From contig OX597823.1 in NCBI GenBank assembly GCA_951406725.2, positions 110,484,001 through 110,548,000 of the forward strand: a stretch of DNA of 64,000 bases, in the 5' to 3' direction. The notes under the pieces were generated by a model. The model made no database searches, was not told the origin of the DNA, and saw only the letters and a list, made by a program, of their open reading frames with translations. Below are positions 1-64,000 of this stretch, one piece after another; position 1 is the stretch's first letter, and the number at the start of each line of letters is the position of its first letter. Both the position numbers and the translations under genes were made by a program. This DNA comes from Octopus vulgaris (Eukaryota).

Positions 1-33
1 GTAGTTTTAAAATATTTAAATAAAACGATATTA

Positions 34-210
34 AAAATAGAAATATTTCTAAATCTCTAAAAGAGAGATATACAGTAACAGCTCCATAAAGTGATGACTT
101 TTTGCCAACCTGGAACTGCCACATTATGTTGGCAAAAAGTCATTACTTTCTGGTGCTGTTACTGTTTATCTCTTCTTTTAGAGATTTAGAAATAATAATA
201 TTTCTATTTT
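34..210. repeat. Inverted repeat (arms 34-109 and 128-210), probably an inverted Penelope-like pLTR fragment
   Basis: AAAATAGAAATATT...TTTTTGCCAAC is mirrored by GTTGGCAAAAA...AATATTTCTATTTT with a few mismatches. 109-146 also recurs as a direct repeat at 466-502. Confidence 0.8.
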
Positions 211-293
211 GTAGATCAGTGACTGTGTATCACTTTAATATCTACATATTTTCGACAGCAGTTCAGTAATAAGATCTAGCCAACAAAGCTACT

Positions 294-334
294 CCACGCT
301 GATAAAGAGCAATAATCCAGAAACCGGTCCGTGG
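294..334 (+). ncRNA. Degenerate minimal type I hammerhead ribozyme motif
   Basis: CCACG-CTGATAA-[14 nt]-GAAA-CCGG-TC-CGTGG. Stem I is CCACG/CGTGG, stem III is the palindrome ACCGGT, and the triplet is GUC. G8 is changed to A and stem II is poor. Confidence 0.55.
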
Positions 335-769
335 TTGCGAAGTTGTGCTGGTTGGAGGTGCTGATCTCCCTTGTTCTAAAATATAAGGACACAGGATTTT
401 TTGTGTCGTATAGCCAGCTGGAAACGATGTTTCCTGGAGGTAAATAACGGTAATATTCGTCCCATCCTGGAATTGCACATTATGTTGGCAAAATGTCATT
501 ACGATATTAAACATTCAACTGTTTTATCGTTACTGTAAATCAAATTAATTTTGTCACATTATTTTCACCGTTTTAATGATTTGTGAAATATTCATGCTTT
601 CTGAGATACATGAAAAGTCACCTATCTTAAAGGAAGAATTGGGTTCGTCTTAGAGAAAATACATACAATGTTCCTAAACCTTGAAAACTCCCGGGTCGGA
701 TATTACAGACAATTTCCAAAAATCATAGGCCAAGTAGTTTCACAAGAAAGTTTTGCATGCTCAAGATGT

Positions 770-1140
770 GTGCTATAAGCATGGTTATAATGGAAACACT
801 CGCAGGTGAAACTGTCTAAGGTGTGCGCAGGGGTGGGAATGAAGCATTCTACAAACATTCCAATGTCCTTGCATTGCTGATCTATGTGTTTATGTTGATC
901 ATTTGATATTAGGCTTGTGACATTTGATATTAGGTTTGGTTGTCATCAGAATTTATCGTGAAGATCGAAATACCGATTACTTTGACAAATGAAAGAAGAT
1001 GGACTTACTCTCTTTGGTGGCAATGGTGAAGGAGGTTTTGTGGTTGCACTTAGTTGAAAGATTTAAAGACTGAATGTTTTTTTGTTTGAGACCACGCTCT
1101 TTTCATTGTAACTACATTTTAGAGAGAACATGCTAAAAGT
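770..1140 (+). mobile_element. Decayed L1/Tx1-like LINE ORF2 C-terminal fragment
   Basis: Broken translation CLRCAQG...FQCPCIADLCVYVDHLI...LVAMVKEVLW resembles the Cys-rich C-terminal region of L1/Tx1 ORF2. Stops and frameshifts are present. Confidence 0.45.
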
Positions 1141-1320
1141 GTGCCGGATTAATAAATGCTGCGTAACAATATTTATAGTGACAGACGAGGATGCGTGGTA
1201 AGAAGCTTGCTTCCCAACCACATGGTTCAGGGTTCAGTTTCACTACGTGGCACTTTGGGTGAGTGTCTTCTATTATAGTCTCAGGCTGACCAATGACTGA
1301 AACAAACAAAAGATAGACGC

Positions 1321-1712
1321 TCTTTACTCTCTATTACTCTTTTACTTGTTTCAGTCATTTAACTGCGGCCATGCTGGAGCACTGCCTTTAGTCGAGCAAA
1401 TCGACTCCAGGACTTATTCTTTCTAAGCCCAGTACTTATTCTATCGGTCTCTTTGCTGAACCGCTAAGTTACGGGGACGTAAACACACCAGCATCGGTTG
1501 TCAAGCAATGTTGGGGGGACAAACACAGACACACAAAGATATACACGCACATACATATATATACATATATACGACGGGTTTCTTTCAGTTCCCGTCTACC
1601 AAATCCACCACTCACAAGGCATTGGTCGGCCCGAAGCTATAGTAGAAGACATTTGCCCAAGATGCTACGCAGTGGGACTGAACCCAGAACAATGTGGTTG
1701 GTAAGCAAGCTA
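1321..1712 (-). mobile_element. tRNA-derived SINE family A (internal TA/CA microsatellite)
   Basis: Matches the many other copies in the window: head GGTTCAGTCCC, body GCCTTGTGAGTGG, tail GACTGAAACAAGTAAAAGAG. Confidence 0.85.
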
Positions 1713-2431
1713 AAATGTAGACAATGAAAATGAGGGAAAATCGTCATTGGTGCACCATTTAAAAATGAGGTGAAAGACACATCCAACAGATGGCATAATG
1801 ATTTGAGTGACTCTAATTCCAAGCTCAAATCGGCGGTCTTCCTCCTTACATAAATGTTGGTGATGTAGAAAAAGGAGACTTACATATATGATCAACTCTT
1901 AATTTTCCTTTAAAGATTGTCCACGCTTGCGCATGTATGCGCAGCTGCATTGTCAGGTCAACCCTGATTGACTGATATTCCACGATTGCAATATTATTTT
2001 GTGCTACCTGGCGGTTATTTTCAACGCAAAGGTTCTCTGTTATTTTCACATTTTCATCTTCTAAGGCAGGTAGCGTATCATATGAGAAGTAAAGATCTTT
2101 TTCTTAGAACAACTGAAGTGTGGTGACCAGGTTTATTTAAAGCACTTTTGATACATGTTTTTTTTTTATCTCCAAGAATATTTTCTAAGAGCTACTGTAA
2201 GATATTCTGTTAGAAATAATTTGGGGCTGCAACAGTATTTTACAGTTCTTTGTCAGTGAAATCTGATAGAAAATGTGGATTGGAAATAAATAATCGAAAC
2301 AAATGACCAAAGCAAATATATTTTTTTGTATTTACTCCGAGTTACTTAGCTTTACAAAACGGTAATCTTACTTAGTTTATCCTTTACAAGATTGATTAAA
2401 CATGTATCAAGGTACATGATACATGTACCTA

Positions 2432-2851
2432 GGCGTAGGAGCGGCTGTGTAGTAAGTAGCTTGCTTACAAACCACATGGTTCCGGGTACAGTCCCACTGC
2501 GTGGCACCTTGGGCGAATGTCTTCTACTATAGCCTCAGGCCCACCAAAGACTTGTGAGTGGATTTGGTAGACGGAAACTGAAAAGAAGCCCGTCGTATAT
2601 ATGTATATATATATATGTGTGTGTGTGTGTGTATGTGTGTATGTGTGTTTGTGTGTCTGTTTGTCCCCCCCCAACATCGCTTGACAGCCGATGCTGGTGG
2701 GTTTGCGTTCCCGTAACTTAGCGGTTCGACGAAAGAGACCGATAGAATAAGTACTAGGCTTACAAAGAATAATTCCTGGGGTCGATTTGCTCGACTAAAG
2801 GCGGTGCTCCAGCATGGCTACAGTCAAATGACTGAAACAAGTAAAAGAGTA
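2432..2851 (+). mobile_element. SINE family A, full length
   Basis: A-box-like GGCTGTGTAGTAAG and a B-box-like segment, CORE-like GCACCTTGGGCGAATG, internal (TA)n(TG)n, tail AAACAAGTAAAAGAG. Confidence 0.9.
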
Positions 2852-4429
2852 CTTGGATTAATAAAAGAGACCGAAACCTTAAAATAATGTGTCCAAGCAC
2901 TGCTTGTCCAGAAACTGTCCAAGTTATCAAAAGATTAAAACCATAAAGAAAATATTGTCCTAGTTTCATTATTACTTAAAATTATGGTGTTTTATTTTAA
3001 GTCTTATTTCTGTTACATACATTTTACTTTCTTTCATACTGTTCTATATATTTTATAATATTTTTTTTTATATTTACATATTGTATTTTATCTACTATAT
3101 ATTTATTTTTTATATATCTTGTAACTATACATAGATATTTTAATTTTTAGTTTAGTGTTCATTACTGTACTTACAATGCTAGATATATATTCTTATATTC
3201 TATATTTCATAAATTATATTTCATATCTTATACAATAGCTATATACGTATTTTTGCATAGCTTTTCATTATTTTACTTACATGAAAATATTTCATTTTTG
3301 TATTTTCATACTTTATATTTATACATTTAAATGTTATTTTATATCTCATGGTTTATATACTTTCGTTTTTACTTACATTTTCCCTATTTAATTGATTTTC
3401 ACATTACGTCTTTTTTAGGATGTATATATTTTATATCAGATATTTTTATTTTAAAATAGATTTTTTATTTTGTTTATTTTATTGCACGTACTTTAAATTG
3501 CTTCTTATATTTATATATTACATTCTTCTTTAGTTTCATTTTAAATTTGGTCTTGATTATTGTACATATTTTCAAATATTACTTTTATACATATATATTT
3601 TTATATTTTAATATTTTATATTTATTTTAATCTCCATACTTTATGTGTGTGTGTATGTGCATATATATATATATATATATTATTTTCTTTGTCTATATTT
3701 TACATTTATATTTTGGTATTTTATATCATATTTTGTTTTATATTTCATGTATTCCATAGTTATATATATTTTATATTTTGAATTTAATATATATTTATAT
3801 TTTTATATTGATTTATTATTTCATATATAATTATATTTTTATATTATATTTGTATGTCATTTTTTATAGAATATACATATATTATATGTATATATTTATT
3901 TTCTATATTTATTCGGGTTTTTTTTCAGCTTATATTATTTACATTACTGTATTAATTTTCTCTTCTTTCTTCCTTTTTCAGACTGTTCTTATAGGATTTA
4001 TTTCAATTATGTCAAAATATATTTTGCTTCAGGGAAAAAGATGTCAGCCAGTCAAAGTTTATTCCTGTGATGTGGCCTGTATTTCTACATTCTACATATG
4101 TATAGTCATATTGAATATCCTTTGTGTTTATACGATAATTTGGAGTATATGTGAGACAGAGAGAGAGAGAGAGAAACATATGTGTGAGAGAGAAACATAT
4201 GTGTTTGTATAATTGTGTGTATCTTTATCTGCGTATGGATATGCAAAACTGTGAGTGTAATCCAAGGAGATTCATGCGTGTCTATGTTCATGTTAGTAGG
4301 GAGAATTTAAATGAGGAATTTTTGCCAGTGATTCTGAAGACGTTCGCATACTCACACAAATGAACACACAAACATATTATATACGCACAGCCATATATTA
4401 CAATATAAATGCACTAAATACAAGAAAAA

Positions 4430-4458
4430 AGTGATGATACTACTACTACTACTACTAC

Positions 4459-4490
<32 letters not shown>

Positions 4491-4556
4491 TTAATAATAA
4501 TAATAAAAATAATAAAAATAATAATAATGATGATGATGATGATAATGATGATGATG

Positions 4557-4617
<61 letters not shown>

Positions 4618-4724
4618 TAATAATAATGATAATAATAATGATAATAATAATGATAATAATAATAATAATAATAAAAATAATAATAATAATAATGATGATG
4701 ATGATAATAATAATAATAATAATA

Positions 4725-4756
<32 letters not shown>

Positions 4757-4765
4757 AATAATAAT
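4430..4765. repeat. (TAA)n/(TGA)n compound microsatellite
   Basis: Directly visible. Confidence 0.95.
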
Positions 4766-4769
4766 ACTT

Positions 4770-5140
4770 TACGTCTTGCAGTTATTCACAAAACGTGAGG
4801 CAGAACTGGACATCCTAGTCCGGTGTGTGCAGATTTTTCTCTAATGATATTAAGATGGAGTCTGGGCTCTCAAAATGCGCAATGATGGTGATGAAACGAG
4901 GAGTTTGTCAGGACAGAAATCATATGTTTGCCAAGTGGTGAGATGATGAAGGCAATTCAACCTCAATCCAGCCAAAAATACCTGGGAATACATGAGGCAG
5001 ATGAAATTAAACGCAACGATATGAATGAAAAGACAAAACGTGAGTACCTACGGCGAGTGAGAAAAATACCGGCTTCAAAGCTGAATGCCAGAAACATAAG
5101 TTCAACAATAAACTTATGTGCAAGTAGTTCGGTATGGTGC
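4770..5140 (+). mobile_element. R4/Dong-like non-LTR retrotransposon, RT C-terminal fragment
   Basis: LQLFTKREAELDILVRCVQIF / DIKMESGLSKCAMMVMKRG / KYLGIHEADEIK...EYLRRVRKIPASKLNARN. It abuts a (TAA)n tract. Confidence 0.75.
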
Positions 5141-6095
5141 TGGAACACGCGTGATATATTACAAAAACTGCAAGAAAAAGCTTATTACTGTTATTTAGCT
5201 CCAGATCAGCCTAGGTTAAGCAGGCCTATGATCAAAAGATTTCTTACTATGGCCATCACCTCATGTTTTGGTTTTATATGCCTTAATGTATATCATCCAA
5301 TATGATTTTTAATTTCATCTTTTTTAAGGTTTTAGTGTGTAATTATATACTCTGTAAATTAATTACACTCTTCATTAAGATGATTATAATATTAAGATGT
5401 TTAGCTGCTGTTCTTAATAAAACTGTAGTTCACAGAGAGACTCCCTCATTGCCTCATGAGAATAGGGATTCTAGAAAGGTCCTGGCAAGATTGATAGTGA
5501 GTAATTACAGAAAGCTTATAGCTACAAAGAAAAGCAAGACTACCATTCTCCAAGAAATTTTGCAATTACATTTGAGTAAAATGCACATTCAAGAAATAAT
5601 AATTGTTAAGGGATTAATTAAAAATTGTAGATATTTCACTTAGAATGACAGATCTTAGGCATATTTTACTAAAATTCACAATAATTGGCATCAAGCAATT
5701 GGCAGCTCTTCTACAAAAAAGATTCATCATTCTCACAGATGGATATGTTTTTTTCTCTATTGTACATGTATTAAAAAAAATCAATTGTTCATTATTTTGA
5801 GGAGAAAGAAATGACAAGGTAAGTTTGTGGGCAAATATTCTAAGCTGTTAATTGTTCATCATATTATTACTTTATTATTTTTATGATTTCATTGTCAGGA
5901 TTTTGTTATCAAAAGCTTTTGTTTGTTTTGCCTTTATTTATTGTTTAACTGGACATAAATTTCACAAGTCATTAATTATACATACAATACTATCAACAAT
6001 TCAATGATTTATATCCCAAAACAATATAAAATTTTATGATGTTATTGAAATATATATATTCATATACATACATACATACATACATATATATAAAT

Positions 6096-6133
<38 letters not shown>

Positions 6134-6174
6134 GTGTATATATATATATGAGAATACTCACACATATATATCAA

Positions 6175-6227
<53 letters not shown>

Positions 6228-6439
6228 GAGAATACTCACACATATATTCGTGTGTGTGTGAGACTATGTAAAGTTATATATAGGCTCACACATTAGGACA
6301 GTTAATGAATTTGAGGAGTAACATTGACTGAAATTGACACGGATTTCTCTCCAAGGCACATTGGAATATCTGCCTCATCATTAAAGCATCAAATTGATAA
6401 ATACACACTGAACATTTTGAGAATAATGAATCATAGCAA

Positions 6440-6627
6440 TATTGACCAAAGAATTCATTCTTCAACCAAATGGAAAGACAACTGACCTGATTTTGCTGTT
6501 TGGATCATAACACAAAACTATTTTTCTTGTGGAAGTCAACTGTACACTTAACATCGATATGATAAAAAAATATGGGAGAAAGGGCATATTTGATGCCAAC
6601 TGTTGAGAAAACTGCAAATCCTGTAAT
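6440..6627 (+). mobile_element. Decayed REL-endonuclease fragment of a non-LTR retrotransposon
   Basis: Broken KDN*PDFAVW...LVEVNCTLNIDMIKK...CQLLRKLQIL resembles the RPD...E/D...K motif series. Confidence 0.5.
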
Positions 6628-6681
6628 AAAAAAAAACAATTTTCATTTAATTGCCAATATTACTAAAGAAAAGTTTATGTA

Positions 6682-7350
6682 TTAGGTTATTTCACATGAA
6701 ATGACGTATTTGAAAGGTAACAATAAAGCATTTCAGAAGCGATAGAGAACTGATTTATTTAATCAAAATATGATCCATGTTCATTTATGATGTTTCTCTG
6801 TGTCATATATTCCATTTTTAAAAAAATTAATATTTTGCTGTGATAAACTGTCTGAATGCTTCAATTACCTCTCCCCTTTTTAAGAATGTTTTATTGCTTA
6901 TGAAAAGCTCAAAATGCTTAAATAAATGATGATTAGTGGAAGAGGTATCAGGGGAATAGGGAGGGTGTTGCAAAATCTCATAATTCGGGCTTTGCAACTT
7001 ATGGACCGTAGCTTGAGGAGTGTGAGGACGTGCATTGTCGTGGAGCAAAATTGGGCCACCTCTATTCACTACTCTGGGCTGCTTCTTTTTCAAATTCTCA
7101 TGCATACAATCAATTTCATGGCAATACGATGTTGCTGTTACCGTTCTCTTGTTGCAAAAATAAATAATGAATAACTCACTTCGCAGACCACCATACAGTG
7201 ACCCCCTAACTTTTTATGGTGCAATGGAGGGTTTGGGTAGTGTTTAGGTGACTCTCCTGCATCTAATCACTGTTCTGTTCTCCTGCTGTTGTCAAAGAGT
7301 ATCCATTTCTCATGACAAGTAATGATTTGATGCAAAAATGGAGATCATTT
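6682..7350 (-). mobile_element. Mariner transposon 3' portion (transposase pseudogene plus one TIR)
   Basis: ITCHEKWILFDN, VWWSAK, ILLHDNARPH and HPPYSPD motifs. Terminus TA+TTAGGTTATTTCACATGAAATG at 6680. The 5' part is missing. Confidence 0.9.
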
Positions 7351-7369
7351 ATTGGGTAGAACCTAATTT

Positions 7370-8560
7370 ACCACATACCTCACTGGTTGCTTCTTCTTGA
7401 TTTTTTCCCAAAGGAGTCTCCCTTGTTCTGCAGAAATGGTTTTCAGAAAGGATTTTAAGCACATTCTCCGCTCTAGCCTTCATGCTAGGACTATTTTGAG
7501 ACACAATTGCCTTGTGGAGACCAGGATCTGTATCCCTGTCGGTAGTCTCCACCTTGATAAACTTGTCAATGTCATCAAACTTGACTTTGTGCTCCAGTGC
7601 TATCCAAAGAAGAATATGGGCAGGAAAAAATTGCAGAGTAATCAACCATATAAAGGAAGGCTTGCATCATCCCAAAGATACATTTCTCCAGAAGCTTCAT
7701 AAATCTCTTCAACTTCTTTCCAAACACAGGAGAAATGAGAACAGGATTTGTCTTCTCTGATGATAATCTACCACTCCCCAATTCTACAGCAAGAAGTATA
7801 TCTTGTTCTATGTCCAGTTCATGAATCTTGTGATTATTTAATTGAAACAATTCTCTAAATATTTTAAGAATATCTGGTTTTAGAAAGCTGTAGTTTCTGT
7901 TTTTTTGTTTCAAGCATCCAGTGGTTCTTCACAGGTGTCAGGAAAATAGGCCAGGATATATTTAGCATGGCCTTTTTCTGAGATAAGTTGAGCCAAATGG
8001 AGGAAAATTTAGTATCATACTTTAGAATCCGTGGACTCTAAAGCAGTGATTCCCAAAGTCGGTTGTATTCCCCCCCCCCTTGGGGCGGTGGAAAGCTCTA
8101 AGGGAGCATTGAAGACAAGTGGGGCAATAACAGGGTAGTGATTCATGTAAAAATTGGGACAAAAATGGAGCAGTGAGTCATGTAAAAACAACAAAATAAT
8201 GGGTTTGTTAGATTAAGTTTTACAGTTGCTTTGAATTTGCTTCAGAAAGAGGTCTATGTTTTTGATGGTTAGTTGGAAAGGGGGCACTAGGAATGTGGCC
8301 CGGATGTCAAGGGGGTGGTAGCCCTAAAAAGTTTGGGAACGACTGCTCTAAAGTATAGGTTCTATCTCTCCATAGTCACTTCCATTTAGCTAAATCTTGT
8401 CATGGTGAAACTGCTATTGCAAGTTCAGATGTTGTCAAAGAAATGTTTGCTTAACAGATTGTACCTGATAGAAATTACTTAAGAATGTTGTGGTGGAAGG
8501 CAAAACTGTTAAGAGCTCCAAAATGTGCTTACTGTCACAAAAACACAATCTGGATGTCTT
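7370..8560 (-). mobile_element. Helitron RepHel pseudogene fragment (internally deleted, interrupted by a MITE)
   Basis: SKHFFDNI*TCNSSFTMTRF; NPVLISPVFGKKLKRFMKLLEKCIFG; HUH motif PAHILLW...DDIDKFIKVETTDRDTDPGLH...NSPSM. Confidence 0.8.
8044..8345. mobile_element. hAT-type MITE
   Basis: TIRs CAGTGATTCCCAAA / TTTGGGAACGACTG. Exact 8-bp TSD CTCTAAAG at 8036-8043 and 8346-8353. Confidence 0.9.
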
Positions 8561-10267
8561 TGTTTTGAACACATTTTTTATATTTAAATATATCAAGCAA
8601 ATACCAAAATGGACTGGTGTATTATTGACAATATAAATAAGGGATAACTAACACAACTTTTCCTGATCCCTTGCCCTGCATGACCCAATCTCCTATTCAT
8701 TTCCAGCCTTAGCTGCCATTTTTCTGAGCCCTTCTTTGACTGGTGCAATTCAGTAGCATCCCTTATTAAATAGGCCTGATGTACTAATAGCTTTATCACT
8801 TAGACTCACTCTTTTCATCTCATTCTATAATGAAGACATATTCATGTCTTCATACATTATAACATTCATTTCTATTTTTTTATACATGTTTTATGTCCCA
8901 CATGTTTTGTTTTGCCACTTCCATGTTAGCCCACATGGGGAATATAAAAACAGATCTCATTCTATAATGCTTGAGGACAGCCAATTTCATTGATACCAAT
9001 CTTATTTTCTTCTGCAGGCTTTGTTTACCTTTTCTTTTGGTCAGTATTTTTCTGTGGCATGCAGTTTTCCTCTTCACTATTTTTCAGTTTATCTTGCTCA
9101 CAATTCCAGTCAATTTGTTTTCTAGCATCCCGTCTTTCCACTGTTTTTGGTTCACTGATTCTTTTTGACTTTTTCTTCAGGAGTTCATAGAAGATTTCTC
9201 AGTCAAGAAGCTTGAAACAGAATACATTTTTTTTTCTATGGCAACCTGTTATTGTGTTTTTAAGGTGACAAGAAAGTCTGGTTACAGATAGACACTCATG
9301 TAACTGTTCTATATCATTGCAGAAATCGCAGAAAATTCTTAAATAATTTCACAGATTTTTTGCTTTTCATTTTACTTGTTCAAAATTAAATCAAACTTTG
9401 CACAGACCAAATTTACTTATATATAATATAAAGTCATAGAATTAAAAAAAAATACTCAAGTAAACCATGCAATGATTTATATAAGGAAAACAAAAAAGTA
9501 TCTCACATGATATCGATTTCATTTGAATTCTCAACTTTATAAAAGTATTAAAACATTTGCATAAAATTAGCATCAAACATTAACGTTCAAACAAATCAAT
9601 ATCTTTTTTTACACTATCAATATCAATATATTATTTCTTTATACAAATTTAAAATTTGTTAATCTTCCGGCTCCTATTAAAAAATTTATAATCCACATAA
9701 AATTTTTGCCTCTTTAAAAATATCTGCTCTTAATAGAAATTTATATTCATATAAACATATTTTGAAGCCCTTAAAAAATTTTATGCCCTTACTAAAAACT
9801 AAAACTTTTTCCAACCCCTCAAAATATGTTATACTCCTAAACATTTTATGCATCTCCATAAAAATTTTGTGCCTCCTTGATAATTTTCAGCCCCTCCTAA
9901 AATATTTACATTCACTGTTAATTCAAGATCTACACAGTTAATAAAAAATATTAAATCGTCAGAAAAAAATGTTATCAAGTAGTCTATCAAATTCCACACG
10001 ATAATGTTAAATAATCAAAAGTAAATTTTAAGGCAGACGCAATTTTCTAAGCCTCAATGACGAAGAGAAAGTTTATTTTTTAATTTTTCTTTGAGATGTC
10101 TGTTTATGAGTTTTTGAGTGAACACATACACATGCATGATTTCTAACATGCATAAATATATACTTTATTTACATAGAAACATACATGCATAAGCGCATCT
10201 ATGCCTGCATCTATACGTACATTATGCATGAATTCATACATATATATATACATGCATACATGCACAC

Positions 10268-10312
<45 letters not shown>

Positions 10313-10370
10313 AGCAGGCACACACACTCACTCATACACACATATAGAAAGATTTGATTGGAAAATATAT

Positions 10371-10595
10371 ACTCTACTCTTTTACTTGTTTCAGTCATTT
10401 GACTGTGGCCATGCTAGAGCACTGCCTTTTAGTCGAACTAATCAACCCCAGGACTTATTCTTTGTAAGCCTAGTACTGATTCTATCGGTCTCTTTTTGCC
10501 GAACCGATAAGTTACGGGGACGTAAACACACCAGCATTGGTTGTCAAGCGATGTTGGGGGTGGGGACAAACACAAACAAACAAACATATACACAC

Positions 10596-10678
<83 letters not shown>

Positions 10679-10803
10679 CACAAGGTTTTGGTCGGCCCGA
10701 GGCTATAGTATAAGACATTTGCCCAAGATGCAATGCAGTGGGACTGAACTCAAAACCATGTGGTTGGTAAGTAAGCTACTTACCCCACAGCCACTCTTAC
10801 GCC
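10371..10803 (-). mobile_element. SINE family A
   Basis: Family A body with an expanded internal (TA)n. Confidence 0.85.
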
Positions 10804-11152
10804 TATATATATATATATATATATATATATTGTAAGTTATGGTTATGTAGGAAGTAGGGTAATCCTGCATAATGCAAAAATAAAAATACTGATGGAATAT
10901 TCCAGTCAAAGCCTCTGTAAAATATAGAGTAGATAGACCAGTTTTAATAATTTGGGACACGAAAAAGAAATTATGTACAACAATCTATAATTTGTGTATG
11001 AACAGCAATGTTACATGGTTGAAGAACGCAGTCTATGAATGTAGAGGTTAGGCAAAGACTGGAAGGATATGAAGCTAGCATGCTCCCTTTGGATTTGCAA
11101 AATCAGTGCACAAAATGACAAATTGGGCATAATTGTTATCATATATACAGTA

Positions 11153-11541
11153 GGGGTAGGAGTGGGTGTGTGGTAAGAAGTTTGCTTACCAACCACATGG
11201 CTCTGGGTTCAGTCCCACTGCATGGCACCTTGGGCAAGTGTCTTCTACTATAGCATCGGGCTGACCAAAGCCTTGTGAGTGGATTTGGTAGACGGAAACT
11301 GAAAGAAGCCTGACGTATATATATATATATGTTTGTGTGTGTATATGTGCTTGTCCCCCCAACATCGCTTGACAACCGATTGTGGTGTGTTTACGTCCCC
11401 ATAACTTAGCAGTTCGGCAAAAGAGACCGATAGAATAAGTACTAGGCTTACAAATAATAAGTCCTGGGGTCAATTTGCTCGACTAAATGCAGTGCTCCAG
11501 CGTGGCCACGGTCAAATGACTGAAACAAGTAATAGAGTAAA
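11153..11541 (+). mobile_element. SINE family A
   Basis: Full-length family A copy. Confidence 0.85.
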
Positions 11542-11559
11542 GGACAGGCAACTATGCTG

Positions 11560-11710
11560 ATACAGTCTTATGATGCAAATCAACAAGAATAGCTGCATAA
11601 GGAAGAGTCCATTCATAGTTGTAGAGGGAGGTCATGGAAAATGGAGATCCAGGAAGACGTGGTACAAAGTAGTGAAGACTGACCTCAGATTGCTGAACTC
11701 ATGGACGAGA
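11560..11710 (+). mobile_element. RTE-like LINE 3' coding remnant
   Basis: VEGGHGKWRSRKTWYKVVKTDLRLLN resembles the RTE terminal GRPRKTW motif. Confidence 0.5.
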
Positions 11711-12793
11711 TAACTGTGATTCAGCATACCCAAGAAGACCTTTACATCTCTGTAAAAATGGGACCTAAATACATATCGTTAATGTCTATACCTCAACATC
11801 AATCTATACCTCTTAAACCTTTCCCACAACACCATAGTTACATCTATTCTTCCTTAGCCCCTCTACCCACGGCACCATTTCCTCAGCTGCCGTATATATA
11901 AGACCAGAACTCATTTTTGTCTAAACTTGTACTGCCTTATTCAACATTATTCTGAAAATAAATCGAAAATAAAGACTGAATTACATTCATATGGAACTGG
12001 AACAAATTCCTCCACATAATACCAGACGAAACACCTAATCTTGAAGAACGAAAACCTGCCAGATTGTGAGAGGCATGATGTCCTAAAGTATAACTTAAGA
12101 AGCCAAACCCTAAGCCTCGTGCGTATACATGTGTGAGTGGTGTGAGTGGTGTGAGTGTCTATGTGTGTGTGTGTGTGTGTGTGAGTTTGTTTGTATGCCT
12201 GCAAATGTTCATACACTCTTATAATATATACAATATATATACTAACTCTATTTCATTCTTGTTATATGCACAATCTACATAAGATTTTATAGATATAATT
12301 CTTATATGATGTCAGTCAGTTTAGCATGATTTATACATACATATGTGTATGTATGTGTGTGTATATACATACATATATATGTATATATATATATATATGC
12401 ATACACACACACACATATTTATTTACATACACACACATATATATATACACATTTATACACAGGCACATCTATGCACAGACTGTATACATCTAATTTATGT
12501 CTGATGTTGGTAAGTGTGTCAAGTCTATTTCTTGATTAATAAAATAAAGCAATTTAAATTCTATTAATAAAATTGGTTTCTTCAGCCAATTTTATCATAA
12601 ACAAATTTCTTTGTTGAATTTTCCCTCCCACCCTTCCTTTCCCTCTTTCCCACCCTTTCCTCTATCTATCTTTCTTTCTTTCTTTCTTTCAGTCCATCTA
12701 TTACTCTTTCTTTCCATTTTTATTCCATGCTTTCTTTTCCCGTTTTTGTTCTTGTTTTCAAATTTAATTTAATTCAGGTCACTTGAATACTGT

Positions 12794-12846
<53 letters not shown>

Positions 12847-13957
12847 AAATAAGAACCCATTTATGTATGGAAGCAAGGAGTTTGATTTGGTCTACTGTAT
12901 GCTTCAACACACTTTATGACATATCCCTGTCTGAACTCATTATTGTTAATTATATGTCTGTGTGTGTTAATTATAGAGATAATTTGCAGAGTTTATAAAA
13001 TGCAGATAAAATCTGGAATCCAAGTTAGTTTAGCCATAGGTAAACTGTGTGAGTATAATCGAATCCATTACATTGTGTAACAAAATTATTTTTGTCTTCG
13101 GTCAGTAAGTGTTATTTCCTACTTGCTTCTATCTAGAGATCAAAGGAAATGACTACTGTTCCCTTCAAGCTTGGCTTTTGTAACCAAGACATCAATATTT
13201 TGAAACTAACCTATTTTCCATTCCATTTCAGACAGATTCAGCGCTGAGTTACTGAAGCAGAATTATCATAATAGCAAATATTCTGCTCAATACCACAGAT
13301 TTGCTTGTCAGTTGCTTGACATTAACCTCTTGAGCATGTCACACAGTAGTTGACAATGTGTGCATCTCTGATCATGGGCAGGAGTAATAAGAGAGCAGCA
13401 TAATCATGTGCTGAGAAGGATTCTTTGGAATTTGAATAAATGAAACAAAAGCAAATTTGAAGGCAACATTAGCCATTTTTCATACTTTCTAGGGGTAAGC
13501 AAATAGGAAATAACAATTCCTACCCAAGAAAAAAATCGTGAAATACAGTATAATGTTTATAGAAGAGAAATTCAAAGCAATGCATCTCTTTCCAATAAGA
13601 GGTGAAAACTCAATGTTTCATGCATTTAGTTTTTTACAGAATTTAGTTCTCTGTTGATGCTCTCAATACTGTGAGTTTGAAAACCATCTAGACTGAAATT
13701 CCTCTTTCAATTTTCCAATATTATCAACCAGCAAATTAATTCAAAGAAGAAATTATAAAGTTATATTATTTCTCTATGAAATATATATATCTGAATTAGA
13801 AACTGAAGTGCTCTGTTATCTATCAATATAATTGGCAGTGTGCCTGTATTTCTTTCTGTTTATGCATCCCAAATGGGAGATAACTTTGGACTTATTGGAA
13901 TTTTCTCTTAGTATAGAAAGTGCAAACTAATTTGAGTGTTGCCTATTATATGAAAGT

Positions 13958-29117: not shown

Positions 29118-29995
29118 ATTATTTATGCAAACTATTGTCTACTTCATGTAGGATTTTTTCACAGGTTTTATTTGAGAACATTTTTTTTTCTGTTTGATTT
29201 CCAGAAGTTCATAATGTTTGCAAAGAGTTTATGATGCAATAGATGAAAAATAAATTTGCAGATACTGCGAATAGATATCCTTACATAAAGCAGTTTTGAT
29301 TCAAAGTTTTCAAACCCTAAATGCTTAGGGAAAAGACGTAGTGTTTTACAATACAGTCAATGGTGGCAGAATTATGAAAGTTTGCCTTCCAGCTATTGCA
29401 TTTGATAAACTCTTCTATTTTCTCTTGTGGTCTCCTTATATATTGTACAGTACAGTGGAGAGAATTGGAATAGTCTTGATTGCCTCATCCAATTAACAGA
29501 GAACAGTGATTGGTAAGAGGAATACATAGCATGGAGAGTGGCCTACGATATATGTAGTATATTTATAAACAACAATGCCAAGTAGCAGCTCCTCGATATA
29601 AAATAGACAAAAACTGAAACGACATATAGGAGCTTGTATATAGCAGATTAGAGTATAATATATATAATAAAGAAGAACACTTGATACCGACTTCGTAGAG
29701 TTTAATTACGTAATATAATAAAGTGATAGGATACAATTGGCTGCAAATTGTTTCGTGTATTATTTTAGTAAGACAAATACATTAGGATGTAATGGAACAC
29801 ACTCACATTGTAATTGACTGGTTCAGTAGTATCAATAATAGTGTGCCAAATTTTCACAATTTTGACGAAGTAGATTTCTGCTTTTCTATCCTTGAATGCA
29901 TACATGTTCACGTGTTTCTTTTATCTTTACTTGTTTTAGTTGCTGGCTATGCTGAGACATCGCCTTCAAGGGTTGAGTCGAGGTAAAATAACCCC

Positions 29996-30398
29996 GCAGA
30001 AACGTTAGTACGCCGGACGAAATGCTTAGCGGTATTTCGTCTGCCGTTACGTTTTGAGTTCAATTTCCGCCGAGGTCGACTTTGCCTTTCATCCTTTCAG
30101 GGTCGATAAATAAGTACCAGTTACGCACTGGGGTCGTTGTAATCGACTTAATAACCTATGTCTGTCCTTGTTTGTCCCCTCTATGTTTAGCCCCTTGTGG
30201 GTAATAAAGAAATAGGTATTTCGTCTGCCGTTACATTCTGAATTCAAATTCCGCTGAGGTCGACTTTGCCTTTCATCCTTCCGGGGTCGATAAATTAAGT
30301 ACCAGTTACGCACTGGGGTCGATGTAATCGATTTAATCCGTTTGTCTGTCCTTATTTGTCCCCTCTGTGTCTAGCCCCTTGTGGGCAGTAAAGAAATA
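29996..30398 (+). mobile_element. SINE family B dimer nested in an old family A copy
   Basis: The second unit restarts at GGTATTTCGTCTG (30215). Family A sequence flanks both sides. Confidence 0.8.
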
Positions 30399-30527
30399 GG
30401 TACTTGTTTTCTAAGCATGATGTTTATTATATCGGTCTCTTTCTGCCGAGCTGCTATGTTATGGGTGTTTAAACAAATCAACACCTGTTGTCAAGCAGTG
30501 GTTGGAGATAAACACAAACACACGCAT

Positions 30528-30567
<40 letters not shown>

Positions 30568-31449
30568 GATCGACTTCTCTTTCAGTTTCGATTTACCAAA
30601 TCCACTGACTACGCATTGCCCGGTCCGGCTTTATAGTAGAAGACGCTCACCTAAGGTACCATGTAGTGGAACTGAACCCGGAACAGTGTGGTAGGGAAGC
30701 AAACTCCTTACGGTTTAATCCTTGGAATAAATGCAACCTCCAGGATTCCTCTTCAAGGCTACCCGGATTGGTATGAAGAAAGAAGGAAATTATTCTCAAT
30801 CCAGAGGTCTGGTCCAAGAACTGGCGACAGAATTAAATCGGCAAAGGCACCCCATAGCAGGATAGGGGTTGTAGATCAGATTGCGTGAAGAACCCAAGAA
30901 CAAGTGTAGTCCTTATAGGCTTCCATGAAGTTTCTTACAGTTAAATTTGCCTCAAGAGGTTTTGGTCAGCCCAAGTCTATGATTTCAAAAAAAAAGCAAA
31001 AAAAACAATCGCTCAAAGTACTGTGCTGTAGGATTGAACTTAAAACCTCATAGTAGTAATCTAAACTTCTTGACCACTCAGCCATGCATACGCCTATGTT
31101 TGAACATTAGCTATTATGTTAATGATTTTGTGTGGGGGAAATATCTCACCACTGACACAACCAACTTCTTGCCACCACCATTTTATTACATGACCCAATC
31201 ACTCCACTTATTACATGGCTAAAGAGATAAAGAGACCTGTGTTTGTGTGTGTGTATAAGTCTCTTTATGTCTGTATATATATGTAGGTGTGTGTGCGCGG
31301 TTGTATGTACATATATATATATATATGCATATATGTGTGTACGTGCAAATACATATGCATGTGTGTGTGCGTTTGCTATTGCTTACACCATTATATTTAT
31401 GACCACGTTTGTGCCTAATTACATCTGAATATCTTTGAATGAATACATG

Positions 31450-31900
<451 letters not shown>

Positions 31901-32663
31901 GAAGAGAGGGTGGAGAGGGGAGACAGAGAGACGAGTGTGTGTGCGTACGTGAATTTGCGTTTTCGTAAGTATGCGTGTGAGTGTTGACTCCATGATTTCT
32001 TTTGCATATTCTCTATATGCAGACACATGAAGGTGTAAAGGATAGATGTTAATGGTAACTAAGGCCATATTAAAGTTGCTCGTTTATCATGGATAAAATG
32101 CAGGTCTCTACAAGGGATCAGGTCAGATCGAAATGGATTGCTGACTGTTAGAAATATTAATAAGATGAACGCCAAAAACTAATAAGGCCTGCTTTTTGAA
32201 GTTATTATAAATCAAGACGTAATAACCTAGACAGGTCGTGTAGCGAGGCAAACATATGTATGAATACATGTTTATTACTGTCTAGCTCTTTATGTATAGT
32301 TATATGTATGTAATCATACATTCTAATACACATTACTTTGTAAGCATACACACAAGCATACGTACGTGCACATAAGTATAGCCATTAGTGGCTCCGCATT
32401 GCTATGAAATGCAATTAAATGAAGAAATAGTACGCAATACCGATCGGTAGAGTAAAATAATATTATTTATTGAAAGCTGAGTCTGGGTGAATTACTCCTC
32501 TGAGTATCAGCTTCGGAAGATCGCTTCCCAGCGATGTAGTTCCCCCTTCAGTCCCACTAAATGGACAAGTGTTTTCTACTATAGACTAAAACAGTATGAG
32601 TCAAATAGGTAGACGAAACTGAAAGAAGCCTGAGATATGTGTGTGTATGTATGTGTATATATA

Positions 32664-32857
32664 AATGCTTAGCGGTATTTCGTCTGCCGTTACGTTGTGA
32701 GTTCAAATTCCGCCGAGGTCGACTTTGCCTTTCATCCTTTCGGGGTCGATAAATTAAGTACCAGTTAAGCACTGGGGTCGATATAATCGACTTAATACCT
32801 ATGTCTGTCCATGTTTGTCCCCTCTATGTTCAGCCCCTTGTGGGTAATAAAGAAATA
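32664..32857 (+). mobile_element. 5'-truncated SINE family B
   Basis: Family B body flanked by the direct repeat ATGTGTATATATAAA. Confidence 0.8.
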
Positions 32858-32901
32858 TGTGTATATATAAACATACATGCATTTACATATATCTATATCT
32901 A

Positions 32902-32964
<63 letters not shown>

Positions 32965-33026
32965 ATATATATATATATATGTGTATATATATATATGTAT
33001 ATATACGTATATACATATATACATAA

Positions 33027-33059
<33 letters not shown>

Positions 33060-33068
33060 CACACATGT

Positions 33069-33400
33069 ATGCAATGACCCAGTGGTTAGGGCAGCGGACT
33101 CACCGTCGTAGGATCGCAGTTTCGATTCCCAGACCGGTCCTTGTGAGTGTTTATTAAGCGAAAACGCCTAAAGCTCCGCGAGGCTCCGGCAGGTGGTGGC
33201 GGCAAACCCTGTTGTACTCTTTCACCACAACATTCTCTCAGTCTTTCTTCCTCTTTCTCTTGTACCTGTATTTCAAAGGGCAAGCCTTGTCACATTTTGT
33301 GTCACGCTGAATCTCCCCGAGAACTACGTTAAGGGTACACGTTAATTTCACGAGCAGGCCGTTCCGTTGATCGGATCGACTGGAACCCTCGTCGTTTTCG
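33069..33400 (+). mobile_element. SINE family C
   Basis: Homologous to 13958-14340. Confidence 0.8.
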
Positions 33401-33605
33401 GGATGATGTGTTACAGGGACTCACATGTCTAATTATGGACCAGATCAGGTCATATTTTGCCTACTCTTCCTTGAGCCTCCAGATAAAATCCGCCAGCGAT
33501 GTTTCATGCCGTTTAAGGATTTTTCGAAAGCTGGCAATGTAGGTGCGATGTCATTTTAGCAGATTGCTAAAATAAATTCACAAACACATATAATATCCAA
33601 AGGTA

Positions 33606-33700
33606 CATCTTTTTTTCCTCTGATGACATTATGCCCACGTCACATAAATGTAAATTCAGTATTTATTGAGTATAAATGGAAACGGCTGTAAGTGAAGATG
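33606..33700 (+). ncRNA. Type I hammerhead ribozyme motif with intact core
   Basis: CTGATGA (33620-33626), stem II CATT...AATG, GAAAC-GGCT-GTA. Imperfect stem I (CATCTT..CCT / AGTGAAGATG). AATAAA and (TA)n lie downstream. Confidence 0.65.
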
Positions 33701-33835
33701 ACCAATTTGCTCTTAATAAACAATTATTAACTTCCCAATCGCCATTTTATTTTGCTAAATATATATATAGATAGATCGATAGATATAGATATAGATACAC
33801 ACATACATACATACATACATACATACATACATACA

Positions 33836-33867
<32 letters not shown>

Positions 33868-34012
33868 AATATATAAATTAGAAAAGACACCTTTTATCAA
33901 TTGAAAATGAAAAATTAAATTACACCATCTAGAAAATTACATATAATAGAAATATTAAATACAAAATAACAATAATATACCGATATTAGTAAGTCAGGAA
34001 TAATATTCCCTC

Positions 34013-34069
<57 letters not shown>

Positions 34070-34566
34070 CATGACCATCTTGTTTAGCTCCGTTTTCCGT
34101 GCTGGTAGGCTGGATCTTCATGGTACAAATCAGACGTTCTCTGGTCTTACTGCTCATATAGACAGATGGAAATCACATCTTGTTACTATGTTCCATTTTG
34201 AATATAGCCCTTCATGTGGCCAGCTATAGTAACAGAATGCATTGGGTGTAACTTATCGTGTCACCAGTACCAGAGAGCACGTAGTAAATGTCAGTAGAAA
34301 TGACAGACAACTCTAAAACCAAAATTAATTGAAAGTGAACGGGGGAATGCTGAGAAATGAGATTCTGAATTTTGGTAAGTAGAGACAACTCTGAATAGGG
34401 GTTTAGTTTTATGAGATTTATAGTATTTATCAAAGCTGTCCATCTATTTTTCTGGACAAGAATTAAGCATTAACCAATTACATTTTCTCCTCACTGCTGG
34501 TGTAAAAGTAATCAAAATTCCTTATCTCAGAACCTTAAGCATATTTGCACTCACTTAACTATTTGC

Positions 34567-35294
34567 GGTGCTACTTTGGCGTGCGATCTATCTACCGTAG
34601 TATCCTAGTTTAGTGTGTGGACGACCGAGTACTAACTCAAATTGCAGTGCTACTTGTTGTTGATGTCCGAATAATGAAAAAAAAAAAGAAAACGGTTACC
34701 TCTCCGAATAGAATGCGAAGTTTGACACCCTTTTCGAGGACAGTGATATATAGACCGGTATTCTCCACTTGTGTATAAGGCGACGGGCTGGCAGAATCGT
34801 TAGCACGCCGGACGAAATGCGTAGCCGTATTTCGTCTGCCGTTACGTTCTGAGTTCAAATTCCGCCGAGGTCGACTTTGCCTTTCATCTTTTCGGGGTCG
34901 ATAAATTAAGTACCAGCTACGCACTGGGGTCGATATAATCAACTTAATCCGTCTGTCTGTCCTTGTTTGTCCCCTCTATGTTTAGCCCCTTGTGGGTAGT
35001 AAAGAAATAGGTATTCTCCACTTGTGTCGCGTTTTCGATTTTTCTTGCATGACGCTATTTCATCGATAACATGGGTCTGCTTCTTGTAATATGTATCCAG
35101 AAGATTGTTTTCTAGTAAAAATTCAACTGCTGCTTCCTCTGTAAAAAGTATACGTCTATAGAAATCCTTTAACACAATTGTAATGGTTAAAATTAACTCA
35201 GGTTAAGAGGGTCAGAAAAAGTAGACCACACGGTAAAAATTATTTCACAGCGTAGACAGGATACTGCGGTAGACCACAACGCTACAGTAGCACC
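34567..35294 (-). mobile_element. Non-autonomous Merlin (IS1016-like) DNA transposon
   Basis: ~50-bp imperfect TIRs starting GGTGCTACT. 8-bp TSD CTATTTGC/CTGTTTGC. Removing the nested SINE restores TEEAAVEFLLENNLL...YHCPRKGCQTSHSIRRGNRF. Confidence 0.75.
34777..35009 (+). mobile_element. SINE family B, full length, nested in Merlin
   Basis: 18-bp TSD GGTATTCTCCACTTGTGT at 34757-34774 and 35010-35027. Confidence 0.9.
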
Positions 35295-35952
35295 CTGTTT
35301 GCTCTATGTACAGAAGGTGTACCTGGGTAATTTTTCTGTCCCTCTTATAGATTACGATTACACAAAATATAGATGTTAACAGATGCTGAAGAGTAAACTA
35401 TAAATAAAGGCAGTTCTGGAAGTATAAACTATGGTAAATTTATTCTTGTATGTTCTCTACAATTTAATATACATATTACGACCAGTTCTTGTAATGTAAA
35501 TATTAAATAATGATAATGATAGCAAAAACAACAACAATAATAATAAATTTACTACTTTAGCATGTATTAAACGTTAGTAACAAATGTAAATATTTAAATG
35601 GTTTGAGTCGGTGTCCAGTGTAATATAGCAGCAGCAATGATTAAGAGTCTACTTAAGACATTCTAATAAACAAACATCTGCCAAAAGAGAAATTCTAAAC
35701 ATCAAAACAAATAGAATTGTAACAGACACTTGTCACTAACGGATGTTCTAATAGGTTAGTAGATAAATATATAATGATCTATAATGAAAAAGATACATAA
35801 TAAGCGACTTCAAGAACGATTTTATCTAAATAAATGACTATAGGAAGCATTTTTTAAAAAGGAAAAAGAGAAAAATGATATTGATATCCAAATATTGATA
35901 TACAAATTCATTTTGAAGCTGTGTGATTTTCCAAGAGCGAAGTTGGTTTTTA

Positions 35953-36010
<58 letters not shown>

Positions 36011-36022
36011 TACATACATACA

Positions 36023-36056
<34 letters not shown>

Positions 36057-36059
<3 letters not shown>

Positions 36060-36262
36060 CTTGTTTCAATCATTTTGACTGCGGCCATGCTGGTGCACCG
36101 CCTTTAATCGAGCAAATCGACCCCGGGACTTATTCTTTGTAAGCCCAGTACTTATTCTATCGGTCTCTTTTGCCGAACCGCTAAGTAACGGGAACATAAA
36201 CACACCAGCATCGGTTGTCAAGCAATGCTAGGGGGACAAACACAGACACACAAACATACACG

Positions 36263-36307
<45 letters not shown>

Positions 36308-36461
36308 GACGGGCTTCTTTCAGTTTCCGTCTACCAAATCCACTCACAAGGCTTTGGTCGGCCCGAGGCTATAGTAGAAGACACTCGCCCAAGGTGCCAC
36401 GCAGTGGGACTGAACCCAGAACCATGTGGTTGGTAAACAAGCTACTTACCACACAGCCACT
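36057..36461 (-). mobile_element. SINE family A
   Basis: Young, nearly full-length copy. Confidence 0.85.
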
Positions 36462-37219
36462 GCAGAGAGTGAGGAAGGCGTGAGAGATGTATGAGTGCAC
36501 AAACGAGAAATAAGAATACAACATAGAAACAATGTGAGAATACATATTTTAATAAAATTTTCTTCTTAGGGTCAACGACAGAACAGGACCCACGTCATGA
36601 CCTCGGAACATTCTCTACAAATGATGCATACACACACACACACCTCACATTCATTGAACACAATCAATATGTGTGTGTGCGTGTGTGTTTGTTTCTTTGT
36701 TTATCTCAATGTGGAGAAATACACGGATGCAAATAAAGCATACATATAGATATTCACAATGCTGGTGCATTGACGTTGAGTTCTTTCCTAAGGACTCGCT
36801 TTCCTCGAGCGAAATTTTGAATGTTACATTAAAAGATTTAAAAAATCATCATAAACCACCTTCTTTATGGTTCTTAAGCATATATTTGCCTTCATAAACC
36901 GAAGTGTGTTGAGTCGGGTGGGTACATGATGAGCTTCGTTGTTGACTTGTTCTATCTAGGATTATATATTTCGATCTATATCAATTTACTTGTATAGTGG
37001 TTTCAAAAGCGCATTTTTATAAGGAATCCTATTTGTCAACGTAGGTAATTTTACAGACAGATATTAAGAAATCGTTTTGGGGTATAATATATTTGATAAT
37101 TGTGGAAAATCTTAGATAATAATTGTTACGTTTCGATAATGGAAAGCTATTGTGTCATCGTTTGATTATTTCTGGAAAGTCAGATATAAGTGGGTGAGAC
37201 ATTGCCATGGTAAGCTGTT

Positions 37220-37535
37220 GGAAATATATATAGGTTTAAAATGTCTTAAAGCTTTGAAGATCTTATGTTCGCAAAAAGAGACTAATTCGTAGTTACCATT
37301 CGGTATATGGCTCCTTAATAAGAGTATATGATAGGTTTCATCGGTAGAGAGGTGACAGAGATCGTTGTTTCTTTGGTATGGTGGTGCGGAAGACAAAACT
37401 TTCCAATTAATGTCAAAATGTGTTGTTGTGAACATGATCGTCCATATGAGTTTAGATAGTGAAGTATTATTTTTCCTGTATCGGTTGTGAAAAGTATGCG
37501 TGTTAGTTATATCGTGGTTTGAACTGGATTGCCTT
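37220..37535 (-). mobile_element. Penelope-like element GIY-YIG endonuclease C-terminal remnant
   Basis: QFKPRYN*H / TFHNRYRKNNTSLSKLIW and FDINWKVLSSAPPY...CHLSTDETYHIL...N...ELVSFCEHK match the PLE endonuclease tail pattern (CxLCxxE...LN...S.C.H). Confidence 0.75.
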
Positions 37536-37584
37536 TCACCATTTTGGTGTTTTAGTGTTCGTGGTTACAGTGGCGCTATAAACG

Positions 37585-38505
37585 CTAATGTCTCATAACT
37601 GCATACTCACCATAAACTGACTTGTTCCTTTTTTTTCACAATTTTTGGTATGTATATGTCAAGTCCCTTGGACCAATACTATTAATACATCGAAAACCTG
37701 TCACCAGCATTGGATCACCAGTGTTGGTTAGCGGCATTGGATCATCAGGTTCTGTTTACCAGTCTTGGATCGAATGTGTATTGAGCTTTTTGCTTTTTTA
37801 TTTCATGAAAATATTCGCACAAAGGACACAAACAATTTTATTACATACCAACTGTTAACTGGTCTTATTAATAATCTGCCATTCTTCGGAATGATGTTTC
37901 TATGAAAAAAAGTTCTTCATGAAATACAATAGCAATGATGTAGCCTCTTTAACAGTGTTTTACATGAACAGAACCAGTCTATATTAATTGCAAATAAGAA
38001 AACATAAATTCAGATTTTTTAAAAGCTTGACAGCTTCCGATTGTCATTCTAAAATTTGGTATGTGATGGATGATAGTATCTTTGACAAATCAGTCTTAAT
38101 GTAGCAGTTTTACTACATAATATTACAACTTTCTTTAACGAATACCTGGGTGGGTCGAAATGTCATAACCTAATGATAGCACTGCTGAATTTATAGTTGT
38201 ACCTCAATGGTAATGGCCGGAGATGCTATACCGAAAGTGGTGAAACAAATGCAATGATCTGTGGCGATGACTAAACATTGATGAGCCAATACAGATTGTC
38301 TATTGGCGTTCAACCCAAATATTGACCCAGCAGAATACACTCAATTCTCTTGGTCCAGTGGTAGTGACTAAACACTAGTGATCCAGTGGTACTAACAAAA
38401 TATCGATGTATTAATGGTATTGGGCCAGGGGACGTAACACATTTACACCAAAAATTGCGACTAAAACAAGTTAGTTATGGTGTATATGCAGTAGTAGCAC
38501 ATTAA
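37585..38505. mobile_element. Old foldback/MITE-like element with ~170-190-bp diverged TIRs
   Basis: ACTGCATA..CACCATAA...CAATTTTTGGT...CCAATAC.ATTAATACATCGA...TGGATCAC.AGTGTT is mirrored at about 38340-38500. Confidence 0.6.
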
Positions 38506-38636
38506 CAATTTTTGCTATTGAATACTAAGTCAGCCCTGATCAAGCAAATATTTCATCGAAAATATTTTCAATGTTACATCACTTAACTTTTCCAAACATA
38601 GAGTACCTTTGACCAAATAATTCAATAAGGCTTACC

Positions 38637-38866
38637 TATTTCTTTACTATCCACAAGGGGCTAATCAGAGAGGAGACAAACAAGGACAGACAAACAGATT
38701 AAGTCGATTATATCGACCCTAGTGCGTAACTGGTACTTAATTTATCGACGCTGAAAGGATGAAAGGTAAAGTCGACCTCGGCGGAATTTGAACTCAGAAC
38801 GTAACGGCAGACGAAATACGGCAACGCATTTCGCCCAGCGTGCTAACGATTCTGCCAGCTCGCTGC
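38637..38866 (-). mobile_element. SINE family B, full length
   Basis: TSD ATTCAATAAGGCTTACC at 38620-38636 and 38879-38895. Confidence 0.85.
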
Positions 38867-39242
38867 TGGGTATGCCTTATTCAATAAGGCTTACCATCTT
38901 CAAGGTTCAGGCATTCGGACACAGTTGAGACGTTCACTTCTCAGCAATGTGGGTTGAAGTTTAGTTGCACTGCACAAAACTTAAAGCGAGTATCCTCTGT
39001 TATAAACCTGAGCTCAGAATTGAGCTCAGGGTTATAATAGAAGACTTCTCTTGTGAGAGAATTTGGTAAATGGAAATTCAAAGAGGCCTGGTATTTCGTC
39101 TGATTTTCTTTTTGTTTTTACATCTGTTTTTCCAAGCTAGTATGGGTTAGATAGTTATATTATTGAGTCTTTGGTTTACAATCGAATACCCTTCCTCTTG
39201 CTGAACCTTACCCGTTTATCAAGCAAGGGATCATTTATTTAC

Positions 39243-40116
39243 AAAACATAAATTTCAAGAACGGTTTCCATATGTTTGTTGCTAAGTAACTAAATTGTTA
39301 GTAACAGACTTAAAGATTAACTGCATACAGAACTGCATACAGATTCTCAGAACGGTCAGCTCACCACCAGGAACCTACCCCTTCAGCTTAAATCTGACCA
39401 ACACCTTTTCTATATCACTCCATACCTTATTTTCCTGATCCCATCTTTTCTGCTCTTTCTCTGTTTCTTCTAACTACCCCTTACAATAATGATGTTATTC
39501 ATACTCCAGTAAATATTAATCTAACTCATGTTCACTTGGGAAAACAGCTATAAAAGTTAACAAAGAAGCAAAAAGAGAGAGAAGTGAGTGATTCAAGACA
39601 GACTTTGCTGTTATTTTTGGGAGGTCGACCAATTTTGCAGAAGACCCATCAATGGTCTGAAAGCAGTATTTATGAGAAAAGTAAGCTGGTTTCATCTAAA
39701 GTGAACTCCCCAATATACTACAGTTCATAGAGATTCTCAGGACATTACAGAATATATCATGTTCATGTTTGAAAATGAAAAATAAACCTAAAAGCAACAA
39801 AAAATCATTTTGTCCTTATCAATAATGGTTTTGTCCTCACTTTCACTTATCATATAACATGAAATGATGGATGTCAAAATGCCAATGGTTTATCTCTATA
39901 TAGATAACAGATCTTTATTTTTATATCCATTATTATATTTATCAATATTAATGTTTTTCTTATTTTCTTATTTTTCTGTTTCAATTTTTTTTCCCTCCAT
40001 GTCAGATTCTATCTAGTGTTTCTCTCATAGACAACAGATAAAAATGACTTTCTATTTTTTTTTATAATTGTGTGTGTATATGTACTTGTGTGTATTATAT
40101 ATATATATATATGTAT

Positions 40117-40154
<38 letters not shown>

Positions 40155-40282
40155 TAAGAAAGAAAGAAAGAAAGTAAGCTGTTATGTATGTATACACATA
40201 CATATATACATTTATATATGTATTTAAAAATATATATATAAATATATATGTATATATAAATATAAATATATATATATAAATA

Positions 40283-40313
<31 letters not shown>

Positions 40314-40357
40314 TTATGTATGTATGTATATATATATATATATATATATTATGTATG

Positions 40358-40394
<37 letters not shown>

Positions 40395-40761
40395 ATGTAT
40401 GTATGTATGTATATATATATATATATATGTAACTGTTTACGTGAGTGTGTATGTAAGAGAGAGAAAGAGTAATGCAATAATGATAAAATAAAAACATAAA
40501 TTTCAAGAACGGTTTCCATATGTTTGTTGCTAAGTTACTAAATTGTCAGTAACAGACTTAAAGATTAACTGCATACAGAACTGCATACAGATACTCAGAA
40601 CGGTCAGCTCACCACCAGGAACCTACCCCTTCAGCTTAAATCTGACCAACACCTTCTCTATAGCACTCCATACCTTATTTTCCTGATCCCCTCTTTTCTG
40701 CTCCTTCTCTGTCTCTTCTAACTACGCCTTACAATAATGATGTTATTCATACTCCAGTAAA
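39243..40761. repeat. ~271-bp direct repeat (39243-39513 and 40491-40761)
   Basis: AAAACATAAATTTCAAGAACGG...CATACTCCAGTAAA occurs twice with roughly ten differences. Confidence 0.9.
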
Positions 40762-41713
40762 GCATAACATCACCACCTATAGGTCTCCACTACCCTTACT
40801 TCATCACCCAGTTTTCACCCATCACCCTCTACGCTCGATATCTCTTCACGGTCACTGGAACTGATAGAAATATCTGCTACATACCCCTCAAATTTAACCC
40901 TACCTTCTTAAAATAAGGAATGACATATTACTTATTGTGGTCGAAGAGATATACAAAAATACATAATGATCACAATTGGAATGTCTTAAGCAATAGATCG
41001 ATGATCTATTGATTGATAAAGATTGACTTGGAACTAAACAACATCACCAGCAACCCGCATGTACCTCTACATTATCGCTCAACTTTTTAGAAATCTTACC
41101 TGAAGTCTCATCCTCCAATCTTAAATAAAAGAAGAAAATATATTGGGTAGGTAGTCTTAAATACACAATGCCATGGAAAACGATGGGAATAATCATAGCT
41201 GAAACATTTTTAGTATTGCTTGATCAACCAGAGATGAACTAATGTTAAAAATTAGACCAACACAACCTACAACATATCTATTATCACACCTTGTATTTTA
41301 CAAGAGTCTCCACCGCCACCGTTTTTTTGTCTTTCATTACTGTTGACTCCCCACCTGACTTCCGTCTCCACATTAATGCTTTAATGTAATGACATTTCAC
41401 AGAACAAATTTATCTCCAGAAATGTTGGAGCAAAGATATGCACTAGTTGTTACTGTCGATGCTGTTGCTGTTCTTTAACCCCAGGCCGGCTATGATTGAT
41501 GACATTCATTATCAAATATGTTCCAGCTCCGACCATATCCTATCCTTTAATCTGACGTAACTTGAATTATCTTCAACTTGTCCCTTCTTTGTTAAGATAG
41601 TAAGGTGTTATTTTAATATTTCTCGCAAGGAAAGTAACCAGTTAGCAGTTTCCACTTTGGACTTGAGATATCCAGATGTCTATATCTCAAGGAACAGAGG
41701 CAATAAATAAAAG

Positions 41714-41751
<38 letters not shown>

Positions 41752-42052
41752 TAGCAGAAATATCGCCCTCTAGGCGGTTTTCTGCTAGCTACTTAGTAGT
41801 ATTTTCGCATTTGATTCCCATTTCTGATAATTTTTATATGTTACGCTTAATTAATTCTTTGTATAATAGTGCACATTTGCGTAGTAAATATTGTTTTCAT
41901 TATTTTATCACAGTCATAATTTCTCCTTTTTAAATAAACATCACGGTAGTCCAACAACAAAGGGGGAAAGTGTTTGTCAAGTTTTACCTTCCACTCAAGG
42001 CAACGACAGAGATTTCAATTCAGCAGCCCATCTGTAAGCTTTGCAGTGTGTG

Positions 42053-42099
<47 letters not shown>

Positions 42100-42540
42100 A
42101 TTGCGAACAATGAATGAAATAAACATGAAATGAAAAGATCGTATAAATAAAAGGGCACTACTACAGATGTATACGCCCCCGATTTTGTTGCCTCAAAACA
42201 TCCAGAAAAATGGATACATTTTAAAAAATTTTCTTCAAATGCTGCTTAAATGCTGAGGCTTTGGAGTATATAGGGATTTATGGGAAAGAAATTTTACTAG
42301 GAGAGCGGAGTTTCGGACAATTCACACAATCTGATGTTTTTCCCTTATAACTTCAGGAAGAAGTTATAATGAAACAACAGAGAGCAGTGAAACACGGCGT
42401 TGAATTTATCAACACAAAAGATGGTAACCACACATAACAACTTGAAAAAAAAGCACATGGGCTTCTGTAAAATAAGGGAAGTTTATTGCTTTTGTAATTA
42501 TTATTGTCGCTATTTTTGTTATTGTCATCCTTGTATTGAC

Positions 42541-42963
42541 TCTTGCTCTTTACTCTTTTACTTGTTTCAGTCATTTGACTGCGGCCATGCTGGAGCACCG
42601 CCTTTAGCCGAGCAAATCGACCCCGGGACTTATTCTTTGTAAGCCCAGTACTTATTCTATCGGTCTCTTTTGCCGAACCGCTAAGTAACGGGGACGTAAA
42701 CACACCAGCATCGGTTGTCAAGCAATGCTAGGGGGACAAAGACAGACACACAAACACATACACGCACACACACACACATATATATATATATACATATATA
42801 CGACAGGCTTCTTTCAGTTTCCGTCTACCAAATCCACTCACAAGGCTTTGGTCGGCCCGGGGCTATAGCGGAAGACACTTGCCCAAGATGCCACGCAGTG
42901 GGACTGAACCCGGAACCATGTGGCTGGTTAGCAAGCTACTTACCACACAGCCACTCCTGCGCC
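42541..42963 (-). mobile_element. SINE family A
   Basis: Young full-length copy. Confidence 0.9.
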
Positions 42964-43437
42964 ATAACTGATTACGTTTCTTTAACTTTTTACTTAAATC
43001 TGTCGTTTTTCTACCTCTTCGGCCGCCTGTTTGTGAGGTTTTATTGCTATTTGGGAAGACGTGTACTTCTATTTCGTTTAAGTATAGTCATTTTGAAATT
43101 TGTCCATTCTTTGAAATTATAATTTTTTCTGGAAAGAAATTGGTGCAGAGCCATTTTATTATAATATTTAACAGAACGAAGCATAAGAGTGAAAAAGTAA
43201 AAACGAAATAACATAAAGCCAGATAATGATGACATTACAGCAGCTTCACCACCACCAACAACAACAACAAAACCACATAGAAAAGGAGAAAAGGAGAAAA
43301 AAATAACAAAAAACAAGAATGTGTTTTCAAGCTTGGTAGTCTCGAGAGAGATAAAGTACATTCATAACGACATCTTCAATACTAATAAAGTACTCCCACC
43401 CCTTTTTCCTCACCGCCATCATCATCAGCAGCAGCAG

Positions 43438-43630
43438 CCGTTCAAGAATTTGGACCTGGAGATCTCCATTTCCAGCGACTTCAAGGGCCACCTCCCAGTG
43501 GTGTCGGGCGTCAACGAAGAGCCCTCGACTACAACAAGACGACCAAAGTTTTTTTTTCCAAGGTCTGGGGTCTCCCGCATCTAAACCCTAGACCATCACC
43601 TAATCACCCTTACCCATCTTGTTGCTTAAC
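43438..43630 (+). mobile_element. ~190-bp structured interspersed repeat, copy 2
   Basis: (CAG)n-CCGTTCAAGAATTTGGACC...CCCATCTTGTTGCTT-(AAC)n. Confidence 0.8.
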
Positions 43631-43634
43631 AACA

Positions 43635-43665
<31 letters not shown>

Positions 43666-44314
43666 CCTTCACCACCACCACCACCACCAGCATCACTAAT
43701 ATTGCCATTGCTACATTCACTCCGGATTCTGAAAAACACCACCGCCACATCATTAGTAAGACGACAGCCACAAATCACAACGACACTAATAAAGTTGATG
43801 CTACTTTCACCCCTGTGCCATATTTTCTATACCAGTCGCCTACACCAGCAGCATCACACACACACAAAAGCTAGCTCATTTGCAAAAAGTATCCAAACCA
43901 AAGTGTTCAGTATATAATTCAGGACGAGAAACCCGTCACGTTGAGACGAGCAAAACGATTCGTCAATTTAAAAAAAGGAAAAGTTTTGTTGCTACCATGA
44001 GACCTTTTCGGATAAACAGCCAGGAGAACTGTTGTAAACCGCTATTAAGAATCAGTGACAAGAAAAGTCACCCATGCCTCAAAGTATTTGAGAAAAATTA
44101 TATACCTCTGCCTTCGAAAGGACGTGAGTGGACCAAATCTACCGTCACAACAAGAAGTAGGAAAAGTAACTCAGGACATCTTTGGAAAAATTTTATCGAT
44201 CAAAAAAGCGACAAGTTATAGTACTACCTGTTGTACCTTCAAAACAGAAGACTCGGCCAAAACACGGGCTGAAATTGTCAGACATATCTCCAACAACTAG
44301 CATAGTTAGAGTGC

Positions 44315-44450
44315 ATTCCGCGCGGGGGTGACACTTCTGTTTGCCGTCCCTGGACCCCACAAAAAGACACATATTGTCTGCAGCAGACCCAAAAGTGCCG
44401 CCCGGGGGTGGGGACTGTCCCTGTCACCCCGCTCCCTAGCTACGCCAGTG
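44315..44450. mobile_element. GC-rich MITE end (hAT-like)
   Basis: GGGGTGACA...TGTCACCCC internal inverted motif and terminus CCCTAGCTACGCCAGTG. The other end was not found. Confidence 0.45.
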
Positions 44451-45676
44451 TCTCCAACCATACATTTATGCACCAATACACGGAGCAAGGAAATACAAGA
44501 GGCTGAGGTATGTCTAGTCGTCAGTTTTGTATCGTAATATTGGTGAATAATTAGAGCAGAGGAATCAAAAAGTGACAGGTAATCAAAGGGGCGTGTAAAT
44601 GGAATTACATGTCCAAATAACCTCTCAAAACCACAAAAGCTATGCTGGAAGTGTGTCCATTAGAATGTGCCAGAAGACAGAGCAGAGATTAACGATGCAG
44701 AACAAAAATTCTAGTTGCTTCGTCTTAGTAAAAGCATTTCAGAGCTGAACACTTTGACGAACTCGCAAAAGGAAAAGAGTTGGTGGATTAGGGGAGAAAG
44801 AAAGAGAGAAAGGAAAATAACGATCACCTTCTGGAACAACACAATGCTATTAGCCCCAAGTACCAGAACAACATCAGCTAAAACTCTGGTGATAACTAAA
44901 GGAATTTCTTTATGCGTTGTATTAGGAATATATAAGCAAACAACTCGTTTTCTGACAACAGTGGCAACCAGTTGTACCATTCCATCATCATACAACGAAG
45001 AAGAAATAATAGTTTCTGATGAAAATCTAAAAATTGAAAGCATGAAAGGAGAAAGTAGCAATTTCGAAAGAGAAGACTCAGAATAAAACAAAGCAAAATG
45101 GTTCGGAGGAGCAATTTTTTCAAAGAACAACGGTAACCTCGGCAAGAAAATAACAATGAAAATTATGAAGATAAAGAGCTAAGATTGACTGTCCTTTGAA
45201 AATCAAACAATCAATAAATAAATTATCTTTGTGTGATGACAGGGATTCAGTGAACAAGCTAGAATGAAACAAAAACTGTTTGATTCAGAGGTATAAAAAT
45301 ATACTCGTATCTTTCAATAGCAAATGTTCTCCAAAATGCCTATTGGTGCATTTGGTTACACTCATAAAAAATTGTGTTAGTCATTAGTTAAACATGGAGT
45401 ACCAAAACCCAACTTGAAATCTTACATACTCTTTTACACTTTTACTTGTTTCAGTCATTTGACTGTGGCCATGTTGGAGCAACACGTTTAGTCGAGCAGA
45501 TCGACCCCAGGACTTATTCTTGTAAGCCTAGTACTTATTCTATCGGTCTCTTTTGCTGAACCACTAAGTTACGGGGACGTAAACACACCAGCATCGGTTG
45601 TCAAGTGATGTTGGGGGAACAAACACAGACACAGAAACATACACACACGCACACACACACACACACACATATATAT

Positions 45677-46405
45677 ATACTAATATTAAGGGATCAGCAA
45701 AAGAAATGCACCACCACATACCGAAGTTCAGAAATAGCAGCCAAAATCTAAGCCATTTCTTCTACTTAAAAAAAGGTCTACTAGAGAAACCATAATACTT
45801 GAATCCTATTCATCCAGGCAGAGGATAACGTAACGAAAATCAATCAATATCCGATTATCCATAGACGCGCGTTTCGGAATTAGGTTTTAAATAAAGAATA
45901 TCCAAAAATATAAACTTTACTAACCACATTCCTCTTCAGTATGGATTTTCTGCAATGATCCGAAGGTACTAAAACATTAGAACGATTCCTTCAATGTAAC
46001 GGCCGCTAATGGTAGTACCGCCAGATTCAAAACATGAATGAAAGTCGCTTAGCCTCCTCTGCCTTTCCACGTTGATATTTTTGGATATTCTTTATTTAAA
46101 ACCTAATTCCGAAACGCGCGTCTATGGATAATCGGATGTTGATTGATTTTCGTTACGTTACCCTCTGCCTGGATGAATATGATTCAAGTATTATGGTTTC
46201 TCTAGTAGACCTTTTTTTAAGTAGAAGAAATGGCTTAGATTTTGGCTGCTATTTCTGAACTTCGGTATGTGGTGATGCATTTCTTTTGCTGATCCCTTAA
46301 TATTAGTATTACTAGAATTTACCGTATAACGGTCCTGTTTTCATACCGAATTCTACTTGGTGAAATTTATTGATTACTTCGTAATTAATTAGTTTTACCC
46401 TTAAT

Positions 46406-46410
<5 letters not shown>
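45677..46410. mobile_element. Penelope-like inverted pLTR insert: 235-bp inverted repeat (45677-45911 / 46075-46309) with ~100-bp right extension
   Basis: The arms differ at about 4 positions by eye. (TA)n lies on both flanks. Contains a hammerhead motif. Confidence 0.8.
45857..45946 (-). ncRNA. Type I hammerhead ribozyme, canonical core
   Basis: Minus strand: ATCCATA-CTGAAGA-GGAAT-[loop]-ATTCC-GAAAC-GCGC-GTC-TATGGAT. Perfect 7-bp stem I, 5-bp stem II, palindromic stem III ACGCGCGT, GUC triplet. Confidence 0.88.
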
Positions 46411-46450
<40 letters not shown>

Positions 46451-47276
46451 TGTATGTATACATATATACAACAGGCTTCTTTCAGTTTCTGTCTACCAAA
46501 TCCACTCACAAGGCTTTGGTCGGCCCAAGGCTATAGTAGAAGACACTTGCCCAAGATGCCACGCAGTGGGACTGAACCCGGAACCATGTGGTTGGTAAGC
46601 AAACTACTTATCACACAGCCACTACTACGCCTAAAAATTTTAACATTTATTTCCTTTTAACTATATCTTCTTTTAATTATTGTTTGAATTATCATTGTTT
46701 TTTTTATAATTATCTATCCAAATACGGGTTTTAAAATCTTAAAACATCCATTTCTTATATACCATATTTGTTAACTTGTCTTTGCACTCCACTTTGTTTT
46801 GTACTCCTGGTTGAATATTTCATGTTTTTGTATTTCTTCGACCCCTTGCAGCTAGTAAAATTGGAGGCAATTAGAAATGGCCTTACTGAAAACGTGTTTG
46901 TCGTAAGAATAGCCTTCAGCCATCTCTTCGTTACAAAACACAAAGACTGCATTGTCAATGATAGAGTTTGTGTGCTAAATCAAGGAGAAATGAAAACTGT
47001 TTAATGGGTTTGGATCGTGGCAGTGTGGTGTAGCAACAAAGCCACAATTCAATCTTTGCAAGATCAGGATGAATGTGTGCTACAAGGTTCCAAGCAAATT
47101 TGTGTGGCTTCTCAGCAGCCCTTTGCTCTATTCTTCCATATAGATACGGATGCGCAAAAAAAATTCTGCAGTCATAGCTGAAATTCATTTTATAAAAGAC
47201 CTGCAAAACCAGTCTAGACCTAGGGCTAGATGAAAGCAGCAACAAAATGGCAGTAATGGTATGTTTAGAAGCTATA

Positions 47277-47912
47277 AGGCGGCGAGCTGGCAGAATCATT
47301 AGCACGGTGGACGACATGCTTAGCAGTACTTCGTCTGCCACTATGTTCTGAGTTCAAATTCCACCGAGGTCGACTTTGCCTTTCATCCTTTCGGGGTCTA
47401 TTAAATGAGTACCAGTTACGCACTGGAGTTGATGTAATCGACTTAATCTGTTTGTCTGTCCTTGTTTGTCCCCTCTGTGCTTAGCCCCTTGAGGGTAGTA
47501 AAGAAATAGCAGCTATGCAAATGACTGAAACAGGTGCAAGAGTGACTGTGTGGCAAGTAGCTTGCTTACCAACCACATGGTTTTGGGTTCAGTCCCACTG
47601 CGTGGCACCTTGGGCGAGTGTCTTTTACTATAGCCTCGGGCCGACCAAAGCCTTGTGAGTGGATTTGGTAGACGGAAATATATATATATATATGTATGTG
47701 TGTGTATATGTTTCTTTGTCTGTGTTTGTTCCCCTAACATCGCTTGACAACCGATGCTGGTGTGTTTACGTCCCCGTAACTTAGTGGTTCGGCAAAAAGA
47801 GACCGATAGAATAAGTACTAGGCTTACAATGAATAAGTCCTGGGGTCGATTGGCTTGACTAAAGGCGGTGCTCCAGCATGGCCGCAGTCAAATTACTAAA
47901 ACAAATAAAATA
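47277..47912 (+). mobile_element. SINE family B (47277-47508) followed by SINE family A (47532-47912)
   Basis: Both family bodies are visible. Confidence 0.85.
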
Positions 47913-48552
47913 GAAACATATGCAACAGTGGAAGACATACGGGCATTTCTGGTGTTCTGCAGTGAATATGATTCTCCTGAGAAGTTACATTAACAGTTGG
48001 TTTTCATCAATATAGGGATATAATGGACTGTGATGGAAGCTAAAGGTTAAATCTTTTACATTACAATGTCCACTATTGCCTGACCATTACTCTACAACAA
48101 TCACACCAACTAACATTTATATACATACAAATATATGTATATAAATGTACACATATATATATGTGTACATGTGTATATATGTAAACACATATACATATAT
48201 GTGTGTGTGTTTTTGAGTGTGTATATATGTGTATACATATTTATGATATACAGGTCAATATATATAATAAATATATATATTTGTGTGTGTGTGTATATGC
48301 ACAAATACATGCTAATATTTGGCCCTTTTTTGTCTTTCTCACTCTCTTTCACTCTCTCTCACCCATCCCTCTTTTGCTCTCTCAGTTCTTCTGCTCCCCT
48401 CCACACCAAGGAATTCTCAACCTTTGGGAGATAGGAAAACGAAAAATGAAAAACAAACAAAAGAAATCAAATAACCATGAAATATATAATAAATAAACAT
48501 ATATACATAATTGATGAATAAAACAATAAAAGAATTTACACACACATACACT

Positions 48553-48586
<34 letters not shown>

Positions 48587-49140
48587 CACACGCACATACA
48601 TGCATACGGATATACATACATAAGTATGTATATTCGTATGCATGTGTGTGTTTGTAGTAGACATAAAATAAATATTGTGATACAATGATGTAAATAAAAA
48701 AAAAACAATACAATAAATAATAAAAGAGATCAATTATTATCTGTGAGGGTGAACTTAATTTTAGTAATTAGTCTCTTGACTTAGAGTTAAGTTGATAATG
48801 AGGACTTGATGCCAAATATCAATAAATTAGTTTTACATTGTTAATATAGTAAATGGAACAAAAAAATATTGTTATCTTCGTAGGTGGTGGCTGCTGCTGT
48901 TGTTGTTGTAGTTGTTGTTGTTGGTGGTGGTGGTGGTGGTGGTGGGAATCTAGGAGTTGTGGTTCATGTTGTTGATGAAGGCATTAATGGTAGTAGAGGT
49001 GATGGTCGTGGTAGTGGTATTGGCTTTGCTTAAGATAGTGATTATGCTGCTGTTGTCTTCTTCTTTTTCTTCTTCTTCTTCTTCTTCTTCTTCTTCTTCT
49101 TCTTCTTCTTCTTCTTCTTCTTCTTCTTCTTCTTCTTCTT

Positions 49141-49627
49141 CCAATCAGGACTCACGCCATTAGCCACGAAGAATAATCTCTAATTCGAGCCTACTCTAAG
49201 CTACTAAGAATACATGTGGTAACTTGAAGATCCACCCACCACACACGATAGGCTGGCAGTTGCATGGACATGAAAGCTATGTTGTTATTCCCATTCCGTA
49301 AATGGTGGCTTTAACGGGTGGAGAGCTGAACCATCCTGGAGTACAGAGGATTCGCAATCTGGACTAGGGTGGGAAAGTTTACCACACCGTAGTGGGTTAC
49401 ACCATGGTTCCTCTGCTTCATGGCAGAAGTAGGAAGAAAGAGTGAGAGAAAGTTGTGGTGAAAGAGTACAGCGGAGTTCACCCATCACCCCCGCCCCCCG
49501 CCAGAGCCTCTCGTGGAGCTTAGGCGTTTTTGCTCGATAAACACTCACAATCGCCAGTCTGGGAATTGAAACCGCATTCTTACAAGCGCGAGTCCGCTGC
49601 CCTAACCACTCAACCATTGCGCCTCCA
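49141..49627 (-). mobile_element. SINE family C head with an alternative body and (GAA)n tail
   Basis: The head matches family C down to about 49425, then unrelated sequence ends CTGATTG-(GAA)n. Confidence 0.65.
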
Positions 49628-49657
49628 CTTGCTGTTGTTGTTTCTGCGGCTATTGTT

Positions 49658-49815
49658 GTTAAGCAACAAGACGGGTAAGGGTGATTAGGTGATGGTCTAG
49701 GGCTTAGGGGCAGGAGACCCCAAACTTGGAAAAAAAAGACTTTGGCCATCTTGTTGTAGTTGAGGGCTCTTTGTTGATGCCTGACACCACTGGGAGGTGG
49801 ACCTCGAAGTCGCTG
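49658..49815 (-). mobile_element. ~190-bp structured interspersed repeat, 5'-truncated copy 3
   Basis: Homologous to 20928-21121. Confidence 0.8.
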
Positions 49816-50901
49816 CTGATAGTGTTTGTAGTGATAACGTTGCTGTTGCTGTTCTTGTTGTCTCTCGTAGTGATCTTGGTGTTGTTTTTCATGCTGATGT
49901 TCGCCAATGTCAGGCAATGGACTGAGTATACCACACATTAAATTAATGGTTGGTGTACTTGTACTCGACAAGATAAATGCAAGCCAGGTAAAATTGCAGT
50001 CTTTGACACATACAAGCTTGTCCTTTCAGGTGCCGTGCCACTTAAAAGGCACCTGTGTGAGTGCTGTAGCACATAAAAAGCACTCAGCATGCTCTGTTAA
50101 GTGCTTTGTGTTAGAAAGGTCATCCACTTGTAGAAACCATGCCATAACAGACAGCCAGACAGCTGGAGTCTGGACAGTTCCCTGCTAGCCAGCTTCATGT
50201 CAAACCATCCAACCCATACCAGCACGGAATGCAGATGCTAAACGATGATGATGATAGCAATGTTGATGATGATGACTTAGCACATTGCCCAGCTTAGAAC
50301 CACCATCTGGCACTTGTGGTACCTTTAGAAAAATCCCTTCTGTTGCAAATATTTGCTCCAGGACCCTGGTCGAAGAATACATTCCTACCTCCAATCCACC
50401 AGGCTTGGAGGCTGCTAAATGTTTAAGGGTTTTTTCACTTTCCTTGCAAACTAAAAGTAATAAGACAACACATACACATGCACACACACTGTCTATAATG
50501 AACAAATAAACATTACTCAACACATGACTTAAAGTATAACAAACAGAAATTATGAAGTAAATAGTTATATCAAGGATATGTATTCTGGGTGCATTAGATA
50601 ACCACTGTTCACCAAGAAAACATGGAACATTTTCTTCTTAATAATTCTGTTCTTGCAGTATCATGATATAACCTGGCTGTAATATATTCTCAAATTTAAT
50701 AATGTGCCACTCAGAAACAAAAATTATGTCAGGTTGAAGTTGTATTATGTACAGAAATAGTCAAAGTTTGTATGATTATACTTATGTACAGTGAGGGGGC
50801 ATGACCAAGTGGTTAGAGAGTGGTTTCCATTCCTGAACTGGGTGGTGTGTAGTGTTCTTGAGCAAAATTCATCATCTCCTGTTACTCTACAATCTATCAA
50901 T

Positions 50902-50960
<59 letters not shown>

Positions 50961-51302
50961 CACTCCTTCTACATAACTCATTATTGACATCCATCAGTCC
51001 TACACTCTTACAATCACTCAACTTCGTTCCTATAAATTCCTCTCTCTCTCTACCCGTCACTCTTTCTCTCTATCTCTCTTTCTCTCACTCCTTCTTGCCC
51101 CCACTCTCTCTCTCTTTCACAGACACACACACACATACCCATTTTCACTACTCCCTCATCTATAACCCTGTTTCCCTCCTAAAACCTCCCTTCTGCCTCT
51201 GCTTCTCTCTCTTCTTCCTTTATGCTACTCACTCTCTTTCAAGTGCATCTCTTAATCAACAATCATTATTCAGTTTTTATCAATCTTCCTCTCACTTTTT
51301 CT

Positions 51303-51345
<43 letters not shown>

Positions 51346-51874
51346 CGTCACTCTCCTCATTTTCTCCCTCTGGTTCTCTTTCATCACTCTTGCTCCTATC
51401 TATCAGGAATGAAGCAGACTTCAGTTGCAGACAAACAAATGAAGGCAATGTTGGGTAGAAAGGATTCTTTAAGCCCTTCTCAGGGTAAGACAACCTCTCT
51501 AGTACAGTCACCACCAAAGTGCACCCAGTACACTCTGTAAATTGGGAAGAAAAAAAACAAAGGTAGGGTTGATGGTACCTTTAATCTTGACAAAGATGTG
51601 ACAGCATTTGTAGCATAGAGACCATGATAGAAATATAATTTACCCAATGCACTCTCTATAAAGTGGTTTAGAAGTAGAGAGAGAAATTATGCCAGAAATA
51701 GAGCATGTGAGTTATATACAGTCTCCAACCAATTCTTAAGAGCAAACACTCTGAAGGAGAATTAACTCAATCTGTTTATAACCTGTTCAACCCATGACAG
51801 CATGGAAAAATAGATTCAAAAGGATGTTTGTGATTATATATATATGTATATATGCATATATATATATATATACA

Positions 51875-51915
<41 letters not shown>

Positions 51916-51985
51916 GTGTATATGTATATATATATGTATATGTGTATGTGTGTGTGTATGTATATATATATATATGAATATAAAA

Positions 51986-52019
<34 letters not shown>

Positions 52020-52025
52020 GTATAC

Positions 52026-52061
<36 letters not shown>

Positions 52062-52845
52062 ATGTACACAGCCACACACGAATGTATGTATATACACACA
52101 TATATTCATACTTATATACATGCAACCAATGAAGTGTTTAGATAAACAGCAAAAAGAAATGTTTGTATGTAACCAGGCTATACTAAGTGATAAGTTAATT
52201 ATTAATCTGTTATGGCTTTAATCATTATTGCACTCCCTGGTGTAGAACCTTATAATAAGGGATAAAACCTCTGTAGATAAGGGCGCCATCTGGGATTAGA
52301 TGTGATATGATTACTTGCCTATTATTCTATCAGTTTGCTTGCTGATAAATACCGTAAATAGTTATCAATGTGTTTCATACGCTAAAGTATCTAGAAATAT
52401 CCATCCATATTTTATAGCGATGTAAAAATCTCTTTCTTAGCTAGACATCATCATCATCGTTTATATAATTATTATTCTTGTTGTTGCTAGTTGTATCTTT
52501 TTCTTTTATTGTCCTTGCTGACTCTAATGTTTACAATTTACAATTTAGCCGCAGAAATATTTGCTGACCAAAGACCAAATTGAATAACACAACTCGTGTT
52601 TCTTTTTATTCCAATACAAATGGGTAGATATAAAGATAAACACAATCTCTCATATAATATACTTGCGTATGCATATGTGGATGTTCATAGGTTTCTATGT
52701 ATGTATCTTCTTTTGTATATCTGTATACACACAAAATACAAACATACATGTGAGTGTATCTGTGTGTGCATGTGTATATGTATATACAAAAATATACAAG
52801 TATATCTGTATAATATATGCATTATACATATATATATATATATAC

Positions 52846-52911
<66 letters not shown>

Positions 52912-53324
52912 TATATATATATATATATGTATATATATATGCTTATTTCCACATATGTCTCTACATATGTGCATACATATTGATTTAATCTTGTTCATCA
53001 GTTTGTGAACTCGTGTAAACTCCAAATACACTTTTTACCTTGCATTCATGAAATACCATTATTATCTCATAACCATCGCTCCACCACCCCCCCATCCCCC
53101 ACCCCACCCCATTCCCTCTTGTGCACATTTCTCATTCTCCAGCTTGCGACCCTCTGTATATTACCCTTTAGTTTACTCTCGTTTTATTTCTAGGACCCCA
53201 TCTCATTGTCCTTTTCTCTCATACATATTTACTTGGCCTCTTTGAAAATTTTCAAAATGAAATATTTCCAGAATATTGCTCATTGTGAAATACTTTGTAG
53301 TTTGTTGAATAAATCTGATATGTG

Positions 53325-53370
<46 letters not shown>

Positions 53371-53400
53371 CAAAATAAGCAACAAGGATATCCAGAGACA

Positions 53401-53488
53401 ATGCAGTGCGATCGTTTCAAGCAACTCCATTTAATTGAACAATGCAATCATTACATCAATTTAAATGCAGAGCAATCCTCAGCTGCAT
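53401..53488 (-). ncRNA. Degenerate type I hammerhead motif
   Basis: Minus strand: ATGCAG-CTGAGGA-[long imperfect stem]-GAAAC-GATC-GCA-CTGCAT. U16.1 is changed to C. Ends about 30 nt from (TA)n. Confidence 0.55.
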
Positions 53489-54624
53489 AAAGACACAGAA
53501 TTAAATTAAATTATAACAGATGGACACATTAGTATAATTTTACCTAAAACCTCCAAGAAGGTAAGGGGACAGACGAAGAACATGCTGTTTTCTCTTCAGC
53601 TTAGAAGCTACTAAGGTATCAGGGAGAAAGATTTGTTAGAGATCTAGGTTGTCTCAGGGTCAGTTTTAATTTATAGTATATATACATATAAAGACACACA
53701 CACACACATATATATATACATATATGCACACTTACATATATTATACACGCACACATTATTTTTATTCTATATATATATATATGTATATATATATATAAAT
53801 ACATATACTTAGGGGATTTAATGATGCATATTACAAATGTCATAAATATAATTGATAACATATTACAAGTGAGTTCTAATCCAAGTTATCAGAAATCTAG
53901 AAAATAATCATCAAGGTACCACACAGAATAGTGAATTGACATTATTATCAGATATCTGAGTTGCTTAATTATTTATATTGCTTAATTATTCATATTATTT
54001 ATAATAATGTGTATTTCTTTTTTATTTCTGCAATACCAGGTTAATGAATTAATTGAATCAGAAAACTGATTGCAAAAAGAAAAAAAAAAGTGCTTTCAGA
54101 GTTGAAATCTAGTTGTGGCCAACTCATTCATTCATTCTTTTGGATCGGATAAAAGGAAAGCGCTTGTGTAATACTTTGTGTACCCTCCTGTCATAAATGA
54201 CCGATGAGGGTTCTACAATTTCTTGCTGGACAATCTGCACAGATTATTTACTTACAGTGGTCAAATGTTTGCCTTGCACATCAGCTCACTGCCTACGTTG
54301 GATCAACATTCTCTATAGTAGTGCACAGTGTGTCACACATCAGCTGTCAAATGGATCATAAAGCAATGTAAAAATTTACTGTTTTGCTCAAGAACACAAC
54401 ATACCACCTGATCCAAGAATCGAAACTATGACCTTGAAATTATGAGAGCAATCCCTTAACCACTAGGCCTTCAGCAGTGTAATAATATGGTATGGGGGTC
54501 GATGTAAGGGACAAATCCATCCCCTGAAAGTTGCTGGCCTTGTACTGAAATTAGAAGCAATCATTTTTGTAGTATGAGTTTGGAAATCTAGGATTGTTTG
54601 TATAATTAGGAATTGTTCTTGATA

Positions 54625-54945
54625 GACATTAACCTGAGACTCCCTTCGGTCATGACTGACCATGGGATTGCACCTAGGAAGTTACCCTCCCAGGCACAAG
54701 TCTGGGCAAGGTTGTTTATGGAAGACCAGCAGTCGCCCATGCATACCGGCCTCCACTCTTCACGCCATTAGTGTTATCCAAGGGAAAGGCAACAGCAGAT
54801 ACAGCTTGGCATCGCAACTCATTTCTACAGCTGAGTGAACTGGAGCAACATGAAATAAAGTATCTTGCTCAAGAACACAACACGCAGCCCGGTCAGGATT
54901 TGAACTCACAACCTCATGATTGTAAGCTCGATGCTCTAACAACAC
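54625..54945 (-). mobile_element. tRNA-derived SINE family D
   Basis: Reverse complement of the 56677-56975 copy (GTGTTGTGTTCTTGAGCAAGA.ACTT domain). Confidence 0.75.
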
Positions 54946-55732
54946 TGAGGAAAATTATGCTGTGTGACTCTTCTTATAGTTGTTGTTACTGCACTTATTG
55001 TTGTACTGACATCAGCATTGATGCCCTGGTTTTACAATTACTGTGCTGGTATTTTTGTTGATGCATTAACATTATATCTGGTCCAGCTTTGATCAAACGA
55101 ACCTTTTGTTGCCACATTTCCAAGTATAACAATTAATGAAGTATAAAATGTAAACATAATCAAACATTGTCATTATCTTTTCCAATCCTGCAGCATTTCA
55201 CATGGAATTTTTGGCCCTTCAAAGTCATTTCAATGTATTAGTCAACTTATCTTTTTGCTAGTAAGTTTTGGTCTAAGAAATTCAACTTGTATACCAGAAA
55301 ATACACTAATATTTTGTTTTCCCATCAGATACAACATCTTTCTACATGTTCTGCATTTCCTAAGACAGTATAATAAGACATGAATGAGATTTGGCTTGAA
55401 TACTATTTCCAGCAGGGGGAATACTACTTCTTGTAGGTGGGGGCCATAACATTTCTTCACGCTGAGAGTTGCTGAAGTAAGGAACAAACTGCCAGCATCA
55501 GTTGATCAGTTGTTGGAGCACTGCATCCTTCAAAACTTCCATGCTTCCTGAGATTCGCCAACACTGCACCTGATCTTCTCCCCTCCATACAAACGCAAGC
55601 ATGTATCTGACTCATACACTGTTCACTTTCCAGATATTTGTACATTACTGAATATGCTTTATATGCACTTTTGACAAGTTGTGGTGCACCTGAGCACTGT
55701 ATACAATAATTTCATTATTATTATTACTATTT

Positions 55733-55819
<87 letters not shown>

Positions 55820-56676
55820 GTGTGCATCTGAAATGGTTCTTTCATGTGCAAAAACCATGGCCTTTTTTTTTTGTTTTATTTATTATTACCAGCAGTTGCA
55901 ACATGTTTCTGCTCTCCCTACTCTCTAAGACATTGATGTTATCCAAGAAAATGTTAATGGCTGATATAGTTTGGTACCAGTGTCATACAAGAATTTGAAT
56001 GCAGAGCATAAAGAGCCAGAACAAATACTGCATAGCATTTTGGTCAATGCTCTAATGATTCTGCTAATTCACTGTTTTAGATTTGTTTACCTTACCAACC
56101 CTAGAACTATAAAAATTAAAGTTTATATAAGGTAGCATTTGAACTTAGAAAGTAAAACTCTGGAACAAATACAGCAACACTTTTCATCTGATGCTCTAAT
56201 ATGTGTTCCAGACAATGTAAACCTAATGAAAGCAGATGATGTAATCTTGACACAAAGATCACCAACCACGTGGAGTTTTAAGCTAAAGATGGAAGTTTTT
56301 AAGTGGTTGCTCATCTGCTGGAAACAACATACAAATATTCATCATATTATATCTTATTATAATAATAGATAAATGTGCCCTTTTAAAGCCTAGCCAGGTT
56401 CATGGGCCCGGTTTCCCGGTTTCTATGGCGTATGTGTTCCCCAGCGTTACTTATTTTTGCCTGCTGAGTGGACTGGAGCAACGTGAAATGAAGTGTTTTG
56501 CTCATGAACACAATGCATCGCCCGGTCCAGGAATCAAAACCACAAGCTTACAATCATGATGCTGACACCCTAACCACTAAGTCACGCACCTCCACATTAT
56601 ATCTTCTTACAAACTATTATATCTTACACAAGGTAAAATAAACTTAATAATGTAGTCCTTTATATATTGTAGTGAA

Positions 56677-56975
56677 GGTGCATGGCTCAGTGGTTAGAGC
56701 GTCGAGCTTACAATCATGAGGTTGTGAGTTTGAATCCTGGACCGGGCTGCATGTTGTGTTCTTGAGCAAGACACTTTATTTCACGTTGCTCCAGTTCACT
56801 CAGCTGTAGAAATGAGTTGCGACATCACTGGTGCCAAGCTGTATCAGCCTTTGACTTTCCTTTGGATAACATCATTGGTGTGGAGAAGGGAGGCCGGTAT
56901 GCATTGGCGACTGCTGGTCTTCCATAAACAATCTTGCCCAAACTTGTATCTCAGAGGGTAAGTTTCTAAGTGCAA
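56677..56975 (+). mobile_element. tRNA-derived SINE family D
   Basis: A box TGGCTCAGTGG, B-box-like GAGTTTGAATCC. A related minus-strand copy lies at about 56378-56595. Confidence 0.8.
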
Positions 56976-58317
56976 TTACAAGTGGCATTCTATGGTTTGT
57001 TCTGAAGAGAAATTATCATTCTGTATAAATGGTAAACTAGAAGAAACCCTGCATTTGTCTTCAAGTGATTGTATTTACTCAGTTACATTACCTACTAAGA
57101 ATAGCAGCCAAATATCCTGTCCCCTCAAATTGCATCATACCTTTTAAAGAAACAACACACTGGACAATGTATTCCTATAATATAAAAATGATGAGGATGT
57201 TCATGGTAGGAACGTATTTGATAATAGATTTGCTCAAGCAAAGTTGTCCTGTGACTAAACAACTATTCCTTTCTTTGACTACAGAAGCCATTTGAATTAA
57301 CAAAACAGAATAATAGATTAACAAGGAAGAATAAAATGGAACTTGAAAGATTTGATTAGAATTTTTTTTTACATAACGTTTTTTAGTGGCATTTTATGTG
57401 CATTAAGATATGTGCTGACAGAGATGAATGAGAACGCAAAAGGTACAAAAGGGGACAAATATATATTTTGGTAAAATAGCCTTCAAGTTGCAATAAAACT
57501 ACAAAATTTAGAATCAAAACAAGAAGAAAATTATTCTCTCTACAGAATATGAGTGACAGGTAAAAAGACTGCCAATAAATAGACTTGTTTTCTCCCCCTT
57601 TATGGTGTTTTTTTAGAATCAGTATTTTTATGGTTTACCTATCTGGCCATGAATACTGCTATAAATCCAACTGACACTGCAAAAATGCCATACCATTATG
57701 AGAATATTACATTTACCAAAAACAGATAGCTCAGCTTACATGCATAAAGCATAAATAAAATATATAACTTAATATCAAATATGAAATATCAGTTTCAGTT
57801 ACAGTTTCCAAATAGATTCTCCATTCAGGATATGTATAGCAGGATAAAGGCTAAAAGATGTCCCAAAAGTTATAAGTGTTAGGGATTTAAGGAGTAAAAC
57901 CTCAATTCTGATTTTGAGGAGTAGACTGGCCAGAAAATGGTTAAACTATGCAACAGTGTGAAAAGTATAATGCAGTATCACTAGCATAAACATGAATGGG
58001 TTCTTAAATACCCCTAGAAACGTTTAAGCAAATGAAATTACACCTGTAATGGAAAGGGAAAGAAAAATCAGCGACAATTAATATAAAAAAGACAAGGGAG
58101 ATAAATCTGCAATTTTCTGAACTACATTTCGATCTGATTCAGCAACATTTAGGTTTACACATACAGACTTTAGAATGACGGAGATGTACTCGCATAGCAA
58201 GTAATTTGATCTGAGATCGTGTGCTGAAACAAAAACAATTGCAGCGTGGAAAGTGTTTGTAAGCTATTTAAGAAACACACAAAAGCCGTTCGAATTCACT
58301 TCAACATTTGAGTTTAA

Positions 58318-58367
58318 TTTGTCAAAATATTTTCGTCACTAAAATCCGCGACCTGTTCACTGACAAA
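58318..58367 (-). ncRNA. Variant minimal hammerhead (G3:C8 swap), left-arm copy
   Basis: Minus strand: TTTGTCA-GTGAACA-G-GTCG-cggattttag-TGAC-GAAA-ATAT-TT-TGACAAA. Confidence 0.6.
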
Positions 58368-58389
58368 AATCCGTGGTACAGCATAGATT

Positions 58390-58441
58390 TTTGTCAGTGA
58401 ACAGGTCGAGGATCTTAAAGCGACGAAAATATTTTGACAAA
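58390..58441 (+). ncRNA. Variant minimal hammerhead (G3:C8 swap), right-arm copy
   Basis: TTTGTCA-GTGAACA-G-GTCG-aggatcttaaag-CGAC-GAAA-ATAT-TT-TGACAAA. 7-bp stem I, 4-bp stem II, palindromic stem III AATATT. Confidence 0.65.
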
Positions 58442-59357
58442 TTAAACTTAAATGTTGAAGTGAATCGAACGGCTTTTGTGTGTTTCTTAAATGGCTTACA
58501 AACACCTTCCACGCTGCAATTGACTTTAGAATGACATGGAATATATTGGCACTGGCAATCACATATATCCATGCCAAATCCTGAATTCTCATGATGTTTT
58601 GGGGAAAAGACACAGAATGATTCAAAGTGTTTTCTGCTTGTTTATTTGCTAACTAGTCTTTTACTTTCCAGGACTTACAAAGAATAAGTCCTGGGGTTGA
58701 TTTGCTTGACTAAAGGCAGTGCTCCAGCATGGCCACAGTCAAATGACTGAAACAAGTAAAAGAGTAAAAGAGTAATGAGTATGCGACACACTAGTAATTA
58801 TCAGATTCCCATGAGACGAGAACTCTGGCAGTAATTTTTAACTCTACATGTTCAAAATCAGACTAATGGGCCACTGTTTGTTCAAAAGGTATGTCAAGAT
58901 TCCGATAGGTAAAAAAATCTCATGACATGCTTTTTTAAAATTTAAAACGTTTTTGGGCAACATTGGGTCTTTATTGTTTCTGTCCAAGTGGCACTAGCAA
59001 ATAAGGCTTTGCTACAATTGCCAAACCAATTCACTTTTACAGTCGTTATGTAGAGAATAATTCACCCATCATTTCAACTACATTTGCTGTAATCATTTTG
59101 ATACGGTCCTTCGATAATTTACCAGTAACACCAGTTGTCTTAAGACTTGGGATACTTGTACTTCGTGGTCCTTGTTACTACACTCAGCTTGGTGAATCAC
59201 AACTTCTGGGAGATAACTATCAATGAAAATGTCATTGATAATGATACTGAAGACCAATGAGTAGTTTGAAGTATATAGCAAATATGTCATCCTATTAGCA
59301 TTGTCCACTTTGGTGGCCTCCAAAGTTTTCTTCATGAAGTTTTATAAAGATGTTTTA

Positions 59358-59588
59358 AGGTGGTGGGATGGCAGAAATGTTGGCATACCGGGCGAAATGC
59401 TTAGCGGTATTTCACCTGCCGCTGCATTCTGAGTTCAAATTCTGCTGTGGTCGACTTGGTCTTTCATCCTTTCAGGGTCGATTAAGTAAGTACCAGTTAC
59501 GCACTGGGGTCGATACAATCGACTTAATCCGTTTGTCTGTCCTTGTTTGTCCCCTCTATGTTTAGCCCCTTGTAGGCAATAATGAAAC
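59358..59588 (+). mobile_element. SINE family B
   Basis: Full-length diverged copy. Confidence 0.8.
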
Positions 59589-59879
59589 AAGAAACATTAG
59601 CGATAATTTAATTATGAACGAACTACCTAAAATGACAGATGCAAAAGACTTTGATGATAGTAGTGGTGGCGGTGGTGGTGGTGGTGGTGGTGGTGGTGGT
59701 GGTGGTGGTGGTAGTGATGGTGGTGGTGGTGGCAATAGTGGTGCTACTACTACTATTGGTGCTGGTGGTTGTAGGAATGATGGTTCTTTAGTGATTTTTG
59801 GAGAAGTGGTACAATAGTTGTGGTAGTCATGCAGTACTTGTGCTGGTGATGGTTTCGCAGTTATAAAGGTTGTGATATC

Positions 59880-60486
59880 GGGAGCTGGCAGAATCGTTAG
59901 CACACCGGGTGAAATGCTTAATGGTATTTTGTCTGCTGTTACGTTCTGAGGTTCTGAGTTCAAATTCCGCCGAGGTCGACTTTACCTTTCAGCCTTCTGG
60001 GGTCGATTAAATAAGTACCAGTTTCTGGGGTCGATATAATCAACTTAATCCATTTGTCTGTCCTTGTTTGTTCCCTCTATGTATTTAGGCCTTTGTGGGT
60101 AGTAAAGAAATAGGTATTTTGTCTGCTGTTACGTTCTGAGGTTCTGAGTTCAAATTCCGCCGAGGTCGACTTTACCTTTCAGCCTTCTGGGGTCGATTAA
60201 ATAAGTACCAGTTACTGGGGTCGATATAATCAACTTAATCCATTTGTCTGTCCTTGTTTGTTCCCTCTATGTATTTAGGCCCTTGTGGGTAGTAAAGAAA
60301 TAGGTATTTCGTCTGCTGTTACGTTCTGAGGTTCTGAGTTCAAATTCCGCCGAGGTCGACTTTGCCTTTCATCCTTTCAGGGTCAATTAAATAAGTACCA
60401 GTTACGCTCTGGGGTCAATGTAATTGACTTAATCTCTTTGTCCTTGCTTGTACCCTCTGTTTATCCCCCTGTGGGCAAGAAAGAAA
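59880..60486 (+). mobile_element. SINE family B tandem trimer
   Basis: One head followed by units restarting at GGTATTT (60113 and 60303). Confidence 0.85.
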
Positions 60487-60519
60487 CAGTTGTGGCTTAA
60501 GTCTTGGTGGTCATGGGAT

Positions 60520-61160
60520 GTTGCTGGTTGTGATATTGTTGTTGGCACAGTTGTTTTTTTGTTGTTTTTGTTGTTTGTGTTCATGGTGGTGGTGGTGGTG
60601 GTGGTGGTGGTGGTAATAATGGTTGTGGTGTTAATAGTGGTAGTTATGGAGTTGATACCTAACAGAGCGGTTGTGGTAGCAACGACGATGATGATGGCAG
60701 TGAAGCTGATGCTGATGAGGATGATACTTGCAATGGTTACGGCACTGGCACAGGTGTTGGTGATGGTGATGGTGACGGTGGCAGTTGGAGTCACAGCAAT
60801 GTGGTTGAGTGCAGTGGTTGCGATCATGGTGGTGATGATGCTTGTGAGAGTTGTAAAAGTAGTTGCTGTGATGCTGATGATTGTAGTGGTGATGGTGGTG
60901 GTGGTGGTGGGGGATGTTTAATATTTTGCATAGCAGTTTGTGATGTTGATGGTGATGTTTGTGGTAGTGGTAGTGGTAGCAGTAGTACTCAAAACGGGGA
61001 TGGTAATGGTGATAGTAGGAGGGGGTAGTGGTGGTGGTCATAGTATGGTAGTGGTGTTGATAATGAAAGTAGCAGCAGCAGTAGCAGCAATAGTAGTAGT
61101 AGTAGTAATAGTAGTAATAGTAGTATTGGTAGCAGCAGGAGCAGCAGTAGCAGTAGCAGC

Positions 61161-61213
<53 letters not shown>

Positions 61214-61247
61214 TAGTAGAAGTAGTAGTAGTAGTAGCAGTAGTAGC

Positions 61248-61300
<53 letters not shown>

Positions 61301-61608
61301 AGTGGTGGTAAAAGAGTTAATGATTGCAGTGGCAGTTGCAATGGCTGTGGTGGTGGTGGCGGCGGTGGTGGTGACAGTATTAGTGATGGTGGTAGTGGTT
61401 TTGCATCATTCAATGTAAAAATATGATGACAGCAATGATGAGAGAGGAAGAGGGAGAAGGAGAGGGAGAGGAAGAGGGAGAAGGAGAGTGAGAGGAAGAG
61501 GGAGAGATGACTGGAGAAGGAGTTGGGAAGTTGCATGGTATCATGAGAGGAAGAAGGGGAAATCCACTGGAGGAGGAGGAGGAGGAGGAGGAAGAAGAAG
61601 AAGAAGAA

Positions 61609-61652
<44 letters not shown>

Positions 61653-61656
61653 GGAA

Positions 61657-61730
<74 letters not shown>

Positions 61731-61840
61731 AGAAGAAGAAGAAGAAGAAGAAGAGAGGAAGAAGAAAAGAGGAAGAAGAAGAAGAGGGGAAGAAGAAGAA
61801 GAGAGGATGAAGAAGGAGGAGAGGAGGAGGAGGAGGTGGA
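60520..61840. repeat. Trinucleotide microsatellite field (GGT, GTA, GCA, GAA)
   Basis: Directly visible; explains the low-complexity ORFs here. Confidence 0.95.
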
Positions 61841-62588
61841 GGTTATTGTAATGAGATGAAGTGGTAGTGAGAGTTGAGTAAATAGGCAAGGGCGAGAGGA
61901 GGGGGTTGGGCCAATATTTGTTTACGTTTTTTTAATGTTATTTTGTTGTTATTCTAGGAATGTAATTTCCTATAAAGTACAATGATAGGAAGAGAGAAGA
62001 CTATTTCGTAAATAGGTGGTTTTCATACCTAGCCTCCCACCCCACCCCATCATCACCCACCACTTTACCAAAATTTCTTTTTCACCCTCACTTCCTCCTC
62101 TTTCCTTCTTAACTCTTTCTGTCTCTTTTTCTAACGTTACCTTCTAATTCAAGAAACTACCTCCCACCTTCCATTACATATTATTAACTTTCACTATAAT
62201 TTATTCCCTCCTCCTCCCCCCCTTTCACTCTTTCTCTCTCTCACTCTCTCTCTCTCTCTTTCAAGTTATTAATATCCCTCCCACCATTTCATTTCATTTC
62301 ATTTCGAATGCTTTTTCTCTTTCTCTCTATTTCTATTTCTTTCCTTTTCTCTCTTATTCGAGTTATATCTCTCTCTTTCACTATCATATTTTATTATCCT
62401 TCTCTCTCTCTCTCTCTCCCTCTCTCTCCTTGATCTTCTTTCCTCTCTTTCTCACATTCAATTTACATCTATCTCAGCTGTGGATACATTACATTACCTA
62501 TCCTTATATCTCTCTTTGTCTATCTCATTTTCTATTCATCTAAGCAAACACACACATACAAAGATGCACAAGCAGACATACACACGTA

Positions 62589-62724
<136 letters not shown>

Positions 62725-63215
62725 ATATATATATATTTGTATATATATATATATATCATGAGCTTCTTTCAGTTTCGTCTACTAAATCCAATTACAAGGC
62801 TTTAGTCGGCTGAAGACTATAGTAGAAGATACTTGTCCAAGGTGCCATGCAGTGGGACTGAACCTGGAACCATGGGGTTGGTAAGCAAGCTACTTACCAC
62901 GCAGTCACTCCTGCACCAACATACATATATAAAACATAAATACATACATATGTACTATTCTTATACTTGTTTTAGTCATTTGACTGCGGCCATGCTGGAG
63001 CACCACCTTCAAAATATTTAGTCAAATGAACCAACCCTGGTACTTAAGTTTTTAAGCATGATACTTATTCAACTGGTTGGGATAGAACCTGGAACCATGT
63101 GGACAGAAAGCAAACTTCTTATCACACAGCCATACTTGCACAGCCCTGCTTGTGCCTAGATACATATATACACACTCATATATATATATCTGTGTATGTA
63201 TTGTATATGTATTAA

Positions 63216-63246
<31 letters not shown>

Positions 63247-63262
63247 CACACGTATATATATA

Positions 63263-63290
63263 CAGGGTTGGCCAAAAGTCACCTGAGAGT
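63263..63290 (+). mobile_element. Possible Tc1/mariner-type TIR
   Basis: TA+CAGGGTTGGCCAAAAGTCACC directly after (TA)n. No partner TIR was found. Confidence 0.35.
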
Positions 63291-63507
63291 GAATCAAAAC
63301 CCAATTAATTCCAAAATTAAAACACGAAATTATTTTATATGAGACTTCACTAATAAATAGACAAATGTTGAAAAAAAAAAAAAAACGGTGATTTTAACTC
63401 AGAGAATTCTATTATTAAACATTTATAATTGGAATGAATAAATAAAACTGAATATTAAGTATTTACGAAATTTTGATTTACTGTTGAGTAACTTTTTGCC
63501 ATCCTTG

Positions 63508-63540
<33 letters not shown>

Positions 63541-64000
63541 ATAAAGTTATGTTCATATATGTATATGTATAAATACTGTAAATTGGTTGGTGTGAAGAAG
63601 GGCATCCACCCATAGAAACCATGCCAAAGTTGATACAAGTTCTTGGTACAACATCACAGTTCAGTGGATCTGGACAAACCATCCAAACCATGGGAAGTGG
63701 ACATTGAACAATGATGATTATGATGATGAGGAGGAAGAAGATGATGATGACAACGACAACGATGATCTGATTAACTTTTGACTGCAATTGCCAACGAACT
63801 ACATAGTAAAATTATATGATGTAGTCTGTGAAAATTATTACCTGAATGTCCAAGATTTTCTCAAAGATATAAACCTCTATAAGTGTTTGTACCCTGTTTT
63901 TCTAAAACCAAAAAAATCTATGTTACATCCTAATGCCACAAAATTTGTGCCACAGATGCTGACAAGTGAAGGAAAAGGGAATTGATCCAGGGTCAGTTAA

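Follow-up and report, generated by a model that had tools for sequence, protein, structure and literature searches.

A probable truncated Penelope-like retroelement insertion with two copies of a hammerhead-bearing 3' end in a SINE microsatellite

We identified, in a 64,000-nucleotide stretch of DNA (the window), an insert of 732 bases that has two mirror-image arms and one complete hammerhead motif. The insert is best explained (probability about 0.8) as a truncated Penelope-like element (PLE), dead and stump-sized: two shortened copies of its hammerhead-bearing 3' end face each other head to head within the (TA)n run of a SINE. It is the anatomy (inverted partner, one-sided tail, TA target and hammerhead) that points to PLE membership, as the insert contains no reverse transcriptase or GIY-YIG ORF. 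Overall, the insertion is probably of an ordinary kind, and its hammerhead is mildly unusual and probably silent at this locus. Two traits are off the norm: a structured loop II of 47 nt and a tail of 99 nt.

Results

Anatomy of the insert and its target

The left arm (45677..45915, minus strand) is the 3' part of an inverted copy, and its tail-less end overlaps the TA run by 3 nt. The right arm (46071..46309, plus strand) is a 5'-truncated sense copy whose first base falls inside loop II of the hammerhead. Between them lies a spacer of 155 nt (45916..46070, minus strand), the natural upstream part of the element, which is confined to the inverted copy and holds the 5' half of the hammerhead. 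The right arm is followed by a one-sided extension, or tail (46310..46408, plus strand), which is the element's own sequence and is covered in all four sequencing runs compared below. Read in element sense, spacer (155), arm (239) and extension (99) make a unit of 493 nt, and the insert consists of inverted spacer plus arm, then arm plus extension, head to head. Thus, an inverted 5'-truncated partner copy (an inverted pLTR) is present, and the hammerhead lies within the terminal repeat.

An inverted-repeat search of the window gave arms of 239 nt each with 98% complementarity. The original prediction had described about four differences between the arms, a right arm about 100 bp longer and (TA)n next to both ends. 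We counted four mismatches in the 235-nt arm core (45848/46138, 45825/46161, 45806/46180 and 45711/46275), with a fifth (45912/46074) adjoining the junction; the extension measures 99 nt, and (TA)n abuts the insert on both sides. One shared 8-mer precedes both termini, at 46294 and 46398. The inversion junction is without a palindrome, and six-frame translation of the insert gave no long frame. The insert thus gives no view of the parent's reverse transcriptase and endonuclease, and a non-autonomous family is conceivable.

Among the arm differences at 46138, 46180 and 46275 and their mirror sites, two are A versus G in element sense. At the third, 46180, one arm reads T and the other G, in contrast to the A of family contigs. 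These sites are too few for a claim of A-to-I editing of the template RNA.

The insert interrupts a SINE on the minus strand. Alignment to uninterrupted copies in the window places the SINE 3' half, with its internal (CA)n(TA)n, at 45440..45676, and the 5' half, which has a (TA)n run (46409-46447) and a Pol III-like head, at 46409..46632. When the halves are joined, they align to intact copies near 42556-42963 and 47541-47910; a further 15 matches per half are present in the window, at 72-94% overall and 72-92% for the 3' half. Insertion into the microsatellite of a SINE had been proposed, and the halves are indeed collinear across the insert, with the site in the internal (CA)n(TA)n. Because the insert sits in this microsatellite, a target-site duplication is unreadable. 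We take the SINE head to contain A and B boxes, and the SINE presumably belongs to an octopus family. A run of four T residues (46101-46098), of the kind at which Pol III terminates, lies ahead of the hammerhead on the path of the SINE's transcript.

The hammerhead motif

A complete type I hammerhead, with stem I, core, stem II, a 2-bp stem III and a palindromic tetraloop, occupies 45857..45946 of the minus strand. Stem I pairs 45946-45940 with 45863-45857 (7 Watson-Crick pairs) and is followed by the core stretch CUGAAGA (45939-45933); stem II pairs 45932-45928 with 45880-45876 (5 bp) and is followed by GAA. The stem III region is the self-complementary ACGCGCGU, an 8-nt palindrome that gives a 2-bp helix III and tetraloop. 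The conserved core (C3-A9, G12-A14, A15.1-U16.1 and H17) is present throughout, and the three helices, with helix I open-ended, have type I topology. C17 is at 45864, and cleavage is predicted between 45864 and 45863. Motif and stem lengths agree base for base with the original prediction, as does the position of C17 with the predicted cut. The half-motif predicted on the plus strand is also present (46106..46129; stem II 3' strand, GAA, palindrome, cut site and stem I 3' strand), and the right arm begins inside loop II, where the inversion breakpoint had been placed.

Loop II (45881..45927, minus strand), which includes the cut-off point of the right copy, had been described as a long loop. 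The length stands at 47 nt, but a plain loop is not what folding predicts: 14 additional pairs form a long irregular helix that prolongs stem II. Nor does the term minimal, in the sense of PMC4209133, suit a motif with a 2-bp helix III and tetraloop and with no additional base separating position 9 from 10.1.

The complete motif is the single match in the window. In 60 block-wise dinucleotide shuffles of the window, we found eight matches with stem I of at least 5 and stem II of at least 2 bp, and none with stem I of at least 7 and stem II of at least 5 bp, which places the motif beyond chance. A relaxed scan that tolerated one core mismatch added two weak motifs (4841, plus strand, and 9962, minus strand), each core-defective. 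An Infernal search had been proposed as a check, and it did not recover the motif: no hammerhead is among the six Rfam rows for 45690-46400 at E<=10, or among the 150 of 189 rows listed for the whole window, where matches are microsatellite-driven miRNA. This miss is likely due to the 47-nt loop II.

An ATG is located at the end of stem II, and its frame closes after 24 codons. An ORF start within stem II, as in the anole element, was rejected for this reason.

Copies of the family in sequencing runs

Part of the stretch is contained in 20 of the 24 listed runs, with three organisms represented and no RNA run listed among them. We compared four runs (X2, X3, X5 and X11) by contigs with 45916-46414, which includes each element part once; the listing comprises 32 of 1126 contig pieces and 24 of 137 loose ends. 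In every one of the four runs, each of the 30 bins has coverage. The joint between 45916 and 46071 (opposite strands) occurs in each of the four and is the sole joint among those listed; thus, the natural order is spacer then arm, across the hammerhead. One X5 contig reaches 69 letters past 46072 into sequence unlike the window. We infer that the parent continues upstream and that, at the inversion point, about 2 nt are shared by the two truncated copies. With the 493 nt here and the 69 further upstream in this one contig, the unit measures at least about 560 nt. X5 is RNA by guess only and is not expression evidence, and contigs cannot reveal RNA ends. Several 1-nt indels were found among family contigs in the region, which is thus non-coding.

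Summed contig depth, which is not copy number and in which subfamily divergence could produce part of any gradient, rises in X2 from about 70-190 over the far spacer (45984-46068) to about 900 over the motif 5' half, 8,000-9,500 over the motif 3' half and more than 100,000 at 46239-46272 and 46341-46374. The other three runs show the same trend toward the 3' end, and in all four the motif 3' half is about 2- to more than 10-fold deeper than the 5' half. No step in depth occurs at the cut site at this coarse resolution, as bins 46103-46119 and 46120-46136 are alike in all four runs. Among the listed loose ends, those at 46402 enter (TA)n in two runs, X2 and X11. A single contig of X11 departs at 46309, the left-arm terminus, a weak observation. 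The runs show a large, dispersed family of 5'-truncated copies with a microsatellite target bias, for which contig depth is a rough guide.

Depth also drops at 45984-45983, upstream of stem I by about 37 nt (825 to 104 in X2, 119 to 35 in X3, 400 to 114 in X11 and only weakly in X5); a second drop, at 46086-46103, falls inside loop II. These drops could be truncation hotspots or subfamily borders. The highest depth blocks in all four runs (46239-46289 and 46341-46391) each lie directly upstream of one terminus, and folding pairs the first of them partly with the tail. They are candidates for protein-binding and start signals common to many subfamilies.

Of the 38 variant sites listed, none is in the 43 core and stem bases, versus 28 in 235 flanking bases (Fisher p 0.007; this value depends on five unlisted variant rows and would be 0.04 if one of them, or 0.12 if two, were in the core). 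Loop II has one variant site in its 47 bases, and the first variable base, 46130, is immediately past stem I. The hammerhead 5' half is at the margin of the compared stretch, and no compensatory change in the stems was seen among the 38 listed sites. The comparison gives moderate support to putative selection on the motif.

Folding and predicted activity

The folding results are for equilibrium, with co-transcriptional kinetics left out. As a monomer, the motif has its open-core fold 1.6 kcal/mol above the minimum, at about 1% of the ensemble. Use as a dimer had been suggested, and in cofolding two copies do pair through the palindromic stem III (-55.1 versus -40.2 kcal/mol). Cofolding of the full copy with the 24-nt half gives -38.1 kcal/mol versus -21.6 for separate strands, and the minimum has the topology of a trans active core, with four further pairs on the freed strand (the bare core alone, -34.9). 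Because cofolding favours both complexes, the dimer and trans ideas are structurally sound.

Read-through RNA of either strand is predicted to form one long hairpin of 235 bp, and imposing stems I and II on it costs 72 kcal/mol (-455.8 versus -383.4). For minus-strand RNA the probability of stems I and II is 0.0 for starts from 46408 to 46110 and below 0.01 at 46100; starts at 46090 or nearer give 0.77-0.94 for stem I and 0.99 for stem II. At the locus, the motif would fold only in RNA that starts at most about 145 nt upstream. The plus-strand half-motif is wholly paired for starts at 45677 and 45850. The arms are thus predicted to switch the hammerhead off in read-through RNA of the locus and, given the hairpin and stem probabilities of 0.0, activity there is unlikely unless RNA starts from an internal promoter. 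If the locus yields any RNA product, a 235-bp double strand is the more likely one.

These results qualify two claims of the original prediction. The motif is the best candidate ribozyme in the window, in that it is the sole complete one, but the hairpin argues against likely activity at the locus. Similarly, the half-motif forms the proposed complex as a trans substrate in cofolding, but it is paired in read-through RNA, and the locus is a poor predicted source of such substrate.

The hammerhead probably cuts the RNA of the parent element either as a dimer paired via the 8-nt palindrome or with the element's protein assisting. Dimer models are standard for palindromic stem III (PMC3088659), and axolotl retrozyme motifs with a similar 2-bp helix III are described as cleaving better as dimers (PMC7229834). 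The metazoan PLE hammerheads reported in PMC4209133 cleave weakly in vitro, and in the account given in PMC11167929 the anole element hammerhead is protein-dependent and leaves no RNA ends at its site.

Other features of the window

A 132-aa frame at 37166-37564 (minus strand) resembles, by eye, the C-terminal end of the GIY-YIG domain of Hydra-clade PLEs. Its first Atlas match (0.94) is a cluster of GIY-YIG fragments, and Pfam gave no match. Behind it, 37170-37110 has the look, by eye, of a decayed hammerhead. The region looks like a second PLE remnant, unrelated to the insert. We also identified a remnant of a mariner-type DDE transposase at 6827-7213 (minus strand; Pfam PF01359, E 0.0007, under the curated cut-off). 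A GC-richer segment at 22973-23841 (plus strand) has two frames, one with a CxxC-H zinc-knuckle-like motif (by eye) and neither with a Pfam match; it is perhaps the remnant of a retroelement ORF1. Tandem units of 184-190 bp are present at 30031-30402 and 59923-60405, with a single copy near 47280-47510 (by eye), and look like a second SINE-like family.

Discussion

Relationship to known elements

PLE insertions are described as having an inverted 5'-truncated copy, a tail and a (TA)n bias (PMC8557442), or an inverted pLTR and an optional 31-bp tail, most commonly arranged head to head (PMC3846280). PMC4209133 also documents hammerheads that occur in pairs, 100-700 bp apart on opposite strands, as well as variants whose helix III is small and palindromic. 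The insert shares with endonuclease-bearing PLE insertions (PMC3846280; PMC8557442; PMC11167929) the head-to-head, inverted 5'-truncated partner, a tail at one end, a (TA)n target without a readable target-site duplication, a hammerhead near the 3' end and heavy 5' truncation. It differs in that it is ORF-less, has a tail of 99 nt versus the usual 30-40, and lacks a junction palindrome. Anatomy, the depth gradient of the family and the TA target agree with the Penelope-like insertion first proposed.

Like the PLE hammerheads of Aedes, Drosophila willistoni and Saccoglossus (PMC4209133 Fig. S3), the motif is type I, with CUGANGA and GAAA, a G10.1-C11.1 pair and a palindromic helix III capable of dimerising. 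Unlike them, it is without the extra base at 9/10.1 and has a longer stem I (7 bp), and its 47-nt loop II compares with 3-9 nt in the rows of that figure (by eye). Loops of about 30-35 nt occur in two spike-moss PLE-X elements (PMC8557442 File S2).

PMC8557442 File S2 already includes an octopus PLE hammerhead, that of Hydra-1_Obim. This element and the octopus Naiads of the PMC8557442 supplement are PLEs that share the (TA)n preference of the insert and probably its host group. All stems of the Hydra-1_Obim hammerhead differ from those of the insert. Hydra-clade hammerheads in File S2 lie about 100-200 nt from the 3' end and have a 3-4-bp helix III and a short loop II (by eye), whereas the insert has a 2-bp helix III and a 47-nt loop II, with the motif 180 or 279 nt before the termini. 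Hydra-1_Obim and three octopus Naiads were rejected as parent by eye, as the stems and the Naiad 3' ends given there are unlike the insert, and by motif search. The PMC8557442 supplement lacks three insert motifs of 11-12 nt; three 10-nt motifs were also sought there, with no match for one and a single match in unrelated coding sequence for each of the other two.

None of the listed papers on octopus and hammerhead ribozymes concerns this family by title or abstract, and the family may already be catalogued in Repbase or Dfam, which were outside the search. One octopus genome has 336 recent PLE insertions in 31 families (PMC13282606), in a report whose main text does not mention ribozymes. A core-plus-stem-II pattern matched 13 metagenome loci and a core-plus-palindrome pattern two viral loci, none of which (0/15) closes as a type I hammerhead. 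The 13 metagenome loci also lack DNA similarity to the insert (best E 0.12), and all 15 are treated as chance matches on these grounds.

Proposed origin and age

By analogy with the anole element as described in PMC11167929, the element's GIY-YIG endonuclease would nick both strands of the TA run. One free end would prime reverse transcription on the element RNA at the far start (about 46402-46408), and the other would prime 99 nt inside, at 46309. Both cDNAs would stop early (394 and 338 nt), and the truncated ends would be joined with an overlap of about 2 nt. The hammerhead would then be cargo inherited from the parent element. In purified form, the anole element both cuts and extends the two strands of AT-rich DNA, with two reverse transcription start sites separated by the length of the tail (PMC11167929). 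The 8-mer shared by both termini fits a repeated start signal. Self-priming on an antisense template, the other route offered in PMC3846280, relies on junction palindromes, which this copy is without. The literature found on twin priming concerns L1 only.

The inverted repeat had been called young, which is loosely true: the arm differences correspond to about 2.4 My, with a 95% range of 0.6-6, provided that the octopus clock given in PMC13282606 applies and the arm templates were identical.

Alternative explanations

A tentative but real possibility is that the family is non-autonomous and ORF-less (retrozyme-like, or a parasite of PLEs), mobilised by a PLE, with this copy as its inverted fragment. 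Such a family fits alongside the PLE insertion mechanism, and would agree with the missing ORF and with the 1-nt indels of the non-coding family contigs. Retrozymes have been proposed as PLE derivatives in the cited part of 10.64898/2026.07.22.740005, and the insert shares with the metazoan non-LTR retrozymes described in PMC7229834 a type I motif, a canonical-looking 2-bp helix III with tetraloop, and AT-rich, non-coding sequence. However, it differs from these in being inverted and not tandem, in having a unit above 450 bp and in showing no evident contacts between loops I and II. The window has no tandem unit and no tail-to-head joint is listed in the four runs; retrozyme units measure 150-450 bp, less than the at least about 560 nt of this unit, and copies of the family terminate in (TA)n. 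Identity as a tandem retrozyme was rejected, as tandem monomers of 150-450 bp were found neither in the window nor among the listed joints of the four runs. It is unlikely that the same insertion has a live hammerhead, with a promoter in the spacer giving minus-strand RNA that cuts as a dimer, or cuts half-motifs in trans. The high stem probabilities for starts at 46090 or nearer and the active topology of the full-plus-half complex are what such a reading would predict; rotifer pLTRs carry putative bidirectional promoter motifs (PMC3846280), and the greater depth of the motif 3' half in the four runs also agrees. Here, though, the promoter is hypothetical, and a Pol III transcript from the SINE would meet the T4 run before the motif. 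The poor in vitro cutting and the protein dependence reported for PLE hammerheads (PMC4209133; PMC11167929) point the same way.

Long inverted arms and TA at both ends would also suit a DNA transposon of the foldback or MITE type that had terminal inverted repeats of 239 bp and inserted at TA. This is highly improbable, since 99 nt of the element lie outside the right arm, the hammerhead straddles the border of arm and spacer, depth along the element forms a steep gradient, and the contig upstream of the spacer enters other sequence rather than a second arm. We give equally little credence to a sequencing or assembly fold-back that made an inverted duplication out of one PLE fragment. Support for the copy-specific junction 46070/46071 comes from the window alone: among the 32 contig pieces listed (of 1126), not one spans it, as a fold-back would have it; the arms nevertheless have four differences in their core, the SINE halves are collinear across the insert, the left-arm end matches the departure of one other contig (46309), and the anatomy matches that published. 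A truncated PLE insertion thus remains the preferred reading.

Significance

PLE-repeat hammerheads, inverted truncated partners, TA targeting and one octopus PLE hammerhead have already been published; the modest value of this insertion is that it offers a clean case of fairly recent date that shows two variant traits. A 47-nt loop II escapes Rfam and the 7-17-nt core spacing stated in PMC8557442, which suggests that such motifs are undercounted. The long tail, with one 8-mer before both termini, allows the two-start-site model to be tested in a new family. In its most far-reaching form, the family would be a genome-wide trans-cleaving network based on an undescribed long-stem-II hammerhead overlooked by standard descriptors, in which most copies break within this stem and seed the genome with half-hammerheads, perfect trans substrates of the few full copies, element RNA could cut any host transcript bearing a half-motif, and reverse transcription starts 99 nt apart; we regard this as very doubtful. 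If trans cleavage of half-motifs in cells were true, PLE hammerheads would gain a function beyond their own RNA.

What the first reader, a model, noticed from the sequence alone, without database searches (positions are those of the whole stretch)
58166..58535. TSD-flanked foldback element with back-to-back hammerheads carrying a swapped G3:C8 core
Seen: a ~340-bp non-coding insert between 14-bp direct repeats, made mostly of a ~136-bp hairpin. Each arm, read outward, is TTTGTCA-GTGAACA-G-GTCG..(C/T)GAC-GAAA-ATAT-TT-TGACAAA. That is type I hammerhead topology with GUGAACA where CUGANGA is expected. Known: C3 and G8 form a tertiary Watson-Crick pair in active hammerheads, so C3G plus G8C is the compensatory double change, and Penelope-like elements carry minimal HHRs with palindromic stem III. 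Differences between the two motif copies fall in loop II or keep pairing (G-C to G-U). Inference: a non-autonomous Penelope-dependent family using a non-canonical ribozyme that CUGANGA-based searches would miss. It also has an extra G after A9 and a UUU triplet, and transcription from either strand would include one motif.
Basis: partly seen in the sequence, partly recalled or inferred. Interest (0 to 1): 0.85.

Follow-up and report, generated by a model that had tools for sequence, protein, structure and literature searches.

The report
Penelope retrotransposon hammerhead with swapped core
This hairpin is two short head-to-head copies of the start region of a Penelope-like jumping gene, and each copy carries a hammerhead-ribozyme motif whose central C-G pair is flipped to G-C, while sister elements in the same genome keep C-G or use U-A, so the pair is likely under selection although self-cutting is untested.

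Summary
In detail: an exact 14-bp target duplication, 136-bp arms and two outward-reading motifs with GUGAACA. It is neither a MITE nor, most likely, its own non-autonomous family. Both arms are the pseudo-LTR and first codons of an autonomous Penelope-like element (RT plus C-terminal GIY-YIG), found in tandem form elsewhere in the genome. Among 87 sampled loci, 49 are head-to-head pairs; 42 of these have one long and one short arm, and inner junctions vary, which fits the known two-start, both-strand copying of these elements. The G3-C8 motif has 6,911 matches genome-wide (control 6). Sister families of the same protein clade carry, at the same place, C3-G8 (5,390 matches) or U3-A8 (3,002). 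The swap is therefore a real compensatory change in a homologous hammerhead. I found no natural G3-C8 core in the papers I could search; two key papers were not held. Activity is untested and doubtful: a minor G3/G8 lineage spread, insertions were copied from uncut RNA, and in this copy the hairpin buries both motifs. Short copies often start with an untemplated G (27 of 34), likely a copied RNA cap.

The parts
58166..58179 (.). Left target-site duplication (14 bp)
   Evidence: family D6
58180..58235 (-). PLE 'tail', present on one arm only; continues the ORF to about codon 30; ends at the distal copying start
58236..58375 (-). Long arm: pseudo-LTR copy, 93.6% identical to the tandem parent copy L153 (with the tail)
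58265..58267 (-). Decayed ORF start codon (ATA in this copy)
58318..58367 (-). Minimal type I hammerhead motif; G3 58360, C8 58355; predicted cut between 58325 and 58324
58372..58385 (.). Inner junction of the two 5' ends; differs from copy to copy; both arms here stop a few bases short of the inferred start site
58386..58522 (+). Short arm: pseudo-LTR copy without tail, 94.0% identical to L153; ends at the proximal copying start
58390..58441 (+). Minimal type I hammerhead motif; G3 58397, C8 58402, extra G 58404; predicted cut after 58434; A at 58409 breaks the fifth stem II pair
58491..58522 (+). Start codon and first 10 codons of the PLE ORF
58522..58535 (.). Right target-site duplication (14 bp); first base shared with the arm end

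Best explanation
This is a short, dead, head-to-head insertion of the pseudo-LTR of an autonomous Penelope-like retrotransposon, likely made when the element's RT-endonuclease copied the first 150 and 210 bases of its RNA from both nicked target strands, and each arm carries a hammerhead homolog with a natural G3-C8 core whose self-cleavage is untested. Shown: the parent element with tandem pseudo-LTRs and an RT/GIY-YIG ORF; two fixed 3' ends, one per arm; variable inner junctions; AT-rich and (TA)n targets; sister families with C3-G8 and U3-A8 at the same place. Inferred: staggered nicks give the 14-bp duplication; reverse transcription starts at two internal sites in the 5' ORF (tail = stretch between them) and runs to or near the capped 5' end of uncut RNA; the two cDNAs are joined 5' to 5'. 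Inferred for the ribozyme: the 3-8 pair is kept by selection in active masters, and the motif would cut slowly, as a dimer through the AAUAUU palindrome or with help from the element's protein, at a step other than the copying that makes these inserts. This window copy is predicted to be inactive because the antisense arm pairs with the motif.
For: Parent: L153 holds an inverted copy, a pseudo-LTR with the motif at 4742, the ORF from 4834, and a second pseudo-LTR with the motif at 9003. L099 has a long open frame with GIY-YIG (PF01541, E 1.6e-5, above cut-off), YVDD and a C-x3-C-x2-C linker. Architecture: of 87 loci sampled by pattern, 49 are head-to-head pairs, 42 long/short, 0 long/long, 0 short/short, 7 with one atypical end; 3' ends cluster at unit positions 148-156 and 206-211. 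The same layout occurs at kilobase scale (L099, L062). Literature: inverted truncated copy plus one-ended tail (PMC8557442); both strands cut and extended, two internal starts defining the tail (PMC11167929). Cap sign: 80 of 83 arms that reach the leader end within 6 bases of it; 34 end at one site, 27 of them with an untemplated G, against 5 of 41 at internal truncations; extra G marks capped full-length L1 insertions (PMC11702581). Core: 6,911 G3-C8 matches, control 6; 5,390 C3-G8, control 4; 3,002 in a third family, control 0, 92 of the first 100 listed U3-A8 (hand count). The three families' ORFs are 53-60% identical and form one clade, SH-aLRT 100. Cross-family alignment of 12 motifs: 89.7% of cells paired, 7 of 13 pairs with two-sided change.
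Against: No cleavage or expression data: no holder on record as RNA, and contigs cannot show ends. A minor G3/G8 lineage exists: 33 of the first 100 of 441 position-8 variants are G (hand count), with both arms G8 in L105, so an unpaired core could still spread. The young sister family has C at position 9 (about 74 of the first 100 rows, hand count). Copies extend 5' past the cut site, and PAc hammerhead mutants do not affect insertion in vitro. C3G/G8C rescues only partly. Within the family, dead copies decay at core and non-core sites alike, so per-copy invariance proves little. The 12-row pair count uses related sequences picked by a core pattern, and its 3-8 change is one event. The cap reading has a rival (a 3-base first exon before a branch-point/YAG motif), and the sample was limited to arms reaching the leader. 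Some inner junctions recur (L042, L238, L244).
Confidence: 0.8

Rival explanations
1. Same origin, but the G3-C8 motif is a catalytically dead or near-dead relic. The fold is kept for protein binding, translation control or not at all, and the swap passed through a tolerated G3/G8 state.
For: G3/G8 minor lineage, mostly on the older subfamily background, 7 of 9; C9 in the young sister family; copies made from uncut RNA; hammerhead dispensable for PAc insertion; low activity of minimal PLE hammerheads.
Against: Three different Watson-Crick states at 3-8 are each fixed in thousands of copies; U4, G5, A6, G12, A13, A14, A15.1 and U16.1 are invariant across the 12 aligned motifs. The catalytic geometry explains this best.
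Confidence: 0.35
2. A non-autonomous, PLE-dependent foldback family: a short transcribed foldback or solo unit is the master and is copied in trans.
For: Short units vastly outnumber ORF sequence: contig depth drops several hundred- to thousand-fold past the tail; 40 near-full-length foldbacks at 91-100% identity; a few junctions recur.
Against: Junctions and the length of the second arm vary widely (starts at unit positions 2-140); the unit is colinear with the autonomous pseudo-LTR and runs into its ORF; the same layout occurs with kilobase arms. Solo short units may still serve as templates; I could not exclude that.
Confidence: 0.12
3. A DNA MITE or foldback transposon with a chance hammerhead-like motif.
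For: Long inverted arms and a target duplication.
Against: Ends are asymmetric; duplications vary in length (12-14 bp where readable); 38 of 87 loci are solos; the parent encodes RT and GIY-YIG, not a transposase.
Confidence: 0.01

Closest known systems
Minimal hammerheads of metazoan Penelope-like elements (Cervera and De la Pena 2014, PMC4209133; read parts 1-2 of 4 of the text, and part 1 of 3 plus a term search of supplement file 2)
   Same: Type I topology in the pseudo-LTR, one nucleotide between 9 and 10.1, G10.1-C11.1 pair, palindromic stem III, pairs on opposite strands, U3-A8 covariant known.
   Different: G3-C8 core, not mentioned in the parts read; the extra nucleotide is G, where their consensus gives H; three core states in one clade.
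Poseidon element PAc of the green anole (Frangieh et al. 2024, PMC11167929; read parts 1-2 of 4)
   Same: Both strands extended, two internal starts in the 5' ORF defining the tail, AT-rich targets, uncut RNA as template; engineered C3G/G8C partly active.
   Different: PAc has a canonical core overlapping the start codon; here the motif lies 92 bases upstream of the ATG, the tail is about 56-60 bases, the swap is natural, and the protein has the linker zinc finger that Penelope/Poseidon lacks.
Neptune/Nematis-type C-terminal endonuclease PLEs (as described in Craig et al. 2021, PMC8557442; passages read)
   Same: C-terminal GIY-YIG with two internal cysteines, CX2-5CxxC linker, (TA)n bias, tandem plus inverted truncated copies with a one-ended tail.
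   Different: Clade not fixed, since no named reference proteins were available; tail longer than the 30-40 bp quoted.
Natural hammerhead core variants (Perreault et al. 2011, PMC3088659; passages read)
   Same: Covariation at positions 3 and 8 occurs in nature.
   Different: The passages name U3-A8 only; their figure 5 and supplements were not seen.
Non-LTR retrozymes (bioRxiv 10.64898/2026.07.22.740005; part 1 of 5 read)
   Same: Short hammerhead-bearing repeats related to PLE pseudo-LTRs.
   Different: Retrozymes are head-to-tail tandem arrays; these copies are head-to-head or solo and colinear with an ORF-bearing parent.

Membership tests
Penelope-like element, EN+ | Single ORF with RT and GIY-YIG endonuclease | tested here: met
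   Parent copies L099, L061, L153: GIY-YIG PF01541 above cut-off; YVDD, GGAIG, DKSG motifs; homologs labelled RT-domain proteins. Pfam RT itself did not match.
Penelope-like element, EN+ | Tandem arrangement forming pseudo-LTRs | tested here: met
   L153: motif at 4742 and 9003 flanking the ORF
Penelope-like element, EN+ | Inverted 5'-truncated copy with tail at one end only | tested here: met
   42 of 49 pairs long/short
Penelope-like element, EN+ | Variable-length target duplication | tested here: met
   14 bp here; 12-14 bp in several others, many unreadable inside (TA)n
Neptune/Nematis clades | CX2-5CxxC linker before a C-terminal GIY-YIG with two internal cysteines | tested here: met
Neptune/Nematis clades | RT phylogeny with named reference elements | not testable with these tools
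   Tree had no named Neptune or Nematis references
Naiad/Chlamys | N-terminal endonuclease | tested here: not met
   GIY-YIG at residues 889-979 of 999
Hydra clade | No CCHH cysteines; CxCX5C linker | tested here: not met
Type I hammerhead ribozyme | Stems I and II around the core with GAAA and a UH site | tested here: met
Type I hammerhead ribozyme | Canonical CUGANGA sequence | tested here: not met
   GUGAACA; Rfam gave no hammerhead hit
Type I hammerhead ribozyme | Watson-Crick pair between positions 3 and 8 | tested here: met
   G-C here; C-G and U-A in sister families
Type I hammerhead ribozyme | Self-cleavage after position 17 | not testable with these tools
   No raw RNA reads were available
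MITE / DNA foldback transposon | Symmetric fixed terminal inverted repeats, fixed duplication length, transposase partner | tested here: not met
Non-LTR retrozyme | Head-to-tail tandem units each with a hammerhead | tested here: not met
   Pairs are head-to-head or solo

The most novel reading that the evidence does not exclude
A naturally evolved, active G3-C8 hammerhead. One PLE clade in one genome has fixed all three of C-G, U-A and G-C at the catalytic 3-8 pair, with G3/G8 copies as a possible stepping stone. The thousands of short head-to-head inserts record a two-RNA mechanism in which an RT dimer copies two capped, uncut transcripts from opposite nicks (mixed loop II alleles in 5 of 27 typed pairs).
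Probability: 0.4. Interest if true: 0.72.

Novelty: new variant of a known kind. Interest (0 to 1): 0.55.

Why it matters
The C3G/G8C hammerhead is known as a laboratory rescue mutant. A natural version fixed in thousands of copies, beside C-G and U-A sisters in one clade, is comparative evidence that the 3-8 pair is selected in PLE hammerheads, whose role is still open. It also shows that CUGANGA descriptors miss whole families, which bears on PLE groups reported to lack hammerheads. The insertion statistics (two fixed ends, one per arm; cap-like G; mixed alleles) give in-genome support for the in vitro internal-initiation model and suggest direct tests of it.

Tried and rejected
Rfam scan: no hammerhead model among 14 rows; hairpin-shaped miRNA hits all below gathering. 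MITE reading rejected. Spliced-exon explanation for the extra G: no shared upstream exon sequence seen in the 100 listed junctions of 916 or in 83 fetched arms, but a 3-base exon is not excluded. Expression: no RNA holder listed; contigs of 4 runs cover the unit but show no ends or strand, so this is not evidence either way. Metagenome scan for other G3-C8 motifs: 80 of at least 119 matches returned, 1 with 4 or more stem I pairs and some extra stem II pairing, none with a paired stem III; treated as chance. My first descriptor missed family B (C9) and family F (short stem I); both were found by reading the sequence. Whether G3/G8 is an intermediate or a reversion was not resolved; no tree of the short unit was built. 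The protein tree is the quick one; the careful search did not finish. Papers not held: Luense et al. 2017 on dimeric PLE hammerhead variants and Przybilski and Hammann 2007 on 3-8 exchanges; either could mention natural G3-C8. Searches for a natural G3-C8 core returned only engineered mutants in the passages read; one search was seen as a listing only. PMC10018344 'extra G' was irrelevant. Earlier scan findings: one unrelated hit, otherwise nothing.

Full report
Observation. The feature is present as described. A 14-bp exact repeat flanks 342 bases, most of which form a hairpin with arms 58236-58371 and 58386-58522; its folding energy is far beyond shuffles (z -27.6). Each arm, read outward, gives stem I, GUGAACA, G, stem II, GAAA, AUAU, UU, stem I. 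The minus-arm monomer folds with hammerhead stems I and II; the plus-arm monomer has a mismatch at 58409 and misfolds. Rfam has no hammerhead match here.

A large repeat family with asymmetric ends. The window lies in a 2.8-Gb genome. A DNA search gave 2,065 candidates, of which 40 were scored, all near full length at 91-100% identity. In the 30 fetched copies the outer ends are fixed but unequal: one arm carries about 56-60 extra bases. Targets are AT-rich or (TA)n, duplications are 12-14 bp where readable, and the centre differs from copy to copy. To avoid length bias I sampled 87 loci by short patterns (from the first listed rows, three duplicates dropped). Of these, 49 are head-to-head pairs (42 long/short, 6 long/other, 1 other/short) and 38 are solos (27 long, 8 short, 3 other). 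The 3' ends cluster at two places, and the more truncated arm starts anywhere from unit position 2 to 140. The solo count includes a few long copies.

The parent is an autonomous Penelope-like element. Upstream of some copies lies a microsatellite-rich stretch and then an ORF end. L061 has a 530-residue open frame ending about 1.1 kb before the motif; a protein search scored 150 of 7,557 candidates at 81-100% identity. L099 holds a long open frame with a GIY-YIG domain at residues 889-979 of the 999 tested, RT motifs and a C-x3-C-x2-C linker, and shows the same long-arm/short-arm layout at kilobase scale. L153 is a tandem copy: motif, ORF, motif, preceded by an inverted truncated copy. Its ORF starts 92 bases after G3 and runs through the tail; this copy has a stop and a frameshift further on. 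The window's arms match it at about 94% and contain the first 10 and 30 codons. No other piece of this element is in the window apart from one weak 78-base match. The best database relative (57%) is labelled Octopus vulgaris by its source; most others (30-55%) are unnamed, and one is labelled a sea cucumber protein. Domain order and zinc-finger motifs fit Neptune/Nematis-type PLEs as described in PMC8557442; I had no named references to fix the clade.

How the foldback likely arises. PLE insertions often have an inverted truncated copy and a tail at one end only (PMC8557442). The purified anole PLE protein cuts and extends both strands, starts at two internal sites in the 5' ORF, and the tail is the stretch between them (PMC11167929). 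The data here fit: one arm from each start, joined at their 5' ends. Of 83 arms that reach the leader, 80 stop within 6 bases upstream of it; 34 stop at one site, and 27 of those have a G where the parent has C, against 5 of 41 G at internal truncation points. An extra G marks the copied cap in full-length L1 insertions (PMC11702581), and the site resembles an initiator element (my recall). So short units are likely complete copies of the 5' end of a capped RNA that had not been cut, because they extend about 60 bases past the predicted cut. A rival is a 3-base first exon, since a branch-point-like and YAG motif precede the site. In 5 of 27 typed pairs the arms carry different loop II alleles, which suggests two template molecules in at least some events; this is inference.

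The core swap is real. The G3-C8 pattern has 6,911 matches (reversed control 6; a pair counts twice). A sister family, 54% identical over 814 residues, has a motif at the same place upstream of a homologous N-terminus, with C3-G8, the same extra G, stem II ends, GAAA, four-base stem III and U-U or U-C site. That pattern has 5,390 matches (control 4), about 26 of the first 100 fully canonical and the rest with C9 (hand count). A third family, 53% identical, has U3-A8: 3,002 matches, control 0, 92 of the first 100 rows. The three ORFs form one clade with SH-aLRT 100 in a quick tree of 57 rows. In a 12-motif alignment of G-C and C-G families, 89.7% of cells pair and 7 of 13 pairs change on both sides; 0 of 500 shuffles reached the pairing level, and slid controls fell to 22-52%. 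These rows are related and were chosen by a core pattern, so the figure is supportive, not a probability. The core letters also appear in loose ends of contigs from three of the four runs laid, each from a differently coded organism.

Results against function. Of 441 copies with a non-C at position 8, the first 100 listed are 50 T, 33 G and 17 A; of 257 with a non-G at position 3, 14 of the first 100 are C, 3 of them from a canonical family (hand counts). The excess of G8, with both arms G8 in L105, points to a minor G3/G8 master that spread; 7 of 9 such copies sit on the older subfamily background, which also holds C8. The young sister family has lost A9. Hammerhead mutants do not affect PAc insertion in vitro, and its ribozyme cuts only with protein. 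Minimal PLE hammerheads are weak even as dimers. In this window copy, read-through RNA of either strand gives zero probability for the hammerhead stems. No run on record as RNA was listed.

Comparison with what is known. The extra nucleotide, palindromic stem III, opposite-strand pairs and U3-A8 covariant are described (PMC4209133; PMC3088659). C3G/G8C is known as an engineered partial rescue. Five searches showed me no natural G3-C8 core, but the two most relevant papers were not held, one supplement file of PMC4209133 was not searchable, and figures cannot be seen. The claim of novelty is therefore provisional.

Verdict. The foldback is an ordinary PLE insertion product (about 0.93). The motif is a true hammerhead homolog with a natural compensatory swap (about 0.9). 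That it cleaves under some physiological condition is about even. It is a new variant of a known kind, of real interest to ribozyme and PLE specialists: 0.55.

Noticed in passing
L149-L151, L157, L191-L194: Young sister PLE family with many near-identical 1,310-residue ORFs; its hammerhead has C at position 9, while older relatives keep A9.
   Followed up: partly
L163:7500-7560: Third sister family with a U3-A8 core and a shorter palindromic stem III; 3,002 matches genome-wide.
   Followed up: partly
L105, L115, L156, L259, L261, L264, L265, L277, L278, L281: Copies with an unpaired G3/G8 core, too many for chance decay; possible intermediate or reversion.
   Followed up: partly
L061:8125-8162: Branch-point-like motif, pyrimidine run and YAG just before the inferred start site, kept across subfamilies (CAG or TAG); could be a 3' splice site as in Drosophila Penelope.
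   Followed up: partly
L066: Inner junction amplified into four 64-base tandem repeats of the motif's 5' half, suggesting repeated template jumps.
   Followed up: no
L019 and G000:C23:17654925-17655313: Overlapping foldbacks with a tail on both sides, the one long/long case among 30 length-selected copies.
   Followed up: no
window 58673-58770: Piece of another abundant repeat, seen also beside many loci such as L056; resembles a SINE-type repeat (recall, not tested).
   Followed up: no
window 59923-60405: 190-base unit repeated 2.5 times at 96% identity, followed by long simple-repeat arrays up to about 62750.
   Followed up: no
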